NCBI GenBank assembly: GCA_964521165.1 | Contig: CAZFRA010000004.1 | Coordinates: 1-60,678 of the forward strand | Source of the DNA: an uncultured Lachnospiraceae bacterium | GTDB taxonomy: Bacteria > Bacillota > Clostridia > Christensenellales > UBA1242 | Length of the DNA: 60,678 nucleotides | Reading direction: 5' to 3' | Part shown: positions 1-60,678 of the stretch, in pieces | Layout of the letters: every line of letters begins with the position of its first letter | Position numbering within the stretch: position 1 is the first letter of the stretch | The notes under the pieces: model-generated | Seen by the model: only the letters and a program-made list of their open reading frames with translations | Databases searched by the model: none | Told to the model about the DNA's origin: nothing | Made by a program: the position numbers and the translations under genes

Positions 1-50
1 AATGGTCTTCGGAACCATTAGTTCGGGTTCGAATCCTGACGGGAGCACCA
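1..50 (+). tRNA. 3' part of a class II (long variable arm) tRNA, cut by the window edge. Leu, Ser or Tyr identity cannot be resolved without the anticodon.
   Basis: Variable-arm hairpin aatggt/accatt; T arm with GGTTCGAATCC motif; acceptor 3' strand cgggagc, then discriminator A and an encoded CCA ending at nt 50. Confidence 0.7.
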
Positions 51-209
51 AAAGAAAAAATTGCATAAGGCTTTTCATAGTTTAATTTTCGATAAAATAG
101 AGATAAGATTAAAGATAATAAGCCTTAATAATTTTGATTTTTTAACTATTAATTAGTGTTTTTGTCAAATTTTATTTGCATTTTACTTATTTTTTGTTAT
201 AATAAAACT

Positions 210-1478
210 ATGAATAATTTCAATGTGCCACTTGCCGAACGAATGCGCGCGAAAAACCTTGATGAATTTGTCGGGCAGGAGCATATCGTTGGTAAGAATA
301 AGTTGTTGACCAGAGCAATGGCGACAGGAAATGTCGGCAGTTTGATTTTTTATGGTCCACCGGGCACAGGGAAAACCACTTTGGCAAATATAATTGCCAA
401 AATGATGAATGCGAATATTGAAAAATTAAACGCAGTATCAAGTGGGGTGGCAGATGCTAAGGCAGTGATAGAGCGAGCAAGGTCCAACAAGGCGATGTTT
501 AACAAAGACACATATCTTCTTTTAGATGAGTGTCATAGGTGGAGTAAGTCGCAAAGCGATTGTGTGTTACAAGCGATTGAAGAAGGAAGTATATATTTCA
601 TTGGTTCCACCACCGAAAATCCATACACCAGTATGACAAGGGCGATTGTTTCAAGATGTAGTGTGTTTGAGTTCAAGAAAATCACAGAAAAAGATGTTTT
701 GAAAGTTATCAATCGAGCACTGACCGACAGAGAAAATGGGCTTGGTGAAATCAAAATCAATATGGATGAAGACGCGAAGAAGTATCTTGCCTTCGTTTGT
801 AATGGAGATGTGAGGACCGCTCTCAACGCGTTGGAACTTGCAGTTAAATCCACCAAAATGAGCAAAGGATATGTCAATATAACCAAAGAAGTTGTAGGTG
901 AGTGTTTAAACAAGCGACCGCTATCTATCGATGAAAGCACATATTATGATTATCTTTCGGCATTTTGCAAAAGTTTGCGCGGGAGCGATACTGAAGCAGC
1001 ATTATATTACAGTCAAAGATTGATTCAGGCGGGTATCGACCCTTTGATTATCACCAGACGAATGATTGCACACGCGTCAGAAGATATTGGAATGGCGGAT
1101 TCAAATGCACTCTTAATGGCTTGTCTTGCAATGTATGCAGTCGAGAAAATTGGACCGCCGGAATGTTATTTAAACATCTCACACGCCATAATATATTTGT
1201 GTGAAGCGGAGAAGTCAAACAGCGTCTATATGGCGATGAGTCGAGCGGAAAAAGATGCCGCAATTGAGCGCGAAGACAATGTGCCAAATCATCTAAAAAA
1301 TCATCCAAGCACGAACAAAGACGGGCACGGGTCATACAAATATCCACACGATTTTGGCGGCTATGTTCAACAGCAATATATGCCTGACAAACTTAAGGAT
1401 AGGGTGTATTATGAACCGAGTAAAAATGGGAAAGAAAAAAATCTTATAAGAAAAAAATATCATAATGTGAAAAAGTAA
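210..1478 (+). CDS. rarA: Replication-associated recombination protein A (RarA/MgsA AAA+ ATPase)
   Basis: Walker A GPPGTGKTT, Walker B LLLDECHRW, MgsA-type C-terminal domain (AHASEDIGMAD). ATG at 210 (MNNFNVPLAERMR) preferred over the in-frame GTG at 156. Confidence 0.9.
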   Translation: MNNFNVPLAERMRAKNLDEFVGQEHIVGKNKLLTRAMATGNVGSLIFYGPPGTGKTTLANIIAKMMNANIEKLNAVSSGVADAKAVIERARSNKAMFNKDTYLLLDECHRWSKSQSDCVLQAIEEGSIYFIGSTTENPYTSMTRAIVSRCSVFEFKKITEKDVLKVINRALTDRENGLGEIKINMDEDAKKYLAFVCNGDVRTALNALELAVKSTKMSKGYVNITKEVVGECLNKRPLSIDESTYYDYLSAFCKSLRGSDTEAALYYSQRLIQAGIDPLIITRRMIAHASEDIGMADSNALLMACLAMYAVEKIGPPECYLNISHAIIYLCEAEKSNSVYMAMSRAEKDAAIEREDNVPNHLKNHPSTNKDGHGSYKYPHDFGGYVQQQYMPDKLKDRVYYEPSKNGKEKNLIRKKYHNVKK

Positions 1479-1488
1479 GGAGAAGAAA

Positions 1489-2445
1489 ATGTTTGGAAGA
1501 AGAGCAGACGGAAAAAGAGTTAAAAATCTTATGATTATCGAAAAAGCGGTGCCGTATTTTATGCCAATGCGTATTGACGGCGTGAATTTATATAAGCAGG
1601 CGGTTAAATGCAAACCGCTAGATGACTTTATTTTGAAAGAAAGAAAGGAAAGTGGTGTTCATTTTAACTATACCGAACTTTTGATTGCTGCTGCGGTTAG
1701 GATGATATATGAAAGACCAAAAACCAACCGCTTTGTTGTCAATTGCCAAATCTATCAAAGAAATGAAATCACCGTTTCAATGGCGGTCAAGCCACGACTT
1801 TCGGATGATGCCGATGAAATAACTTTAAAATTCCACTTTACAGGTCGTGAAAATGTTTATGAAGTTAAAAAGATTGTTGACGACGAAATTTCTAAAAATA
1901 TCGGTAAGAATGTTAACACCACACACAAAACCACCAAAGCAGCTGAAATTTTAGGTAAAATGCCGCATTGGATGTTTAAGGTGGCGATGAAACTCATAAG
2001 ATTTCTTGATAGGTATGGTCTTTTGCCAAAATCTTTGATTGATGCCAGTCCTTTCCATACTTCCATTTTTGTCACAGACCTTAAAAGCATTAAACTTGGA
2101 AAAGTTTATCACCATCTATACAACTTTGGCACGACCACAATGTTTGGAGCACTTGGAAAGGTGGAATACGTTCCAGTGAGCGACAGAGATGGTAACATTC
2201 GAACCGAAAAAGTTATGGAACTTGGACTTTCACTTGATGAACGCGTGGCTGACGGATTATATTATGGCAATAGTGTGCGACTTTTGGGTAAATATCTTGA
2301 AAATCCAGAAATATTAAAACAATCAATTCTTGAAGAAGAACTTAAAGTTAAGGGTAAAAAAATGTCGCAAAAAAAATTAGAGAAAAAAGAAAAACGCCTT
2401 CAAAAGAAAAAAGAGAGAATGGAAAAGAAGTTGGAGAAAAAATAA
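1489..2445 (+). CDS. Stand-alone 2-oxoacid dehydrogenase E2-type (CAT-fold) acyltransferase domain protein with a Lys/Glu-rich C-terminal tail
   Basis: The motif LSLDERVADG aligns by eye with the E2 catalytic motif DHRxxDG, with Glu in place of His. No lipoyl domain. SD aaggag lies upstream of the ATG. Confidence 0.6.
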   Translation: MFGRRADGKRVKNLMIIEKAVPYFMPMRIDGVNLYKQAVKCKPLDDFILKERKESGVHFNYTELLIAAAVRMIYERPKTNRFVVNCQIYQRNEITVSMAVKPRLSDDADEITLKFHFTGRENVYEVKKIVDDEISKNIGKNVNTTHKTTKAAEILGKMPHWMFKVAMKLIRFLDRYGLLPKSLIDASPFHTSIFVTDLKSIKLGKVYHHLYNFGTTTMFGALGKVEYVPVSDRDGNIRTEKVMELGLSLDERVADGLYYGNSVRLLGKYLENPEILKQSILEEELKVKGKKMSQKKLEKKEKRLQKKKERMEKKLEKK

Positions 2446-2667
2446 GTTTTTTATACAAGTTTTATATGAAAATTCCATAAATTGCATATAGAATCTATTT
2501 TTCGACACAATTGACGAAAAATTGACAGAAATATGACGCCAAAATGGTGTTATATTTTTATTATTGTAAAATTTTGTAAATAAAACCTTAAAAAATGTGG
2601 CACAATGATTTGACTATAACTTTTTTTGATTTTATAATCACTTTTGTTTTTTGCAAAAGGAGATTAT

Positions 2668-3189
2668 ATGAAAGAAAATTTTTGGACGAAAACTTTGCTC
2701 GGAATTTATTCTTATTTGGAAACAATTGCGGATGCTATCGACAAAATAACAATGAAAACAGCGCTCAGTTCTTTCCAATTTTCAAGGTTAAGTTTAGAGA
2801 AAAATAATGTTTTAACAATTTCCAACAAACTGATTAATTTATCCGAAAGAAAAGTGACTTTGATAAATCTCAAACTTTTGATTGAAAAAACGCTTTTATC
2901 TTTACCAAAAAAAGATGCAATTTTGCTTATTCATCGATACATTAATAAAAGTAAAGCGACAGAAATTTCTCAAAAAAGTGGAATGAGTGTTCACTCGGTT
3001 TTTCGAAAGTTACACGCTGTGGAAGATAAGTTTGTTTTTGCTTTGTCAAAACAGGGATACGACAATTTGAAGCTTAAAGATATGCTCAAAAACGAGCACT
3101 GGATTTTGAATTATTATAACGACCTTGCTACAAAAAAAGCGGAAAACTTTTCTTTTTCGGGTGGTGTGGAGAAACTTGTTGCGTTATAA
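2668..3189 (+). CDS. Small helix-turn-helix protein (sigma-70 region 4-like). Candidate phage-type late regulator or small terminase subunit.
   Basis: LPKKDAILLIHRYINKSKATEISQKSGMSVHSVFRKLHAVEDKF resembles a region-4 HTH. ATG at 2668 has the SD aaaggag 7 nt upstream. Confidence 0.45.
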   Translation: MKENFWTKTLLGIYSYLETIADAIDKITMKTALSSFQFSRLSLEKNNVLTISNKLINLSERKVTLINLKLLIEKTLLSLPKKDAILLIHRYINKSKATEISQKSGMSVHSVFRKLHAVEDKFVFALSKQGYDNLKLKDMLKNEHWILNYYNDLATKKAENFSFSGGVEKLVAL

Positions 3190-3951
3190 GTCTTTTTCAT
3201 CAAATTCAAAATAATCGCCATACTGAATTTTTCGTATACCTTTTTTCTCCACCTTTTGCTTTTTCGTTTTTGAAGGTTTGATAAGAAAAAACAAAATAAA
3301 TGCACTTGGAACAGCAATGGCAATAATCAACAAAATCTTTGTGCCGGTGGAAAGAGCGGCAAACTCTTCACCATTAGTGGTGGCTGTGAACACTTCTTCG
3401 CTTATTTCAGTAAAGCTTTCAGTGTTTATGATGATTGTTGGTTCTTTGTTTACCACACCAGAATAGATATATCCTTGATAAGTCACTCCATTAATAACTG
3501 TGCTACAAAAATACCACGTGCTAACATTTTCTTTCATCATTTCTCCGTCAATTGCACCATAATAATTTAGCGTTTGATTTTCTTCAAAAGTCACAACAAC
3601 ATTAGACGAAACAGTTGGTTGTTCATATAGTTCATAACTTGTGTAATTGACAAAAGTGGTATTGAAATATGGAGTGCTTGGTGTTCCAGACATTAAGGTC
3701 ACATCACTCTTCAAAACATAACCTTCAATATCTTTATAAACCGCTTGATAAAACACATCATTTTCCACGCCTAAAATTTGCACAAAATATGAGTATGGTA
3801 AGATAAAAAGCTGAGAGGATGTGTCTGCGTTTTGGTAAAAATACGCGCTCTGTGTTTTCACCTTGCCAAAATATGCGCTTTCCGCATAGGCGATATTCGG
3901 AAAACTTGCAAAAAAGAGAAATAAAGCCAAAAAAATATATATTTTTTTCAT
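3184..3951 (-). CDS. Secreted, C-terminally membrane-anchored protein with an SH3b-like domain
   Basis: Signal peptide MKKIYIFLALFLFFASFPNIAYA; SH3b-like segment (YFYQNAD...IEGYVLKSDV); C-terminal TM helix followed by a Lys-rich tail. Confidence 0.6.
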   Translation of the reverse strand: MKKIYIFLALFLFFASFPNIAYAESAYFGKVKTQSAYFYQNADTSSQLFILPYSYFVQILGVENDVFYQAVYKDIEGYVLKSDVTLMSGTPSTPYFNTTFVNYTSYELYEQPTVSSNVVVTFEENQTLNYYGAIDGEMMKENVSTWYFCSTVINGVTYQGYIYSGVVNKEPTIIINTESFTEISEEVFTATTNGEEFAALSTGTKILLIIAIAVPSAFILFFLIKPSKTKKQKVEKKGIRKIQYGDYFEFDEKDL

Positions 3952-4047
3952 ATTCTCATTTTAATTCTTTTCATATTTTTTCTAAAGAAGAATTTTGTCA
4001 AAAAAATTGTTTATTTATATCATTTTGTATTTTATGGAGAATTTTTT

Positions 4048-5466
4048 ATGAAGGAAATTATTGAAAACATAAAAAAAATTGATTTAGAACTTGAAAAACG
4101 CAAGAATTTTTCTGTTTTTTTATATAATCAAGGAGAAATTGTCCACAAAAAACAACTTGCATTTCATAAATGTACAAAGCGTAATCGCTGGGTTTTTGGT
4201 GGAAATCGTTCGGGCAAAACGGAATGCGGAGCGGTGGAAGTGGTCTATCTCGCACTCGGAATACATCCATACAAAAAGAACAAACTGACGGAAGGATGGG
4301 TGGTTTCTCTTTCAAGACAGGTACAAAGAGATGTTGCGCAAAAGAAAATCTTGCAATACCTTCCAAAACATTACATTGAAAAAATTGTTATGCTTTCCGG
4401 CAATCAAGGAAGTTTTGAAAGTGGAGTTATTGATTTTATCGTTGTTAAAAGTGAAGTTGGTGGGTTAAGTCGAATTGGGTTTCGCACTTGCGATCAAGGT
4501 CGAGAAAAATTTCAAGGGGCGAGTCTTGATTATGTTTGGTTTGACGAAGAACCACCCTTCGACATTTATCAAGAGTGTCGAATGCGCGTTTTAGACAAAA
4601 GTGGAGAAATTTTTGGCACGATGACACCGCTCAAAGGTTTAACTTGGGTCTATTATCAAATCTATCTCAATGAAAACAACGATGAAGAAGTTTGGTATGA
4701 ACAAATGGAGTGGGCAGACAATCCATATCTTCCGCAAAAGGAAGTGGAAAATATGACGAAAAATATGTCGAGTGAAGAGATTGATACTCGGCGATACGGA
4801 AAATTCCGCTCAACAAGCGGGTTGGTTTATCCAGAATTTGACGAAAATGTCAATGTCATCGAGCCATTTGATGTGCCGAAAGAGTGGCAGGATATGATTT
4901 CTATTGACCCGGGACTTCATAATCCACTTTCTGCGCATTTTTATTGCGTTGATTTTGACGGTAATGTCTATGTGGTTGCCGAGCATTATGAAGCCGAAAA
5001 AGATGTCACATATCACGCCACAAAAATCAAAGAAATTGCTGAAAAATTGGATTGGAAGAAAAATAGTGGTGGCAAATTGACGGCACTTATTGACCCTGCT
5101 GCCAATCAGAAAACGCTTTCAAGCGCCAAAACAGTGGTGGAACTTTTTAACGAAAATGATATTGTTGTTAACACAAAAGTCAACAAAGATATGTTTTCTG
5201 GAATTGCCACCGTCAAGGCGTATCTTAAAAATGCCGAAAATCGAAGTCGACTTTTCATCTTCAAAAATTGTGTTAATCTCATAAGGGAGATTAAGTCGTA
5301 TTGGTGGGGCGACGGCGACAATCCTATCAAAAAAGACGACCACGCACTTGACGAACTTCGCTACTACCTTATGACCAAACCAAAAAACACCTTTCACACA
5401 AAAAAGACGACCCTACAAAAAGAGAAAGAAAGGTTGGCAAAAAGATTAAAATTACGAAATACTTGA
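4048..5466 (+). CDS. Phage terminase large subunit-like ATPase/nuclease (orphan)
   Basis: Walker A GGNRSGKTE, Walker B LDYVWFDEEPP, RNase H-like nuclease motifs MISIDPG and KKDDHALDELRYY. 472 aa. Confidence 0.8.
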   Translation: MKEIIENIKKIDLELEKRKNFSVFLYNQGEIVHKKQLAFHKCTKRNRWVFGGNRSGKTECGAVEVVYLALGIHPYKKNKLTEGWVVSLSRQVQRDVAQKKILQYLPKHYIEKIVMLSGNQGSFESGVIDFIVVKSEVGGLSRIGFRTCDQGREKFQGASLDYVWFDEEPPFDIYQECRMRVLDKSGEIFGTMTPLKGLTWVYYQIYLNENNDEEVWYEQMEWADNPYLPQKEVENMTKNMSSEEIDTRRYGKFRSTSGLVYPEFDENVNVIEPFDVPKEWQDMISIDPGLHNPLSAHFYCVDFDGNVYVVAEHYEAEKDVTYHATKIKEIAEKLDWKKNSGGKLTALIDPAANQKTLSSAKTVVELFNENDIVVNTKVNKDMFSGIATVKAYLKNAENRSRLFIFKNCVNLIREIKSYWWGDGDNPIKKDDHALDELRYYLMTKPKNTFHTKKTTLQKEKERLAKRLKLRNT

Positions 5467-5603
5467 AAGATAAATAAAAATAATAAAAAATGTAGAAAAA
5501 AATGAAAAAAATAAAAAATTATTAAAATAATTCATAAATATTTTGCAAATATGTTTGGAAAAATATTATAAATTATGATAAATTAAATTATGGAGAGATA
5601 AAT

Positions 5604-7958
5604 ATGAAAAAATCTTTCTCATTATTAAGTTTAATTCTCGTTTTTCCGCTTTTTATTTGTGGAATGTTTTTTATTTTGAATTTTTCTTACACACCGTCCT
5701 TTGCTTCGGCGGATACACAAACTGTTGAGATAGGCACTGCAGAGGAATTTGTAGATTTTGTAAATAATTACGACGCTAGCAGTCAAAATACCAACATTGT
5801 TTTAACTTCAAATATCAACCTTCAAGGGCAAACTTTGACAAGCACAATTGGAACATCGGACTATGCTTTCCAAGGCACTTTCAACGGTCAAGGCTATTCC
5901 ATTTCTAACATCACTTTTGAAATTCAAAATCAAAGCGGTAATTTATATGTAGGCATTTTTGGTAAAACTTCTGGTGCGACGATAAAGAATTTACAAATTT
6001 CTGGAAGTTATAATATCAGCATTAACGAATCGACATATTCGTATATCGGCTTGCTTGTCGGAAATGCCGATAACAACACCACAATTGACAAATGTCTTGT
6101 CACTGCCACGCTCTCTTCGATAAACTTTCTTGATAGTAACACCTTCAAAAATGTCTTTATAGGTGGAATTGTTGGTGATATGCAAGGCAATTCTTCAATA
6201 ACAAATTCCATTTCTCGTGCACAACTTACAAATGGAATTGAGTTTGGCAGCAATAATTATTCCTATATTTCAGCCATCGGTGCTGTTGTGGGATATTTGG
6301 ATGCATCCTCTCTTCTTTTCACGATAAGTCAAGCATCAATCACAGTGGCTGTGAGTGATACTTATTCTGGCAGTGTCTATGTCGGCGGAATTGCAGGCTA
6401 CATCGTACAATCCAGTTCGCGAATTATTAACGCAGTAACAGAAACCACATTAAATGTTGACACAAACGCTACTGTGGGAATTGTTGGTGGATATATTTCG
6501 AATAACTCACCAGAAGAAGGCAATCTTTCTTCAATAATCTATTATTACACATCTTCATATCAAACTTTTGGTCAAAATAAAAGTGGTAGTTCATATGAAA
6601 TTTACTCCGTATCTTCTACCATCCAGAATTATTCCAGTGTGGAAGAATATTTCACTGACAAACAAAACTTGTGGAATGCAGTAGTGGGCGACAAGTGGGA
6701 TTTTTCAAATATTTGGACAACACTCAATTCTAACATAAATTTGCAACCATTTATCGGAGACTTTACTTTTTCGGTGCAGTTTACAAGTTTGAACATAGGT
6801 ACAAGTCAGTTAGGTGTTTTGGATGTGGTATATGATTTTGAGTCGGGTTATCGTTATGATAACACAGCAAGTTTTACATTTAAGTTTAGCACCTCAAACG
6901 AATATGTGAAGAACTATTATCAACTTTCCAATCTCAATCTTGGAAACACGGTGGTTGGCACTTTTATATATAATGAAGCTGACGATTCATATTCTTTATT
7001 GACAGCATCGGGCTATGATAGAATTTCTTTAACGAAAAACACTTCTGACGATACATATACCGTCACAATTTCCGGCGTGACGGATAACTATGACGGTACT
7101 TATTCCATAACCATTTCAGCGGTGCAATTCACTGGTGTTTTCACTTATCGACTTTATGATGATGGGAATATAGTGGGAGAAGATGAAAAAAGTGAAGCTT
7201 TTGTTTATATCACAGACAGTCAAAATACTAGGACGCGTGAAGTTTCGATAAGTTATTTCACATACAACTATGAAACATCGGTCACAACTCAACAAATTTC
7301 CACTTCGCTTTATGCTTTCACAGGTTGGTATCTTGTTGTTGAAGATGGCGAAGATATTGAAATTACCACATTAAGAACACTGGAAATAACTTTCGGTGAA
7401 GGCTATTTCATTGATGATTTTGAAGTATATGCGCGATACGATTCTGACGCGTGCAATCTTATTTTCAGTATTGACGACGGCGTGCAGATGATTATTCTTG
7501 GAAGCGAACAATATTATGTGGAAGAAACAAATGTTACCATTCCAATCTTCAAACAACTCACTCAACTTCGTATGAGTGTTTATATCAAAGAAAATTATAT
7601 TTTTGATGTCAATGAATTTATGGATCTTTTGAACACATACAAAATAGACCAGTCGGCGACTGATTTTTGTTCGCTCGTTTCGGAAACTGTCACGGAAGAT
7701 GGGTTGACAGTTTATGAATTTAGTTTGAATATGACAAACTTGGATTCTCAATTTAGTGATGTTTTCACAATAACCTTCACAACAACATATGACAACAGCG
7801 ATAACAACACGCTTATTTGGATTATTGTTGGCTCAATTGCCGGCGCTCTTCTTCTTGCTGGTCTTATCGTTTTGATTATCTTTTTGGTTAGACGCCGTGG
7901 CAGTGGTGGCGGTGGCGGAAAAATTCGCACATCTTTCAAAAAAGGAATGTATTACTGA
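5604..7958 (+). CDS. Large cell-surface protein with GLUG-type repeats, an N-terminal signal peptide and a C-terminal TM anchor
   Basis: Signal peptide ending FASA|D. Repeated G-x-(I/V)GG(I/L)(V/A)G motifs (YVGIFGKTSG, IGLLVGNADN, IGGIVGDMQG, VGGIAGYIVQ, VGIVGGYISN). C-terminal TM helix followed by RRRGSGGGGGK. Confidence 0.7.
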   Translation: MKKSFSLLSLILVFPLFICGMFFILNFSYTPSFASADTQTVEIGTAEEFVDFVNNYDASSQNTNIVLTSNINLQGQTLTSTIGTSDYAFQGTFNGQGYSISNITFEIQNQSGNLYVGIFGKTSGATIKNLQISGSYNISINESTYSYIGLLVGNADNNTTIDKCLVTATLSSINFLDSNTFKNVFIGGIVGDMQGNSSITNSISRAQLTNGIEFGSNNYSYISAIGAVVGYLDASSLLFTISQASITVAVSDTYSGSVYVGGIAGYIVQSSSRIINAVTETTLNVDTNATVGIVGGYISNNSPEEGNLSSIIYYYTSSYQTFGQNKSGSSYEIYSVSSTIQNYSSVEEYFTDKQNLWNAVVGDKWDFSNIWTTLNSNINLQPFIGDFTFSVQFTSLNIGTSQLGVLDVVYDFESGYRYDNTASFTFKFSTSNEYVKNYYQLSNLNLGNTVVGTFIYNEADDSYSLLTASGYDRISLTKNTSDDTYTVTISGVTDNYDGTYSITISAVQFTGVFTYRLYDDGNIVGEDEKSEAFVYITDSQNTRTREVSISYFTYNYETSVTTQQISTSLYAFTGWYLVVEDGEDIEITTLRTLEITFGEGYFIDDFEVYARYDSDACNLIFSIDDGVQMIILGSEQYYVEETNVTIPIFKQLTQLRMSVYIKENYIFDVNEFMDLLNTYKIDQSATDFCSLVSETVTEDGLTVYEFSLNMTNLDSQFSDVFTITFTTTYDNSDNNTLIWIIVGSIAGALLLAGLIVLIIFLVRRRGSGGGGGKIRTSFKKGMYY

Positions 7959-8085
7959 TATATAAACATACGAATAATAAAATCGTATTAAAATAAAAAA
8001 ATAATTAAAAAACAAAAATAAATTATAAAAGTATTGATTTTTTCATATTTTTTTGTTTGATAAATAGACTTTTTTCTTCAACTCA

Positions 8086-8115
8086 TCATATTTTTAAAAA
8101 ACTTTATTCATAATA
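8086..8115 (+). promoter_or_regulatory. Candidate forespore (sigma G-type) promoter for the germinant receptor operon
   Basis: TCATA, an 18-nt spacer, then CATAATA, compared with the sigma G consensus GCATR-17/18-CATnnTA. The -10 element ends 5 nt before the ATG at 8121. Confidence 0.3.
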
Positions 8116-8120
8116 CTATT

Positions 8121-9545
8121 ATGAACAAAATAAATGTGGAAAAAGAAATAGAAAAACTCAAAAAAGAACTCCATTTTTCTTTTGATGTTGCTGACAGAAT
8201 TTTGAAAAAAGATAATGTCACAATTGGTTTTATTTATCTTAAAAGTTTTACGGATAATCTCATTTTTTCTTCTGCTATATATGAACCAGTTGTGAATTCA
8301 AATGTATTTTCCTTTTCTGATATTAAAAATTTTGTTCGGTCAAATGATATAAAAGAGATTGAAAAAAGAGAAGTTATTGAAAACATATTGAAAGGCGCTG
8401 TCATCATTTTTCTCGACAACAGCGAAAAATACTTAGCGGTGGATATTCAAAAATTCAACACTCGTTCACCGTCCGAACCACCAACAACGCCGGTAATCCA
8501 AGGTCCGCGCGAAGGTTTCACCGAAGATATCAAAACAAATCTTGGGCTTTTGCGCAAGCATTTTTATTCCAAAGATTTGGTTTTAAAAAGTTTAACGGTT
8601 GGCAGGCAGACAAAAACGCAAATTGTGATTGCTTATCTTGCCGGCATTGCCGACACAAAAATTGTGAAACAAATTGAGAAAAAACTCAAAAAAATCGATG
8701 TTGATGGTGTGGTGGACAGTTACTATCTCATTCCTTTTTTGTCCAACCGACCGAACTCTCTTTTCAAGCAGGTCGGAAACACGGAAAAACCAGATATCGT
8801 TACCGCCAAACTTTTAGAAGGAAGGGTGGCAATTTTGGTGGATAACACACCAATCGTTTTGACTATACCTTTCGTTTTATTAGAAGAACTTCAAAACACG
8901 AACGATTATTACACCAATTATCTTTATTCCACTTTGTTGAGATTTATAAGAGTAATCGGTGGACTTCTTGCTGTGCTTGGACCAGGGATTTACATCGCAC
9001 TTCAACTTTTTCATTACAACATTATGCCACTAAAATATTTAATAACAATTGCTGACAGCACGCAGCAGATTCCATTCACGCCGTTTATTGAAATTCTCTT
9101 CATATCTCTTCTTTTCCAAATTTTGTATGAAGTGAGTTTAAGACTGCCGAGTTATTTGGGGCTTGCAACTTCAATCGTTGGCGCACTTATCCTTGGCGAC
9201 ACTGGTGTTAAGGCGGGGCTAATCTCGCCACCTGCCGTTATTGTTGTGGCGATTGCAAAAATTGCGTTATACACCATTCCAGAACAAGCGCCGCAAATCA
9301 ATGTTTTACAGTTTGTTTTCTTACTTGTCGGTGCGTCGCTGGGGCTTTTAGGGCTTGTGGGTGGATTTATTTATGTCATCTTGTATTTGAATGGCATAGA
9401 AAACTTTGGAACGCCATATCTTGCCCCATTTTCTCCATTTATTTTGAAGGATAATAAAGACGGACTAATTCGTGTACCTTGGACGTCAATGCACAAAAGA
9501 CCATATTCATACAGTGTAATTGACCGTGAAAAAGTTGGTGAATAA
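8121..9545 (+). CDS. Spore germination receptor, A subunit (GerA/GerKA family)
   Basis: Family-typical VIQGPREGFTEDIKTNLGLLRK and a C-terminal multi-TM region. First gene of an A-B-C operon. Confidence 0.9.
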   Translation: MNKINVEKEIEKLKKELHFSFDVADRILKKDNVTIGFIYLKSFTDNLIFSSAIYEPVVNSNVFSFSDIKNFVRSNDIKEIEKREVIENILKGAVIIFLDNSEKYLAVDIQKFNTRSPSEPPTTPVIQGPREGFTEDIKTNLGLLRKHFYSKDLVLKSLTVGRQTKTQIVIAYLAGIADTKIVKQIEKKLKKIDVDGVVDSYYLIPFLSNRPNSLFKQVGNTEKPDIVTAKLLEGRVAILVDNTPIVLTIPFVLLEELQNTNDYYTNYLYSTLLRFIRVIGGLLAVLGPGIYIALQLFHYNIMPLKYLITIADSTQQIPFTPFIEILFISLLFQILYEVSLRLPSYLGLATSIVGALILGDTGVKAGLISPPAVIVVAIAKIALYTIPEQAPQINVLQFVFLLVGASLGLLGLVGGFIYVILYLNGIENFGTPYLAPFSPFILKDNKDGLIRVPWTSMHKRPYSYSVIDREKVGE

Positions 9546-10636
9546 TGACGAGAGATAGGAGTATAAACGTTTGGCAAGCGGGTATAATGATTTTTTTCAT
9601 TATTTTCGCAAACAAGGTACTTTTGTTGCCTTCGCTTTTTTATATCGATGCCAGCGTGGAAGGTATTTTTTGTTATTTTCTTCTTTTCGCATTGGAAATT
9701 GGACTTATTTTTTTGTTCATAATACTCAAAAAGAAGTTCCCAAACGAGTCTTTTGCCGATTTAATCAAGGCAAAATTTGGTGTGGTGACACTAAAAATAA
9801 TTTATCTTCTTCTTATTGGCTTCTTCTTTTGTAAATTGGTGTTAATTTACAATGTGACTTACATATTTTTTAAGGATTTGATATATAAAGGAAATGATAC
9901 CATACTTTTTCTTGTTTGTTTTTTGCCAGTTGTCAACTACATCGCTTTTATCGATTTGCGTGTTTTTGGACGCACTTGTCAACTCTTTTTTCCGTTAATC
10001 TTTTTGATTACCCTTTTTTGTGTGGCGATTTCTTTTATTGGAATAACTTCAACACCACTTTTCTTTCAATCAAGTGTGGGTGATGTTTTGTTTTCCAGTC
10101 TAAAACACATTTCTTCCTTTGGTGATGTGATATTTTTGTTTATCTTTATGGATAAAATTGAGTTAAAGAATGGGGATGGTAAAAAGTTATATTTATTTGC
10201 ACTTTTAGCGATTTTAATGATAATTTTGGTGGTGACTGCGTTTTATTTTTCTTACACTTTCACTTCTTTTATGCATCAATATGGCATTTTTGAAGTTCTA
10301 GGCAACATCAAAAACTATGGCGGACTTGGCAGAATTGATATGATTGCTGTTATTTTGGTGATTTTTTTAACATATTTCCAAATGGGTATATATTTGAAGT
10401 GTTTTTCCAACAGTTTTCAAATTTTTTTGCCAAAATTGGACAGAAAATATTCACTCATTACTTTCGACCTTATTTTCATCTTTGTCGTTGAACTTGTCAT
10501 TCGCAATCTTGAACGGACAATTGTATATGGCGAAAGTGTACTGCCGTATCTTTCAATAATTTCCTTTGTTATCATTCCAACTTGTGTTATCATCTTTCTT
10601 ATCATCAAAAAGCGGGGTGAAAAGTGGAGAAAATAA
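9545..10636 (+). CDS. Spore germination receptor, B subunit (GerAB-type permease, APC-like)
   Basis: About 10 predicted TM helices, 363 aa. The start overlaps the A subunit stop (TAATG). Confidence 0.85.
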   Translation: MTRDRSINVWQAGIMIFFIIFANKVLLLPSLFYIDASVEGIFCYFLLFALEIGLIFLFIILKKKFPNESFADLIKAKFGVVTLKIIYLLLIGFFFCKLVLIYNVTYIFFKDLIYKGNDTILFLVCFLPVVNYIAFIDLRVFGRTCQLFFPLIFLITLFCVAISFIGITSTPLFFQSSVGDVLFSSLKHISSFGDVIFLFIFMDKIELKNGDGKKLYLFALLAILMIILVVTAFYFSYTFTSFMHQYGIFEVLGNIKNYGGLGRIDMIAVILVIFLTYFQMGIYLKCFSNSFQIFLPKLDRKYSLITFDLIFIFVVELVIRNLERTIVYGESVLPYLSIISFVIIPTCVIIFLIIKKRGEKWRK

Positions 10637-11856
10637 AAAAATGTTTCAAACTTATCACAAAATATCCAATGATGATTATCCTTCTTCTCATTGTCCTTTT
10701 TTATGGCTCCATCGCGCTTGGAAAAGTGGCAGAGATTGATGAATACGCCGTTATTACTGCCATCGGTCTTGATAAGGCAGAAGACGACATAGTCGAACTT
10801 TCGCTTTTAACGTTTGTGCCAATTGTTGCGCAGAACTTTGCTGAACAATATGAAGTTGTAAAAGCGTCCGGTGAAACGGTGGCAGAAGCGATTGATTTTG
10901 CCGGACTGTATCTTGGGCGTAAAGTGGGGCTTTCTCATGTGGAAATGGTGGTGATAAACGAGCAGTTTTTCGAAGAAGATCTCTCAACCGAAATTGACTA
11001 TTTAAGGCGTGACACTAACCTTTCTCTTTCCACAACAATAATTTGTACAGACGCGAAAGCAGTGGATTTTCTGATGACCGTTAAAGACTTCAACACTTCA
11101 AGTTCGGTGAAGGCGGATGAGCTTTTGCAGTATAACGAAAAATATGTTTACGCCAGTGAAAGCACATTCGATACGTTTTATAAAGGTATATTCAGTCCGA
11201 CCAAAAGTGAGATTGTGTCTTTCATAACTCTAACATCTGAAGAAGGCGACGGCATATCCATTTCAGCCTCGACAAGCGAGTCGAGCGAAGGGGGAGATAC
11301 AGGGAGCGGGCAGAAAAAGAAAATTTTAAACGACGGGCAAGCTGTTCTATGTAAAAAAGGCAAAAAAGTGGCGAAACTATCTAAAGAAGAGATGAAATGC
11401 TTAAACCTTCTAAAAGGTAATTTCAACACAGGCTCAATCACCATCGAAGATTTTTCGGACGACACATTCCAAAATGCAAGGTTAACTTTTGAACTTTTTG
11501 ACAATAAACTCAATATGCAAGTAAGATTCGAAAATGGTGTGCCAGTTGTTTATATGAATTCCAAAATTTTTATTAAGCTTACCGAAGTGGATACCGACGA
11601 TATCTTGGTGGAAAATGTCGAATTCAAAAGCCTATCCGATAAAGCGATTAAGGCACTGGAAGGCAAAGTGAAGAGTTTAATGAAGCAGGGGATGGATATT
11701 TTGCGAGAAAATAAAACCGATATAATCGACTTATATACCACCTTAAATAACTCAAACCACAAAAAGATGCAAGAGTTTCTGAATAGGCTTGAAAATAAGG
11801 ATGAGTTTTTGAGTTATGTCGTTTTCAAGGTTTCTCCGCAAATATATTCAAATTAA
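10624..11856 (+). CDS. Spore germination receptor, C subunit (Ger(x)C family), with no canonical lipobox
   Basis: Conserved IDEYAVITAIGLDK start of the GerxC domain; length is typical. GTG start with SD ggggtga overlaps the B subunit gene. The N-terminal hydrophobic helix ends GSIALGK, with no Cys. Confidence 0.8.
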   Translation: MEKIKKCFKLITKYPMMIILLLIVLFYGSIALGKVAEIDEYAVITAIGLDKAEDDIVELSLLTFVPIVAQNFAEQYEVVKASGETVAEAIDFAGLYLGRKVGLSHVEMVVINEQFFEEDLSTEIDYLRRDTNLSLSTTIICTDAKAVDFLMTVKDFNTSSSVKADELLQYNEKYVYASESTFDTFYKGIFSPTKSEIVSFITLTSEEGDGISISASTSESSEGGDTGSGQKKKILNDGQAVLCKKGKKVAKLSKEEMKCLNLLKGNFNTGSITIEDFSDDTFQNARLTFELFDNKLNMQVRFENGVPVVYMNSKIFIKLTEVDTDDILVENVEFKSLSDKAIKALEGKVKSLMKQGMDILRENKTDIIDLYTTLNNSNHKKMQEFLNRLENKDEFLSYVVFKVSPQIYSN

Positions 11857-12073
11857 ATTCAAAATTTGACATAATTTTTTTAAATTATGCCGTAGAAAAG
11901 TTGTTTTTCTTTTTGTTTTGTGTTAAAATAACATCAGTATTGTTATTTTTGATAACAGACGAAAAACAAAGTTGATTTTAAATTGTCTTTTGAATAACCT
12001 TTTAAGAGATTTGAATATATTGTAAGGAAACATCAAAAGCAATATCATACTTTTCTAAAATAAAGGAGAATAT

Positions 12074-14329
12074 ATGAACGAAAAAAAGCAAGGTGGTTTC
12101 AAACTTTCCTATCTTATCGTTTTCTTGGTCGTTGTTTTGTTGATATGTTTACTTTGGATTGATTTTGGAAATAACGGTCAAAAAATCGAATGGACGGACG
12201 CACTTACTTATATTGAAAACACTGTTGATGGAAGTTCGGAACAGGACACACCAAAAGTTTCCTACATTTATTTTAAAAACGGAACAGCATATCTTTTGAT
12301 TGTTGGAAGTGATTATGCTGTAAGCGACCTTCCAAACTATTCTGATTATTATTTTAGTTATGACTCCGACATTAAGGCACAATTCGATAGTTATTTTGCC
12401 GAAAATCCAAATGCAAGAGAGGCTATCGGCGTTGGTTATGCAGCGGCAGGTGTAAGTTTCTGGGATATTTTGGTTCCTATCCTTTACATTTGCTTTGCTA
12501 TTTTCGTTATCTGGATGATATACAAAATGATTGCAGGCACCAACAAAGGCGCTCTCAATTTCGGCAAAACCAAAGTGAAATCATATTCGATGAGCAGGGT
12601 TAAGTTTGATGATATTGCTGGAATGGAAGAAGAAAAAGCAGAACTTCAAGAAATTGTTGAATTTTTGAAAAATCCAAAGAAATTTACCGACCTTGGCGCA
12701 AGAATACCAAAAGGCGTTTTGCTTGTTGGTCGTCCGGGAACAGGTAAGACTTTGTTGGCAAGAGCAGTTGCTGGCGAAAGCAAAGTGCCTTTTATTTCCA
12801 TAAGCGGTTCTGACTTTGTGGAAATGTTTGTCGGTGTGGGTGCATCTCGTGTGAGAGATTTATTCGACCAAGCAAAGAAGAACAAACCTTGTATTGTCTT
12901 TATCGACGAAATTGATGCTGTTGGGCGTCAAAGAGGTGCTGGTCTTGGCGGTGGCAACGACGAAAGAGAGCAAACTTTGAACCAACTTCTTGTTGAAATG
13001 GATGGTTTTGAATCTAACGAAGGTATCATCGTGCTTGCAGCAACAAACAGAAGTGATATTTTGGATCCTGCACTTATGCGTCCGGGGCGTTTTGACAGAC
13101 AAATTTATGTTCACATTCCTGATGTTAAGGGCAGAGAAGGAATTCTTCGCATTCACGCAAGAAACAAACCAATTGACGAAAGTGTCGATTTTTCCGTGCT
13201 TGCTCGTATAACAAGCGGTTTTACTGGCGCTGATATTGAAAATATGCTCAACGAAAGTGCCATTCTCGCTGCTCGTGCTGGTCGACCAAAAATTATTATG
13301 GAAGATATCACTGAAGGTATTAACAAAGTGATTATGGGACCGCAAAAGAAGAGTCACGTCATCACAAAAAAGGAAAGAAAACTCACAGCATATCACGAAT
13401 CTGGTCACGCCATTTTGGCGAAATCTTTGAAAAATTGCGACGATGTGCAAGAAGTTTCCATAATTCCACGCGGTAGCGCAGGCGGTTACACAATGAGCCG
13501 TCCGGAAACTGACGACCTTATGATGACTGTTGGAAAGGCAAACGACACAATCGCAATGAGTATGGGCGGAAGAGTTGCCGAAGAAATTATTTTCAAAGAC
13601 ATCACAAGTGGGGCATACTCCGACATCCAACAAGCAACAAAAATTGCTCGTGCAATGGTGTATGAATGGGGTATGAGTAAAAAGATAGGATTCCTTTCTC
13701 TTGCATCGGGAAACGAAATTTTTATTGGTCGTGATTATCAAACCCGAAACGATTTCTCCGAAAAATTGGCGGGTGTTGCCGACGATGAAATTATGGCAAT
13801 TATGAACAAAAACTATAAACGCGCGAAGGAAATTTTAACCGAAAAAATTGACCTTTTGCACGAAATGGCGAAACTTTTGATGGAAAGAGAAACCATATAC
13901 AAAGAAGAAGTTGATATGATAATGGAAGGTAAGAAGACCGAAGAAATTATCACCATTATGGATGCTAAAGAAAAATTACAAAAAGAAAAGGAAGATAAGA
14001 TAAGAGCCGAAAAAGCGAAATACGACAAATTGAAGGCGTTTGAAGCAAAAATCAAAGAAGGCGAAAAACTTGTTAGCATTGGTGTGTTGGCAAAAGAAGA
14101 ATTGGATGCGATTAAGAAGGAATATGAAGCATACAAGAAAGAAGTTGAACATTCAGAAGAAACAACTGAAGTAATCGAAGAACAGACCGATGTGAAAGAA
14201 AGCGAAATTGTTGTGGAAACAAAAGAAGAAGATAATAGTTCGTCGGCAGAAGAAGCGAAAGAAGAAAATTCTGAAAAAAACAAAGACAAAGAAAATCGCA
14301 ATAAAAAAAGTGACAAGAAGGAAAACTAG
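12074..14329 (+). CDS. ftsH: ATP-dependent zinc metalloprotease FtsH with a long Lys/Glu-rich C-terminal extension
   Basis: Two N-terminal TM helices, Walker [34 protein letters not shown], zinc motif HESGHA. Confidence 0.95.
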
Positions 14330-14332
14330 ATA

Positions 14333-15184
14333 ATGGAAGAAAAAGAAAACGATTTGAATGAGATTTTAGACGAAAAAATTGAAAATGCGGAAGCAGAAAA
14401 TGTGGAAGAAACTGTTGTAAGTGATTCGGAAAATACGATGGAAACTGAAGAAGTCGTTGAAGAAAAAGTTTTAACCGATGAAGAGTTATATGCTAAGATT
14501 CAAACCGAAAAACTTTTGAAAAAGCAGAAAGTTAAGAAGATATCCACAATTTCTGTTATGAGCGTTGTTCTGGCGCTTGTTATTGTGGTGGTATGTTTGG
14601 CATCAATTCCACTTAACTTGAAGCCATACTTTTTCAACAACGAATATATCGCGTATGTCTATATTGACGACTACTCCAATTCCACCACTACTGGTATGAT
14701 GTCAAGCACAACAAATGAGAAAGAATATAACAACTTGCGCAGCCTTATCGACAGTATGTTCAACCAAACATATTTCTCTGCGCTCTTCAATGGCAGCGTG
14801 TTTAGTTACAATATCACCGAAAGTGACCGTATGACGTATAGCACTTTTCGTTCTGCATTAACTAACGGCTCGTATGGTGACTATATTCGTTTAGAGTTTA
14901 TAGAAGAACAAACTTTGCTTAACAAGGATGGTAGCCGCTATTCTTCAACTCGTTATCCATCTTTGGTGACCTACTTCACTTTCACAGAAGCATATATGCT
15001 CATATCTGACGAAGAAGGTGACACCGATTGCACAATTTATTTTGTCGTTCAATATATTAACAGAAATGAGAATTCTTCAAGTTATGGCGAAGTTGTGTCG
15101 GGAAGTTCAGACACATATGTGATTAAGATGACAACTTTTGCTGAAACGTATCAAATTTATGAACATTTCGCTTCGGAAGAATAA
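14333..15184 (+). CDS. Hypothetical single-pass membrane protein with an acidic N-terminus and a Ser/Thr/Tyr-rich extracytoplasmic domain
   Basis: Starts 3 nt after the ftsH stop. One TM helix (ISTISVMSVVLALVIVVVCLASIPL). No family recognised. Confidence 0.6.
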   Translation: MEEKENDLNEILDEKIENAEAENVEETVVSDSENTMETEEVVEEKVLTDEELYAKIQTEKLLKKQKVKKISTISVMSVVLALVIVVVCLASIPLNLKPYFFNNEYIAYVYIDDYSNSTTTGMMSSTTNEKEYNNLRSLIDSMFNQTYFSALFNGSVFSYNITESDRMTYSTFRSALTNGSYGDYIRLEFIEEQTLLNKDGSRYSSTRYPSLVTYFTFTEAYMLISDEEGDTDCTIYFVVQYINRNENSSSYGEVVSGSSDTYVIKMTTFAETYQIYEHFASEE

Positions 15185-15290
15185 TATAAATTTGGGCGGC
15201 GATGTGGAAACACAAAATTAACTTTTCCTTTAAAAAATAAAATTTAAACCTAAAATTTGTCAACTTTTTTGAAAAATTTTCGAAAATTGG

Positions 15291-15319
15291 TTGACAAATT
15301 TTTTATATTATGCTAAACT
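15291..15319 (+). promoter_or_regulatory. Sigma A-type promoter of rplJL
   Basis: TTGACA (15291-15296), 17-nt spacer, TGcTAAACT extended -10. Confidence 0.6.
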
Positions 15320-15446
15320 TGCAAAGTAAAAAATCTTCCAAAGACAGCAAGTGCTTTTGCGTAAACGACTTTGTCGTGCTTGCCTAGGAAAAGAACATAG
15401 GTTGAATTTTTCTCTGTGGCCTTTTCCGTGCTTACAGAGATTTTTT
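15320..15446 (+). promoter_or_regulatory. Ribosomal protein L10 leader (autoregulatory 5' UTR) with a terminator-like hairpin
   Basis: Structured, GC-richer leader immediately upstream of rplJ. Hairpin tctctgt...acagaga (15411-15440) followed by a T6 run. Confidence 0.55.
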
Positions 15447-15486
15447 ATATAGAAACACAAAATTTATTTAAAAGGGGGTATAGAAA

Positions 15487-16002
15487 ATGAGTGCTAATTT
15501 TGAGGCAAAAAAACAACTTGTTGAAGAAATTAAAGAAAAATTTTCTAAGGCAAAAACTATTGCTTTTGTTGAATACCGTGGCAGGAATGTTGAAGAAGAC
15601 ACAAAAATGCGTCGCGAATTTAAGCAAAACGGTTGTGAATATAAAGTATACAAAAATCGCTTGATGTTTAAAGCACTTTCTGACCTTGGTATTGAGTGTT
15701 CTGCAAATTACTTTGAAGGCACCACTGCTGTTGCTCTTGGTTATGAAGATGAAGTCGCTCCTGCAAAAATCATTTGCGACACAATCACAAAAACCAAAAA
15801 GATGGCTATCAAATTTGGAATTTTAAATGGTGTTTGCGTTCAAGCAAAAGACATCGAAGAACTTGCAAAACTTCCTTCAAAGGAAGAACTTATTGCAAAA
15901 CTTCTGGGAACTTTGAACAATCCAATTGTAAGTTTGTGCAGAGTTCTTCAAGCTCCATCTCGTGGACTTGTGGTTGCATTGAATGCGGTTGCAACCAAAT
16001 AA
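15487..16002 (+). CDS. rplJ: 50S ribosomal protein L10
   Basis: Typical L10 sequence (KKQLVEEIKEKFSKAKTIAFVEYRG); SD aagggggt. Confidence 0.95.
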   Translation: MSANFEAKKQLVEEIKEKFSKAKTIAFVEYRGRNVEEDTKMRREFKQNGCEYKVYKNRLMFKALSDLGIECSANYFEGTTAVALGYEDEVAPAKIICDTITKTKKMAIKFGILNGVCVQAKDIEELAKLPSKEELIAKLLGTLNNPIVSLCRVLQAPSRGLVVALNAVATK

Positions 16003-16047
16003 AACTTACCGCATAAATTCAGTTTAGTTTAAAAGGAGAAAATTAAA

Positions 16048-16425
16048 ATGGCTGATATCAAAAAAATTGTTGAAGAAATCGAAAAATTAACTATCGTTGA
16101 AGTTTCTGACCTTGTTAAAGCGTTGGAAGAAAAATTTGGAGTTTCTGCTGCTGCTCCTATTGCAGTTGCTGCTGCTCCTGCTGCTGGCGCTCCAGCTGCC
16201 GCTGCTGAAGAAAAGAGCGAATTCAATATCTTCTTGAAAGAAATTGGAGATAAGAAAATTGATGTTATCAAAATTGTTAGAGAAATCACTGGTCTTGGAC
16301 TTAGTGAAGCAAAAGCAGTTGTTGATGGTGCACCAAAAATGGTAAAAGAAAATGTTCCAGCTGCTGAAGCAAAAGAAGTCGAAGCAAAATTCAAAGAAGC
16401 AGGCGCTGTTGTTGAATTACAATAA
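16048..16425 (+). CDS. rplL: 50S ribosomal protein L7/L12
   Basis: N-terminal dimerisation helix, Ala-rich hinge, C-terminal domain [16 protein letters not shown]...EAGAVVELQ. Confidence 0.97.
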
Positions 16426-16448
16426 TTTAACTTAAAATTTTGTGTTTC

Positions 16449-16484
16449 AAAAAAATACACTTAGGTTATAAGTGTATTTTTTTA
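16449..16484 (+). terminator. Intrinsic terminator after rplL
   Basis: Stem atacactta/taagtgtat (16455-16463 / 16469-16477) flanked by an A run and a T run. Confidence 0.8.
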
Positions 16485-16606
16485 TTGAAAGAATTAATTT
16501 AATAGACTAAAAATTTATCGTAAAGTTTTAATATAGTTTAAAATTTTAAATTGCTTTGAAGTGGACTTCATAAAATAAATTCAAATTATCAAACACACAA
16601 TGTGTG

Positions 16607-17995
16607 TCACTTTAAGAATATTTTAATCAATTTATCCTTTGTTTTTGTGATTGGTTGATATCGCATTGGAAGGTCAAGCCAAGTTTTTTTGTTTAACACA
16701 CTTTTATAATGTGAAAAAGTGTCAAATCCAAATTTACCGTGATACCCACCAATTCCACTTTGTTTAAGACCGCCAAAAGCAAGGTGCGGTGTGGCAAGAT
16801 GAATGATTGTGTCATTCACGCAACCACCGCCAAAATCACAAGAATTAATAAACCACTCTTGATTTTTCTTGGAAGATGAAAAAACATAAAAAGCAAGAGG
16901 TTTATTTAAAGTTTGAAGTTTATTAATCGCTTCTTCATTAGATTCAAAGGTGACAATTGGAAGAAGTGGTCCAAAAATTTCTTCTTGCATTATTTCGTCT
17001 TCAAATGAAGCTTCAACAATTGTAGGTTCAATTTTTAGTGTGTTTTTGTCGTTATTTCCGCCACATATAATTTTACTCACTTTTTGAAGGTGGCAGAGTT
17101 TGTCAAACTGCTTTTCATTGATTATTTTTGGGAAATTATCGTTTTGGATAGGATTTTCTGTGTATTGTTTCACAATTTGTTTTTTAAGTTCTGCAATAAG
17201 TTTATCTTTAATATTTTTGTGGCAATATATATAGTCAGGAGCCACGCAAGTTTGTCCAGCATTTAAAAATTTACCAAAAACTATTCTTTTGGCAGAAAGT
17301 GGTAAATTTGCTGTTTCGTCGACAACACAAGGACTTTTGCCACCAAGTTCAAGTGTGACAGGGGTGAAGTGTTCACTTGCTTTTCGCATAATTGTTTTGC
17401 CAATTTGAGTGCTTCCGGTAAAAAAGATATAGTCAAAATCAAGATCCAAAAGAAAATCACATTCTTCTCTTCCGCCCATAACAACCAAAACTTCTTTTTC
17501 AGAAAATGTCTTTTTAATAAGTTTTTCAATAACTTTTTGAACATTTTGTGAAGTCTTACTTGGTTTTAAGACAATACTATTGCCGGCACTTATTGCGTCC
17601 ACCATCGGCTCAATTGAAAGCATAAATGGATAGTTCCAAGGACTTATTATAAGAACAAGTCCGTAAGGAGATGGTATTCGATAACTTTTAGATGGGAATT
17701 GTGAGATTGGGGTGTAAACTTTTTTAGGTTTTGAAAATTTTCGCAAGTGTTTCACCATATAACTAATTTCACTTAAGACAAGACCAATCTCACTCATATA
17801 TGCTTCTTCTTTTGATTTGTTTAAATCAAGTTTTAGTGCTTCATAAATTTCATCTTGCATCCCTATTATGTTTTTCTTTAACTTTTTTAAAATTTTAATT
17901 CTGTATTTGTAATTTTTTAATAGACTCGTTTTAAAACTTTCTTTTTGAGTTGCGATTTTTTTTAATATTTCCGCTTTTTCCATATTTTTCTCCAT
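16607..17995 (-). CDS. NAD(P)-dependent aldehyde dehydrogenase (class 3-like)
   Basis: Motifs ELGGKSP, catalytic GQTCVAPDY, EEIFGP. Confidence 0.9.
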   Translation of the reverse strand: MEKNMEKAEILKKIATQKESFKTSLLKNYKYRIKILKKLKKNIIGMQDEIYEALKLDLNKSKEEAYMSEIGLVLSEISYMVKHLRKFSKPKKVYTPISQFPSKSYRIPSPYGLVLIISPWNYPFMLSIEPMVDAISAGNSIVLKPSKTSQNVQKVIEKLIKKTFSEKEVLVVMGGREECDFLLDLDFDYIFFTGSTQIGKTIMRKASEHFTPVTLELGGKSPCVVDETANLPLSAKRIVFGKFLNAGQTCVAPDYIYCHKNIKDKLIAELKKQIVKQYTENPIQNDNFPKIINEKQFDKLCHLQKVSKIICGGNNDKNTLKIEPTIVEASFEDEIMQEEIFGPLLPIVTFESNEEAINKLQTLNKPLAFYVFSSSKKNQEWFINSCDFGGGCVNDTIIHLATPHLAFGGLKQSGIGGYHGKFGFDTFSHYKSVLNKKTWLDLPMRYQPITKTKDKLIKIFLK

Positions 17996-18282
17996 TTTAA
18001 ATATAAAATTTGCTTATTATAAGCATTTTAATTCTATCGTATAATTTATTTTTTTGTCAAACAAATTTAAATTTTGATAAAAATTTTATAATCATTAAAT
18101 AAAATAGGTAACAATTTTCATTTATTTATATTTTGAAGCATCTGCTTGCTTTTTAAAATTACTAACAGAGAACACTTATGATTGCATTGTGACACAATTA
18201 AGTTTATATGTTAATGATTTAATTTTATTTGTGCTAGTAGATTTTTATATAAATTTTATATATTTAAAGGGTGTAAGTTTCC

Positions 18283-19785
18283 TTAAAATAGGGCTTCTTC
18301 GTAAGTTTCTGGTGGTGTAATGCCCAAAAGTTTAAGAACGGTCGGAGCTACGTTTGTTATGGTTTTTCTTTTCTTTAATTTTGCTTTTTTGTTCTTTTCA
18401 CTAACAAGAATGAAAGGAACAGGATTTGTTGTGTGGCTAGTTATTTTGTTGCCATTTTTGTCGATCATCTCTTCGGCGTTGCCGTGGTCAGCTGTGATAA
18501 TACAATCTCCGCCAACCATCAAAGTGGCAAGGGCGACAGTGTAAGCACATTTATCAACGCACTTTATTGCTTCTTTCGTGCTTTCAAAATTTCCAGTGTG
18601 ACCAATCATATCCGGATTGGAAAAGTTCACCAAAATATAGTCATACTTCATACTTTCAATCGCTTCAATCACTGTTTCCATAATTTCCAGCGCGCGCATT
18701 TTTGGATATTTAGAAAAATCTTTAACATTGATAGAGTCGATGAGCTTTCGGTCTTCGTTTTTATATGGTTTTTCGATTCCGCCGTTAATAAAAAAGGTGA
18801 CGTGCGCATACTTCGTTGTTTCGGAAGTATGGAATTGTTTAAGTCCATTTTCCGAAATAATGCTGGCAAGGTTATCTTCGATGATAATTGGCGGATAGAG
18901 TATGTTGAGATTTTTTAGGTCGGCAGAATACTCCGTCATTGTTGTGAAAAGGAGATTGTTGAATTTTTTCGTTTTAAACTCTTTGAAATTCTTATCCGTA
19001 ACTGCTGTGGAAAGTTCGATTGCTCTGTCCGTTCGGTAGTTGAAGAAGATAACACTGTCGTTTTCTTTGAAAGTGCCGTTTTTGTCTATACTGCAAGGTT
19101 CGATAAACTCGTCGGTGATACCTTCGTTATACATTGACTTAATCGCTGTCTCAATATTGTCAAATTCACTGCCGACGCCGTCGACAAACAGGCGATAGGC
19201 TTTTTCCACGCGGTCAAAACGTTTTTCTCTGTCCATCGCATAAACTCTTCCTATGCAACTAGCAAATTTAATATTTGTTCCTTTAAACTTTTCTTGCGCT
19301 TCCTTCACATATTTAATTCCATTATGAACATCGGTGTCGCGACCATCCAAAATAGCGTGAATATAGATGTTTTTTATATCGAAATTTTTACACATTGAAA
19401 TTATGGTATAGGCGTGTTCAATTTGCGAGTGTACACCGCCGTCAGAAAATAAACCAACAAGGTGTAAAGAAGAACTGTTCTTTTCTGCGTGAGTGAGAGC
19501 TTTGATTAGAGCAGGATTTTCGAAAAATTTTCCGCTTTCAATATCTTTGTTTATTCTCATAAGGTCTTGCCAGATAAGGCGACCGGCGCCGATAGATAAA
19601 TGTCCGACTTCCGAATTGCCCATTTGACCTTTTGGAAGACCAACCGCCAAACCGCTGGCTTTTAAAAGAGTGTGTGGATATTGTTTTTTTAGTTTGTCGA
19701 GATAAGGCGTGCCTTGGCTTTTGATAGCGTTACCAAATCTTTGTCTCTTTTCGCCAAATCCGTCCAAAATAACCAATGTAACCAT
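18283..19785 (-). CDS. gpmI: 2,3-bisphosphoglycerate-independent phosphoglycerate mutase
   Basis: MVTLVILDGFG, GNSEVGHLSIGAGR, DGRDT, ADHGNAE. Confidence 0.95.
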   Translation of the reverse strand: MVTLVILDGFGEKRQRFGNAIKSQGTPYLDKLKKQYPHTLLKASGLAVGLPKGQMGNSEVGHLSIGAGRLIWQDLMRINKDIESGKFFENPALIKALTHAEKNSSSLHLVGLFSDGGVHSQIEHAYTIISMCKNFDIKNIYIHAILDGRDTDVHNGIKYVKEAQEKFKGTNIKFASCIGRVYAMDREKRFDRVEKAYRLFVDGVGSEFDNIETAIKSMYNEGITDEFIEPCSIDKNGTFKENDSVIFFNYRTDRAIELSTAVTDKNFKEFKTKKFNNLLFTTMTEYSADLKNLNILYPPIIIEDNLASIISENGLKQFHTSETTKYAHVTFFINGGIEKPYKNEDRKLIDSINVKDFSKYPKMRALEIMETVIEAIESMKYDYILVNFSNPDMIGHTGNFESTKEAIKCVDKCAYTVALATLMVGGDCIITADHGNAEEMIDKNGNKITSHTTNPVPFILVSEKNKKAKLKKRKTITNVAPTVLKLLGITPPETYEEALF

Positions 19786-19843
19786 AAATTTTCTCCTATT
19801 AATAGGATAAACTTTTAAACGCGAAAAGTCAAATATTTTTCAC

Positions 19844-20167
19844 TTAATCCAAATCTTTCTTGCTGGCATCTTTGATAGTGTTGTTGTCACTTTCGGTTGG
19901 CACTTTTTCTGTGTCTGCTTCAATATTGGCAAGTTTCACATTTTCTTTTTTCTTTTTACGCTCAAAAACTTTCAAACTTCCTTTGTTTACAATGATACGG
20001 ATGATTAGATAAAGACAGCCGGCGCCGATGGCGATGTAGCATAACCGCGAAAAAATGCTTGCTTGAAAACCAAAAAAGCCAGCTATAAAATCGTATTGCA
20101 AAAGTCCAATCAAGAGCCAATTCACACAACCTGCGATAGTCAACAAAAAAGCGATAAAAGTGAGCAT
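19844..20167 (-). CDS. DUF378-family small membrane protein with a charged C-terminal tail
   Basis: Typical AGCVNWLLIGLLQYDFIAGFFG motif; two TM helices. Confidence 0.75.
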   Translation of the reverse strand: MLTFIAFLLTIAGCVNWLLIGLLQYDFIAGFFGFQASIFSRLCYIAIGAGCLYLIIRIIVNKGSLKVFERKKKKENVKLANIEADTEKVPTESDNNTIKDASKKDLD

Positions 20168-20283
20168 AAAAACACCTCTAACTTATTTTGTTGCAAGATT
20201 TTTTCTTTTATTCTTCAAAAAATCTAACTTTTTATAATATTTTTGCATAACTTAAATATGATAACAAAAAGTTGTTAAATTGC

Positions 20284-20312
20284 TTGACTTTTTTTTATAT
20301 TTTAAGTATAAT
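20284..20312 (+). promoter_or_regulatory. Sigma A-type promoter of greA
   Basis: TTGACT, 17-nt spacer, TATAAT. Confidence 0.6.
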
Positions 20313-20355
20313 ATACTCGCTGTGAAGAAAGTTTTATTGTTTTTAGGAGGACAAA

Positions 20356-20826
20356 ATGGAAAAACAATATTTAACACCTGAGGGGAAAACACAACTTGAA
20401 GAGAAATTAAATTTTTATAAAACCGTCAAAAGACCAAATGTTGTAAAAAGAATTGGGATTGCTCGCGAATTTGGTGATTTGTCAGAAAATTCTGAATATG
20501 ATGCAGCAAAAGATGAACAAGCGCAAATTGAAGCAGAAATCAGCGAAATGGAAAACATTCTTTTGAACGCCGAAATCATTGACACAAAAAAACTTAATCT
20601 CGACGCTGTCAGTGTCGGAACAATTGTTAAAGTTTATGACGAAGACTTTGATGAAGAGGTGGAATACAAAATCACTGGTTCATCGGAAAGCGATCCTAAA
20701 AATGGTGTTATAAGTAATGTTTCGCCGGTTGGCAAAGCACTTATCGGTCACAAGAAAGGTGAAACTGTTGTTGTTAAAACTCCAAGCGGGCAAGCGCAAT
20801 ATAGAATTATTGATATTCGAATTTAA
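20356..20826 (+). CDS. greA: Transcription elongation factor GreA
   Basis: LTPEG...LE..L, AREFGDLSENSEYDAAKDEQ, C-terminal ISNVSPVGKALIGHKKGE. Confidence 0.95.
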   Translation: MEKQYLTPEGKTQLEEKLNFYKTVKRPNVVKRIGIAREFGDLSENSEYDAAKDEQAQIEAEISEMENILLNAEIIDTKKLNLDAVSVGTIVKVYDEDFDEEVEYKITGSSESDPKNGVISNVSPVGKALIGHKKGETVVVKTPSGQAQYRIIDIRI

Positions 20827-20926
20827 TTTTGAATATCATTTGCTTTTTTATTATGGATTTGCTATAATATAGATAATAGAAGTTGTTTAAACTCCGAATT
20901 TGTTTTTTCATCTATAAAGGATTTAT

Positions 20927-21850
20927 ATGACATTTTTTAATTCATTAAAACTTTTTGGCTCAAACTGGGATAAAGTATGGAAACTTTTTCTTTACTATAT
21001 TTTTGTGTGGGGTGTAACAATTTGCTTGCTTCTTCCTGTCTTTTTTGAGTTTTCAGAAATTATTATACAAAACATACAAGAAAGCGCAATCGTGGAAAAT
21101 TATCAAACTATTTTCGACAACTCTTTTGGGCAATATTTAAACAACTTTTTCGTGTTGGTATCTACCACTTTTATTAGTTGTGCCAATTTGAATTTGGGGC
21201 AGGCTATATACGGAATTATTGTTCTTTTTATTTTTATGCCATTCCTTTTAAATATCGGAAAATACGCTATTTGCGAAATGTTATATGGTTATATGGCGAG
21301 CAAAACCAAAGTTGGATTTTTTAGCGCACTTTTCAAAACTTTAAATAAATCCACTTTTTATTCGCTCTTTAAAACATTATACAGTCTTATTTTCTTGGCG
21401 CTGACAATATACCTTGTTTTCCTTCTTGGGTTTGTGGAAGACACCTTTTTCCAAACCTACTTTTTGGCTCTTTGTGAAATAATTCTTTTAGCGGTGCTCT
21501 TTACTTTGAACAAGGTGACAACTGCTTGTTGGGCACCAGCGTGCATCATTTTTGGCTGCTCGGTGGCAGTGGCATATATTCGCGGAGTAAAAGTCGTTTT
21601 CCGACGTTTTTGGAAAACTCTTCCAGTTGCACTTGTCATTTTCTTACTCATCTTCTTTGTCACATTTGTGGCTGGGTTATATAGTCTTGTGATAACAGTT
21701 CCATTCGCAGCTATTCTTCTTTGTATGTTTGATATGACCACATTTTTTACCAGTCAAGGTATGCGTTTTTATATCAATAAAACAACAATTTTAACACCAA
21801 AAAGATTGGAAGAAGTGGACGATATAAATCGCGCCAAGTATATTTTATAA
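20927..21850 (+). CDS. Hypothetical polytopic membrane protein
   Basis: Several hydrophobic helices; SD aaagga. No family recognised. Confidence 0.6.
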   Translation: MTFFNSLKLFGSNWDKVWKLFLYYIFVWGVTICLLLPVFFEFSEIIIQNIQESAIVENYQTIFDNSFGQYLNNFFVLVSTTFISCANLNLGQAIYGIIVLFIFMPFLLNIGKYAICEMLYGYMASKTKVGFFSALFKTLNKSTFYSLFKTLYSLIFLALTIYLVFLLGFVEDTFFQTYFLALCEIILLAVLFTLNKVTTACWAPACIIFGCSVAVAYIRGVKVVFRRFWKTLPVALVIFLLIFFVTFVAGLYSLVITVPFAAILLCMFDMTTFFTSQGMRFYINKTTILTPKRLEEVDDINRAKYIL

Positions 21851-21966
21851 AAAACTTTTTTAAAGTGTTTTTTGTGTTTTTTATGCGATATATTCGCGTT
21901 TTTTAAGTTATTTAGTTATTTTTACATAATTTTATTATGTCAATATTTTTAATGAAAGGAGATTAT

Positions 21967-23622
21967 ATGAACAACAAACTTAAAATTACATTCTTAGGCG
22001 GAGTTGGTGAAATTGGAAAAAATATGACCGCTTTTGAATATAACAACGAAATCATTGTTGTGGACGCTGGTTTGACCTTCCCTGACGATGATTTACCAGG
22101 CATTGACGTTGTCGTGCCAGATATTTCCTATCTTGTTGCAAACAAGGACAAGGTTAAAGCAATCATTTTGACACATGGTCACGAAGACCACATCGGCGGG
22201 CTTCCTTTCGTTTTGGACCAAATCAAAGCACCAATTTATGGCAGCCGTTTGACTTTGGCACTTGTGGAAAACAAAATGAAGGAACATCCAAAAGTACAAT
22301 ATAAAGCAATTACAGTTAAACCAAAAAACATCTTAAAAATCGGACCTTTTGCTGTGGAATTTATTAAAGTTTCTCACTCTATTGCTGGCTCTTTGGCGCT
22401 TTGTATTTCAACACCAGCGGGTAATGTTATCCACACTGGCGACTTTAAGATTGATTTTGAACCAATTGACGGAGTTATGACTGACCTTCAACGCTTTGGT
22501 GAACTCGGTAAAAAAGGCGTCAGTCTTCTTCTTTGCGAAAGCACGAATGTTTGCCGAAAAGGTTATTCTATGAGCGAAAAATCGGTTGGTAGAGCACTTG
22601 AAGAAATTTTCGAAAAACACACTCAAAACCGTATTTTCGTGGCAACTTTTGCGTCAAATATTCACCGACTTCAACAAATTTTAAATTTGGCGGAAAAATT
22701 TGGCAGAAAAGTTGCTTTCACTGGCAGAAGTATGATTAATATTTCCGAAGTTGGTTTGAAGATTGGTGAAATAAGTTTTGATAAGAAAAATTTGATTGAT
22801 ATCGACAAAATCGATAAGTATGCCGATAAGGAACTTCTTATTGTCACAACAGGAAGTCAAGGTGAGCCAATGAGCGCTTTGACCAGAATGGCAGCAGATG
22901 ACTTCAAAGGTATAAAAATTGGAGAAAACGATTTAATTGTTCTGTCTTCTTCGCCGATTCCTGGAAATGAAAAGGGCGTTTATAATGTTATTAACGCATT
23001 GTATCAAAAAGGCGCGGATGTTATTTATGATGAACTTTCTGATGTTCACGCTTCCGGACACGCTTGCCAAGAAGAAATCAAAATTATACATTCACTTTGT
23101 AAATCAAAATATTTTATGCCAATCCACGGCGAATATCGACATCTTCGAATGCATAAACAATTGGCAATGTCGCTTGGAATGGAAGAAAGGAATATTATTA
23201 TTCCAACACTTGGAATGCAAGTTGAACTTTCTCCAACCGGGATGAAAAAATCTGGCGTTGTAACTGCAGGTCAACGCCTAATCGACGGCTACGGCATCGG
23301 CGATATGGATAGTAACGTTTTGCGAGAAAGAAAACAACTTTCAGAAGATGGTATTTGCGTTGTGATTGTGAACATAAACAATGTTTCGGGAAGCGTTTCG
23401 GGAGACCCTTTCATCATCACGCGTGGTGTGGTTTATCAGGACGAAGCGGAAGCCTTTGTGCAAGACGCTAAAAATATGATTGTCGCATCGCTTAAAGAAC
23501 AAGACTTGCGTGGCGCTGAACCTGCAGTTATTAAGAACACAATAAGACGTAATGTTTCCAACTTTATTTTTAAGCGTACGAAGCGTCGTCCAATGATTCT
23601 TGCCATTGTGCTTTTGAACTAA
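21967..23622 (+). CDS. rnj: Ribonuclease J
   Basis: Metallo-beta-lactamase motif THGHEDHIGG, beta-CASP region, HASGHA. ATG at 21967 has the SD aaaggag. Confidence 0.95.
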   Translation: MNNKLKITFLGGVGEIGKNMTAFEYNNEIIVVDAGLTFPDDDLPGIDVVVPDISYLVANKDKVKAIILTHGHEDHIGGLPFVLDQIKAPIYGSRLTLALVENKMKEHPKVQYKAITVKPKNILKIGPFAVEFIKVSHSIAGSLALCISTPAGNVIHTGDFKIDFEPIDGVMTDLQRFGELGKKGVSLLLCESTNVCRKGYSMSEKSVGRALEEIFEKHTQNRIFVATFASNIHRLQQILNLAEKFGRKVAFTGRSMINISEVGLKIGEISFDKKNLIDIDKIDKYADKELLIVTTGSQGEPMSALTRMAADDFKGIKIGENDLIVLSSSPIPGNEKGVYNVINALYQKGADVIYDELSDVHASGHACQEEIKIIHSLCKSKYFMPIHGEYRHLRMHKQLAMSLGMEERNIIIPTLGMQVELSPTGMKKSGVVTAGQRLIDGYGIGDMDSNVLRERKQLSEDGICVVIVNINNVSGSVSGDPFIITRGVVYQDEAEAFVQDAKNMIVASLKEQDLRGAEPAVIKNTIRRNVSNFIFKRTKRRPMILAIVLLN

Positions 23623-23623
23623 A

Positions 23624-24217
23624 ATGGAAAAGAAAGAAAATTTTAAAGGTATTGATAAAGATAAATATGTTCCTATCCTTCGCGATGAGAGCATATCTTT
23701 CTTGTTTGACACCGTCAAAAAATACCAACCAAAACGCATTCTCGAAATAGGCACATACATTGGATATTCGGCGTCCGTTTTACTTTCCGCGTCACCAAAT
23801 TCCACTCTCGACACGGTGGAATTAAAGGAAGAAAATGCTGTTTTGGCGAGAGAGAATTTGAAAGAATACAATAGCAGAGTGCAAGTTTTTTGTATGGATG
23901 CCAAAGAGTTTCTTGAAGAAGCACAAAAGAAAAATAAAACTTACGACTTCATTTTTTTGGATGGACCGAAAGGGCAATATCTTCACTATCTTCCAATTTT
24001 AACAAATTTATTGGAAGTTGGTGGAATACTTTTTGCTGACAATGTGTATTTTCACGGTATGGTGAAAAAGGAGGGCGTTCCGCCACATAAACATAGGTCG
24101 ATTATCACCAATTTACGAAATTTTCTTAAAGAAATTTCCACTTCTCTAATCTTTGAAACCGAAATCTTGGATATTGGCGATGGAATAAGTGTTAGTAAAA
24201 AAATAAAAACACCTTAA
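23624..24217 (+). CDS. Class I SAM-dependent O-methyltransferase, family 3 (YrrM/TrmR-like)
   Basis: ILEIGTYIGYSA SAM-binding motif and FIFLDGPK. Confidence 0.8.
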   Translation: MEKKENFKGIDKDKYVPILRDESISFLFDTVKKYQPKRILEIGTYIGYSASVLLSASPNSTLDTVELKEENAVLARENLKEYNSRVQVFCMDAKEFLEEAQKKNKTYDFIFLDGPKGQYLHYLPILTNLLEVGGILFADNVYFHGMVKKEGVPPHKHRSIITNLRNFLKEISTSLIFETEILDIGDGISVSKKIKTP

Positions 24218-24240
24218 CTTTGGTTAAAGTGTTTTATTTT
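24206..24240. terminator. Bidirectional terminator between convergent genes
   Basis: Stem aaaacaccttaac/gttaaagtgtttt (one mismatch) with an A run on one side and a T run on the other. Confidence 0.6.
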
Positions 24241-24249
24241 GTGCAATTA

Positions 24250-24993
24250 TTAAATTTCTGGTGTGAAGTCTTCAAAAATTATATTGTCGCAATATTTTAC
24301 CACTTTCATATATTCTTCTTTACTTGTTACAACCCAAGCAAGAAGAGGAATTTCTTTGTATTTTTTAACATATCGATTTGGAAGAGTCTTTGCTTCGTAG
24401 TTAATAAAGTTTGGCTCACTAATAGTTTGGTTCAACATCATACGCTTTAAGATAAATTTTTTAAGAGGTGACACACCACTAAAATCTTCGCCTTTGTATG
24501 AGCCTGAAAGTTGACCGCGTAAAATTTGAGGTGCGTGATTTTTAAAATAACCTAATGATAAGGGGTTAAAAGACTGAACGGCATATTCACCTTTATAATT
24601 TTTTAATAGGTCAATAACCTTTTGTTCTAATTTGCCAACTCTTGTGGAGCCGTTTTTAATTTCAATAAGAATTGGTGTTCTTCCATCGACAAACTTTAAA
24701 ACTTCTTCTAAGGTTGGAATATGTTCTTTTGTTCCTTTGAGTCTTAAAACTTTTAGATCATTTTTGTTTAAAAATTTGACATAACCGTCATTCCCTGTCA
24801 TACGCGACAAAGAATCGTCGTGAAAAATAGCAGGTGTGCCATCAGAAATGAGTTGAACATCAAGTTCGATGGCGTAACCTTTTTCAATCGCTTTTGAAAA
24901 TGCTGCAAGAGAATTTTCAGGAGTGTTTTTATCGTGCAAACCGCGATGTGCTATCGGTAATTCGACAAGCCAAGATTTAAATATATCTTCCAT
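24250..24993 (-). CDS. Glycerophosphodiester phosphodiesterase
   Basis: IAHRGL..ENSLAAF, IELDVQL..DG.P.IFHD. Confidence 0.9.
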   Translation of the reverse strand: MEDIFKSWLVELPIAHRGLHDKNTPENSLAAFSKAIEKGYAIELDVQLISDGTPAIFHDDSLSRMTGNDGYVKFLNKNDLKVLRLKGTKEHIPTLEEVLKFVDGRTPILIEIKNGSTRVGKLEQKVIDLLKNYKGEYAVQSFNPLSLGYFKNHAPQILRGQLSGSYKGEDFSGVSPLKKFILKRMMLNQTISEPNFINYEAKTLPNRYVKKYKEIPLLAWVVTSKEEYMKVVKYCDNIIFEDFTPEI

Positions 24994-25093
24994 TTTTTTC
25001 CCCTTATTTGTTGATATTGTAACCTTTTAATTCTTTAACAATAACTATATATGTTTATTTTAAACGATTTATTAAGATTTGTCAAATATTTTA

Positions 25094-28000
25094 CTACTTA
25101 TCTTCCTTGTTGTTGAAAGCTTTGAGAGTTTCCAAACGCTTTTCGGCATCTTTTCGGCTTTGGTTAATAATTTTTTCAGCTTCTTCTTTTTTCAGTTCCT
25201 TAATTTGCGAGAAGCGAGTTTCGCCGTCGAGATATTCTTCATACTTCGAAAAATCGCTCACGCTGTCGATGTGGACGATATCTTCGGTTGGATTGTATCG
25301 AACGAGCGACCAGTAACCGCAGTCAACTGCTTTTTTCATTTCGTTCATTGTTTGCGACATATCAAATCCGTGGTTGACGCAAGGAGAGTAGGCGACAATT
25401 ATACTTGGACCATCAAACGATTCCGCTTCTTTAAATGCTTTTATACATTGATTCATATTTGCACCCAAACTAACTTGTGCCACGTAACAGTTTTTGGAAG
25501 CAATCGCAAGGGAAACTAAATCTTTCTTCTTGGTCCTCTTGCCAGCGCTAGCGAATTTAACCATAGCACCGCGCGGAGTGGATTTACTTGCTTGTCCGCC
25601 AGTGTTGGAATAAACTTCGGTGTCTAAAACCAAAATGTTAACATTTTCATTGCTGTTAATCACGTGGTCAAGTCCGCCGTAGCCGATATCATATGCCCAG
25701 CCGTCACCACCGATTATCCAAACACTTTGGTCAGGGTTTGTGAAATATGTGCCGAGTTTCATTCCAAGCCCAAACTCTGCGTTATCTTCAAACAAACTGT
25801 TGGCCCACGCTGGACCTTTGCCGTTTTCATCCTTAAAATATGGACAAGACGGGAAGGAACCGCCGTATATGCTCGAACAACCAGTGGCGTTGGCAATAAC
25901 CATTTTTTCACCAAAGAGCATTGTGGCAAGTTTGATATATGGTGTTTCACCACAGCCACCGCACGCGCCAGAGAAACCAAAGTAGCAATCCTTAAACTGC
26001 AAACCTTTTGGAAAATCGGTGGAGAAAGGAGTGTTTTTCTCGGTTCTTAAGTTTCGGCAGAAATAATAATTCTTCTTTTCTTCATCTATAATTTTGTTTG
26101 CCATAACCATTTCAATTGCCTTGTTAGGTGCAGGGCAGACATTCGCGCAGACACCGCAACCAGTGCAGTCTTCCGGAGAAACTTGCACGCGATAAAGATA
26201 GCCGCTCATTCCAAGCGCCTTGGAAAATTCCACTTCTTCAATAGTTTCCGCTTTCACCAAAACCACTTTAATCGCATTGTGCGGGCAGGAGAGAATGCAC
26301 TGACCGCATTGGATGCAGTTTTTTGGCAGATATTTAGGTAGGTGTGCAGCAAAGCCACGCTTTTCAAAATCAGCAGTGCCTTGCGGAACTTTTCCGCTCT
26401 TATCAAACATTGAAACAGGCACGCTATCGCCGTCGAGTCGTTCAATTTGTTTCATCACGGTTTGATAGAATTTATCGTCAAAATTTTTAGCGTTAGGTTT
26501 TTCTTCTTTAAAAGTAAATTTAGAAATATCAACTTCTTCGATTTTATTTTTCGCTTCTTCAACCGCTTTTAAGTTTTGGTTAACCACTTTTTGACCTTTT
26601 GAACCATAAGTGAGTTTAACATATTTTGCAATTTCTTGATAAGCGGTTTCAAAGTCGATAATTTTGGAGACCTTAAAGAGTGCGGTTTGCATAATAATGT
26701 TGATTTTATTACCTAAACCAACTTTTTCACTTATCTTTTGCGCGTTGATGACATAGAGTTTGGCGTGTTTGTCTTGCAAGATTTTTTTGTAGGAATTTGG
26801 CAAAACCCTGTCAATTTCATCAGCAGAGAAAATGGAGTTAATCAAAACAACACCTTTTTCTTTTAAACCTTTCAAACAATCATATCGATGCACAAATGAA
26901 AAATTGTTGATTGTGATAATGTCGGAGTCTTTGACAAGATAAGGGCTGAGAATTTTCTTGTCGGAAACGCGAATGTGCGATTTTGTCAAACTGCCCGATT
27001 TTTTGCTGTCGTATTCAAAATAGCCTTGCACATATTTGTCAAGTTCTTCACCTAAAATTTTGATTGTACTTTTGCTGGCAGAAACTGTGCCGTCAGAGCC
27101 TAAACCAAAAAATTTCATTTCAAAGTTCTTATTTTTCGGATGATATTCCACTTCTGCCAAAGACGAATGCGAAACATCATCGTCAATTCCGACGGTGAAA
27201 AAATTCTTTTTATTTTCGAAATTTTCAATAACAGCCACAACCATACTTGGTGTAAAATCCTTGCCGCCGAGCCCATATCTTCCGCCTAAAACTTCAATAT
27301 CGGTGTTTTTGAGTGCGGTTGTAACATCAAGATAGAGTGGGTCATATGAACCAAACTCGCGCGTTCTGTCGAGCGTGGTGACGATTTTGCAGGCTTTTGG
27401 CAAAATATTTTTAAATTCTTCATACATAAACGGGCGATATAGATGCACTTTAACAAGTCCAACGTCTTTGAATTTGCTGTCCATAAGAGTTTCTTCAATT
27501 GTTTCGCATGACGATGCCATACTCACAATAACTTTGTCAGCGGACTTGCTACCAACATATTCAAACGGGGCGTAGGAGCGACCTACCACCTTTTTGAAGT
27601 CTTTTAAGATTTGTTTTAAAGTGTTGTATATCGTGGTATATATTGGTGCACTTGCTTCTCTGTTTTGAAAGAAGACATCAGGGTTTTGCGAAGAACCCTT
27701 TTGATATGGCGAAAGAGAATTGAGTGCATTTTTTCGAAAATTCTCAATTTCTTTATTCGGCAAAAGTGCTTTTATTTCTTCATCTTGAAGAGTTTCTATT
27801 TTTTGAATTTCGTGTGATGTTCGAAAACCATCAAAAAAATGAACAACCGGCAAGGATGTTTTTATGGCGAGCAGGTGAGCGATAAGTGCAAAATCATGCG
27901 CTTCTTGCACAGAATTTGAGCATAGTAGTATGGCACCAGTTTGGCGAATTGCCATAACATCGCTGTGGTCGCCAAATATGGATAAAGCGTGTGTGGCAAC

Positions 28001-28336
28001 CGTTCGCGCGGCAATATGCAAAACTGCCGGTAGATGTTCGCCAGCCATTTTATATAAATTTGGAATCATCAAAAGAAGTCCTTGGCTTGAAGTGAAAGTT
28101 GTTGAAAGTGCGCCAGTTGATAAACTGCCGTGCAAAGCACCAGAAGCACCACCTTCGGACTGCATTTCCACCAAAATTGGCAGTTTACCAAAAATATTTG
28201 GTTTTCCTTTGCTTAATTCCCCGTCACAATATTCTGCCATAGGCGACGAAGGGGTGATAGGATAGATTGGTATAACTTCGGAAAGTTTATATGCCACCAT
28301 TCCAACGGCGGTGTTAGCATCAATCGTTTTTTTCAT
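25094..28336 (-). CDS. nifJ: Pyruvate:ferredoxin (flavodoxin) oxidoreductase
   Basis: Two 4Fe-4S motifs (CIQCGQCILSCP, CTGCGVCANVCP), TPP-binding motif GGDGWAYDIGYGGLDH. 1080 aa. Confidence 0.95.
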   Translation of the reverse strand: MKKTIDANTAVGMVAYKLSEVIPIYPITPSSPMAEYCDGELSKGKPNIFGKLPILVEMQSEGGASGALHGSLSTGALSTTFTSSQGLLLMIPNLYKMAGEHLPAVLHIAARTVATHALSIFGDHSDVMAIRQTGAILLCSNSVQEAHDFALIAHLLAIKTSLPVVHFFDGFRTSHEIQKIETLQDEEIKALLPNKEIENFRKNALNSLSPYQKGSSQNPDVFFQNREASAPIYTTIYNTLKQILKDFKKVVGRSYAPFEYVGSKSADKVIVSMASSCETIEETLMDSKFKDVGLVKVHLYRPFMYEEFKNILPKACKIVTTLDRTREFGSYDPLYLDVTTALKNTDIEVLGGRYGLGGKDFTPSMVVAVIENFENKKNFFTVGIDDDVSHSSLAEVEYHPKNKNFEMKFFGLGSDGTVSASKSTIKILGEELDKYVQGYFEYDSKKSGSLTKSHIRVSDKKILSPYLVKDSDIITINNFSFVHRYDCLKGLKEKGVVLINSIFSADEIDRVLPNSYKKILQDKHAKLYVINAQKISEKVGLGNKINIIMQTALFKVSKIIDFETAYQEIAKYVKLTYGSKGQKVVNQNLKAVEEAKNKIEEVDISKFTFKEEKPNAKNFDDKFYQTVMKQIERLDGDSVPVSMFDKSGKVPQGTADFEKRGFAAHLPKYLPKNCIQCGQCILSCPHNAIKVVLVKAETIEEVEFSKALGMSGYLYRVQVSPEDCTGCGVCANVCPAPNKAIEMVMANKIIDEEKKNYYFCRNLRTEKNTPFSTDFPKGLQFKDCYFGFSGACGGCGETPYIKLATMLFGEKMVIANATGCSSIYGGSFPSCPYFKDENGKGPAWANSLFEDNAEFGLGMKLGTYFTNPDQSVWIIGGDGWAYDIGYGGLDHVINSNENVNILVLDTEVYSNTGGQASKSTPRGAMVKFASAGKRTKKKDLVSLAIASKNCYVAQVSLGANMNQCIKAFKEAESFDGPSIIVAYSPCVNHGFDMSQTMNEMKKAVDCGYWSLVRYNPTEDIVHIDSVSDFSKYEEYLDGETRFSQIKELKKEEAEKIINQSRKDAEKRLETLKAFNNKEDK

Positions 28337-28398
28337 TCAAAACTCCTTTAATACCACATAAATATTATAAATAATATCTACAAAATAATTTTAAATAT

Positions 28399-28417
28399 TT
28401 TGACGAATTTTGTCAAA
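28399..28417. promoter_or_regulatory. Candidate operator: 19-bp inverted repeat upstream of PFOR
   Basis: TTTGAC-gaatttt-GTCAAA, 63-81 nt upstream of the nifJ start codon. Confidence 0.3.
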
Positions 28418-28521
28418 CAAACAAGTGTGATTTGTTGCGGTTTTTTTGATTTTATTAGCAAATTTTAAAAATTTCTCAAATTTTATTTTAAAAATTTCGC
28501 GCTTTGTTGTATAATCAAAAT

Positions 28522-29259
28522 ATGAAAAGAAAAATTTTGATGATTGTGGAATATAACGGCGCGAATTTTTATGGTTGGCAAAAGCAGAAAGATATGCGCA
28601 CTGTGCAAGGTGAATTGGAAGAGAAAATTTTTTCATTAACCAATGAAAAAGTGGATGTTGAAGGGAGCGGACGCACCGACAAAGGTGTGCACGCATTGAA
28701 CCAAGTGGCTGTGGTTGAAATTGAAAACAAAATACCATTAAAAAATTTCAAAACAGCATTAAACAAACTTTTAAGCGATGATGTTGTCGTGAAAAAAGTG
28801 AGTTTAGCGGACGCTGATTTTCATCCGCGATACTCTGCAAAAAAGAAGACATATGAATATCGAATCAACTTGTCCAAAACGCGAAATGCTATAAACAACC
28901 AACTTGTGACACACTATCCATATCCAATTAACCTTGAGAGAATGAAAAAAGCCGCCAAACTTCTTATCGGTAAACACAATTTTAAAGCGTTTTGTTCTGC
29001 TGACACAACGGTGATGAATTTTGAAAGAGAAATTTTCGACATAAACATAAAAAAGGTGGGGAACAAACTTACTTTAACAATCACCGGAAATGGATTTTTA
29101 TATAATATGGTTCGCATAATTGTTGGCACTCTTTTGGAAATTGATAAGGTAAAAGAAGAGAATATTGTTAAAGCGTTTGAAACAGGAAATCGCAGTTTGC
29201 TTGGTAAAACAATGCCGCCAAACGGTTTATATCTAAAAAAAGTTGAATACAACATTTAG
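28522..29259 (+). CDS. truA: tRNA pseudouridine(38-40) synthase TruA
   Basis: MKRKILMIVEYNGANFYGWQKQ and GSGRTDKGVHA with the catalytic Asp. Confidence 0.95.
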   Translation: MKRKILMIVEYNGANFYGWQKQKDMRTVQGELEEKIFSLTNEKVDVEGSGRTDKGVHALNQVAVVEIENKIPLKNFKTALNKLLSDDVVVKKVSLADADFHPRYSAKKKTYEYRINLSKTRNAINNQLVTHYPYPINLERMKKAAKLLIGKHNFKAFCSADTTVMNFEREIFDINIKKVGNKLTLTITGNGFLYNMVRIIVGTLLEIDKVKEENIVKAFETGNRSLLGKTMPPNGLYLKKVEYNI

Positions 29260-29416
29260 GTAGTAAATGAAACTAAATGATTGCATATTACACTATATTT
29301 TGTGGTAGTATGCAATTTTTTGATATACATATTTTATTGCCGGTTTAAAATTGAGTATTGACATATTTAGTTATATAATATATAATATTCATATATAAAT
29401 TTCATAGGAGATTTTG

Positions 29417-30106
29417 ATGAATAATAATAATTTTTTAGATAGTAAAATAAAAAACATTTGTGATTTCTATGCGTTAACACTAAGACTTAAAAACATAATT
29501 AGAACAGGTTGGAAAAGATGGAGTATTGACAGTTCAAGACTTGAAAGTGTGGCAGAACATATCTATGGTACTCAAATGCTTGCTTTTGCTGTTAACAGTG
29601 AATTTGATTTGAAATTAGACATTGGCAAGGTTATTATGATGCTCGCTTTTCACGAACTTGGAGAAACTATTATTGGAGATGTTCCTTGCATTGACGGATA
29701 TTCAAAAGACCTTAAACACAAAAAAGAACTTGATGCCGTTATTAAAATTTTAGAACCATTAAGTGACAAACAAAAAATTCTTGACCTTTATGTTGAATTT
29801 GAAGAAAGAAAAACAAGAGAAGCACAGTTTGCTGGCTTGATTGATAAGATTGAATGTGAGTTGCAATGTAAATATTATGAAGAAATGGGTGATATTTCCA
29901 TTACCAAAGAACAATCAGGCGTGGCTGAAGAAATAAGACAAGATGCGATTAGAAAGGGTATTAGAAAATTTTCTCAAATGTGGTTTGATTGGGATGTATC
30001 TCATAAAGCATACGGGGTGGGGAATTCTCAACTTGCGAAAGATATTGTTGATTATGCCTTGACTCACGATATATTTAAAGAGGATTCTGGCAAAACAAAA
30101 AAATAA
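29417..30106 (+). CDS. HD-domain 5'-deoxynucleotidase-like phosphohydrolase (YfbR-like)
   Basis: RTGW..W....ESVAEH and AFHELGETIIGDV HD motifs. Confidence 0.8.
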   Translation: MNNNNFLDSKIKNICDFYALTLRLKNIIRTGWKRWSIDSSRLESVAEHIYGTQMLAFAVNSEFDLKLDIGKVIMMLAFHELGETIIGDVPCIDGYSKDLKHKKELDAVIKILEPLSDKQKILDLYVEFEERKTREAQFAGLIDKIECELQCKYYEEMGDISITKEQSGVAEEIRQDAIRKGIRKFSQMWFDWDVSHKAYGVGNSQLAKDIVDYALTHDIFKEDSGKTKK

Positions 30107-30149
30107 CTGACAAGATATATTTAATTTTATCTAACTCATAAAAAAGAGT

Positions 30150-30205
30150 GATGTTAAATAAAACGATGCTAAATAAAACGATGTTAAATAAAAAAGAACG
30201 ATGTT
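30150..30205. repeat. Tandem 15-nt direct repeat, three copies plus a partial fourth
   Basis: gatgttaaataaaac / gatgctaaataaaac / gatgttaaataaaaa / ..aacgatgtt. Confidence 0.85.
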
Positions 30206-30226
30206 GATTTTAACATCGTTTTTTGT
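30197..30226. terminator. Bidirectional terminator between the HD gene and the lipoprotein gene
   Basis: 9-bp stem aacgatgtt/aacatcgtt, loop gatttt, flanked by an A run and a T run. Confidence 0.8.
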
Positions 30227-30236
30227 TTAAGATTTG

Positions 30237-31073
30237 TTATTCTGTTTCGGTGTATGAAAGTGGGGAGAAGGTGAGAACCAAGAAGACATTTTGTGTCACA
30301 TTTGCATCGTTGATAGTTGTCGTGATTTGGAAAGAGTAGATGACATCAAATGAATTGTTGGAATTAAAGGTCAAAGACACGCCGTTCGAAGAATTATCTT
30401 CGCCTAAAATGACGGTGATCGTGCGTAGTGACGATTGACCCCCCGAAAGCGTCAAATTGAAGCGAATGTAATATTCCGTTGTGTAGGACAAATTCATAAC
30501 TTGTGTAACATCACTAACTTCATTTGTTACGCCATCTCGAAAATCACCTTCAAGGTATGCGGCTTCTCGAAGAGTGGTCAGCGAATCGCCAACCAAAACA
30601 TTGAGAGAAACACCGGAAACCAAAACATCTGTCAAATTTTCTTCACTTGGTTCATCCGCGTCGATATCACTGGTGAATTTATATGACGAGAGAGTGTAGT
30701 ATTGCTGGCTATCGTCTTCAAAAACGGCGGTATAGCGATCGGCAGTTGATTGTGAAGCGGTAAAGGTTAATGTGCTAGAAAGTCCATCATCACTTGTCAC
30801 AATTTGGTAAGTTGAATTATTTGTTAAAATTGTTTTGTTTTGATATACCCACGCAATGAAACGGTTGCCGTTCAAGCCATATGCTTGCAAAGTGACAGTA
30901 TCACCTTCTGTGTAAGTGCCGTAGCCATAAACCGTGCCGTTTTTATATTCATTTGTGTAAACATCAATACGATAGATGTTAAGCGTGTCGCAACCAAAAA
31001 AGAAGAAGATTGGTATCAGCAAAATAATCAGCAAAAAGAAAAAATTTTTTCTCGATTTTGTTTTCATATCCAC
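30237..31073 (-). CDS. Hypothetical lipoprotein
   Basis: Signal peptide with lipobox FFFGC. The mature part is Thr/Ser/Tyr-rich and predicted beta-rich. One segment resembles a divergent InlB B-type repeat (GDTVTLQAYGLNGNRFIAWV). Confidence 0.7.
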   Translation of the reverse strand: MDMKTKSRKNFFFLLIILLIPIFFFFGCDTLNIYRIDVYTNEYKNGTVYGYGTYTEGDTVTLQAYGLNGNRFIAWVYQNKTILTNNSTYQIVTSDDGLSSTLTFTASQSTADRYTAVFEDDSQQYYTLSSYKFTSDIDADEPSEENLTDVLVSGVSLNVLVGDSLTTLREAAYLEGDFRDGVTNEVSDVTQVMNLSYTTEYYIRFNLTLSGGQSSLRTITVILGEDNSSNGVSLTFNSNNSFDVIYSFQITTTINDANVTQNVFLVLTFSPLSYTETE

Positions 31074-31225
31074 TCCTTCTATTTCTAAAATACATCTTTT
31101 TCATATTTATAATACCTTAATTTTGCAAATAAAGTCAAATAATTAAAAAGAAATATTAAAATTCGCTAGTTTTTTTATGAGTATTTTTCACGACCTTGCA
31201 TAAAATAGTTTAGTAAGGAGTTTTT

Positions 31226-31975
31226 ATGTGGGAATTCTGTCTGGTGACAAGGCGACTAAATGTTGCAAAATTTATTTACCAAACCTTGAAAACGGAAACA
31301 AAAGATTTTGAAACCGTTTTGACTTGCTTTGAGCAGTTTGATAATTTTTTTATTATGGTTGCGTGTCCAGAAATTGAGAAGAACCGCCTTTTAAGAATTT
31401 TGGAAAATTGTATTATCAAGGCGATATGCAACTTTTTTAAAGAAGAATATCTAGACAACCGTCTTCGACTTCCTATGCATGAGAAAATGAGCCTAACCGC
31501 TTTTAAAAAAGCGTTAATCAACTTTGATAAAGAAACTGATTTTTATATTATAAGCAAAAATTTGAACCTTGAAAAAACTTTCTATCTCGACGCTTTTTAC
31601 GATTTTCGATTAAATTCTCTTCGTAGTAAGTGGAATGAACTTATTATGCTGGCAAACGACAACAGCGACTATCTCATCGGTGACGAAGCATTTTATGATT
31701 TGTTGAAATTTTTGATTGATAATTTAGAGATTTGTGAGAATGAAATTTATGTTTTTGAAAAAGAAAATGGTTACACCATTAAAGCGGACAGAAACGAAAT
31801 GTTTTATGAGAGTTTAACAAACGAAGGATTAATATCCACACTCATTGAACTTTCGCCAAAAAGAATATATTTATATTGCGACAAAGAAGACTCGACCGTG
31901 AATTTTTTATCCAAAATATTTGAAAAAAGGGTGAATATAAATTATCAGCATAGTATGAAAAATTTCAAAATTTAA
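31226..31975 (+). CDS. ytxC: YtxC-like sporulation-associated protein
   Basis: Sits directly upstream of the thrS leader, as in Bacillus subtilis. SD aaggag. Family resemblance is judged by eye only. Confidence 0.6.
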   Translation: MWEFCLVTRRLNVAKFIYQTLKTETKDFETVLTCFEQFDNFFIMVACPEIEKNRLLRILENCIIKAICNFFKEEYLDNRLRLPMHEKMSLTAFKKALINFDKETDFYIISKNLNLEKTFYLDAFYDFRLNSLRSKWNELIMLANDNSDYLIGDEAFYDLLKFLIDNLEICENEIYVFEKENGYTIKADRNEMFYESLTNEGLISTLIELSPKRIYLYCDKEDSTVNFLSKIFEKRVNINYQHSMKNFKI

Positions 31976-32147
31976 TTATACGATTTACCAAAAATATAAA
32001 AGTAAAAACAAATTATTGCTAAGGATCTGCCATTGTATATCTATCGAACTTTCTTACCAATAGTAAATCAAAAAAATCAAAAAGTTTTAAAATTTTTGTC
32101 GAAAACTGTCGATTGGAAAAATTTTTCCGAAAAACATTATTTTATCC

Positions 32148-32176
32148 TTGACATTTTTGTTTTTTGTTGGTATAAT
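32148..32176 (+). promoter_or_regulatory. Sigma A-type promoter of the thrS leader
   Basis: TTGACA, 17-nt spacer, TATAAT (TGgTATAAT extended -10). Confidence 0.75.
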
Positions 32177-32179
32177 GTT

Positions 32180-32396
32180 TGCAGCATTTAGTGAAAGACA
32201 AGTAGGTTCAAAATGTTGTGTATAGAGAAAAGTTGGTTGGTGAAAAACTTTGACATATTTTGAAAGGAAACCACTTTCGCGCTTGAAGATGTTTTTTGTT
32301 TAAAGTGGCACGGGTTTTCCGTTGCAATTAAGGTGGAACCGCGGTTATATAATCGTCCTTAAAATACAAGTTTTTTCTTGGTTTTAAGGATTTTTA
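32180..32396 (+). promoter_or_regulatory. T-box leader, threonine specifier
   Basis: Stem I elements (AGTGA, AGAGA, GGTGAAAA). Specifier loop gaaaggaaACCActttc, with ACC at 32270-32272. T-box sequence aaggtggaaccgcg (32330-32343). Terminator tccttaaaa/ttttaagga followed by a T run. Confidence 0.9.
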
Positions 32397-32439
32397 TTTT
32401 TTATATATTCCTTGAAACATCAAATAAAAGGAGAAGATT

Positions 32440-34203
32440 ATGGAAAAAGATAAACAACAAGAACTTGAAAAAGCAAGACACTCGCTCGCTCACGTTTTGG
32501 CAAAAGCGCTCACTTTGCTTTATCCAAAAACCAAACTCACAATTGGGCCTGCGATTGATGACGGGTTTTACTATGATATCGACCTTGACGTCAATTTGAC
32601 GCCAGAACAATTTCCGGAAATTGAAAAGAAGATGAAGGAAATAATAAACAAGGGCGAATCCTTTATTCGTAAGGTGGTTTCAAAGAAGGAAGCGCTTGAA
32701 CTTTTCAAAGGTAATGAATACAAAACAGAGATTATAAGCGAACTTCCAGATGGTGAAGAGATTTCACTTTACTACACCGGCAACGACTTTTTCGACCTTT
32801 GTCGTGGACCGCATGTTGAGAGTTCGAAAAATCTTCAAAACTATGCTTTTAAAATTCACGCAGTGAACGGGGCATACTGGCGCGGTAGCGAGAAAAATAA
32901 GATGTTGCAACGCGTCTACGCTTATGCATATCCAGACAAAAAACAACTTAATGAGCATATCCAAATGATAGAAAAAGCCAAAAAACGCGACCATAACAAA
33001 CTTGGAAGAGAATTGGGATATTTTACAACAGTGGATTATATTGGGCAAGGACTCCCAATCTTACTTCCAAAAGGTGCCAGAGTGATTCAACTTCTTCAAA
33101 GATTTGTTGAAGACGAAGAGCAAAAAAGAGGTTGGCTTTTGACGAAAACACCTTTTATGGCAAAAAGTGATTTATATAAAATTTCGGGACATTGGGACCA
33201 TTATAAAGACGGAATGTTCGTTTTGGGAGATGAAAAGAAAGATAAAGAAGTTTTTGCTCTTCGACCAATGACTTGTCCATTTCAATATCAGGCATATTTA
33301 AACAAACCTCGTTCTTATAAAGATTTACCATTAAGATATAATGAAACTTCCACACTTTTCAGAAATGAAGCAAGTGGAGAAATGCACGGACTTATTCGCG
33401 TGCGCCAATTCACGATAAGCGAAGGGCATTTGATGTGCACTCCAGAACAACTTGAAAGCGAATTTAAGTCTTGTTTGGAACTAGCTGTTTATATACTGAA
33501 AACATTAGGTTTATATGAAGATGCATCTTATAGATTTTCTCAATGGGATCCAAATGATAAAGAAAAATATATTGGAACTGAAGAACAATGGAATGAAGCA
33601 CAAAGTGCAATGGAAAGAATATTGAAAGATTTGAAGGTCCCTTATGTTGTTGGAATTGGCGAAGCGGCATTCTATGGACCAAAACTTGATATTCAAATCA
33701 AAAATGTTTTTGGTAAAGAAGACACTTTGATTACCATTCAAATTGACCAAATGCTTGCCGAAAAATTTGGCATGGAATATACTGATAAGGATGGTGTTAA
33801 GAAAATGCCATATATCATCCATAGAACAAGCATTGGTTGTTATGAAAGAACTCTCGCATATTTGATTGAAAAATATGCCGGAGCATTTCCACTTTGGCTT
33901 TCGCCAGAGCAGGTGAGAGTGCTTTCATTGACCGAACGCAATGCGGAATATGTTGATAAGATTGTGGCAAAATTGAGAAACGAAAGTATAAGAGCAGAAG
34001 CGGATAACCGCAACGAAAAAATCGGATACAAAATTCGCGAAGCGTTGAATGAAAAGGTGCCATATCTCATTATCGTTGGTGATGAGGAAGAGAAAAGCAA
34101 CACGATCTCAATTCGTGGGCGCGGGTATGAAAATGTAAGCGGTCTAGTTTTAGACGATTTTATCGAAAGACTTAAAAATGAAATTGTAACCAAAAAGATT
34201 TAA
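32440..34203 (+). CDS. thrS: Threonine-tRNA ligase (no N-terminal TGS domain)
   Basis: Starts in the editing-domain region (ARHSLAHVLAKAL). Class II core FRNEASGEMHGLIRVRQFT. C-terminal anticodon-binding domain. Confidence 0.95.
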   Translation: MEKDKQQELEKARHSLAHVLAKALTLLYPKTKLTIGPAIDDGFYYDIDLDVNLTPEQFPEIEKKMKEIINKGESFIRKVVSKKEALELFKGNEYKTEIISELPDGEEISLYYTGNDFFDLCRGPHVESSKNLQNYAFKIHAVNGAYWRGSEKNKMLQRVYAYAYPDKKQLNEHIQMIEKAKKRDHNKLGRELGYFTTVDYIGQGLPILLPKGARVIQLLQRFVEDEEQKRGWLLTKTPFMAKSDLYKISGHWDHYKDGMFVLGDEKKDKEVFALRPMTCPFQYQAYLNKPRSYKDLPLRYNETSTLFRNEASGEMHGLIRVRQFTISEGHLMCTPEQLESEFKSCLELAVYILKTLGLYEDASYRFSQWDPNDKEKYIGTEEQWNEAQSAMERILKDLKVPYVVGIGEAAFYGPKLDIQIKNVFGKEDTLITIQIDQMLAEKFGMEYTDKDGVKKMPYIIHRTSIGCYERTLAYLIEKYAGAFPLWLSPEQVRVLSLTERNAEYVDKIVAKLRNESIRAEADNRNEKIGYKIREALNEKVPYLIIVGDEEEKSNTISIRGRGYENVSGLVLDDFIERLKNEIVTKKI

Positions 34204-34211
34204 TTTCAAAG

Positions 34212-34242
34212 AAAGTGTTTTGAAAAATAAAACACTTTTTTT
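34212..34242 (+). terminator. Intrinsic terminator after thrS
   Basis: Stem aaagtgtttt/aaaacacttt followed by a T run. Confidence 0.8.
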
Positions 34243-34254
34243 GTTAGGTGGATA

Positions 34255-34283
34255 TTGACTTTCAAACAGTCATATGATAAAAT
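34255..34283 (+). promoter_or_regulatory. Sigma A-type promoter upstream of the micro-ORF and yajC
   Basis: TTGACT, 17-nt spacer, TAAAAT. Confidence 0.55.
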
Positions 34284-34394
34284 TTAGATGTGTTAGAATT
34301 TGTCGATACCGCCAAAAAAATTGAATATTTTTTAGATTTTATTTAATTTTGTTTGGTAAATTCTTAATTTTATGTTAACATATAGGAGGCTCAA

Positions 34395-34469
34395 ATGGGA
34401 ATAAACGAACTTGCAATACCACTTTTGGTGTTCTTTATGGTGTTCCTTTTTGGGTTTTATATAAAATAA
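34395..34469 (+). CDS. Unannotated 24-aa hydrophobic micro-protein (MGINELAIPLLVFFMVFLFGFYIK)
   Basis: Strong SD AGGAGG 5 nt upstream of the ATG. One TM-length hydrophobic stretch. Stop lies 14 nt before the yajC start. Too short for the ORF track. Confidence 0.45.
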   Translation: MGINELAIPLLVFFMVFLFGFYIK

Positions 34470-34483
34470 GAAGGAGACAATAA

Positions 34484-34921
34484 ATGGAGAATATTATAAA
34501 TTATATCCTACTCGCTGTTGTTGTTTTGATGCTCATTGCTCTTCCAATTATGATGAATCAAAAAAACAAACGCGAAACACAAAAGATTCAAGAGCAAACA
34601 AATTCGCTGAAAGTTGGCGATAAAATTTTGACAACAAGCGGAGTTTACGGCACGATAACCGAACTCAAATTTGACGAAACTCAAAAACTTGTTGTTATTG
34701 AAACTGGTGGAAAAGAAAAAAGTTATTTGACTGTTGATGCTTATGCTATCTACACCGTCTTCAAGAGCGAAGAAGAAATTAAAGAAGAGCAGGCAAAGAT
34801 TGAAGCAGAAGTAAAGGCAAAAGAAGAAAGTAAGACAGAAAAAAAGAAAACTAAAAAATCGAAAAAAGTGGAAGAAGTTGCAGAAACAACAGAAACTACG
34901 GATAAAAATGAGAAGGAATAA
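34484..34921 (+). CDS. yajC: Preprotein translocase subunit YajC with a Lys/Glu-rich C-terminal extension
   Basis: N-terminal TM helix and the VGDKILTTSGVYGTITE motif. Confidence 0.9.
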   Translation: MENIINYILLAVVVLMLIALPIMMNQKNKRETQKIQEQTNSLKVGDKILTTSGVYGTITELKFDETQKLVVIETGGKEKSYLTVDAYAIYTVFKSEEEIKEEQAKIEAEVKAKEESKTEKKKTKKSKKVEEVAETTETTDKNEKE

Positions 34922-34935
34922 TCCTTCTTTTTTTA

Positions 34936-35538
34936 TTAGTTTAAGCCGGTCTTTTGTGCTATTTTTATTGCTTTTTGGTGTGCTTTATCCACAATGTTTG
35001 TACCGTGAGTTTTGGAGTTTTTGAAATGTAAACATAAATGTCCACCTAGGCCGTTGTTGAGTTGATTATCGCCGTGCGGATAACAACTTATACTTACAGA
35101 AATAAACAGATTGTCGTTAAGTTGTAACAAACACGGGCGTCTTTGCCAAGAATATTCTTCCACAACATCCAAAAATTTTTGCGTGTTACTTTCGTTAATT
35201 GTTTCCACTTCGGCGTGGGATGTTCCGCCGGTGCGTTGTATAAGAATGTCCACACCAGTTTCAAGGTCGGTTAAAACATAGGTTGTGTCATATTCAAACA
35301 GCAAATCAGCCACACTCCAATCAAGACAAACCACCTTTTGTTCAATATTTTTTGAAGTGGATAGTTCGCTTTCAGAAAGGTTACTAATTTCCAGCATATT
35401 TTGACTGGTCACATTTGTGTAATCCGAAAAAATTGGGTAAGGAAAAAGCCCAGCAAAGATGCCGAGAGCGAAAAGGAAAATGAAAAGATAAATTGCCAGT
35501 TTGTTTTGCATAAAAATATGATGTAAAAAATCTGCCAA
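34936..35538 (-). CDS. Hypothetical membrane-anchored protein
   Basis: N-terminal TM helix (LAIYLFIFLFALGIFAGLF). The C-terminal domain has His/Cys-rich motifs (CYPHG, GHLCLHF). Start codon uncertain: TTG at 35538 or ATG at 35511. Confidence 0.5.
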   Translation of the reverse strand: MADFLHHIFMQNKLAIYLFIFLFALGIFAGLFPYPIFSDYTNVTSQNMLEISNLSESELSTSKNIEQKVVCLDWSVADLLFEYDTTYVLTDLETGVDILIQRTGGTSHAEVETINESNTQKFLDVVEEYSWQRRPCLLQLNDNLFISVSISCYPHGDNQLNNGLGGHLCLHFKNSKTHGTNIVDKAHQKAIKIAQKTGLN

Positions 35539-35549
35539 AATATACCAAT

Positions 35550-36002
35550 TTATTTTCTGCGGTTTTTAAAGAAACTTGTTAGAAGTTGAGCACAAATTGA
35601 AGAATATTCTTCTTCTTTGATAAGTGTGGTTTTGTGATTTAGGCGATTGCTTTGGAAGATTTGTTCGCATAGTTCGTCGGTGGAGTTTGTTTCATCGGTG
35701 CCATAGTGACAACACATTATTCTTGAATTGGCAATTGCGCCGGCGCACATCGGACACGGTTTGAGAGTGACATAAATTTCGCAATCGCTCAATCGCCAAT
35801 CGTGAAGTTTTTTGCAAGCCTTTTCAATAGCGATAATCTCGGCGTGTTTAATTGCGTTTTTACTTTTTTCGCGCGTGTTATATCCTTTTGAGATAATCTT
35901 CCCGTTTTTAACAACGCAGGCGCCAATTGGTACTTCCTGTTTTTTTAGTGCTTTTCCCGCTTCCTTAATCGCGGTTTCCATAAAAATATTTTTTTCTTTC
36001 AT
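35550..36002 (-). CDS. tadA: tRNA-specific adenosine(34) deaminase
   Basis: Zinc motifs HAEIIAI and PCPMCAGA. Confidence 0.9.
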   Translation of the reverse strand: MKEKNIFMETAIKEAGKALKKQEVPIGACVVKNGKIISKGYNTREKSKNAIKHAEIIAIEKACKKLHDWRLSDCEIYVTLKPCPMCAGAIANSRIMCCHYGTDETNSTDELCEQIFQSNRLNHKTTLIKEEEYSSICAQLLTSFFKNRRK

Positions 36003-36081
36003 TTCAATATTTTAACTCAAAAATTTTTTAAAGTCCACTAATATTCTTGTTTTTTTTCATAAATTATGATATATTCTTACT

Positions 36082-37110
36082 ATGGACAATGTTGATAAAG
36101 ACTTTCAAAAGGCGGTCACAAAACGAAATTTTTATAACACGAATGATGTTGGCAAGGTTTATCTTTATGCCGTAATTGTTCCATTAGTGATTACTCTCAT
36201 TTTCTCTTTTGTTTGCTCATGGATTGCTCAACTTGCAGGCATGGAGTTTGCTGATGGAGAAAATTGGCTTCAAACGCTTTACCAAAATTTTCTTTGGTTC
36301 TCTATTCCATATTCTCTCATCACACAAATCTCTTTTGTTATTATCTACTTTACTTACAACAAAGTAAATAGAATTTCCTTGAAAGCGACAAAACTTGAAT
36401 TCAAAAAAATAAATCCAATTGTGGCGATTGCTTGCGCGGTGCTCGGCATCTTGTTTGTTATTGGTTTTTACGCCCTAATTGAAGGGTGCTTTGGCACACT
36501 TTTTGAAATGTGGGGAATTTTGACAGATGAAAGCCCGATTCCACTTAACAATTTTGGTTGGTATGTTTTCTATATCGTTGTTTTTGCGCTTGTTCCAGCA
36601 ATTTGCGAAGAAGTTATCTTCCGTGGAATTATTTTCAGTGGGCTCAAAAGGGGAATTGGCAGTTTATGGGCGATTATCCTTTCAAGTTTACTTTTCGCTC
36701 TCATTCACCAAAAGATAAATCAATTTATTTATCCTTTTATTCTCGGTGTGGTTGTTGCCACAATAATGAACAAAACGAACAATATTTTCTACACAATCTT
36801 ACTTCACTTTTTCAATAATTTGACAACGGTCACAATTCAATATCTTTTAAACATCGGTGCGCTCAATCTTAATTTTGAAGTTGGTGCTGTTTATGTGATT
36901 GTGGCTCTTATTTTGGCACTTGTTGTTGCTGTTATCTTTGTTTTATTTTACTTTTTCTACCTTCGTAAAAAAGAGTTTGCAAAAACCAAAGATGAAGGGG
37001 AAGATTTTATTGGTATAGAACCAATATTTATCGGCAAACTACCACTTACGCTTTATGCAGGTATGGCAATTTCTGTGATATTTATTGTTATAAATATTGT
37101 TGCGCGGTAA
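36082..37110 (+). CDS. CPBP-family intramembrane glutamic endopeptidase (CAAX protease-like), paralog 1
   Basis: Motifs CEEVIFRG, FALIHQ, HFFNN; polytopic. Confidence 0.85.
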   Translation: MDNVDKDFQKAVTKRNFYNTNDVGKVYLYAVIVPLVITLIFSFVCSWIAQLAGMEFADGENWLQTLYQNFLWFSIPYSLITQISFVIIYFTYNKVNRISLKATKLEFKKINPIVAIACAVLGILFVIGFYALIEGCFGTLFEMWGILTDESPIPLNNFGWYVFYIVVFALVPAICEEVIFRGIIFSGLKRGIGSLWAIILSSLLFALIHQKINQFIYPFILGVVVATIMNKTNNIFYTILLHFFNNLTTVTIQYLLNIGALNLNFEVGAVYVIVALILALVVAVIFVLFYFFYLRKKEFAKTKDEGEDFIGIEPIFIGKLPLTLYAGMAISVIFIVINIVAR

Positions 37111-37132
37111 TAAAATATTTTAGGGGTTAAAT

Positions 37133-38245
37133 GTGGAAAAAAAATATGCTTTTGCATCAAGTTTAATATATTTTATCATAGTTTGCATTTTCGTTACATT
37201 GAGAATGCTGAATAGTTTTGGTCTGCTTTCTTTTTTGGGAGAATATGGGAAATACATTGTCAACGGTGGGTTGCAAATTGGGATTTTGTTCTTTTTTACT
37301 ATTTTTATGTTTAAATTTTTAACCAAAACTAGTTTGAAAAAAACTTTCTATGCGTTTTCATATCAAAAAGTTTCCTTTAGAATTGTTTTAATTTCAATTG
37401 GGCTTGGAGTTGTTGTTTATTTTTTAAACATTTTTATCGCAAGTTTCTTCAATTCAATTTTGTCACTTATTGGCTATGAATTCTCAACTTCCACTTCTTC
37501 TACCCCGACAATTTTGACGCTTATCTTGGGGCTTATTTTCACGGCGATATTGCCGGCAATTTGCGAAGAAAACACGCATAGAGGTATGCTACTTTTCGGC
37601 AATGCAAAACTTGGACTTGTTAAAAACATTTTACTCACCGGGTTAATGTTCGGGCTTCTTCATATGAACATCGAACAATTTTTCTACGCCACTATGATTG
37701 GTATATTTTTGAATTTTGTGCTTTATGCCACCGATAGCATCTATCCTTCAATAATCATACACTTTATGAATAATGGCATCGGTGTCACACTGTCTTATCT
37801 TACACAAACTAATGTCATCAGAGGCGGAATTTTCTCAAAAATAAACGAAATTACATCAACTAATGCTATGCTCGGTTTTATTATTATCTTTGTTTTAATG
37901 TTAGTTTTGGTTGTGCTTTTAATCTATTTGACAAAACTTCTTATGCGTTGCAGTTTTGAAGATAGTTTCAAGAAAAAACAAAAAGAAGTTATGGATCTGA
38001 CGGCAAGGTTTGATTTTTTTAGTGATATTGCCAAAATTAAAAACGGCGGCAAAGAGAATGAGTTGTTTAATGTGAAAGATTTGGAAATTATCTCATTCGA
38101 TGTAGATAAGGGCGAGCACCACGAAGTTGTTTTGCCGAAAACTAAAAATGAGAAAATGGAAACTCGAACAAAAATTCTTCACATCGCGTCGATTGTTTTG
38201 ATGTCGGCGGTCACTCTTTTCACACTTATTTGGGGGATTATATGA
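37133..38245 (+). CDS. CPBP-family intramembrane glutamic endopeptidase, paralog 2
   Basis: Motifs CEENTHRG, FGLLHM, HFMNN. GTG start is uncertain. The stop overlaps the rlmH ATG (ATGA). Confidence 0.8.
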   Translation: MEKKYAFASSLIYFIIVCIFVTLRMLNSFGLLSFLGEYGKYIVNGGLQIGILFFFTIFMFKFLTKTSLKKTFYAFSYQKVSFRIVLISIGLGVVVYFLNIFIASFFNSILSLIGYEFSTSTSSTPTILTLILGLIFTAILPAICEENTHRGMLLFGNAKLGLVKNILLTGLMFGLLHMNIEQFFYATMIGIFLNFVLYATDSIYPSIIIHFMNNGIGVTLSYLTQTNVIRGGIFSKINEITSTNAMLGFIIIFVLMLVLVVLLIYLTKLLMRCSFEDSFKKKQKEVMDLTARFDFFSDIAKIKNGGKENELFNVKDLEIISFDVDKGEHHEVVLPKTKNEKMETRTKILHIASIVLMSAVTLFTLIWGII

Positions 38246-38700
38246 TAACAATTAACATTCTTTGTGTTGGCAATTTAAAGGAAAAATTTTCGCGTGAAGA
38301 GCAGGCGGAATATTTAAAAAGACTTTCCGCTTTTTGCAAGGTGAATATTATTGAAATTAAGGAACAAAATAAGTTTGAAAATATCGAGTTGATAAAAGAA
38401 AAAGAAGGCGAAGAAATTTTGAAAAATTTGTCTGGAACAACTTTTTTGTGTGATGTGCAAGCGAAAGAAGTGACGAGTGTGGAGTTTGCCGGCATAATTG
38501 AAAAACTTGCGCAAGAAACTTCCAAAATAACTTTTGTGATTGGCGGGTCGTATGGCGTCAGCAAAAAAGTGAAGGAAAGTTGCCAAAAAAGTGTATCCTT
38601 TTCCAAAATGACCTTTCCACACAATCTTTTTCGAATAATGCTTTTGGAACAAATATATCGCGCTTTCACAATAATTTCTGGTAAAAAGTATAACAAGTGA
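38242..38700 (+). CDS. rlmH: 23S rRNA (pseudouridine1915-N3)-methyltransferase
   Basis: SPOUT-family RlmH pattern (MITINILCVGNLKEKF...IGGSYG...LEQIYRA). Confidence 0.9.
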   Translation: MITINILCVGNLKEKFSREEQAEYLKRLSAFCKVNIIEIKEQNKFENIELIKEKEGEEILKNLSGTTFLCDVQAKEVTSVEFAGIIEKLAQETSKITFVIGGSYGVSKKVKESCQKSVSFSKMTFPHNLFRIMLLEQIYRAFTIISGKKYNK

Positions 38701-38774
38701 ATAAAATCTTAAATATTTTCGTGATTTTGTTTGACAAAAAATAAAGACATAGTTTAAAATGATAATGGTGATAT

Positions 38775-39194
38775 ATGCAAAACAAAAAATTTATGGCACT
38801 TGACTATGGTAATTCACGAATTGGAATCGCGTTTTCGGATGATGTGGCGACAATTGCTTTTGCAGATAAGGTCTATCAAAGTCGCGGGCGAGAGAAGGAT
38901 TTGGAATATCTTTCTTCATATGCCAAAGAAAATGGTGTAACGAGAATTGTTATTGGTCTGCCACTAAATGCAGATGGCACTGAAAGTGAAATGTCAGCGA
39001 GAGTGAAGGAATTTGGAAATGCTCTTGAAGAATTTTCACAAATAAAGGTTTTTTATCAAGATGAGAGATACACATCTTTTGAAGCGGAAGAATATTTGAA
39101 GGAAGCAAAAATCAAATGGCAAGACCGCAAAAAACTTCTGGACAAGTTGTCCGCTCAAATTATTTTGCAAAACTATCTTGATGAAAATAAATAA
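38775..39194 (+). CDS. ruvX: Putative pre-16S rRNA nuclease / Holliday junction resolvase-like YqgF
   Basis: ALDYGNSRIGIAFSD, IVIGLPLNADGTES, SAQIILQNYLD. Confidence 0.9.
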   Translation: MQNKKFMALDYGNSRIGIAFSDDVATIAFADKVYQSRGREKDLEYLSSYAKENGVTRIVIGLPLNADGTESEMSARVKEFGNALEEFSQIKVFYQDERYTSFEAEEYLKEAKIKWQDRKKLLDKLSAQIILQNYLDENK

Positions 39195-39210
39195 AGAAAA
39201 GGAGGAGATT

Positions 39211-39597
39211 ATGGATAAAAATAAATTGGAAAAATTGGAAGAAGTTTCAAATCAAGTGGAAGACGAGATGTCACAATTTGACATTTTAGATGTTCTTCTT
39301 GACCAAGATAACACCGAACCTGTGCTTTTGGAAGATGATAAGGGCAGAAGAATCACTTTTGAACAAGTGGCTATCGTTCCTTATGACAACAAAATTTACG
39401 CAGTTTTGAAACCTTTGGACAAGATTGAAGGTGTGAAAGATGATGAAGCAATTGTTTTCTTGTGCGACGAAACAACAAATCCAACCACATTAAGACCAGA
39501 AAACAACCAAGATATTGCTATCAAAATTTTTGATGAATACTATAATCTTGTTGAAGAGGCGAACAAAAAAGCAAGTAAGAAAAAGAGTAAAAAATAA
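39211..39597 (+). CDS. DUF1292-family protein (YrzB-like)
   Basis: Conserved position after ruvX. Acidic protein with the core FEQVAIVPYDNKIYAVLKP. SD aaggagg. Confidence 0.8.
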   Translation: MDKNKLEKLEEVSNQVEDEMSQFDILDVLLDQDNTEPVLLEDDKGRRITFEQVAIVPYDNKIYAVLKPLDKIEGVKDDEAIVFLCDETTNPTTLRPENNQDIAIKIFDEYYNLVEEANKKASKKKSKK

Positions 39598-39738
39598 GTT
39601 CTATCATAAAAACAAACAAGACAGACAAAAAGTTTTGTTTGTTTTTTTTATTTCTTTTTCTATTTTCGTATAAAATTTAAAATTTTAATAAAAATATATG
39701 TAACAAGGATGAATTTCCTTGAAAAAAGGGGGTAAACT

Positions 39739-39876
39739 ATGTTTGGTAAAAAGAAAGAGAAGGCTTGTAAAGACTGCTCAAGTATGGAAGCAGGAAAAGA
39801 AGCAAAATCTTCTTCAAGCACAAGAAGTTGTGAAGCAGGAAGAGAAGCGAAAAAGTCTTCAAAAAAATGCAAATAG
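39739..39876 (+). CDS. Candidate 45-aa Lys/Ser/Cys-rich small protein (MFGKKKEKACKDCSSMEAGKEAKSSSSTRSCEAGREAKKSSKKCK)
   Basis: SD aaggggg 7 nt upstream of the ATG. Contains an internal 30-nt imperfect direct repeat. Competes with a 66-aa ORF in another frame (39719-39919). Confidence 0.35.
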   Translation: MFGKKKEKACKDCSSMEAGKEAKSSSSTRSCEAGREAKKSSKKCK

Positions 39877-39898
39877 TTCCCGAAAAGAAAAAAGGCCT

Positions 39899-40792
39899 TC
39901 AAGGTCTTTTTTCATATAAAACTTTCTTAAAATCGTCAGGAAAATCTACTTCAAAATGGTATGTTTTTCCGTTTAAAGTGTTTTCGAAAGTTATTGATTT
40001 AAGGTGTAAAAATGCGCGCGAATATCCGTCTTTAACGCCGTAAATTTGGTCACCGAGAAGTTGGTGTAAAATGGAAGATGCGTGCAGACGAATTTGATGT
40101 GTTCTACCTTTTGTTATTTCTGCTTTGACAAGTGTTTTATTGCTGACAACTTTAAGCGGTGTGAAAACAGTTTTGGCGTATTGACCGAGTGGTGAAACAA
40201 TACGCTTTCGTTCGTTAATACCATTTGTTTGGAGAGTTAAGATAGGTTTTTCAACAGTGGTAATATCTTTCATAATATTATGGCAAATGGCATAATATTC
40301 TTTCTGTGAAATTCGCGTGAATTGGTGCGCGATTGCGTGTTTGGAAACGAGAACCAAACCGGACGCTTCTCTATCCAGTCGATTGAAAACGCGCAAGGTT
40401 ATTTTGCCGTTTAGGTGGTGCATAATTCGTCCAGCCAAATTGTCGCCATAATGCGATTTTGTTGGCATTGTGGCAAGAAGGGGTGGTTTGTTGACAAGGA
40501 GATAGTTTTCATCTTCAAAAACGATATCCAAATCTTTGTCCACAAGTTGTATTGCTGTCAGGTTGTTCGGTTCTTTGAGAATAGAAAGGTTATCACCGTT
40601 TTTTAGGGTGGTTTTTGTATTTGCCGTCTTGCCGTTAACGAGAATGGCATTTTCCTTTTTTCTTAAATTACTCACAAAATGCTCAGAAAATTTATGTTGG
40701 CGAAGATAGAGATAGATATTGGTCTTTTCTGAAATATTTTCTACAACAATATTAAATCTTTCATTATCATCAAAATTAAAATTCTTGTTCAT
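39899..40792 (-). CDS. RluA-family pseudouridine synthase with an S4-like N-terminal domain
   Basis: Catalytic motif NRLDREASGL and a GRTHQIRLH motif. Confidence 0.9.
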   Translation of the reverse strand: MNKNFNFDDNERFNIVVENISEKTNIYLYLRQHKFSEHFVSNLRKKENAILVNGKTANTKTTLKNGDNLSILKEPNNLTAIQLVDKDLDIVFEDENYLLVNKPPLLATMPTKSHYGDNLAGRIMHHLNGKITLRVFNRLDREASGLVLVSKHAIAHQFTRISQKEYYAICHNIMKDITTVEKPILTLQTNGINERKRIVSPLGQYAKTVFTPLKVVSNKTLVKAEITKGRTHQIRLHASSILHQLLGDQIYGVKDGYSRAFLHLKSITFENTLNGKTYHFEVDFPDDFKKVLYEKRP

Positions 40793-40847
40793 ATTTATTA
40801 TATTATCATATTTTTGCTAACTTTGTAAAATATGGTAGCGAAAATGC

Positions 40848-40876
40848 TTGACAAATTTCGGGCAAATGCTTATAAT
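40848..40876 (+). promoter_or_regulatory. Sigma A-type promoter of the pheST leader
   Basis: TTGACA, 17-nt spacer, TATAAT. Confidence 0.75.
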
Positions 40877-40879
40877 GAC

Positions 40880-41112
40880 AATGTAAAAACGATGATGAAA
40901 GACCAGTAGGCGCGCAAAATTTTCTTTCAGAGAGCCTTGTTGCTGGAAAAAGGCAGAAAATCCGCGTTGAATTCACTTTCTAGTTGCACTCTGAAGATTT
41001 TTTTGTGTAGGAGTTGCCGCGATGCAGGCGTAAAATGCAGAAATAAGGTGCTTTTTGCACGAAATTAGGTGGTAACACGGCAATGTCGTCCTAATATTAG
41101 GGCGACTTTTTT
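40880..41112 (+). promoter_or_regulatory. T-box leader, phenylalanine specifier
   Basis: Specifier gttgaaTTCActttc, with UUC at 40972-40974. T-box sequence aggtggtaacacgg (41067-41080). Terminator gtcgtcct/agggcgac followed by a T6 run. Confidence 0.9.
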
Positions 41113-41129
41113 GTTAAAAGGAGAGAAAA

Positions 41130-42149
41130 GTGAAAGAAAAATTAGACGGAATTTTGAAAAATGGTTTGAGCGAAGTGGAAAAAGCGGGAAGTTTAAAAGC
41201 ACTTGACGATGTTCGTGTTAAATATTTAGGTAAGCAAGGCGAACTCACTGCGATTTTGCGAAATATGAAAGAAATTCCATCAGAAGAACGCAAAGATGTT
41301 GGAATGATTGCCAATGTTGTTAGAAATAAACTTGAAGAAGCAATTTCTTCCAAACTTGAAATTCTTGAAGAAGAAAGTTTGAATACTGAAATGGAAAAGG
41401 AAAAAATTGATATCACAATGCCAAGTAAGGGTGTGAAAAAAGGTGCTCTTCATCCTATTTCGCGTTTTAATAATAAGTTTATGGAAATTTGTGTGGAAAT
41501 GGGGTTCACGGTTATTCAAGGTCCAGAAATTGATACCGACTATTATAATTTTGAAGCACTGAACGTGCAAAAAAATCATCCGGCAAGAGATATGCAAGAT
41601 TCTCTCTATATCACAGATAACATTCTTATGCGCACGCAAACTTCGAATATGCAAGTGCACGCTATGGAAACACTTAAACCACCTTTCAAAATTGTTTGTC
41701 CGGGGCGAGTTTATCGAAACGATGATGACAGTTCGCATTCACCAATTTTCAATCAATTTGAAGCGCTTGTTGTCGACGAAAATGTTGGACTTAAAGATTT
41801 GATGAAAATGATTGACACAATTTTGAAACGCTTGTTTGGTAAAGATGTTAAGATGCGCGTTCGTCCGTCTTACTTTCCATTCACCGAGCCGTCAATTGAA
41901 ATTGACGCAACTTGCCAAATGTGTGGGGGAAAAGGTTGTTCATTATGCAAGGGCTCAGGCTTTTCTGAAGTTTTTGGTGCTGGTGTTGTCAATCCAAAAG
42001 TTTTGGAGATGTCTGGAATTGATAGTAAAAAATATTCTGGTTTTGCTTTTGGTCCTGGAATCGATAGAAGTGTTATGGTGTTAAACAAGATTCCAAACAT
42101 CAAATATTTGTTTAGAAACGATATGAGATTTTTAAAGCAAATGCGATAA
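41130..42149 (+). CDS. pheS: Phenylalanine-tRNA ligase alpha subunit
   Basis: GTG start with SD aaaggagag. Motifs HPARDMQDS and FPFTEPS. Confidence 0.95.
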   Translation: MKEKLDGILKNGLSEVEKAGSLKALDDVRVKYLGKQGELTAILRNMKEIPSEERKDVGMIANVVRNKLEEAISSKLEILEEESLNTEMEKEKIDITMPSKGVKKGALHPISRFNNKFMEICVEMGFTVIQGPEIDTDYYNFEALNVQKNHPARDMQDSLYITDNILMRTQTSNMQVHAMETLKPPFKIVCPGRVYRNDDDSSHSPIFNQFEALVVDENVGLKDLMKMIDTILKRLFGKDVKMRVRPSYFPFTEPSIEIDATCQMCGGKGCSLCKGSGFSEVFGAGVVNPKVLEMSGIDSKKYSGFAFGPGIDRSVMVLNKIPNIKYLFRNDMRFLKQMR

Positions 42150-42222
42150 TTTGTTGTGGTATGCATTGCATAATACACAATATATAGTGTTGTATGCCAT
42201 AAATATTTTAAAGGAGTGAAAA

Positions 42223-44622
42223 ATGAAAGTTTCTTATAATTGGCTGAAAGATTTTGTGGATATTGATGTTCCAGTGGAAGTTTTGGCAGAAAAACTTTCA
42301 ACTTCGGGTTTTGAAGTGGAAGAATTCTCTTATCAAAACAAGCATCTTCACGAAGTTTATGTTGGAAAAATAACAAAGGTGGAAAAACATCCACAAGCAG
42401 ATAGATTACAAGTTTGTCAAGTTGATGTTGGCAATAAAACCGTCCAAATTATAACTTCTGCTACAAACATTTTTGAAGGTGCGGTTGTTCCAGTTTCTTT
42501 GGAGGGCGCGGATCTCGTCAACGGTGTCAAAATTAAGCCGACGAATTTTCGCGGTGTTTCGAGTGCAGGAATGTTTTGTTCGGGCGAAGAACTTGGTATT
42601 GATGAAAATTATATTGAAGGTGGCGGTGTTAATGGTATATTGATTCTGCCAAATGATATGAAAATCGGCGCTAAAATTGAAGATGCGCTTATGCTTAATG
42701 ACGTTGTTTTGGATATAAATGTCACGCCAAATCGACCAGATTGTAATTCAATCATTGGCCTTGCACGCGAAATTTGTGCGATATATGACAAACCTTTTAA
42801 AGATGTTGATTATTCCTATAAAACGGTTGGCGAAGATGTGAAAAAATATCTCTCTGTCGAAGTTAAAACGCCAAAATGTCCAAGATATATGGCGGCGTAT
42901 GTCAAAGATTTGAAACTTACGCGTTCGCCGCTTTGGCTTCGTGCTCGTCTTTTTGCAGTTGGAATTAAGCCAATCAACACCATTGTCGATATAACAAACT
43001 ATATTCTCATTGAGCAAGGACAACCGATGCACGCGTTTGATTATAAGCATCTTACTGGTAACAAAATTATTGTTCGTGATGCCAAACAAGATGAAAAAAT
43101 TGCCGTTTTGAATGGTAACACTTACACTTTGACGCCAGATGATATGGTGATTGCAGATAGCGTCAAGCCGGTTGTTATTGCTGGGGTTATCGGCGGTGTT
43201 AATTCGTGCGTTGAGATAGATACCACGGAAACTGTTTTCGAATGCGCAGTGTTTGACCTTAAAAGCGTTAGGTTGACTAGCAGAAAATTTGGTGTTATGA
43301 CGGACTCTTCCTTGCGCTATTCCAAAGGTGTTTATCTTTCAACTCCAATTAAGGCGCTTCAAAGAGCGTTAAATCTTGTGTCGACCTTGAATTGTGGTAA
43401 AATCGTTGATGGAATTATTGATGTTTGTAACCAAAAAGAGATTTCTGAAAGAAAAATCCAAGCGTCGATGAGTAAGATTGATAAAATTTTAGGTATTTCT
43501 ATCGACAGAAAACGCGTGTTGCAAATTTTGAATAGTCTTGGAATTAAATCCACACTAAACGGCGACACTCTTTCGTGTCAACTTCCATTTTATCGTGAAG
43601 ATATTGAGAATGAAAACGACTTGGCAGAAGAGTTGATAAGAATTTATGGTTATGATATTTATAACAATGTGGAAGGTGATGCTTTTGAACATTCTTCCAT
43701 AACTATCGGCGCGTTTGAACCTAGACTTGCTATGGAAAATAAGATGAAAAACGAACTTGTCGATTTTGGTTTCTATGAAACTTTGAACTATTCGCTTTAT
43801 TCTCCATCAGCAATAGACAAACTTATGATTAACGACGAGCGTAGAAATGTCATTAAATTGGCGAATCCAATCAGTGACGATTTGTCGACTGTGCGGACGG
43901 TTATGGCACACGCGCTACTTCTTGATATCCATTTTAATTTGTCGGTTGGAAATAAAGAATTAAGATTTTTTGAAACAGGGCGAGTTTATCAACCAAAATC
44001 TCTGCCACTTACCGAACTTCCTGTTGAAAATAATAGGTTGTCATTTGCGGTGTGCGAGAAGGGTTATGACTTTTTCGACCTTAAAAATGTGGTGGAAAAT
44101 TTGCTCGTTTCTTTTCCTATTGAGTATAAATTGGAAAGGTCAAAAGAGCCGTATCTTCACAGCGGTGTGAGTGCAGATATTATTGCGAGTGATGGGAAAT
44201 GTGTTGGTTGGTTTGGTAAGGTGCATAAGAAAGTACTGAAAAATTATGACATCTCGGAAGATGTTTACTATGCTGAACTCGACACCGATTATCTTGCAAG
44301 TTTACCGGAAAAAACTTTCGCTACAAAAGAAATATCAAAATTTTTGTCAGTGGAAAGAGATATCGCTATTGTTGTGGACGAAAATGTTACAAATGCTGAA
44401 CTCGTTTCTGCTATTAAATCGGTCTGCGGTAAGAATTTTGTTGATTGCGAACTTTTTGATGTTTATCGAAGTGAAAGTCTGGGAAGTGGAAAGAAGAGTT
44501 TGGCATATAAAATTCATCTTGTCAGCGAAGAGAAAACTTTGACAGCTGATGAAATTGGCGTTATAATTAAAAAGGTTTTGAAGAGTTTGGAATTTAGATA
44601 TGGCGCAAAGTTGAGAGTGTGA
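42223..44622 (+). CDS. pheT: Phenylalanine-tRNA ligase beta subunit
   Basis: N-terminal tRNA-binding domain (HPQADRLQVCQVDVG), B3/4 and B5 regions, C-terminal FDX-ACB-like domain. Confidence 0.95.
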   Translation: MKVSYNWLKDFVDIDVPVEVLAEKLSTSGFEVEEFSYQNKHLHEVYVGKITKVEKHPQADRLQVCQVDVGNKTVQIITSATNIFEGAVVPVSLEGADLVNGVKIKPTNFRGVSSAGMFCSGEELGIDENYIEGGGVNGILILPNDMKIGAKIEDALMLNDVVLDINVTPNRPDCNSIIGLAREICAIYDKPFKDVDYSYKTVGEDVKKYLSVEVKTPKCPRYMAAYVKDLKLTRSPLWLRARLFAVGIKPINTIVDITNYILIEQGQPMHAFDYKHLTGNKIIVRDAKQDEKIAVLNGNTYTLTPDDMVIADSVKPVVIAGVIGGVNSCVEIDTTETVFECAVFDLKSVRLTSRKFGVMTDSSLRYSKGVYLSTPIKALQRALNLVSTLNCGKIVDGIIDVCNQKEISERKIQASMSKIDKILGISIDRKRVLQILNSLGIKSTLNGDTLSCQLPFYREDIENENDLAEELIRIYGYDIYNNVEGDAFEHSSITIGAFEPRLAMENKMKNELVDFGFYETLNYSLYSPSAIDKLMINDERRNVIKLANPISDDLSTVRTVMAHALLLDIHFNLSVGNKELRFFETGRVYQPKSLPLTELPVENNRLSFAVCEKGYDFFDLKNVVENLLVSFPIEYKLERSKEPYLHSGVSADIIASDGKCVGWFGKVHKKVLKNYDISEDVYYAELDTDYLASLPEKTFATKEISKFLSVERDIAIVVDENVTNAELVSAIKSVCGKNFVDCELFDVYRSESLGSGKKSLAYKIHLVSEEKTLTADEIGVIIKKVLKSLEFRYGAKLRV

Positions 44623-44628
44623 TAAGAT

Positions 44629-44706
44629 GCGCAAGCCACTCGCGGAGCGAGTTCTGAGAATCTCGCGAGATTCTCAGGAAAATTCCGAAGGAATTTTTGC
44701 TTGCGC
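44629..44706. other. 78-nt nested-palindrome element: three adjacent hairpins closed by an 8-bp outer stem (paper-folded four-way junction)
   Basis: Outer stem gcgcaagc/gcttgcgc. Hairpin 1 actcgc-gga-gcgagt. Hairpin 2 is the perfect 24-nt palindrome ctgagaatctcgcgagattctcag. Hairpin 3 aaaattcc-gaa-ggaatttt. Every linker is a single nucleotide. Confidence 0.6.
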
Positions 44707-44783
44707 TTGATTTGCCCGCACAATCAACATTTGAGATCAAAGATATCTTCCCGCTTAAAGTGTATTGAAATAAAGGAGATAGG

Positions 44784-45905
44784 ATGATATATCTTGATAA
44801 TGCAGGAACAACACAAATGTTTGAAGAATGTGTGAAAACATATTCTTTTTATGCGTGCCAAGAATATTATAATCCATCAGCCATAACTCGCAAAAGTGCC
44901 TATATATCAATGCAGTTAAATGAAGTTCGCGCGCTTATAATGAAAAAGTTAGGTGCGATTGAAGGAACAGTTATTTTCACGGGCGGGGCAACTGAAAGCA
45001 ATAATCTTGCGATTAAGGGTGCCGTTCGTGGTGGCGAATATGAATATGTTTTTTCAAACGGTGAACATCCGTCAGTATTGAATGTTGCGAAAAATCTTCA
45101 AATGCAAGGAAAAGTTGTGCATTTTGTCAAACTTCAAAAAGACGGCAAGGTTGACCTTAGTGATTTAAAGAGTAAACTAAACGCCAAAACGAAATTAATA
45201 AGTTGCATATTTGTAAGTAACGAAACGGGTGCGATAAACGACATTAAAGAGATTGTAAAACTTCGCGATAAACTCGCGCCAAACGCACTTTTTCATATTG
45301 ATGCCGTTCAAGGTTTTATGAAGATACCTTTTTCAGTGGAAGACTTTAAAGTCGACCTTCTAACATTTAGTGCACATAAATTTCACGGACCAAAAGGTGT
45401 TGGCGGACTTTACATCCGCAAACAAAACATCATTAAAAATATCGTCGATGGCGGTGGACAAGAGTCTGGTCTACGCTCGGGCACTGAAAATGTTCCGGGA
45501 ATTTTTGCTATGAGAACGGCGCTTGAAAAGATTGATATAAGAAAAAATTTCGAAAAAGTGCAACTTTTAAAACAAAAATTTAATGAAACAATAGGGAAAA
45601 ATGGTGAAATTGAGATTATTGATTTTAAAGGTTCGCCATATATCGAAAGTCTAATTTTTCCAAATGTCAAGGGTGAAACTATGTTGCACGCGCTGGAAGA
45701 GAAAGATGTTATTGTTGGGCTTGGAAGCGCTTGCTCTTCTAGAAAAGCGGGAAATCACGTTTTGGAAGAAATTGGCATAGATAAAACAAAAATTATTTCC
45801 AGTTGTCGAATAAGTTTTAACGCCTATCAAACATTGGAAGAAGTGGAAAGGGCAGGTGAAATTATTTGCGAAGTATACAAAAATATTAAAGAAAGGGTGA
45901 GTTGA
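44784..45905 (+). CDS. Cysteine desulfurase (class V aminotransferase, NifS/NifZ-like partner of ThiI)
   Basis: PLP-lysine motif SAHKFHGPKG and active-site GSACSS. The stop overlaps the thiI start. Confidence 0.9.
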   Translation: MIYLDNAGTTQMFEECVKTYSFYACQEYYNPSAITRKSAYISMQLNEVRALIMKKLGAIEGTVIFTGGATESNNLAIKGAVRGGEYEYVFSNGEHPSVLNVAKNLQMQGKVVHFVKLQKDGKVDLSDLKSKLNAKTKLISCIFVSNETGAINDIKEIVKLRDKLAPNALFHIDAVQGFMKIPFSVEDFKVDLLTFSAHKFHGPKGVGGLYIRKQNIIKNIVDGGGQESGLRSGTENVPGIFAMRTALEKIDIRKNFEKVQLLKQKFNETIGKNGEIEIIDFKGSPYIESLIFPNVKGETMLHALEEKDVIVGLGSACSSRKAGNHVLEEIGIDKTKIISSCRISFNAYQTLEEVERAGEIICEVYKNIKERVS

Positions 45906-47059
45906 TGGAAAAAGTTTTGTTGCTTAAATTTGGCGAATTGTTTTTGAAGGGAAAGAATAAGAAAGAGTTTGAAAAATGCTTGCTTGAAAATATTCAAAGG
46001 AAACTCTCTGCTTTTTCTTTTTCAATTGAGCAGGTAGTTGGAAGAATTATCATCTCTAGTTATGATGAAATGGATGAAAATTTGATTGTGCAAAATCTGA
46101 CGACGGTCTTTGGATTGGTTGGTGTTTCAAAAGCGATTAAAGTTTATTCTTCTATGGAAAAGATTGTGGAGTATATTTCCAAAATTCAAATTAACGGCAC
46201 ATTTAGGGTTAACGCCAAGCGTGCCGACAAAAAGTTTGCGCTAACTTCAGTGGAATTGGAGCGTAAACTTGGCGAAGTTATTTTGGAAAATAATTATAAC
46301 GCCAAAGTTGACTTGCATCATCCAGAACATAACATTAACATCGAAGTTCGTTTCAATAACGAAACTTTTATCTATTATGAAACGATAAAATGTGAAGGTG
46401 GTCTGCCACTCGGTTCAGGCGGGAAGGCGATTTTGCTTTTATCGGGCGGAATTGACAGTCCGGTTGCGGGTTATTTAATGTCGAAGCGCGGATTAAAACT
46501 TGAAGCGGTTCACTTTCATTCATATCCATACACCAGCGAGCAAGCGAAGGAAAAAGTTATAACACTTGCAAAAAGATTGACAAAATATTGCGATGAAATA
46601 AAACTTCACATCGTGTCGTTCACGAAAATTCAAGAACAAATCCATATGAATTGCGATGAAGAATATATGATAACTATTATGCGAAGAATAATGATGCGTA
46701 TTGCTGAGAAAATTTGTAAACAAAACGAACTTGGGGCAATAATCACAGGTGAGAGTTTGGGGCAGGTTGCCAGTCAAACCATTCAAAGTATCAATGTGAC
46801 AAACAGCGTAGTTTCTCTTCCAGTCTTTCGTCCGGTTATCGCTTTTGATAAAGAAGATATTGTTGAGATAGCAAAAAAGATTGGTACATTTGAAACATCA
46901 ATTTTACCATATGAAGATTGTTGCACAGTATTTTTACCAAAACATCCAGTTATCAAACCGACAATCAAAAAGGTTGAGTACCAAGAAGAATTTCTTGATA
47001 TTGAAAGTTTGGTAAATGAAGCTTTGGCGACCAAAGAAGAGATGGTTATTAAAAGATAA
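45905..47059 (+). CDS. thiI: tRNA 4-thiouridine(8) synthase ThiI
   Basis: THUMP region followed by the PP-loop LLLSGGIDSPVA. Confidence 0.93.
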   Translation: MEKVLLLKFGELFLKGKNKKEFEKCLLENIQRKLSAFSFSIEQVVGRIIISSYDEMDENLIVQNLTTVFGLVGVSKAIKVYSSMEKIVEYISKIQINGTFRVNAKRADKKFALTSVELERKLGEVILENNYNAKVDLHHPEHNINIEVRFNNETFIYYETIKCEGGLPLGSGGKAILLLSGGIDSPVAGYLMSKRGLKLEAVHFHSYPYTSEQAKEKVITLAKRLTKYCDEIKLHIVSFTKIQEQIHMNCDEEYMITIMRRIMMRIAEKICKQNELGAIITGESLGQVASQTIQSINVTNSVVSLPVFRPVIAFDKEDIVEIAKKIGTFETSILPYEDCCTVFLPKHPVIKPTIKKVEYQEEFLDIESLVNEALATKEEMVIKR

Positions 47060-47066
47060 TTTGAGA

Positions 47067-47096
47067 AGAACTTGCAGGCGGCAGGTTCTTTTTTTC
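47067..47096 (+). terminator. Intrinsic terminator after thiI
   Basis: Stem agaacttgc/gcaggttct (one mismatch) followed by a T7 run. Confidence 0.75.
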
Positions 47097-47138
47097 TATA
47101 ATACATTAGATGTTTTTATATAAAGAATACCATACAAG

Positions 47139-47163
47139 GAAAGCACTCGTGCTTTCTTTTATT
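47139..47163 (+). terminator. Second terminator-like hairpin
   Basis: Stem gaaagca/tgctttc, loop ctcg, followed by ttttatt. Confidence 0.45.
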
Positions 47164-47322
47164 GTTTGTAGGTATGGCATCATATTATTTATTCATCTTC
47201 TGTGAAGTAAGTTAGGGTGTTTTCTATTGGGCTATACCATTGCGAGCGGCTATGCATATTCACTTATATTTATACTTTTCAAATTTATAAATTTTCAAAA
47301 ATTCAAATTATTATAAAAATTT

Positions 47323-47420
47323 ATTGAATAAATATGCAAAAAACGCTTGCATAATTATAAATTTTAATGTATAATAATGAAAACAGCGTAAATATTTATA
47401 AATTTATATTTATGCAAAAA
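47323..47420. promoter_or_regulatory. Candidate ARG boxes (ArgR/AhrC operators) around the argR promoter
   Basis: attgaataaatatgcaaa (47323-47340) is close to the Bacillus ARG-box consensus CATGAATAAAAATKCAAK. Weaker boxes at 47347-47364 (inverted) and 47403-47420. -10 tgTATAAT at 47368-47375. Confidence 0.45.
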
Positions 47421-47470
47421 TCGCCAAAACGCCCTAATTTAGCGGTGTGTAGGCTTTAAGGAGTTTTGTT

Positions 47471-47923
47471 ATGGCAAGAAGCGCAAGACAATCTAAAATT
47501 CTTGAACTCATCTCCATAAAGGAGATTGAAACGCAAGATGAATTGGCAAAGGAACTTAAAAATGCAAATTTTGATATCACGCAAGCAACTATTTCGCGTG
47601 ATATAAAAGAACTGGGATTGACAAAAATTTTGTCTTCTTCTGGAAAATATAAGTATGCTATTTTGGGTTCGGAACAACAAGCGATTTCCAGTCGTTACAT
47701 AACCATTTTCAAAGAATCGGTTATCTCGGTGAAGAATGCGCTCAATCTTGCTGTGATAAAAACTATTAAAGGTATGGGTGGCAGCGTTGCTTCTTTCATT
47801 GACAAGTTGAATTTGATTGACCTTATGGGCACAACCTATGGTGACGATACTGTGCTTTTGGTCTTCCCATCAACAGCCCTTTCAAGCGAAGCAGTGGCAA
47901 TACTTTCTGATATTTTAGTGTAA
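47471..47923 (+). CDS. argR: Arginine repressor
   Basis: N-terminal winged helix (ARQSKILELI...TQATISRDIKEL) and C-terminal GTTYGDDTVLLV. Confidence 0.93.
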   Translation: MARSARQSKILELISIKEIETQDELAKELKNANFDITQATISRDIKELGLTKILSSSGKYKYAILGSEQQAISSRYITIFKESVISVKNALNLAVIKTIKGMGGSVASFIDKLNLIDLMGTTYGDDTVLLVFPSTALSSEAVAILSDILV

Positions 47924-47935
47924 ATGGAGGAACAA

Positions 47936-49588
47936 ATGCTTTCTTCTCTTTTTATTTCCAATCTTGCTCTTATCAAAAATTGTGAGATTGATTTTAAAAA
48001 AGGTTTTAATGTCATTTTGGGACAATCGGGTGCTGGAAAAAGTATTTTGATTGATGCTTTAAGTTTTGTTTTGGGCGCAAAAGCGGATAAAACTTTGATT
48101 CGCAGCAAGGAAAACAATATGCGCGTTGAAGCGGTGTTTGATAATCTTAGCGAAGAAATCAAGAAAACACTCGCATCTCTCGACATTGAGTGCGAAGATG
48201 AACTTATTTTGTCGCGCAATCTCAATGTGGACGGCAAAAGCACAATTCGTGTGAACGGCGTTCCGGTTGTTCTGAAAACTTTGAAAGAAATAACCTTCAA
48301 TCTGATTGACTTTTGCGGTCAACACGACAATGTTGGGTTGATAAATGAAAATAATCACCTTTCATTGCTTGATAAATATATTGGTGATGTTGCGTTTAAA
48401 CTCTTGGCTGAAATAAACACTGAATATGACAACCTAACCGAGATTGAAAGACAAATCAAGTCGTTAGGCGGCGACGAAACGGAAAGGAATCGTTTGAAAG
48501 AAATTCTCGCATTCCAAATTCAAGAAATTGAAAATGCCAACTTAACTATTGGCGAAGAAGAAGAGTTGAAGGAAAGATTCGCCTTTATCTCGTCGAGCGA
48601 AAATATTTGTGAGAAAGTGGGTGGCGCTGTTTCTAAACTTGATGACGGTGTTAGCGCGGTTACAAATAACCTTTTTGAAGCAAAAAATTTACTCTCATCT
48701 TTTTCTAATTTTCAAGATATTGCTGATTGTCAAGAAAGGTTGAATTCTTGCTATTACGAAATCAAAGATGTTGCGGAAATTTTGAATAATATTGTCAAAA
48801 ACACTGACTTTGACGAAACTGAATTAGAGCGAATTGACGTAAGGCTTGATTTGATTAAGAGTTTGAAGAAGAAGTATGGTTCGTCTATCTCGGAAATTCT
48901 CAAATTCCAAGCGGAAACGAGTGAGAGGTTGGATAGTCTTGAAAACAGCGAGTTTGTGATTACAAAATTAAATAAACAAAAAGAAAAGAGTCTTCAAATG
49001 CTTAACGAATTATCCGAAAAACTGTCGGCTGTTCGAAAAGAATACGCCAAAAACCTAGAAGAAAAAATCAAACTTCAACTTGCCGACCTTCAAATGAAAG
49101 GGACAAATTTCAAAGTTCAATTCGATAAAGGCGAGATTGGAAGAAAAGGGTTTGATATTATCAAATTTGTTTTTTCTGCCAACCAAGGTCAAGAGATGAA
49201 AGATTTGTCTAAAACGGCGTCGGGCGGTGAACTTTCACGATTACTTTTGGCGTTTAAGGCTATAATGCTTGATAAGGAGAACGTGGCGACGGTGGTGTTT
49301 GATGAGATAGACTCCGGCATAAGCGGACAGACAGCGGGCAAACTTGCCGAAAAACTCAGCGGCATTGCCAAGTTTGTGCAGGTTATTTGTATCACACACA
49401 CGCCGGTTGTGGCAAGTAAAGGTGACAACTTTATTTTGGTGACCAAAACGGTTAAAGACAACGAAACGGTATCTAACGCACGTGCAATTTCCGGCGAAGA
49501 AGTGGTTGAGCAGATTGCTCGTCTTATCGATGGCGACGAAAACATCTCGCAAACGGCACTTGACCACGCGAGAAAACTGATAAACTAA
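47936..49588 (+). CDS. recN: DNA repair protein RecN
   Basis: Walker A GQSGAGKSIL, signature ASGGELSRLLLA, Walker B VVFDEIDSGISG. ATG at 47936 is preceded by GGAGG; an in-frame ATG at 47924 is also possible. Confidence 0.93.
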   Translation: MLSSLFISNLALIKNCEIDFKKGFNVILGQSGAGKSILIDALSFVLGAKADKTLIRSKENNMRVEAVFDNLSEEIKKTLASLDIECEDELILSRNLNVDGKSTIRVNGVPVVLKTLKEITFNLIDFCGQHDNVGLINENNHLSLLDKYIGDVAFKLLAEINTEYDNLTEIERQIKSLGGDETERNRLKEILAFQIQEIENANLTIGEEEELKERFAFISSSENICEKVGGAVSKLDDGVSAVTNNLFEAKNLLSSFSNFQDIADCQERLNSCYYEIKDVAEILNNIVKNTDFDETELERIDVRLDLIKSLKKKYGSSISEILKFQAETSERLDSLENSEFVITKLNKQKEKSLQMLNELSEKLSAVRKEYAKNLEEKIKLQLADLQMKGTNFKVQFDKGEIGRKGFDIIKFVFSANQGQEMKDLSKTASGGELSRLLLAFKAIMLDKENVATVVFDEIDSGISGQTAGKLAEKLSGIAKFVQVICITHTPVVASKGDNFILVTKTVKDNETVSNARAISGEEVVEQIARLIDGDENISQTALDHARKLIN

Positions 49589-49636
49589 CGAATATTTTGT
49601 CGATTTTTGTTCATCCTATTTTTAGGAGGCAAAAGT

Positions 49637-49852
49637 ATGAAAGAATTTATGACCTTGATTGGTTTTGGTGCTGGACTTATTACAGGCGCACTGTTATATA
49701 AACATTCGCAGGAAGCAAAAAACCTTGTCAACAAAAGCGAAAAAGCGGTACAAAAAGAAATGGAAATGATGAAAGATAAGGTGGAACCAAAAATCAACAA
49801 AGCAAAAAAACAAGTAAAGAAAGGACTAAAGAATGTTGCAGACAAAATTTAA
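49637..49852 (+). CDS. YtxH-like small membrane-associated protein
   Basis: N-terminal helix LIGFGAGLITGALLY followed by a Lys-rich amphipathic region. SD aggagg. Confidence 0.65.
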   Translation: MKEFMTLIGFGAGLITGALLYKHSQEAKNLVNKSEKAVQKEMEMMKDKVEPKINKAKKQVKKGLKNVADKI

Positions 49853-49855
49853 AAC

Positions 49856-49886
49856 AAAAAAGCAAGGTTTTGACCTTGCTTTTTTC
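49856..49886. terminator. Bidirectional terminator shared by the ytxH-like gene and SRP RNA
   Basis: Stem agcaaggt/accttgct, loop tttg, flanked by an A run and a T run. Confidence 0.8.
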
Positions 49887-49890
49887 ATAT

Positions 49891-50158
49891 ACCGAGAGAA
49901 TGCTTCGAGATGACAAGACTGACTGTTTCGATGATGTATGAACTCCACCAAAGCAACCTTATGGCACATCAATAACACTCCTTAATGATGCTTCCGTCAG
50001 GACCTGACATGGTTCGAAGGTATCAATTGCATAAGACCTTGATTTCATCGCCCAGCCACCACGCACATTTTCAACCCTATCACCCCTAAGCAAGCGTTCA
50101 ATCCTGCTATAGCGGATTGCAGGTTACAGGGCACCGCTAACTCCCCATCTATCTCGGT
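49891..50158 (-). ncRNA. ffs: Signal recognition particle RNA, long Bacillus type with an Alu domain
   Basis: The reverse complement contains GGGGAGTTAGCGGTGCCCTGTAACCTGCAATCCGCTATAGCAGG (5' Alu-domain region, as in B. subtilis scRNA) and domain IV CCATGTCAGGTCCTGACGGAAGCA. The termini accgaga/tctcggt pair. Confidence 0.88.
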
Positions 50159-50164
50159 GTGGAT

Positions 50165-50193
50165 ATTTTACTAAACTTATCAAAAAATGTCAA
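50165..50193 (-). promoter_or_regulatory. Sigma A-type promoter of SRP RNA
   Basis: On the minus strand: TTGACA, 17-nt spacer, TAAAAT, ending about 7 nt before the predicted RNA 5' end. Confidence 0.7.
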
Positions 50194-50370
50194 GTAAAAT
50201 ATAAAAATTATCTTACTTTTAGTTTTTAAAAGGCGATAAAAAAGATATTTATAAAGTAAAATTTGCCGTCAAATATTTCAACCGCTCTTGACAAAAAAAG
50301 AGTTATTTCGCACATTGTGCGGGTTTTTATTTTTCTCTTCCTATCATAGTGTTTTTTAAGGAGTGGAAGT

Positions 50371-51273
50371 ATGCTTAATAAAATTTTACCAGAAAAAATT
50401 TGGAGTATTATCGATAGAAAGGTCAATTTAAAGGCAGTGAACGAGATAAGGTTTCGCGTGGACAAGCCTATTATTGTTTGCGTCAGCGGAAAAAACTATT
50501 TTTTGAGCGAAAATGGCGCAACAAGCAATCTCACATCGGCAATTTTTGCCACAAAAATCATTGTGGAAGATATCATCTTTCGCGCAAGCGAGTGTTCAAT
50601 TTATTCTGTTAATGAGCAGATAAAAAGGGGCTTTATTGTCACCGAAAACGGCATAAGGATTGGTATTGGTGGAAATATTGTCGAAGAAAATGGCGTGATA
50701 AAAACAATGACCAACTTTCAGTCTTGCAACATACGCATTCCGCATAATGTCAAAAACTGCTCACTCTCGGCATTTCCATATATAGTTACCGAAAATGGTG
50801 TGGAAAACACTTTGGTTATTTCGCCGGCGGGGTGCGGAAAAACGACCTTTTTGAAAGACTTTGTCAATCAACTTGGTGAAAGGAATTTACCGCTCAATGT
50901 CTTACTTTTGGACGAACGAGGCGAACTTGATTGTAAACTTTCGTCGAACTTTTACGACAAAATTGCCTTTGCCACGAAAAAGGTAGGCTTTGAGAACGGT
51001 ATACGCTCGCTTGCGCCAGACATTATTGTGACCGACGAAGTTGGACAAGAAGAAGATATCGACGCCATTCTTTATGCTTCAACTTCTGGCGTCAAGGTGT
51101 TGGCGACGACGCACGCGGAAAGTCTTGACACTTTTTGTCACAAACCACTTTTTCAAAAACTCATCAAAGAAAAAACTTTTAAAAGGTATGTTCTTTTGTC
51201 CAAGCGCAATGGACCCGGAACTTTTGAAGGGATATATAATGAGAATTTTTCGCGACTTTTTAGCAAATTTTAA
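50371..51273 (+). CDS. spoIIIAA: Stage III sporulation protein AA (ATPase)
   Basis: Walker A SPAGCGKTT; Walker B-like IIVTDEVG. First gene of an 8-gene operon. Confidence 0.9.
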   Translation: MLNKILPEKIWSIIDRKVNLKAVNEIRFRVDKPIIVCVSGKNYFLSENGATSNLTSAIFATKIIVEDIIFRASECSIYSVNEQIKRGFIVTENGIRIGIGGNIVEENGVIKTMTNFQSCNIRIPHNVKNCSLSAFPYIVTENGVENTLVISPAGCGKTTFLKDFVNQLGERNLPLNVLLLDERGELDCKLSSNFYDKIAFATKKVGFENGIRSLAPDIIVTDEVGQEEDIDAILYASTSGVKVLATTHAESLDTFCHKPLFQKLIKEKTFKRYVLLSKRNGPGTFEGIYNENFSRLFSKF

Positions 51274-51285
51274 AAGGAGTGTGAA

Positions 51286-51780
51286 ATGAAGTATCTTTTT
51301 ATCATAATCATTTTTTGCTTGTGCCTTTTTGTTGGATATGTTATCTATTCTAAATATAATAAACGCAAGAAATTTTTTTCAAGTTTAATTCTTCTGGCGG
51401 AGAAACTTTCGGTGGAAATCAATTTCTCGCGCGAAAGATTGAAAATTTTGATGGAAAATTTTGACGAAGGAACACGGAAAAATCTGCTTGGTATCGACGA
51501 GAGTTTTATTGACTATCTCGACAAAAAAAGTGAACTTTCTTCTGAAAATATCTTTAAAAAAGCGTCATGCTTAAAACAAGACGAGAAAGATTTTATCTTA
51601 CTTTTTCTTAAAACACTTGGGAGAAGCGATGTGGAAAATCAAACAAAAGAAATTTCTTCCTTTGTGCAAAGGTTTAATGAGAAAAAGGAAGAAACAGAAA
51701 AAGACCACAAAAAATATGGAGCGCTTTCTATTAAACTTTCGATTGTGGCAGGACTATTTTTTGCTATTTTAATAATTTAG
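51286..51780 (+). CDS. spoIIIAB: Stage III sporulation protein AB
   Basis: Size, N- and C-terminal TM helices, and operon position. Confidence 0.85.
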   Translation: MKYLFIIIIFCLCLFVGYVIYSKYNKRKKFFSSLILLAEKLSVEINFSRERLKILMENFDEGTRKNLLGIDESFIDYLDKKSELSSENIFKKASCLKQDEKDFILLFLKTLGRSDVENQTKEISSFVQRFNEKKEETEKDHKKYGALSIKLSIVAGLFFAILII

Positions 51781-51789
51781 GGAGTTTTT

Positions 51790-51984
51790 ATGGATGTTGA
51801 CATCATATTCAAAATTGCGGCGATTGGAATTTTGACCGCTGTTATAAGTCAAATTCTCAAAAACAGCGGGAAGGAAGACATATCCACATTGGCAACACTT
51901 GCGGGCGTTGTTCTTGTGCTTTTAATGGTGATAAATATGATTTCCGACCTTTTTGAAGCCATTCGAACTATATTCAATTTTTGA
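51790..51984 (+). CDS. spoIIIAC: Stage III sporulation protein AC
   Basis: 64 aa, two TM helices, typical IFKIAAIGILTAVISQILK. Confidence 0.9.
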   Translation: MDVDIIFKIAAIGILTAVISQILKNSGKEDISTLATLAGVVLVLLMVINMISDLFEAIRTIFNF

Positions 51985-51998
51985 AGAAGGGAGTTGTT

Positions 51999-52391
51999 AT
52001 GGACTCGATTTATCGAATTATTGCCATTGCGTTAATAACTTGCATTGCCACGCTTATCGTCAAACCAGTTCGTCCAGATTTCGCCGTTTTCCTTTCAATT
52101 GTCGGTGGAATTATTCTTCTTTTTATGCTCATATCCTATCTCTCCAGCATATTTGATGTGTTCAACGAGATATTTCAAATAACAAATGTCAACTCTTCGC
52201 TCTATGCAATTATTTTCAAAATTATAGGCGTCGGCTACTTGATTGAATTCACTGCTAGCATTTGTAGTGACACGGGTAACCAAAGTTTGGGCGATAAAGT
52301 CCTTCTGGGTGGCAAGATTATCATTCTTGTTATGGCACTGCCAATCATAACAAGTATACTTGAAATTGTTATGGAGTTATTGCCACAATGA
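51999..52391 (+). CDS. spoIIIAD: Stage III sporulation protein AD
   Basis: About 130 aa, polytopic. ATG at 51999 with SD gaaggga. Operon position. Confidence 0.85.
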   Translation: MDSIYRIIAIALITCIATLIVKPVRPDFAVFLSIVGGIILLFMLISYLSSIFDVFNEIFQITNVNSSLYAIIFKIIGVGYLIEFTASICSDTGNQSLGDKVLLGGKIIILVMALPIITSILEIVMELLPQ

Positions 52392-53599
52392 AGAAATGTA
52401 AGCAGATAAACCTTTTTATCGTTTTCATCATTTTTGTTGCTTCTTTTTTTGGCAGTTTCACTTTGGATGGATATGTTCTTAACACGCCATATGTCAGGGC
52501 GGAAAGCGAAGTCGAAGATATCGAACTTGAATTGGAAGAAGAAATTGAAAACCAACTCAACAATTTGGACTTCAGCGATTTGGAAACATATCTTGATAAT
52601 TTGAAAGATAACACCTTCTTTTCTGGTGGATTTGAAGCGAAGGTGGAGAGTTTGATAAATGGTGAATATCTCGAAAGCGAAACTTTTTTGGGTGCGATTT
52701 TATCACTTCTTTGGGATGGGCTTTTGTCGTATTTGCCGATAATTGCCAGCATAATTGCCATTGCCATTTTGGGTGGAATGGTGTCGAATTTAAAACCGCA
52801 GATAAACGGCAAGTCGATTGGAAACATAATTCACTTTGTGACTTATGGCGTGGTGATAGTCTTTGTTGGCGGAATATTAGTTAAACTCATTTCTCTGACA
52901 TCATCCACGCTCACGAGTTTAAAAAATTTAATGGATGCAATTTTTCCGGTCTTACTCACACTTTTGACGGCGGTAGGCGGAACTGTTTCGGTGAGTTTAT
53001 ATCAACCGGCTATTGCAATGCTTGGAAATGTTTTCATCTATCTAATAACTTATTTTCTTATGCCAATTTTCATTTTTACGGTGATATTCTCTATTGTCGG
53101 TAATCTTTCGAACAACGTTAAACTTGATAAGTTTGTCGCATTTTTGCAAGGCACTTTCAAGTGGACAATTGGACTTTTGTTTACCATTTTTCTCGGCTTT
53201 ATCACAATTCAAGGGATATCGGCAAGTGCGGTGGATGGACTTTCAATTCGCACGGCGAAATACACAATTCGAAGTTACATTCCAATCGTTGGTGGATATG
53301 TTTCGGACGGACTTTCGATTGTGCTTGCGTCAAGTATGCTCATCAAAAACGCAGTTGGAACGGCAGGACTTCTTCTCATTCTTTTTGCCATAATTTCGCC
53401 GATACTAAATCTTGTTTTGTTTATGCTGTCGTTGAAGTTTATGGCAGGAATTATCGAGCCTGTTGGCGACAAAAAGATTGCAAATTTTGTGAGTGACATC
53501 TCCAAAAGTATGACAATGCTAATTGCGCTTATTGTTGCCGTGGCGTTTATGTATATGTTAATGACAGGGCTTATAATGTGTAGCGCCAATTTAATATAA
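52388..53599 (+). CDS. spoIIIAE: Stage III sporulation protein AE
   Basis: About 400 aa, signal peptide plus multiple TM helices, operon position. Confidence 0.88.
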   Translation: MKKCKQINLFIVFIIFVASFFGSFTLDGYVLNTPYVRAESEVEDIELELEEEIENQLNNLDFSDLETYLDNLKDNTFFSGGFEAKVESLINGEYLESETFLGAILSLLWDGLLSYLPIIASIIAIAILGGMVSNLKPQINGKSIGNIIHFVTYGVVIVFVGGILVKLISLTSSTLTSLKNLMDAIFPVLLTLLTAVGGTVSVSLYQPAIAMLGNVFIYLITYFLMPIFIFTVIFSIVGNLSNNVKLDKFVAFLQGTFKWTIGLLFTIFLGFITIQGISASAVDGLSIRTAKYTIRSYIPIVGGYVSDGLSIVLASSMLIKNAVGTAGLLLILFAIISPILNLVLFMLSLKFMAGIIEPVGDKKIANFVSDISKSMTMLIALIVAVAFMYMLMTGLIMCSANLI

Positions 53600-53610
53600 G
53601 GGGGTGTGAT

Positions 53611-54087
53611 ATGTCAGAATGGCTTCTTTCGATTGCTGGAATAATTTTGCTATCGGTGCTTTGCGAATTTATTTTGCCAGAAGGTCAGATAAATCGCTAT
53701 ATCCGCGGAATATTTTCCTTTATCACAATTTTTGTTATTATTGCGCCGCTTCCAAGTCTTTTAAATAAAGAAATGGACTTTTCCAATTTTTTGGCGTCGT
53801 ATAAGATTGAACTTCAAGACGATTATCTCTATCAAATCAACCTATCCAAACTCAACGCTGTTCAATCGGATATCATAAACAAAATTAGCGCACAAGGTGT
53901 GGAAAATTTTAAAATAACATATTCTGCGGATGTCGAAAATTTGGAAGTTTATGAAATAACTGTCGATTTACGCGATGTGTCATTTTCTGGAAGTATAAAG
54001 AATACACAAGAGTTAAAGGAGTGTGTGGAAGATTTGGTTTTGAATGTGGCTTACTTTAAAAACGCTTCGATAATCTTTTTGGAATAG
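53611..54087 (+). CDS. spoIIIAF: Stage III sporulation protein AF
   Basis: Two N-terminal TM helices plus a soluble domain; operon position. Confidence 0.82.
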   Translation: MSEWLLSIAGIILLSVLCEFILPEGQINRYIRGIFSFITIFVIIAPLPSLLNKEMDFSNFLASYKIELQDDYLYQINLSKLNAVQSDIINKISAQGVENFKITYSADVENLEVYEITVDLRDVSFSGSIKNTQELKECVEDLVLNVAYFKNASIIFLE

Positions 54088-54099
54088 GAGAGTGAAAAA

Positions 54100-54609
54100 A
54101 TGAAAATGATAAAAGATTTTTTTGAGAAAATAAAGAAGGTTAAACATTTTGAAATATATCTTGCTGTGTTTATCGGTCTTATTGTTTGCGTTTGTTATTT
54201 TGCCTTTTTTGTGGACAAAACTACGGATGACACAATAACTGAAAATTCGACACAAGAATATTCATCCACACAGGAATACGTGGACATTCTTGAGAATAAA
54301 TTAAGTAATGTATTATCAAAAATTTCCGGAGTTGGAGAAGTGAGTGTTTTGATAACGCTTGAGAGTGGCTTTTCTTATGAATACGCCTTTGATACGGAAA
54401 CAATAACATCTGGCACAAACGAAACAACAACGGAAATGTTGGTCATAATTGACGGCGAACCAGTCGTTGTGAAGGAAATCTATCCTGTGATAAAGGGGGT
54501 GGTGATTGTTGCAGAAGGTAGCGAGAATTTTAGCATAAAAATGAATATTTTGGATGCAGTCACAACAATTCTTGGAATTGATGAGAGTAACATAACAATT
54601 CTTTCATAA
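54100..54609 (+). CDS. spoIIIAG: Stage III sporulation protein AG
   Basis: N-terminal TM helix and a ring-building-motif-like C-terminus (VSVLITLESG...IKGVVIVAEG). Confidence 0.85.
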   Translation: MKMIKDFFEKIKKVKHFEIYLAVFIGLIVCVCYFAFFVDKTTDDTITENSTQEYSSTQEYVDILENKLSNVLSKISGVGEVSVLITLESGFSYEYAFDTETITSGTNETTTEMLVIIDGEPVVVKEIYPVIKGVVIVAEGSENFSIKMNILDAVTTILGIDESNITILS

Positions 54610-54627
54610 TTTTAAAAGGAGATTAAA

Positions 54628-55095
54628 ATGAAAAAAAGAACAAAAATTATTATCTTAACTCTTATGATAGTTTTGCTTGGTGTGACAGGTTATCTCAACA
54701 TTGTTTTAAATAACAGCATAACCGAACCAACCACAACAACCACCACAACAACATCATATTTTGTTTCTTATCGTAACGACCGAGAAACCACAAGAGACCA
54801 ACAAATTCTTTACTATGATGCCATAATTGAAAATGAAAATTCTTCGGAAGAAGCAGTGAAGAATGCGGAAGAAGCAAAACTTGCTCTTATTGCTGAAATG
54901 AACGAAGAACTCACAGTTGAAGGGCTTATCAAGGCGCTTGGCTTTACCGATTGCATCGTTTCCATAGGAACAAAGGTGAATGTTGTTGTGGAATGTGAAG
55001 AGTTGACAAAAGCAGAAGTTGCTCAAATTCAAACAATTGTTGTGGAACAACTTGGCGTGGAAGTTAAAAATATTGTGATAATTCCTGTTGTTTAG
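54628..55095 (+). CDS. spoIIIAH: Stage III sporulation protein AH
   Basis: N-terminal TM helix, Thr-rich linker, SpoIIIAH-like C-terminal domain; operon position. Confidence 0.82.
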   Translation: MKKRTKIIILTLMIVLLGVTGYLNIVLNNSITEPTTTTTTTTSYFVSYRNDRETTRDQQILYYDAIIENENSSEEAVKNAEEAKLALIAEMNEELTVEGLIKALGFTDCIVSIGTKVNVVVECEELTKAEVAQIQTIVVEQLGVEVKNIVIIPVV

Positions 55096-55125
55096 TTTAC
55101 AAACTCAATTATTTTATGTTAAAAT
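55096..55125 (+). promoter_or_regulatory. Candidate internal sigma A-type promoter ahead of asp23-nusB-xseAB-proS
   Basis: TTTACA followed by a TGtTAAAAT extended -10. Confidence 0.4.
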
Positions 55126-55147
55126 GATGCTGTAAAAAGGAGTTTTT

Positions 55148-55519
55148 ATGGCAGTTAAGAACGAAGATAACAGAAATAAAGGTAAAATAACGCTGGACAG
55201 GAAGATTCTTGTTTCTATCATAAATTTAGCCGCGAAGGAAATCAATGGTGTGGAAAGTGTTTGTAACAAACATAGACCGTGGTATAAGAAAATGGTGAAG
55301 AAATATGATGACGGCGTGGAAATCAAGTTTGAACAAAATGGTGCGCTCACTGTGGATGTGTATATAAACATATATATCGGTTTCAACGTGCCTGATATTG
55401 CTTATCGCGTGCAAGAAAATATTCGCAATTCACTTGCCACAATGGTAGCACTCAAACCGCTTAAAATCAATGTTCATATTTTGGATGTTGAATGCGATAA
55501 AGAGGTGGCGGATGCGTAG
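55148..55519 (+). CDS. Asp23/Gls24-family (alkaline shock) protein, YqhY-like
   Basis: ITLDRKILVSIINLAAKEINGV; sits before nusB as in Bacillus. Confidence 0.85.
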   Translation: MAVKNEDNRNKGKITLDRKILVSIINLAAKEINGVESVCNKHRPWYKKMVKKYDDGVEIKFEQNGALTVDVYINIYIGFNVPDIAYRVQENIRNSLATMVALKPLKINVHILDVECDKEVADA

Positions 55520-55892
55520 AGAAGCACGAGAAGGTGCCTTCAAACTTATTTTTGAAACTCTTTTTAAGGATGCGGAAGAAGAAACTTTGATTGAAGTGAC
55601 CAGTCCTTTAAAAAAGGAAGCGGACAAGGCTTTTTGCAAAGAAATTTTCGATAAATATTTGAGTCATAAAGAAGAACTTGACGAAGTTATCAAGAAAAAT
55701 TTGACTAATTTTGATTTTGACAGAGTTTATCGCATTGATTTGGCGCTTGTTTATTTGGCACTTGCAGAAATAAAATATCTTGACACTCCAAAACCGGTTG
55801 CTATCGATGAAGTTTTGGAAATTGCAAAAAAATATTCCACTTTTAATAGCAGTAAATTCATAAATGGACTACTTTCGGCAATAATTGAGTAA
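55512..55892 (+). CDS. nusB: Transcription antitermination factor NusB
   Basis: MRREAREGAFKLIFE...; the ATG overlaps the end of the asp23 gene by 8 nt. Confidence 0.9.
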   Translation: MRREAREGAFKLIFETLFKDAEEETLIEVTSPLKKEADKAFCKEIFDKYLSHKEELDEVIKKNLTNFDFDRVYRIDLALVYLALAEIKYLDTPKPVAIDEVLEIAKKYSTFNSSKFINGLLSAIIE

Positions 55893-55898
55893 AGGCGA

Positions 55899-57077
55899 AT
55901 GATAACAACAATAAGCGTAACCAAATTTAATAGTATTGTTAGAGATATATTTAACAACGAAGAACTTCTTCACAGCGTTAATGTTGTTGGAGAAGTTTTT
56001 GGCGTTTCAAGAGCAAAAACAGCAATATATTTTTCGATTAAGGATGAAGAAAGTTCTCTTCCGTGCGTGTGTTTTAACCTTTCGGCGTTTGAAGGTGTGA
56101 AAGAAGGTGATTTGGTCACTCTCTATGGCGGTCCGAATTTTTACACCAAAACTGGACGATTTAACTATGTCGCACATCGAATTGAACCAGCAGGACAAGG
56201 ACTTTTGTATCAACGCTTTGTTGAACTTAAGAATAAACTTGAGAAAGAAGGACTTTTCGACACAGCAGTCAAAAAAGAGTTGCCAAAATCGATAAAAAGA
56301 ATCGGTGTTGTTACTTCCAAAGAAGGCGCGGTAATTCAGGATATAAAAAATGTGGCGTGGCGCAGAGACCCGTCGGTTGAAATTGTGTTATATAACACCA
56401 AAGTGCAAGGGAATGGTGCAGAAAGAGAGATTTGTGCCGGCATCGACTTCTTTTCGAATTACGACAAAGTGGATGTTGTGATTGTGGCGCGTGGTGGCGG
56501 CTCAATGGAAGATTTGTCGGCGTATAATACCGAAATGGTGGCACGGGCGACATATAATTGCCAAAAACCAATTATCTCTGCTGTTGGTCACGAAACCGAC
56601 TTCACGATTATCGATTTTGTCAGTGATTTACGCGCGCCCACACCGAGCGCTGCAGCAGAGTTGGTCACGCAAGACATTTTCAAAGAGAAAGGTGTTTTCA
56701 AAATGCTTATAAGAAAACTTTCTCGCGAGTTGATGCTAAAAATTAGCGATAAAACGGAAGGATTTCAAGGCACAATCGCATACTTAATCACCAAAATGGA
56801 AGATTTTATCAGCGAAAGGGAGTTTAAACTTAAAGAAAATACCGAAAGACTCTCACTTCAAATCGAAAAATTACTGGACAACGAAAAACATAAACTAGAA
56901 CTTAAAGAAAACATTTTGAAACGAATTGACCCGCGAGAAATTTTAAAACGCGGCTATGCAAAAATCGAGCAAAATGGAAAAAATATTGATAAAGCGGAAG
57001 AAGTTGTTTTAAATGAGAAACTGACAATCAACTTCATTGATGGAAAAATTATTGCAAAAAGCGAGGAAAGAATATGA
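55899..57077 (+). CDS. xseA: Exodeoxyribonuclease VII large subunit
   Basis: N-terminal OB fold (VGEVFGVS) and catalytic region IIVARGGGSMEDL, ISAVGHETDFTI. Confidence 0.93.
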   Translation: MITTISVTKFNSIVRDIFNNEELLHSVNVVGEVFGVSRAKTAIYFSIKDEESSLPCVCFNLSAFEGVKEGDLVTLYGGPNFYTKTGRFNYVAHRIEPAGQGLLYQRFVELKNKLEKEGLFDTAVKKELPKSIKRIGVVTSKEGAVIQDIKNVAWRRDPSVEIVLYNTKVQGNGAEREICAGIDFFSNYDKVDVVIVARGGGSMEDLSAYNTEMVARATYNCQKPIISAVGHETDFTIIDFVSDLRAPTPSAAAELVTQDIFKEKGVFKMLIRKLSRELMLKISDKTEGFQGTIAYLITKMEDFISEREFKLKENTERLSLQIEKLLDNEKHKLELKENILKRIDPREILKRGYAKIEQNGKNIDKAEEVVLNEKLTINFIDGKIIAKSEERI

Positions 57078-57277
57078 ACTATGAAGATTCGATAAAGGAA
57101 TTGGAAGAAATTACAAACAAATTGGAAAATGAGAAGTTGTCGCTTAGCGAAAGCGAAAAATTGTTTGACAGGGCAATTATTCTTGCTGAGTTTTGTCAAA
57201 AAGAACTTTCAAAAACTTCCAAAAAATTGTTTGAAATAAAGAAAGAATTTGATAAAATTGTCGAGGAGGAAGTATGA
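57074..57277 (+). CDS. xseB: Exodeoxyribonuclease VII small subunit
   Basis: 67 aa, SIKELEEITNKLENEKLSLSES. ATGA overlaps at both ends. Confidence 0.9.
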   Translation: MNYEDSIKELEEITNKLENEKLSLSESEKLFDRAIILAEFCQKELSKTSKKLFEIKKEFDKIVEEEV

Positions 57278-58995
57278 AATTAAGTAAACTTGTCGGCGAG
57301 CGACTTAAGGATGTTCCAAACAGCGCCACGCTCAAAAGCCACATATATTTACTTCGCGCGGGATACATAAAGCAAGTAAGTTCCGGTATATTTTCATTAT
57401 TACCACCAGCACAACGAGTTAGCAAAAAAATTCAGGCGATAATTCGTGAAGAAATGGACAAATTAGGCGGGCAAGAAGTGCTTTTTCCAGTGGTAATGCC
57501 ACGCGAACTTTGGGATATGAGTGGCAGATATTCTTCCACTAAAGAAGAACTTTTGCGTTTTAAAGACAGAACAGGGCACGATATGCTTTTGGGAATGACG
57601 CACGAAGAAGCCGCCGTTCATATGGCGATGAACACGGTTAAATCTCACGAGCAGTTACCATTTATGATTTATCAAATCCAAACCAAATATCGTGATGAAG
57701 CGCGTCCGCGCGGTGGACTTATTCGCGTGAAGGAATTCACAATGAAAGATGCCTATTCTTTCCACGCATCACAAGAAGATTTAGATAAATATTATGGAAA
57801 AATTTATGATGCCTACAATCGAATTTATAAGCGTGTTGGGTTGAAGAATTTTATTTCCGTGCGCAGTGACAGTGGAATTATGGGTGGTGATATTGCCGAT
57901 GAGTTTATGCTTGTCACCGAAGTGGGCGAAGATAAGCTTGTTTTGTGCGAAAAGTGCGGATACAAAGCAAATATGGAAGTGGCGGAAAGTGTTCGAACAA
58001 AAGTGACATATGAGAAAAAAGATACTAAAGAAGTTTTCACAGGCAATGCACAGACAATTGATGAAGTTTGTCACTATCTTGAAACGGACAATGCTCACAC
58101 AGCGAAGGCAGTTTGTTACGAAACGGAAGACGGAAGATTGGTTGTGGCATTTCTTCGCGGAGATTATGATATCAATGAGAAAAAACTTGCCAAACTTTGT
58201 AAAAGTGAAATCAAAATTGCCGACACCGAAAAATTTGGTTTGGTGGCAGGAAATATTGGTTGCATAAATCTTAAATTACCGGAAAATGCGCTTGTGTTCT
58301 ATGATTTGTCTTTGCAGGGTTTGGAAAATTTTGTCACCGGCGCCAACAAGAAAGATTATCACATCATCAATGCCAGCGCATCACGCGACTTGCAAAATGT
58401 GGAATATAAAGATATCGCGCTTGTCAAGGACGGCGACACTTGCATTCATTGTGGCGAACGTCTTAAACTTACGCGTGGCATTGAAATCGGCAACATTTTC
58501 CAACTTGGAACGAAATACACTAAAACAATGGGGATGAAAGTTAGTATGCCAGACGAAACCACTCTTGAGCCAATAATGGGTTGCTACGGCATCGGTGTCG
58601 GCCGCACAATTGCCAGCGTGATTGAAGAAAAGGCGGACGAGAAGGGGATAATTTGGCCGATGACGATTGCACCTTGGCATATTCATTTCTGTCCACTTCG
58701 CCTTGACGACGAAAATGTGAAGGCGATTTCGAATGAACTATATAAGAAAATGCTCGACGCGGGACTTGAAGTTTTGTTTGACGACCGACAAATCTCGGCA
58801 GGCATCAAACTCACCGATAGCGAACTTATGGGTATACCAATTCGCGTTGTTGTCAGCCCGAAAACGATAGCCAACGGCACAGTGGAGATAACAATACGAG
58901 AGAATGGAGAAACTTATTATGTTTCCTTTGTTAATCTTATCCACGAACTCACCGAACTCGTCAAAGACGGCATTGAAGAAATTGAAGAAGAATAA
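57274..58995 (+). CDS. proS: Proline-tRNA ligase (bacterial type with editing insertion)
   Basis: Class II motifs (YQIQTKYRDEARPRGGLIRVKEFTMKDAYSF, GCYGIGVGR). Confidence 0.95.
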   Translation: MKLSKLVGERLKDVPNSATLKSHIYLLRAGYIKQVSSGIFSLLPPAQRVSKKIQAIIREEMDKLGGQEVLFPVVMPRELWDMSGRYSSTKEELLRFKDRTGHDMLLGMTHEEAAVHMAMNTVKSHEQLPFMIYQIQTKYRDEARPRGGLIRVKEFTMKDAYSFHASQEDLDKYYGKIYDAYNRIYKRVGLKNFISVRSDSGIMGGDIADEFMLVTEVGEDKLVLCEKCGYKANMEVAESVRTKVTYEKKDTKEVFTGNAQTIDEVCHYLETDNAHTAKAVCYETEDGRLVVAFLRGDYDINEKKLAKLCKSEIKIADTEKFGLVAGNIGCINLKLPENALVFYDLSLQGLENFVTGANKKDYHIINASASRDLQNVEYKDIALVKDGDTCIHCGERLKLTRGIEIGNIFQLGTKYTKTMGMKVSMPDETTLEPIMGCYGIGVGRTIASVIEEKADEKGIIWPMTIAPWHIHFCPLRLDDENVKAISNELYKKMLDAGLEVLFDDRQISAGIKLTDSELMGIPIRVVVSPKTIANGTVEITIRENGETYYVSFVNLIHELTELVKDGIEEIEEE

Positions 58996-59020
58996 GACTG
59001 CGTCTTTGCAGTCTTTTTTT
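58994..59020 (+). terminator. Intrinsic terminator after proS
   Basis: Stem aagactgc/gcagtctt followed by a T run. Confidence 0.85.
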
Positions 59021-59147
59021 GCAGTTTTTAATAATTTACATTAAATTTTATACTTATTAAATTTGTTTATAAACTAAGGAAAGTTAAAAATATTTAATAT
59101 TTTTTTGAAAAATATAGTAAATTTACTTGGAAAAGTAGAAAAATTGT

Positions 59148-59156
59148 TGTTATAAT
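59148..59156 (+). promoter_or_regulatory. Extended -10 element upstream of the lipoprotein gene
   Basis: TGtTATAAT ends 6 nt before the GTG at 59163. No clear -35 element. Confidence 0.4.
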
Positions 59157-59162
59157 AATTAC

Positions 59163-60678
59163 GTGAAAAAGTTTTTAATGTACTTTTTTATACTTCTTTG
59201 CTCGATAACCACCACGATCGGCGGTGGTTTGTTACTTGCCGGCTGTGATTCAACATACACCCAAACAAGCGGGGGGGGGGAATTCGACGACTTCGGAAAC
59301 CGAAAGTGGCGAAGATTTAGAAAATTCTAACGAAAATAGTGATGATGAAAATTTAAACAATGATGAAATTTCTGCCCAAGCTGTTAGTTTTACAGTTCAG
59401 GTAATTGCACTTACTCCGTGGAGCTCGTCCTCTACTAGTTATTATTCTTACAGTGCACTTAATAATACATATAGTTTGTATGTTGGTCGTTTTTATATTT
59501 ATTGGCTTGAGGGTGATGGCGGTTCTGGTCATGGCAGTGTGCAGACATGGGGGAATACTCCGACCACAGTGGCGGCGTATGGATATTCTGTTTCAGGAGG
59601 CTCTAGTAGTAATTATTATGCTGAAAATTTAGTGTATATTTCATATTCATATGGTTGGAGTGTTCAAAGGTATGCTAGGATTTCTAAAAGTGCTGCAGGT
59701 GATTATGTTTGTTGGAGTATTAACACCAGTACTACATTTGAAGATTCACGACAGACGACTGGCACATCGTTTTATACATACATCTATGGAGAAGGAATAA
59801 CTTCGACATCCTCACCATCAAGCTCGGTTGGTACCACATTTTCGGGAAATTGGTATATAAAATATCGTGCATCTCTTAGTATGAGTTATGATTCGGATGG
59901 TGGCAGCACCACCCCGAGTTCTCAGACTTTTTATGCAGGGCAAAGTTTAACATTAGCGAGTGCACCGACACGAACGGGTTACAGTTTTAATGGTTGGCTA
60001 GTCACAAACGGTTCACGAACAATTGGCACATATAGTGCAGGAACTAGCATAGCTTGGAGTGATTTAAGGTGGCCAAGCAGTAGTAATGGAAGTTATACCT
60101 ACACTGCCACTGCACAGTGGACACCTTCCTCATACACAAATTATTACTACTATCGCAATTCAAGCGGAACGGCAACATACGGCACAGCGAGTAGAACATA
60201 TGCTTCAAGTTTCACGATGTCGACATCGTCCACTTATTCTTACTACACTTCAAATGGTTGGAGTTTGGATGGTTGGGCTTACAACAGCTCAACTTCCACA
60301 TCGCGCACTTATTCAGCGGATGAAGAAGTTTCTAACTACAATTCAACCACTGGTAGTCTTTCGTTTTATGCAATTGCCCGGCGAACGATACAAATAATTT
60401 ACAACGCCAACGCGGGTAATGATACAGTTTCCGGTCTGCCCGAAACGCAGTCAGAGCAATATTGGAATATGTATGGCGATGTGTATGATATTCAAAGTTT
60501 AGAGATAAGTTCAAACACGCCAACACGGTCGGGCTACACTTTTCAAGGTTGGTCGACAGATAGTTCGGCAACCACGGCGGATCCAAATTATACAGGTGGT
60601 ACCGTTTTGAATTTCACTTACAGCAGTTCGGAAAGTGTCACGCTCTATGCTGTTTGGATACAAAATACGGTATATTAC
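59163..60678 (+). pseudogene. Surface lipoprotein with Listeria-Bacteroides (InlB B-type) repeats, interrupted by a frameshift at a G10 tract. It continues past the window edge.
   Basis: The first frame encodes a signal peptide with lipobox LLAGC, then stops at 59328-59330. The +1 frame is open from 59281 to 60678 (466 codons, checked codon by codon). It encodes an acidic linker plus repeats such as APTRTGYSFNGW and TPTRSGYTFQGW...TLYAVW. Confidence 0.8.
59271..59280 (+). repeat. Homopolymeric G10 tract at the frameshift point
   Basis: Ten consecutive G, counted directly; flanked by agc and aat. Confidence 0.95.

Follow-up and report, generated by a model that had tools for sequence, protein, structure and literature searches.

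The window analysed here is a stretch of 60,678 nucleotides from the 1.04-Mb genome of an uncultured Lachnospiraceae bacterium (Christensenellales). A gene for a phage-type large terminase (TerL) lies among core genes near its beginning, and the locus contains the following features:

2598..2638, plus strand: putative promoter region of the regulator gene, with a TGGCAC box, 6 nt, then TTGACT-N17-TATAAT
2668..3189, plus strand: 173-aa regulator with a sigma-70 region-4-like HTH; the ATG at 2668 is preceded by AAAGGAG
3184..3951, minus strand: 255-aa type-I membrane protein (SH3) with signal peptide, SH3b-like ectodomain and C-terminal TM helix
3995..4023, plus strand: putative sigma-70-type promoter-like site before TerL, TTGTCA-N17-TATCAT (10/12 in a consensus scan)
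4048..5466, plus strand: TerL, large terminase, with packaging ATPase (residues ~49-200) and RNase-H-like headful nuclease (residues ~285-442)
5604..7958, plus strand: 784-aa GLUG/beta-helix-type surface protein with signal peptide, C-terminal TM anchor and a weak Pfam match to Glug (0.0031)

The sequence shows the ORF at 4048-5466 to be a genuine large terminase gene that is intact. It encodes 472 aa from an ATG start without internal stops, and the opposite strand is riddled with stops. The protein matched Terminase_6N (1.3e-14, residues 51-267) and Terminase_6C (2.2e-5, residues 285-442) of Pfam, both above the curated cut-off, and phrog_2 'terminase large subunit' of PHROG (5.8e-31). It has the composition expected of a large terminase: an N-terminal ASCE ATPase with a Walker A of the GxxxxGK[T/S] form, a Walker B and a catalytic glutamate, and a C-terminal RNase-H/RuvC-like nuclease with three acidic metal ligands. 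All four ATPase and nuclease motifs quoted in the initial annotation were found in the translation: Walker A GGNRSGKTE (residues 51-59), Walker B LDYVWFDEEPP (residues 160-170) and the nuclease motifs MISIDPG (residues 283-289) and KKDDHALDELRYY (residues 428-440).

Among 30 aligned orthologues, drawn from 9 families, 122 of the 472 positions were invariant. They include G51, G52, N53, R54, G56 and K57 of Walker A, D161 and the W164-F165-D166-E167-E168-P169 stretch with Walker B and the acidic pair, T191-L195, and the nuclease residues D287, D349, D431, H432 and D435. Mutation of catalytic residues, which the initial annotation had named as an observation that would count against a retained function, was thus not seen in these orthologues. 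All three stretches of the nuclease have aligned counterparts in the phage D6E terminase structure 5oe8 (E 4e-7), and this alignment places the probable metal ligands among D287, D349 and D431/D435. The gene is present in one copy in the genome, and a TTTGTC box upstream of it is conserved across the genus.

Neighbours of the terminase gene

The description of the neighbourhood in the initial annotation (an HTH protein, a divergent SH3b membrane protein, a 784-aa GLUG protein, rarA, a germinant receptor and ftsH) matches the Pfam annotation, in which rarA, the gerA operon and ftsH are the other neighbours. Pfam scans of the remaining ORFs gave only housekeeping and sporulation genes, including the spoIIIA operon and tRNA synthetases. 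The 60-kb window therefore holds no further phage structural, lysis or integrase gene, in agreement with the earlier statement that portal, capsid, tail, lysis and integrase genes are absent from it. An 81-aa ORF at 3819-4064 was regarded as spurious since it has no family match and lies partly over the SH3 gene, on the opposite strand.

The 173-aa regulator is probably the transcription activator of the element. Its gene is single-copy, syntenic in 11/11 genus loci and also found upstream of TerL in other families; the TTGACT/17/TATAAT elements at 2610-2638 match 11 of 12 positions in a consensus scan. The protein matched Sigma70_r4_2 of Pfam under the cut-off (1e-4) and the regulator/sigma families phrog_36 and phrog_1740 of PHROG, and it gave weak sigma matches only in NCBIfam. 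Approximately 62-65 central residues of its AF2 model (pLDDT 84.2) superpose on region 4 of ECF sigma factors (local superposition, rmsd 1.3, TMt 0.77-0.83), and a Foldseek search of the model against PDB gave no match at E<=1e-3. The name of sigma factor was withheld because Foldseek returned only local region-4 superpositions.

The SH3 membrane protein belongs to the ancestral set of the element. Its single-copy gene is syntenic in 11/11 genus loci, a 14-member HMM of the protein matches a divergent gene in 5/9 other-family loci (E 9.5e-29 to 2.3e-13), and the gene is present in two of the three viral-collection contigs that carry the cluster described below. The protein matched SH3_3 of Pfam (1.4e-6) and, on inspection of the sequence, ends in a conserved acidic/aromatic tail, GDYFEFDExDL. 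Through its cytoplasmic tail it might tether or control the regulator.

The GLUG protein is probably a bystander outside the particle system, belonging to a multi-copy surface-protein family of the genome. Its gene is syntenic in 11/11 genus loci with an identity of only 23-43 %, has its own strongly conserved promoter-like box, and is missing from the contiguous clusters found in other families and on viral-collection contigs. Elsewhere in the genome, on other contigs, there are 8 paralogous matches to the N-terminal domain of the protein. A role as tail fibre or receptor-binding protein was dismissed on the basis of the signal peptide and membrane anchor, the genome-wide paralogues and the absence from contiguous clusters.

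The cognate module and its separation from TerL

The initial annotation had described TerL as an orphan, which is correct for the 60-kb window but not for the genome, where a cognate module is located on contig C12. The same annotation had proposed to look through the genome for the portal and capsid that would go with TerL in a dispersed, GTA-like system, and this search was positive: tblastn with cluster proteins of other families gave collinear matches at C12:18444-24943, corresponding to a head, neck and nozzle module with holins. The module comprises genes for a TerS-like protein, a P22/SU10-type portal, a scaffold-like protein, a podovirus-type major capsid protein, adaptor-like proteins, a tail nozzle and two holins. 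It is wedged between housekeeping genes and polA, with the TerS-to-holin part at C12:18.4-25.5 kb. The genome thus has the portal and the capsid that should accompany a functional large terminase, both on C12.

The portal matched P22_portal (8.6e-23), the PHROG portal family (1.4e-38) and SU10_portal. The capsid protein matched the PHROG major head protein (1.5e-45), capsid_maj_Podo of NCBIfam (1.1e-71; 241.6 bits with a cut-off of 80) and SU10_MCP-type clusters, and the holins belong to the BhlA and phage holin families. The model of a 501-aa protein (pLDDT 85.9) has a fold like podovirus tail nozzle/hub proteins, with matches to Pa223 9nwi_Y (E 3e-19, TMq 0.70) and also to VP1, GP4, SU10, P22 gp10 and Sf6 gp8. 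One orthologue gave a weak, adaptor-like match to SU10_adaptor.

The C12 module is intact in every genus genome examined. All 11 genes from the TerS-like gene to a 105-aa membrane gene (reference G000) were matched in 7/8 genus loci, and the eighth, L047, retained 10/11, the 105-aa membrane gene having no match. In one genome of the genus (G003) the whole system lies in one stretch between rarA and polA; elsewhere in the genus TerL and the portal gene are 6 kb to 150 kb apart or on separate contigs. In other families TerL is found inside one contiguous cluster of ~11 kb, directly upstream of TerS and portal. This cluster contains the sigma-4-like regulator, the divergent SH3 membrane protein, TerL, a short TerS-like protein, a small ORF, the portal, a scaffold-like protein, the major capsid protein, two neck/adaptor-like proteins, the tail nozzle and a holin. 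The split of the system into two loci in the genus is secondary.

The initial annotation had taken a complete prophage in relatives as the mark of a simple remnant. The relatives do carry TerL within a contiguous phage-like cluster, but this is not a complete prophage, since it is a head module of ~11 kb without integrase, replication or repressor genes and with housekeeping flanks, as observed in three other-family loci. In the present genome no integrase is encoded on C4 or C12, and the three Phage_integrase matches lie on C7, C29 and C17. No replication or repressor gene was seen among the Pfam/PHROG-recognisable genes of the flanks. A search of the surroundings of both loci for endolysin, tail fibre, receptor-binding protein and baseplate genes found none beside either locus; two Amidase_3 genes are located on C10 and C1. 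In two other-family loci a DUF7934 gene comes after the nozzle gene; it had no match in this genome. A functional prophage would combine an integrase, lysogeny control, replication genes, a complete tail and an endolysin in a single contiguous island, and no such set was found here. The flanking genes, polA and a methyltransferase-RluD pair, agree across species and even families.

Distribution, co-divergence and selection

TerL was found in 34 and the portal in all 36 of 36 other species of the genus. TerL is full-length without stops in 33 of them, and the 34th carries it in two pieces at contig ends. In the two remaining genomes (94 % and 89 % complete) the portal is present and both TerL and the SH3 gene are missing; no genome among those searched had kept TerL and the SH3 gene and lost the portal and capsid. 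Outside the genus, 24 other families were sampled, and TerL and the portal both occurred in an identical set of 9 of them. The portal was present, nearly always in single copy, in 137/301 genomes (about 45 %) and 62/143 genera of the order, with a family-structured pattern (16/16, 11/16, 12/16 and 13/16 in families f1, f4, f8 and f11; 0/16 in six families). One other-family genome carries two copies, and in 6/137 portal-positive genomes the match is in two pieces, one with an internal TGA. A class-wide search found the portal in only 14 genomes outside the order, with 0/13 to 0/17 in large families. TerL and capsid of isolated phages are each at most 30 % identical to those of the element. Three viral-collection contigs carry the contiguous cluster, and some mobility or misclassification is therefore possible.

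The trees of TerL, portal and PolA, which are quick searches with SH-aLRT support only, agree in their three genus clades and in the sister pairs, and 17/26 TerL bipartitions are in common with the PolA tree. The Mantel r among the three proteins was 0.90-0.96 (0/2000 permutations as high; related genomes are not independent samples), and TerL and portal distances correlated with r 0.935-0.95. The mean p-distance in the genus was 0.296 for TerL, 0.392 for portal and 0.413 for PolA. Of the 8 pairs compared, 6 had a finite dS, and for these NG86 dN/dS of TerL was 0.025-0.066; dN was 0.06-0.19. The ratios are rough because dS is near saturation (1.8-3.1), 2/8 pairs being saturated. The nozzle is likewise under strong constraint, as are TerL and the portal.

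The view of the initial annotation that TerL has been retained against neutral decay is borne out by its occurrence in 34/36 genus species, its low dN/dS and p-distance and its invariant catalytic residues. Of the analyses it had proposed, dN/dS indicated purifying selection (~0.03-0.07, with dS near saturation), and the TerL phylogeny agreed with those of PolA and portal.

The capsid of one subclade has a long stem branch in the tree. Replacement of the gene was considered and rejected, and fast evolution is more likely than import since the subclade stands in the expected sister relation.

Interpretation and comparison with known systems

The reading that is preferred, with a probability of roughly 0.7, makes TerL the motor that packages DNA for a particle system of the gene transfer agent (GTA) type, which derives from a podovirus, has been domesticated, is inherited vertically and was split by rearrangement in the genus. 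Of the properties of GTAs, the following were found in it: phage-derived structural genes that are vertically inherited and kept by selection, dispersal over loci, and absence of replication, integration and excision genes from the flanks, as far as genes are recognisable by Pfam and PHROG. Insertion of the GLUG gene and later rearrangements would have separated the regulator-SH3-TerL part (2.6-5.5 kb of the window) from the TerS-to-holin part (C12:18.4-25.5 kb). The regulator would turn on both loci in a fraction of cells, the portal would be the assembly point of procapsids, and TerL with the TerS-like protein would dock on the portal, where the ATPase would pump DNA in. The RNase-H-like nuclease would cut the DNA once the small head is full, the adaptor and nozzle would close the particle, and the holins would aid its release; the particle would presumably deliver its DNA to recipients. 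The packaged DNA would most likely be that of the host, because the genes of the system, ~12 kb in all, are themselves dispersed and include none for replication or integration.

The same domesticated particles might act without gene transfer, in lysis-linked roles such as killing of competitors, DNA release or population control in the manner of PBSX. This is unlikely: the strong constraint on TerL, portal and nozzle is hard to explain if packaging and the DNA exit channel are irrelevant, and there is no tailocin-type sheath or tube, even if the holins are kept beside the structural genes, a tail fibre/receptor-binding protein was not found in the genus and the DUF7934 gene is missing. The option is left open in the discussion of the FpGTA paper (PMC12946183). 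A still-mobile element that is very common in the order, either a small temperate podovirus or a capsid-forming satellite (cf-PICI-like), is decidedly improbable. It could account for the two copies in one genome and the contiguous cluster on viral-collection contigs, and cf-PICIs encode TerS, TerL, portal, capsid and connectors without a tail. However, neither contig carries an integrase, the flanks showed neither replication nor repressor genes, the flanking genes are the same across species and families, the trees are congruent with PolA, and an element whose two halves are both retained at separate loci could not be excised and packaged as a single unit.

The initial annotation had offered two explanations for the lone gene. 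That it is the last surviving gene of a decayed prophage is contradicted by the full head, neck and nozzle module with holins on C12, intact across the genus genomes examined. A decaying remnant in the wider sense, with leftover genes not yet lost, is very improbable as well. The element is small, lacks many phage functions and has broken or missing pieces in a few genomes, but in this genus of ~1-Mb genomes TerL is full-length in 33/36 other species; it is better conserved than PolA, has invariant catalytic residues and has kept dN at 0.06-0.19 while synonymous sites became saturated. The other explanation, a domesticated translocase/nuclease working with the neighbouring envelope proteins independently of a capsid, can hardly be entertained. 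TerL does adjoin the SH3 gene in all loci and the GLUG gene in the genus; against this, TerL and portal co-occur genome by genome and their distances correlate, the ancestral order has TerL directly upstream of TerS and portal, and the GLUG protein belongs to a paralogous family. With the cognate module on C12, a capsid-independent role is not needed.

Several known systems resemble the GTA-type system proposed here. P22/SU10-type podoviruses have in common with it the portal, the capsid family and the nozzle fold (P22 gp10, SU10, Sf6 gp8), but the present element is devoid of tailspike, needle, ejection-protein, replication, lysogeny and endolysin genes. The spore-forming Firmicute Bacillus subtilis has a defective phage-like element, PBSX, whose particles take up host DNA and are set free when the cell lyses. 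This element, of ~28 kb at one locus and myovirus-like with a contractile tail, acts as a killer particle and does not deliver the DNA that it packages. The present element is, in contrast, podovirus-like, of ~12 kb and split. The cf-PICIs are small and supply TerS, TerL, portal, capsid and connectors themselves, though not a full tail; they carry integrase, regulators and replication genes and move horizontally, whereas no integrase on C4 or C12, no replication module and a host-congruent phylogeny in place of horizontal spread were found here. RcGTA of Alphaproteobacteria is siphovirus-like with a long tail, belongs to another phylum and is controlled by CtrA and quorum sensing. As far as compared, it shares only the general TerL, portal and HK97-type families with the present element. 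RcGTA is likewise a domesticated, vertically inherited head/packaging cluster under purifying selection, dispersed and without replication or integration genes (compare the introduction of PMC12946183).

Among known systems, FpGTA of Faecalibacterium prausnitzii (Borodovich et al., Nat Commun 2026, PMC12946183) comes closest by analogy in gene content and layout; it is described as the first GTA in a human gut commensal. Both systems are found in Gram-positive gut Clostridia, have a compact TerS, TerL, portal, scaffold and major capsid operon with conserved hypotheticals, show affinities to short-tailed phages, include holins, lack replication genes, are near-ubiquitous within the genus and occupy two distant loci (125 kb apart in one complete genome for FpGTA). 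They belong to different host orders, and the likeness is one of gene content and layout. The split separates TerL from TerS and portal in the present element and head from tail/lysis operons in FpGTA. Of the second FpGTA operon (baseplate, tail fibre, receptor-binding protein, holin, endolysin) only holins were found, and the sigma-4-like regulator and the SH3 membrane protein are fixed parts of the present element, unlike FpGTA as there described. Particles, proteomics and packaged DNA of 8.4-8.9 kb were reported for FpGTA, whereas the present element is known from genes alone.

The same source reports GTA-type packaging and read patterns for Christensenellales taxa (supplement file 3), among them HGM11616 sp900761075 and QANA01 sp019420265, and gives no gene cluster for them; the gene set described here is a concrete one to compare with that report (PMC12946183). 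GTA particles carry quasi-random host DNA in pieces that are too short for the whole gene set, and these read patterns are the one indirect hint of such packaging here. No paper naming the cluster was found in the literature searched on GTAs in Clostridia/Christensenellales, domesticated prophages and FpGTA, PMC12946183 being the only relevant one. A broader proposal, put at slightly under even odds, is that the cluster might be the so-far unnamed genetic basis of GTA-type packaging in Christensenellales gut viromes. It would be a podovirus-derived GTA already present in the ancestor of many families, kept so long that TerL evolves slower than DNA polymerase I, and surviving in ~1-Mb spore-forming genomes despite the break into two loci. 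It would be run by its own sigma-4-like regulator, with a surface-exposed SH3 protein through which signals from the cell wall could be linked to the production of particles.

To our knowledge, very few gene transfer agents are known. The present system would be a second, separately recognisable GTA-type lineage beside FpGTA, in about 45 % of the sampled genomes of an order of gut Clostridia, and capsid-mediated export of host DNA would, if the reading is true, be a widespread, ancient and selected trait in these bacteria. That the system has been kept almost universally in the ~1-Mb genomes searched argues for a benefit that outweighs its cost. For annotation, a lone 'terminase family protein' among core genes calls for a genome-wide search before it is labelled a remnant.

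The split arrangement is also a natural test case for co-regulation of dispersed GTA loci. The TGGCAC-N5/6-TTGAnT-N17-TATAAT layout precedes the TerS operon (C12:18330) as it does the regulator gene, and a promoter box common to the two loci is suggestive only. A sigma-54-type reading of the TGGCAC box was dropped because the downstream element has TTGA in place of TTGC and the spacing differs by one. Two extra genomic matches to the pattern (C10, C8) had no plausible downstream gene. The strict pattern matched just a few regions; in relaxed form it was present in 6/12 regulator-upstream and 6/9 TerS-upstream regions of the genus and gave 45 matches in the whole genome.

The terminase gene and its neighbours

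The terminase ORF of the window and the features around it were as follows.

1489-2445: 318-aa ORF, after rarA
ATG at 2668, behind AAAGGAG: 173-aa regulator
3819-4064, +: 81-aa ORF
4048-5466, +: TerL, ATG start, 472 codons, stop-free
5530-5603: promoter-like region before the GLUG gene

The initial annotation had recognized a terminase large subunit, and this call was confirmed. The ORF was intact, the opposite strand carried no open frame, and the protein matched Pfam Terminase_6N (1.3e-14, residues 51-267) and Terminase_6C (2.2e-5, residues 285-442), both above the curated cut-off, as well as phrog_2 'terminase large subunit' (5.8e-31). Its sequence also matched that of the D6E phage large terminase of known structure (5oe8, E 4e-7), with the three nuclease stretches in register. 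The four motifs reported earlier were all present in the translation. In an alignment of 30 orthologues, 122 of 472 positions were invariant, including Walker A and B, the TMTPL motif, D287, D349, D431, H432 and D435. TerL was present in one copy in the assembly of G000, the genome studied. Pfam annotation agreed with the earlier description of the neighbouring genes and, as claimed, Pfam scans of the window ORFs revealed no further phage gene across the 60 kb; the 47 other non-overlapping ORFs at 14.3-60.7 kb gave housekeeping and sporulation matches only.

For the 173-aa protein only sub-threshold matches to sigma-70 region 4 were obtained. In its structural model (pLDDT 84.2) 62-65 central residues superposed on ECF-sigma region 4 with an rmsd of 1.3, and Foldseek returned no match reaching E 1e-3. 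We describe the protein as a putative sigma-4-like regulator rather than as a sigma factor. Near-consensus sigma-70 type promoter-like sites preceded the regulator gene (TTGACT-17-TATAAT) and TerL (TTGTCA-17-TATCAT). The regulator gene and the TerS operon of contig C12 have in common a TGGCAC box, placed 5-6 nt before the -35 motif; the pattern occurred in 6/12 and 6/9 of the respective orthologous regions and had 45 genome-wide matches at the same looseness, so that it is taken as a lead towards possible co-regulation.

The divergent 255-aa SH3 protein comprises a signal peptide, an ectodomain matching SH3_3, a C-terminal membrane helix and the conserved tail GDYFEFDExDL. An HMM of 14 members found a divergently placed homologue in five of nine loci of other families (E 9.5e-29 to 2.3e-13), and the gene is therefore an ancestral part of the element. 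The 784-aa GLUG protein, encoded 3' of TerL, carries a signal peptide and a membrane anchor and shows 23-43 % identity across the genus; eight paralogous matches to its N-terminal domain lie on other contigs of G000. Its gene was missing from all contiguous clusters described below. It has its own promoter-like box, conserved despite the poorly conserved protein and almost invariant in the orthologous regions of the genus (TGTTTGGAAAAATA ... ATGATAAATT). We regard the GLUG gene as a likely bystander.

The 81-aa ORF shares sequence with the TerL start and, antisense to it, with the 5' end of the SH3 gene; it had no family match in three libraries and is probably no real gene. The 318-aa ORF lies next to rarA also in the four nearest species, and its match to the 2-oxoacid dehydrogenase acyltransferase catalytic domain (4.1e-9) is limited to the final ~55 residues of that domain.

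The head module and the separation of the two loci

In other families of the order, the genes immediately 3' of the TerL orthologue (53-63 % identity) encode a TerS-like piece, a portal of ~620 aa, a protein of ~200 aa, a major head protein of 390 aa, two small proteins and a 'virion structural protein' of ~490 aa; on the 5' side are a regulator and a divergent gene of ~255-285 aa. The G000 assembly (1,039,077 bp, 37 contigs, scored 100 % complete) includes the window as its contig C4. A genome-wide tblastn search of it with the proteins of these clusters identified a collinear module at C12:18444-24943. Its genes, in order, were:

likely GTG start C12:18399, behind GGAGG: TerS-like protein, ~95 aa
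between TerS-like gene and portal: 78-aa ORF
C12:18893-20734: portal, P22_portal 8.6e-23, phrog_156 1.4e-38
after the portal, in scaffold position: 211-aa protein
C12:21394-22572: major capsid protein, phrog_14242 1.5e-45, NCBIfam capsid_maj_Podo 1.1e-71 (241.6 bits, cut-off 80)
after the capsid gene: 106-aa protein, then 186-aa protein with a weak SU10_adaptor match in an orthologue
next: 501-aa protein with a tail nozzle/hub type fold
next: BhlA holin and second holin
next: 105-aa three-helix membrane protein
next: polA

Upstream of the module, within the annotated stretch L041 (C12:9000-28999), lie tRNA-synthetase, methyltransferase, RluD-type, PepF, SDR and ABC-transporter genes. The AlphaFold model of the 501-aa protein (14-sequence alignment, pLDDT 85.9, pTM 0.85) matched best the tail protein 9nwi_Y of Pseudomonas phage Pa223 (E 3.3e-19, TMq 0.70), with further matches to VP1, GP4, SU10, P22 gp10, Sf6 gp8 and T7. 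The annotation of C12 and these fold matches show that G000 has a full set of genes for a small head, neck and nozzle of podovirus type, and holins as well. The description of TerL as an orphan does not hold, since portal, capsid, nozzle and holins are present on C12 in the same genome.

An AT-rich tandem repeat (32 bp, 3.7 copies, 86 % matches; L041:9121-9237 = G000:C12:18120-18236) lies ~95 nt upstream of the TerS-operon promoter. In two other families a DUF7934 protein (305-339 aa) is encoded 3' of the nozzle gene (L036:430-1347, L038:403-1422); it had no match in G000, and the genus may have lost it as a component of the tail tip or of a fibre. One genome of another family has a GmrSD-type restriction endonuclease gene (L036:12336-14438; GmrSD_N 8e-35, GmrSD_C 7e-19) at ~1.4 kb from the cluster's regulator end.

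In G003, a relative of the same genus, one stretch contains rarA, the 318-aa gene, the regulator, SH3, TerL and GLUG genes, two genes inverted with respect to G000, the TerS-like gene, the portal-to-holins genes, the 105-aa gene and polA. The distance from TerL to the portal was ~6-7 kb in G003, G036 and G026, 32-57 kb in G005, G031, G011, G006 and G023, and 140-150 kb in G034 and G008; in others of the genus the two were on different contigs. The regulator-SH3-TerL-GLUG cassette was syntenic in all 11 genus loci, with the rarA flank kept in the four nearest only. All 11 genes from TerS-like to 105-aa were matched in seven of eight genus loci compared (10 in L047, where the 105-aa gene had no match). 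The single stretch in G003, the varying distances and the syntenic cassette indicate that insertion of the GLUG gene 3' of TerL, followed by rearrangements, separated the two halves.

Distribution, inheritance and selection

TerL and the portal were surveyed in 60 relatives, comprising 36 other species of the genus and 24 other families. TerL was found in 34 of the former (64-79 % identity), being full length and stop-free in 33 and, in G001, divided into two stop-free pieces that lie at contig ends, and in nine of the latter (53-63 %). Matches in eleven further genomes, at 25-31 % only, are ordinary prophage terminases. The portal was present in all 36 species of the genus, and the nine other families that had it were exactly those with TerL; it gave no weak matches. 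The two genus genomes devoid of TerL (94 and 89 % complete) also lacked the SH3 gene, so either the cassette was lost or it falls in an assembly gap.

An even draw across the order gave the portal in 137/301 genomes and 62/143 genera in a family-structured pattern: 16/16 in f1, 11/16 in f4, 12/16 in f8, 13/16 in f11, 3/3 in f17, 4/4 in f19 and 0/16 in each of six families. It was nearly always single copy among the 137 positive genomes; the match was in two pieces in six, one with an internal TGA, and one genome had two full copies. Across the class 28/399 genomes were positive, fourteen of them outside the order, including nine in one genus at 39 %. In g213 (f88, another order) every listed genome (G419, G445, G519, G543, G566, G588, G631, G672) had a portal at ~39 % identity (E ~1e-145), which may indicate that a related element is conserved in a second host lineage.

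At least 573 stretches, of 600 candidates listed, were confirmed by capsid alignment against species-representative genomes; the best 80 were records of 'uncultured Clostridia', 'Christensenella sp.', 'Christensenellaceae', 'Candidatus Borkfalkia' and 'Candidatus Onthoplasma'. No isolated phage exceeded 30 % identity to TerL or capsid. The viral-contig collection yielded only three contigs (TerL identity 65-66 %), each with a contiguous cluster and without the GLUG gene; both that reach upstream of TerL carry the regulator and SH3 genes.

PolA identity to G000 was 78 % in the nearest species, 61-64 % in the near clade, 54-60 % in the rest of the genus and 41-46 % in other families. Portal identities followed these values almost exactly and those of TerL exceeded them throughout (79, 68-73, 64-71 and 53-63 %). 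Maximum-likelihood trees of TerL, portal and PolA (21 genus genomes, 8 of other families) all recovered the genus, the same three clades inside it and the groups G000+G030, G028+G014, G005+G010, G003/G036/G026 and G039+G045; G059 paired with G054 in the TerL and PolA trees and with G052 in the portal tree. Distances correlated at r 0.946 (TerL-PolA), 0.961 (portal-PolA) and 0.950 (TerL-portal), and at 0.90-0.935 in the genus alone, with 0/2000 permutations reaching the observed r in any comparison; 17 of 26 TerL bipartitions occurred in the PolA tree. The TerL phylogeny was in this respect congruent with both others. The head module adjoins polA in 11 genus genomes, and a methyltransferase-RluD pair lies near the element in G000 and in one other-family genome.

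TerL dN/dS (Nei-Gojobori) was 0.025-0.066 in the six of eight pairs that gave a finite dS, compared with 0.06-0.17 for PolA, these ratios being rough as dS was 1.8-3.1, near saturation. The mean genus p-distance was 0.296 for TerL, 0.392 for portal and 0.413 for PolA. Selection on TerL, proposed in the initial annotation, was borne out by the low dN/dS, the invariant catalytic residues and a p-distance below that of PolA. These comparisons indicate that the element is inherited vertically with its host and kept by selection.

In one genus subclade (L044-L050; G008, G003, G034, G036, G018, G019, G026) capsid identity to G000 (L041:12395-13573) was only 45-48 %, against 55-61 % in more distant genus clades, while portal (62-66 %) and nozzle (47-57 %) followed the host tree. 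The stem branch measured 0.97 changes per site in the capsid tree vs 0.15 in the portal tree, and the subclade was still sister of the G000 group, which points to accelerated evolution of the capsid in this one lineage. The 2.4-Mb genome G045, of another family, has two full TerL-portal clusters (G045:C1:992338-993759 and G045:C1:2218493-2219911; L033, L034). Both copies group together and with G039 in the TerL and portal trees, so the second would stem from a duplication, or from another acquisition, in that lineage.

Nature of the element

The initial annotation proposed that TerL may be the last surviving gene of a decayed prophage or a domesticated DNA translocase/nuclease acting with the neighbouring envelope proteins. 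Conservation and intactness of TerL across the genus argue against a decaying remnant, and the cognate module is present; domestication is upheld by vertical inheritance and selection. The genome has three Phage_integrase matches, located on C7, C29 and C17 with none on C4 or C12, and two Amidase_3 genes, one on C10 and one on C1; housekeeping genes flank the contiguous cluster in three other families. These locations and flanks argue against both a functional prophage and a capsid-forming satellite. In the preferred reading, to which we assign a probability of about 0.7, TerL drives packaging in a particle system of the gene transfer agent (GTA) kind that derives from a podovirus, is inherited vertically and is split between two loci, and we infer DNA packaging and transfer as its function.

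The sole relevant paper found on GTA-like clusters of Clostridia was PMC12946183. According to its available text, FpGTA of Faecalibacterium consists of a 10.5-kb operon (TerS, TerL, portal, scaffold, capsid, hypothetical proteins) and a 5.5-kb operon (baseplate, fibre, receptor-binding protein, holin, endolysin), 125 kb apart in one complete genome. Its particles are ~40 nm, with 8.4-8.9 kb of packaged DNA, and it is termed the first podovirus-like GTA-like element (PMC12946183). The same text describes GTA-type packaging for Christensenellales taxa, with peaks at ~4.1 and 7.1 kb and at 3.3-10.4 kb, and leaves the gene cluster unnamed (PMC12946183). The element described here shows an architecture and a lifestyle signature of the FpGTA kind in a different host order.

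The 1.04-Mb G000 genome, with its 100 % completeness score, retains a gerA-type germinant receptor operon and a spoIIIA operon (window 8121-11856 and 50371-55095), and is predicted to belong to a very small spore-former.

Follow-up and report, generated by a model that had tools for sequence, protein, structure and literature searches.

Phase variation through simple sequence repeats is documented mainly in mucosal pathogens and Mollicutes, and the switches known from Clostridia are invertible promoters (review PMC11868660). The same review lists a bias of the databases toward pathogens among the open questions. Homopolymer switches have been described in spore-forming Firmicutes and their relatives, namely Bacillus subtilis swrA (A8/A9), Listeria monocytogenes inlA (A7/A6) and Mycoplasma hominis vaa (PMC2831843, PMC524362). 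The 5' poly(A) tract of L. monocytogenes inlA is ON as A7, OFF as A6 and stabilised as A2GA4 (Orsi et al. 2010, PMC2831843). The locus described here is a poly-G tract in a surface lipoprotein gene at the end of a 60.7-kb window, by which we mean the whole 60,678-nt stretch of DNA that was analysed. Like this locus, inlA encodes a Firmicute surface protein from the internalin world, the Flg_new repeat of our protein being the InlB B-repeat. In both, the coding region carries the homopolymer at its very 5' end, the OFF state yields a tiny truncated peptide, and natural alleles fall into pure in-frame, pure out-of-frame and interrupted 'locked' classes. The inlA tract, in contrast, is a poly-A at codons 2-4 of an LPXTG protein, whereas ours is a poly-G after the signal peptide of a lipoprotein of an uncultured anaerobic spore-former, in which switching is proposed from sequence comparisons.

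In the case of vaa, an adhesin lipoprotein of M. hominis, the account of Zhang and Wise (1997) as given in PMC524362 describes a 5' poly-A tract that is ON as A8 and OFF as A7 or A9, with experimentally shown switching at 1e-3 to 1e-4. As far as that account goes, vaa shares with our locus a surface lipoprotein or adhesin with a modular, mosaic repeat body and a homopolymer in the 5' coding region whose frameshifts toggle translation ON and OFF. Its paralogues or alleles swap cassettes, which is hinted at here by the 5' and 3' modules shared among P0028, P0098 and P0082. It differs in being a poly-A tract of a Mollicute, and in our locus switching is deduced from differences between assemblies. 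B. subtilis swrA, as cited in PMC2831843, likewise belongs to an endospore-forming Firmicute and carries a 5' coding homopolymer whose A8/A9 frameshift is reversible at about 1e-4 to 1e-5, but according to that citation its tract is poly-A and its product is a cytoplasmic swarming regulator, not a surface protein. The poly-G/C loci of Campylobacter jejuni, Neisseria and Haemophilus (PMC8355987, PMC5084427, PMC11868660) resemble ours as G/C homopolymers of 8-11 nt in genes for surface structures or surface-modifying enzymes. Several such loci switch independently in each of those genomes, and the related species described below carries two, in a lipoprotein and an acyltransferase gene, that assort independently. 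Those organisms, however, are Gram-negative mucosal pathogens with tens of loci, some without mismatch repair, while our count is one tract for the 60-kb window and two for some 21 kb of the related species. Finally, the poly-C tract of the Gardnerella sialidase gene nanH3 (bioRxiv 10.1101/2020.09.16.300947) is a coding G/C homopolymer of a Gram-positive mucosal commensal or opportunist that gives full-length or truncated peptides of an extracellular or cell-wall protein. It differs in that Gardnerella is an actinobacterium, the enzyme has a known activity, and length heterogeneity was shown within cultures by cloning and sequencing.

The features of the locus, all on the forward strand, are as follows.

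58994-59015, forward strand: intrinsic terminator belonging to proS, the upstream gene (9-bp stem and 4-nt loop ahead of a T-rich tail)
59127-59156, forward strand: sigma-70-type promoter (TTGGAA, 18-nt spacer, TG-extended TATAAT; 10 of 12 matches, TG present)
59163-59246, forward strand: lipoprotein signal peptide MKKFLMYFFILLCSITTTIGGGLLLAG from the GTG start to the lipobox Cys codon (TGT at 59244-59246), with the start assigned from homologue N-termini
59163-59330, forward strand: OFF-state frame with a 55-aa product, the signal peptide plus 27 residues (TAA at 59328-59330)
59271-59280, forward strand: G10 homopolymeric tract, proposed slipped-strand switch (G9 or G12 ON, assembled G10 OFF)
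59281-59370, forward strand: acidic Asn/Ser/Glu/Asp linker NSTTSETESGEDLENSNENSDDENLNNDEIS at the start of the body frame, with equivalents in P0001, P0002, P0028 and P0097-P0107
59371-59889, forward strand: N-terminal beta-sandwich domain of 173 aa without a Pfam family (AlphaFold2 model)
59890-60678, forward strand: Flg_new (Listeria-Bacteroides or InlB B-type) repeat region, cut by the window end (Pfam PF09479)

On re-reading, the -10 element, GTG 59163, ATG 59178, the Cys codon, G10 and the TAA all lay where a preliminary description of this DNA had placed them. The upstream gene proS encodes a protein of 573 aa with tRNA-synt_2b and HGTP_anticodon domains and ends at 58995; because of its terminator, the lipoprotein gene is regarded as a separate transcription unit. 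The extended -10 element TGTTATAAT occupies 59148-59156. The TTG of the -35 element, TATAAT and the gap to the start codon were conserved in 6/6 aligned family loci, TATAAT ending 6 nt ahead of the start codon in the window as well as in the 5/5 others. No purine-rich Shine-Dalgarno sequence was found ahead of GTG 59163. Considering this together with the short distance between the -10 box and the start codon, the lipoprotein mRNA is probably leaderless. We also considered an inverton, the type of invertible-promoter switch known in Clostridioides difficile, and rejected it because the inverted repeats found were only weak, AT-rich and imperfect, and none was convincing. In one example, of 17 nt at 82%, an arm falls within coding sequence.

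The preliminary description had left both GTG 59163 and ATG 59178 as possible starts. Since the homologues begin with MKKFL or MKRFL (MKKFL/MKRFL...LLLSGC), the true start is GTG 59163 (MKKFLMYFF...), and ATG 59178 is set aside; locus L016 likewise starts with GTG. The Cys codon shares the frame of GTG 59163, and direct reading of the sequence gave an n-region with positive charge, a hydrophobic h-region and a lipobox of the form [LVI][ASTVI][GAS]C in MKKFLMYFFILLCSITTTIGGGLLLAG followed by the Cys. The corresponding lipoboxes of the homologues are LLLSGC, LLLSAC and LLAGC.

Eight codons past the lipobox Cys, 108 nt into the ORF, ten consecutive G are read in the window sequence. This is the only run of G or C of at least 7 nt in the window, the runner-up being a single C6, and about 0.005 G runs of 10 or more would be expected from either zero-order or first-order composition, in agreement with the earlier view that such a run is improbable by chance. 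GGG is the rarest Gly codon in the window (10.5%), and the six other Gly-Gly-Gly peptides in its long ORFs use no GGG codon. The tract is an uninterrupted G homopolymer inside a coding region and exceeds the length of about 8 nt from which G/C runs are expected to be hypermutable. The body (+1) frame is open from 59281 for 466 codons to base 60678, the window end, as had been claimed. It first opens at 59209 and holds no ATG between there and the tract, so that an ATG-started body frame ahead of the tract is absent, again as described. When G10 was replaced with G9 in silico, a single continuous frame of 505 codons up to the window end resulted. Loss of one G at the tract thus exchanges the 55-aa product for a frame that stays open over 505 codons or more, the behaviour expected of a contingency locus. 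Considering that 466 body codons have stayed open in an AT-rich genome, the inactivation is recent or reversible.

The fusion of the signal peptide to the body, proposed earlier as the gene model, was borne out by homology. The closest homologue, P0001 (801 aa), aligns with the G9-fused protein over its full length (100%), signal peptide and junction included, where ...TSGGGNSTT... of the G9 fusion faces ...ESGGGNSQD... of P0001 with SGGGNS common to both, and the fused gene model is therefore valid. Full-length homologues have 800-1330 aa and a conserved C-terminal domain. The presumed Listeria-Bacteroides (InlB B-type) repeats were recovered as two stretches matching PF09479 with a score of 47 bits (E 2.9e-12), well over the gathering threshold of 27, and P0001 and P0002 match the same family. 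In the case of the N-terminal domain, the family is very small (12 representatives among 1.84 billion proteins), and the AlphaFold2 model is mainly beta-strand with a pLDDT of 91.5 and a pTM of 0.88. Foldseek hits to pilin beta-sandwiches of Gram-positive bacteria were weak (E no better than 3e-3, TM about 0.4); despite the confident model, this similarity is too weak and we do not claim a member of the pilin family. A PDB sequence search with the body returned no match. The body ORF has no gene call in the window, and in the relatives it is called from an internal TTG.

The preliminary description had proposed a phase-variable gene and a comparison of tract lengths among related genomes. For this comparison we used loci L007, L010 and L014-L018 of a related uncultured Clostridia species, each from a different sample. 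The gene of this species is of a paralogous type, and its similarity to the window gene is confined to the 5' cassette and the C-terminal region. Blastn at 1e-10 between the window and these loci detected no nucleotide similarity, and the relationship accordingly holds at the level of protein and cassette only. The homologous tract sits after the same signal-peptide cassette and was polymorphic between these independent assemblies. It was in frame as G9+AA in four assemblies and, with an adjacent A>G change, as G10+A in one; it was out of frame as G9+A (the A>G allele) in one and as G8+AA in another. These lengths were read from consensus assemblies, some of low coverage (L014 about 7.5x, L015 about 15x), and the differences are between assemblies. 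A second G tract lies 3 kb upstream in the same genomes, inside an Acyl_transf_3 gene whose product has 341 aa with G9, 277 aa with G10 and 289 aa with G11, the last on a contig covered 127x. The state of this tract assorts independently of that of the lipoprotein tract. When the seven assemblies were aligned over 13.3 kb, frame-breaking coding indels occurred solely at the two G tracts. L014 and L018 are separated by 17 SNPs in 13.4 kb, and L015 and L017 by 15 SNPs in 8.9 kb, yet both tracts differ within each pair. At a divergence of 0.13-0.17%, the tracts thus change fast relative to point mutations. Since the length of the homologous tract varies between strains of a related species, both in and out of frame, a slipped-strand switch is the most likely explanation, and the proposal of phase variation is supported. 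We assign a probability of roughly 0.75 to the reading that the poly-G tract is a slipped-strand ON/OFF contingency switch of a surface lipoprotein gene, assembled in its OFF state.

Distant homologues carry interrupted, locked versions of the tract (GGGGGAGGG, GGGAGGGGGA and GEG proteins), and the tract is interrupted in L001 and in L002-L006. Cluster members of 477 aa and 406 aa were considered as OFF variants and rejected: the DNA of L016, L017, L019 and L020 has intact 5' ends, and the short forms are therefore start-codon choices of the gene caller. Part of what looked like ON/OFF variation among database proteins is thus a gene-calling artefact. A genuine frameshift is confined to L014, L015 and L012/L013. 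L012/L013 have an interrupted G tract, and their signal-peptide sequence has T6 rather than T7; their coverage is about 5.6x, their contigs begin at the promoter, and their downstream context is that of the other paralogous locus. Because chimeric assembly or recombination between paralogues could explain these features, L012/L013 are weak evidence.

For the window's own strain, the G10 count rests on one assembly. The sole other copy, the 3.7-kb Logan contig L008 found by exact ProS look-up, is 100% identical to the window and ends at 59193, 78 nt before the tract. Searches of JGI metagenomes by family alignment or by exact flank pattern with a variable tract gave no matches, a pattern scan of genome contigs gave at least three family loci among the matches listed, none of these from the window's species, and an exact look-up of the 55-aa OFF product returned no database record. 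An unlikely alternative is that the true tract is G9 in an ordinary intact lipoprotein gene, with the extra G introduced by sequencing or assembly. Runs of 9-10 G are error-prone on several platforms, a single assembly of this strain spans the tract, and G9 recreates the SGGGNS junction of P0001 exactly. However, 46 A/T runs of at least 7 nt sit within intact long ORFs of the window, so that the assembly is not generally indel-prone, and the tracts of the related species show several lengths, including at 127x, as the sole frame-breaking indels in 13 kb. The sequence polymorphism of the related species thus reduces the weight of a miscall. Furthermore, a miscall would alter the phase of the locus and not its nature, since a pure G9 of the rarest Gly codon would still be hypermutable.

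A fixed pseudogene is an improbable reading, in which a single +1 frameshift would have put a dispensable surface-protein gene out of use for good and left it to decay. Members of the family are inactivated by other kinds of lesion: an in-frame TGA, conserved in at least four assemblies, splits the P0002 orthologue, whose intact form is P0098, and the signal peptide of L012/L013 carries the T6 noted above. In the window, however, no second lesion occurs across the 466 body codons, the lesion falls exactly in a pure G run kept against codon bias, and the equivalent tract shifts back and forth between near-identical strains. Decoding through G10, in which transcriptional slippage or programmed ribosomal frameshifting restores the frame in some messages and gives low-level expression, is very improbable, for although the run is 10 nt long and bacterial transcription does slip on long homopolymers, the documented cases are to our knowledge on A/T, and an rG:dC hybrid withstands slippage. 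Beside G10 we see neither a stimulatory Shine-Dalgarno sequence nor an RNA structure, and in-frame G9 alleles in relatives fit switching at the DNA level rather than a conserved recoding site.

Returning to the slipped-strand switch, we propose that one gene would encode the signal peptide with its lipobox, the acidic linker, the novel beta-sandwich domain, the Flg_new repeats and probably a C-terminal domain past the window end, and that its expression would be gated by the hypermutable poly-G tract eight codons past the lipidated Cys. Slipped-strand mispairing during replication would gain or lose one G. Cells with G9 (or G12) would read the body in the frame of the signal peptide, and would make and export the lipoprotein; with G10, translation would stop after 55 residues and no body would be produced. 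The assembled sequence would then represent the OFF phase, from which a 1-nt deletion could regenerate ON cells in the population. By inference, the tract of the window itself would switch reversibly and often, with G10 as the real majority form among the cells sampled. The selective agent presumably recognises the cell surface, as a phage, a host antibody or a trade-off in adhesion would.

The mechanism, a homopolymeric-tract contingency locus, is known, and the lineage is new. The preliminary description had doubted that such switches are characteristic of sporulating Firmicutes; poly-G is indeed unusual in Clostridia, but the doubt does not extend to homopolymer switches as such, given swrA, inlA and vaa. 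This locus and the polymorphic tracts of the related species indicate that poly-G contingency loci are also at work in uncultured commensal spore-formers, where they act on surface lipoproteins and on an acyltransferase that modifies the surface. More tentatively, this uncultured spore-forming lineage of gut Clostridia might possess a small poly-G 'phasome', in which mosaic Flg_new surface lipoproteins would have a 5' cassette in common. This portable cassette, made up of the promoter, the leaderless start, the lipoprotein signal peptide and the G9-type tract, would be swapped between paralogues by recombination, with separate poly-G tracts in surface-modifying enzymes such as Acyl_transf_3. 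If so, commensal Clostridia would use contingency loci in the style of Campylobacter and Mycoplasma besides the invertons of C. difficile. Annotation pipelines miss genes switched by poly-G tracts, and strain-resolved metagenomics would misread them as pseudogenes. The switched lipoprotein itself is a candidate phage receptor, antigen or adhesin.

The surface lipoprotein gene at the end of the window is split by an unbroken run of ten G. The elements of the gene and its surroundings are as follows.

58994-59015, forward strand: proS terminator (sequence inspection)
59148-59156, forward strand: TG-extended -10 box TGTTATAAT (sequence read)
ending at 59156, forward strand: promoter TTGGAA-18-TATAAT with upstream TG (sequence inspection)
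59163 and 59178, forward strand: candidate start codons GTG and ATG, respectively (sequence read)
59244-59246, forward strand: Cys codon after a lipoprotein signal peptide ending LLLAG
59271-59280, forward strand: G10 as assembled, without interruption, eight codons past the Cys

The signal-peptide frame reads GGG GGG GGG GAA TTC through the assembled tract and stops at TAA 59328-59330, giving 55 aa counted from GTG, while the +1 frame from 59281 contains 466 codons without a stop up to the final base of the window. The upstream limit of this second frame is 59209, and it has no ATG ahead of the tract. When G10 was replaced with G9 in silico, a single frame of at least 505 codons resulted, whose body scores 47 bits (cut-off 27) with Pfam PF09479, the Flg_new (Listeria-Bacteroides / InlB B-type) repeat. 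The preliminary description had placed the -10 box, GTG, ATG, Cys codon, G10 and TAA correctly, and its open 466-codon frame, InlB-type repeats and fusion by G9 all proved correct. Of its two start codons, GTG 59163 was retained and ATG 59178 was not, because homologues begin MKKFL or MKRFL; GTG is also the start codon in L016, a locus of a related species. Its gene model, in which signal peptide and body are fused, is borne out by the closest database relative, P0001 (801 aa, 45% identity), which aligns with 100% of the G9-fused protein, junction included (...LLLSGCDSVQTESGGGNSQDD... in P0001 vs ...LLLAGCDSTYTQTSGGGNSTT... in the window). The homologues P0002 and P0028 share the layout of P0001, namely signal peptide, Cys, 8-10 residues, GGG and an acidic linker. 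In 6 of 6 aligned family loci (window 59151-59165, L001, L002, L007, L009 and L011) the -10 box, TATAAT except for TATCAT in L009, ends exactly 6 nt ahead of the start codon, and a Shine-Dalgarno sequence is absent from all six. This constant gap without a Shine-Dalgarno sequence suggests a leaderless mRNA conserved across the family, with GTG as the putative leaderless start in the window and L016.

The tract was said to be highly improbable by chance, and the counts agree. At 35.8% G+C, about 0.005 G runs of 10 or more are expected in the window, where G10 is the sole G or C run of at least 7 and the runner-up is one C6; three overlapping G8 matches were observed vs a mean of 0.19 in dinucleotide-preserving shuffles. 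Since GGG is the rarest Gly codon in the long ORFs of the window (10.5%) and is used zero times in their six other Gly-Gly-Gly(+) peptides, three consecutive GGG codons are unlike a default Gly3 linker.

One G of the assembled G10 may have been miscounted. The only other copy of this strain, the Logan contig L008 (SRR7039258), is 100% identical to window 55516-59193 and ends 78 nt before the tract; no further copies of the tract were found in JGI metagenomes, and an exact-product look-up of the 55-aa product gave no match. However, intact long ORFs of the window contain 46 A/T runs of at least 7, four of them of 8, which argues against a general homopolymer problem. Moreover, 45 intact ORFs of at least 150 aa cover 81% of the window, and complete-looking ORFs include FtsH, PFOR, RNase J, GreA, GerA/GerAC and L10 among the 20 scanned with Pfam, as well as upstream proS and xseA/xseB. 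If one G was miscounted, only the assembled phase would change; the tract would still be a pure run of G9-10 made up of the rarest Gly codon. Separately, a weak inverted repeat of AT-rich sequence (17 nt, 82%; 59029-59045 / 59174-59190) surrounds the promoter and start codon; with one of its arms falling within the sequence that codes for the signal peptide, we judged it to be a chance match rather than an inverton.

At the homologous site, the Gly3 DNA is GGGGGAGGG in L001 (P0001), GGGAGGGGGA in five assemblies encoding P0002 (L002-L006), GAGGGTGGT in L009 and AGTGGAGAT in L011, and it is an uninterrupted, in-frame G9 in L007 and L010 (P0028), from a related uncultured Clostridia species of 30% G+C. 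The flanks are homologous: ACAAGC-G10-AATTCG in the window, ACAAAC-G9-AATTTG in L007 and GAAAGC-GGGGGAGGG-AATTCG in L001. At the protein level, family representatives have GGG (P0103), GGGG (P0107), GEG (P0101) or nothing (P0097-P0100, P0106) here, so the tract seems to have been gained, locked and lost repeatedly. P0103 reads ...PGGGFDDSENED... opposite window 59271-59300; its FDD matches the residues directly after the tract in the OFF frame of the window (GGGEFDD), and its SEN resembles SET of the body frame. P0103 may show what is left of an old frameshift in the tract that a compensating indel later fixed.

The P0028 cluster at 90% identity comprises 13 proteins (518/529 aa and 477 aa), and we compared DNA of nine loci, each taken from a separate sample. 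Upstream of the lipoprotein tract, at a distance of 3.1 kb, an Acyl_transf_3 gene (Pfam 75 bits) contains a second G tract, at L007 6908-6916, L010 2908-2916, L014 2786-2794 and L015 2785-2794, with an equivalent tract in L018.

States of the lipoprotein and Acyl_transf_3 tracts in the related species
L007, L010, L016, L017: lipoprotein G9+AA, in frame; Acyl_transf_3 G9, 341 aa
L014: lipoprotein G9+A, out of frame, 55-aa product; Acyl_transf_3 G9, 341 aa
L015: lipoprotein G8+AA, out of frame, 55-aa product; Acyl_transf_3 G10, 277 aa
L018: lipoprotein G10+A, in frame via an adjacent A>G change (GGGD); Acyl_transf_3 G11, 289 aa (contig coverage 127x)
L012, L013: lipoprotein tract interrupted, GGGGAGGGG; T6 not T7 in the signal-peptide region, frame broken after 12 codons

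The two states are independent (lipoprotein/acyltransferase ON/ON in four loci; OFF/ON, OFF/OFF and ON/OFF in one each), and the membrane acyltransferase is a candidate phase-variable surface-modifying enzyme. When the seven long loci were aligned with MAFFT (13.3 kb, 408 polymorphic columns, 13 indel events), frame-breaking coding indels occurred only at the two G tracts, and the remaining indels are intergenic, bar one in-frame 9-nt indel. L014 and L018 differ by 17 SNPs in 13.4 kb and L015 and L017 by 15 SNPs in 8.9 kb, yet each pair is unlike at both tracts; therefore, between these consensus assemblies, as opposed to within one sample, the tracts change much faster than point substitutions accumulate. 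As far as assembled sequences tell, the pattern is the one that hypermutable contingency loci leave in a population, here in a gene that has the 5' cassette and C-terminal region of the window gene and not its N-terminal domain. Some short database proteins were rejected as OFF alleles, as L016, L017, L019 and L020 are intact at the 5' end and their short products are gene-caller artefacts.

In L012 (1-1591) and L013 (1-1565), a P0028-type gene and promoter precede the downstream genes of the other paralogous locus (NMT1, LeuRS, DHFR and S8 peptidase, as in L002). These low-coverage contigs, whose first base is at the promoter, may be chimeric assemblies or reflect recombination between paralogous lipoprotein genes; P0028 and P0098 are almost identical over some 190 aa at the C-terminus. 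The P0002 orthologue (430 aa) stops at an in-frame TGA (L002 11291-11293, ...GTSSN*VEIKNIG...), likewise in L003, L019 and L020, and the frame beyond stays open into the 843-aa gene called next (Flg_new and a weak GLUG match). Its intact counterpart P0098 (1333 aa) has Arg at this position, and four or more independent assemblies share the nonsense allele.

The domain encoded by 59371-59889 belongs to no Pfam family, and a search of 1.84 billion proteins yielded only 12 representatives (E<=1e-3). The full-length ones are all Flg_new proteins of large size (800-1330 aa), and they combine the same signal peptide and acidic linker with a conserved C-terminal domain. AlphaFold2 with the small family alignment gave a confident beta-sandwich (pLDDT 91.5, pTM 0.88), for which Foldseek against PDB gave no more than weak hits, to Gram-positive pilin/adhesin domains (E 3e-3 at best, TM about 0.4); the body had no sequence match in PDB. 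The protein is best described as a surface-exposed lipoprotein that would plausibly act as an adhesin or a phage/antibody target.

The window also encodes GerA/GerAC germination proteins, PFOR and FtsH, and contains the following.

1-47, forward strand: 5'-truncated tRNA at the window start (Rfam)
3187-3951, reverse strand: SH3_3 protein (Pfam)
4048-5463: lone Terminase_6N large-terminase ORF, between the SH3_3 protein and the 784-aa ORF (Pfam)
5604-7955: 784-aa ORF with no Pfam match
15320-15456, forward strand: L10 leader (Rfam)
40883-41096, forward strand: T-box leader (Rfam)
49892-50157, reverse strand: large Bacillus-type SRP RNA (Rfam)

The Rfam features are ordinary and consistent with a Firmicute. 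Together, the germination proteins, PFOR, FtsH, SRP RNA, T-box and L10 leader fit an anaerobic, spore-forming Clostridia lineage. The segment 3187-7955 is a possible prophage remnant beside the gerA operon.

Slipped-strand mispairing in a 5' coding homopolymer is a classical mechanism of translational ON/OFF switching. Campylobacter and Neisseria poly-G loci are among the closest analogues of the window locus, and Gardnerella nanH3 (poly-C; 10.1101/2020.09.16.300947) is close as well, as are M. hominis vaa (A8/A7/A9; PMC524362) and B. subtilis swrA (A8/A9) as cited in PMC2831843. L. monocytogenes inlA (A7/A6/A2GA4; PMC2831843), another of the closest analogues, likewise has pure ON, pure OFF and interrupted, stabilised alleles, here found with poly-G. 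Orsi et al. reported no over-representation of poly(G)/poly(C) tracts in most prokaryotes (PMC2831843), and the Clostridioides examples found by term search in the review PMC11868660 are all invertible-promoter switches. The literature searched yielded no account of lipoproteins in Clostridia being switched by poly-G, and absence there is not proof. The mechanism is ordinary and the lineage less expected. PMC11868660 also asks whether multi-locus SSR phase variation is truly confined to pathogens or reflects database bias. Taken all together, the phase variation proposed in the preliminary description gains support from G8, G9 and G10 at the homologous site of the related species, both in and out of frame, and we consider the window locus a probable hypermutable poly-G switch (roughly three chances in four). 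These loci hint that in commensal Clostridia the poly-G repertoire spans multiple loci and a 5' switch cassette is shared.
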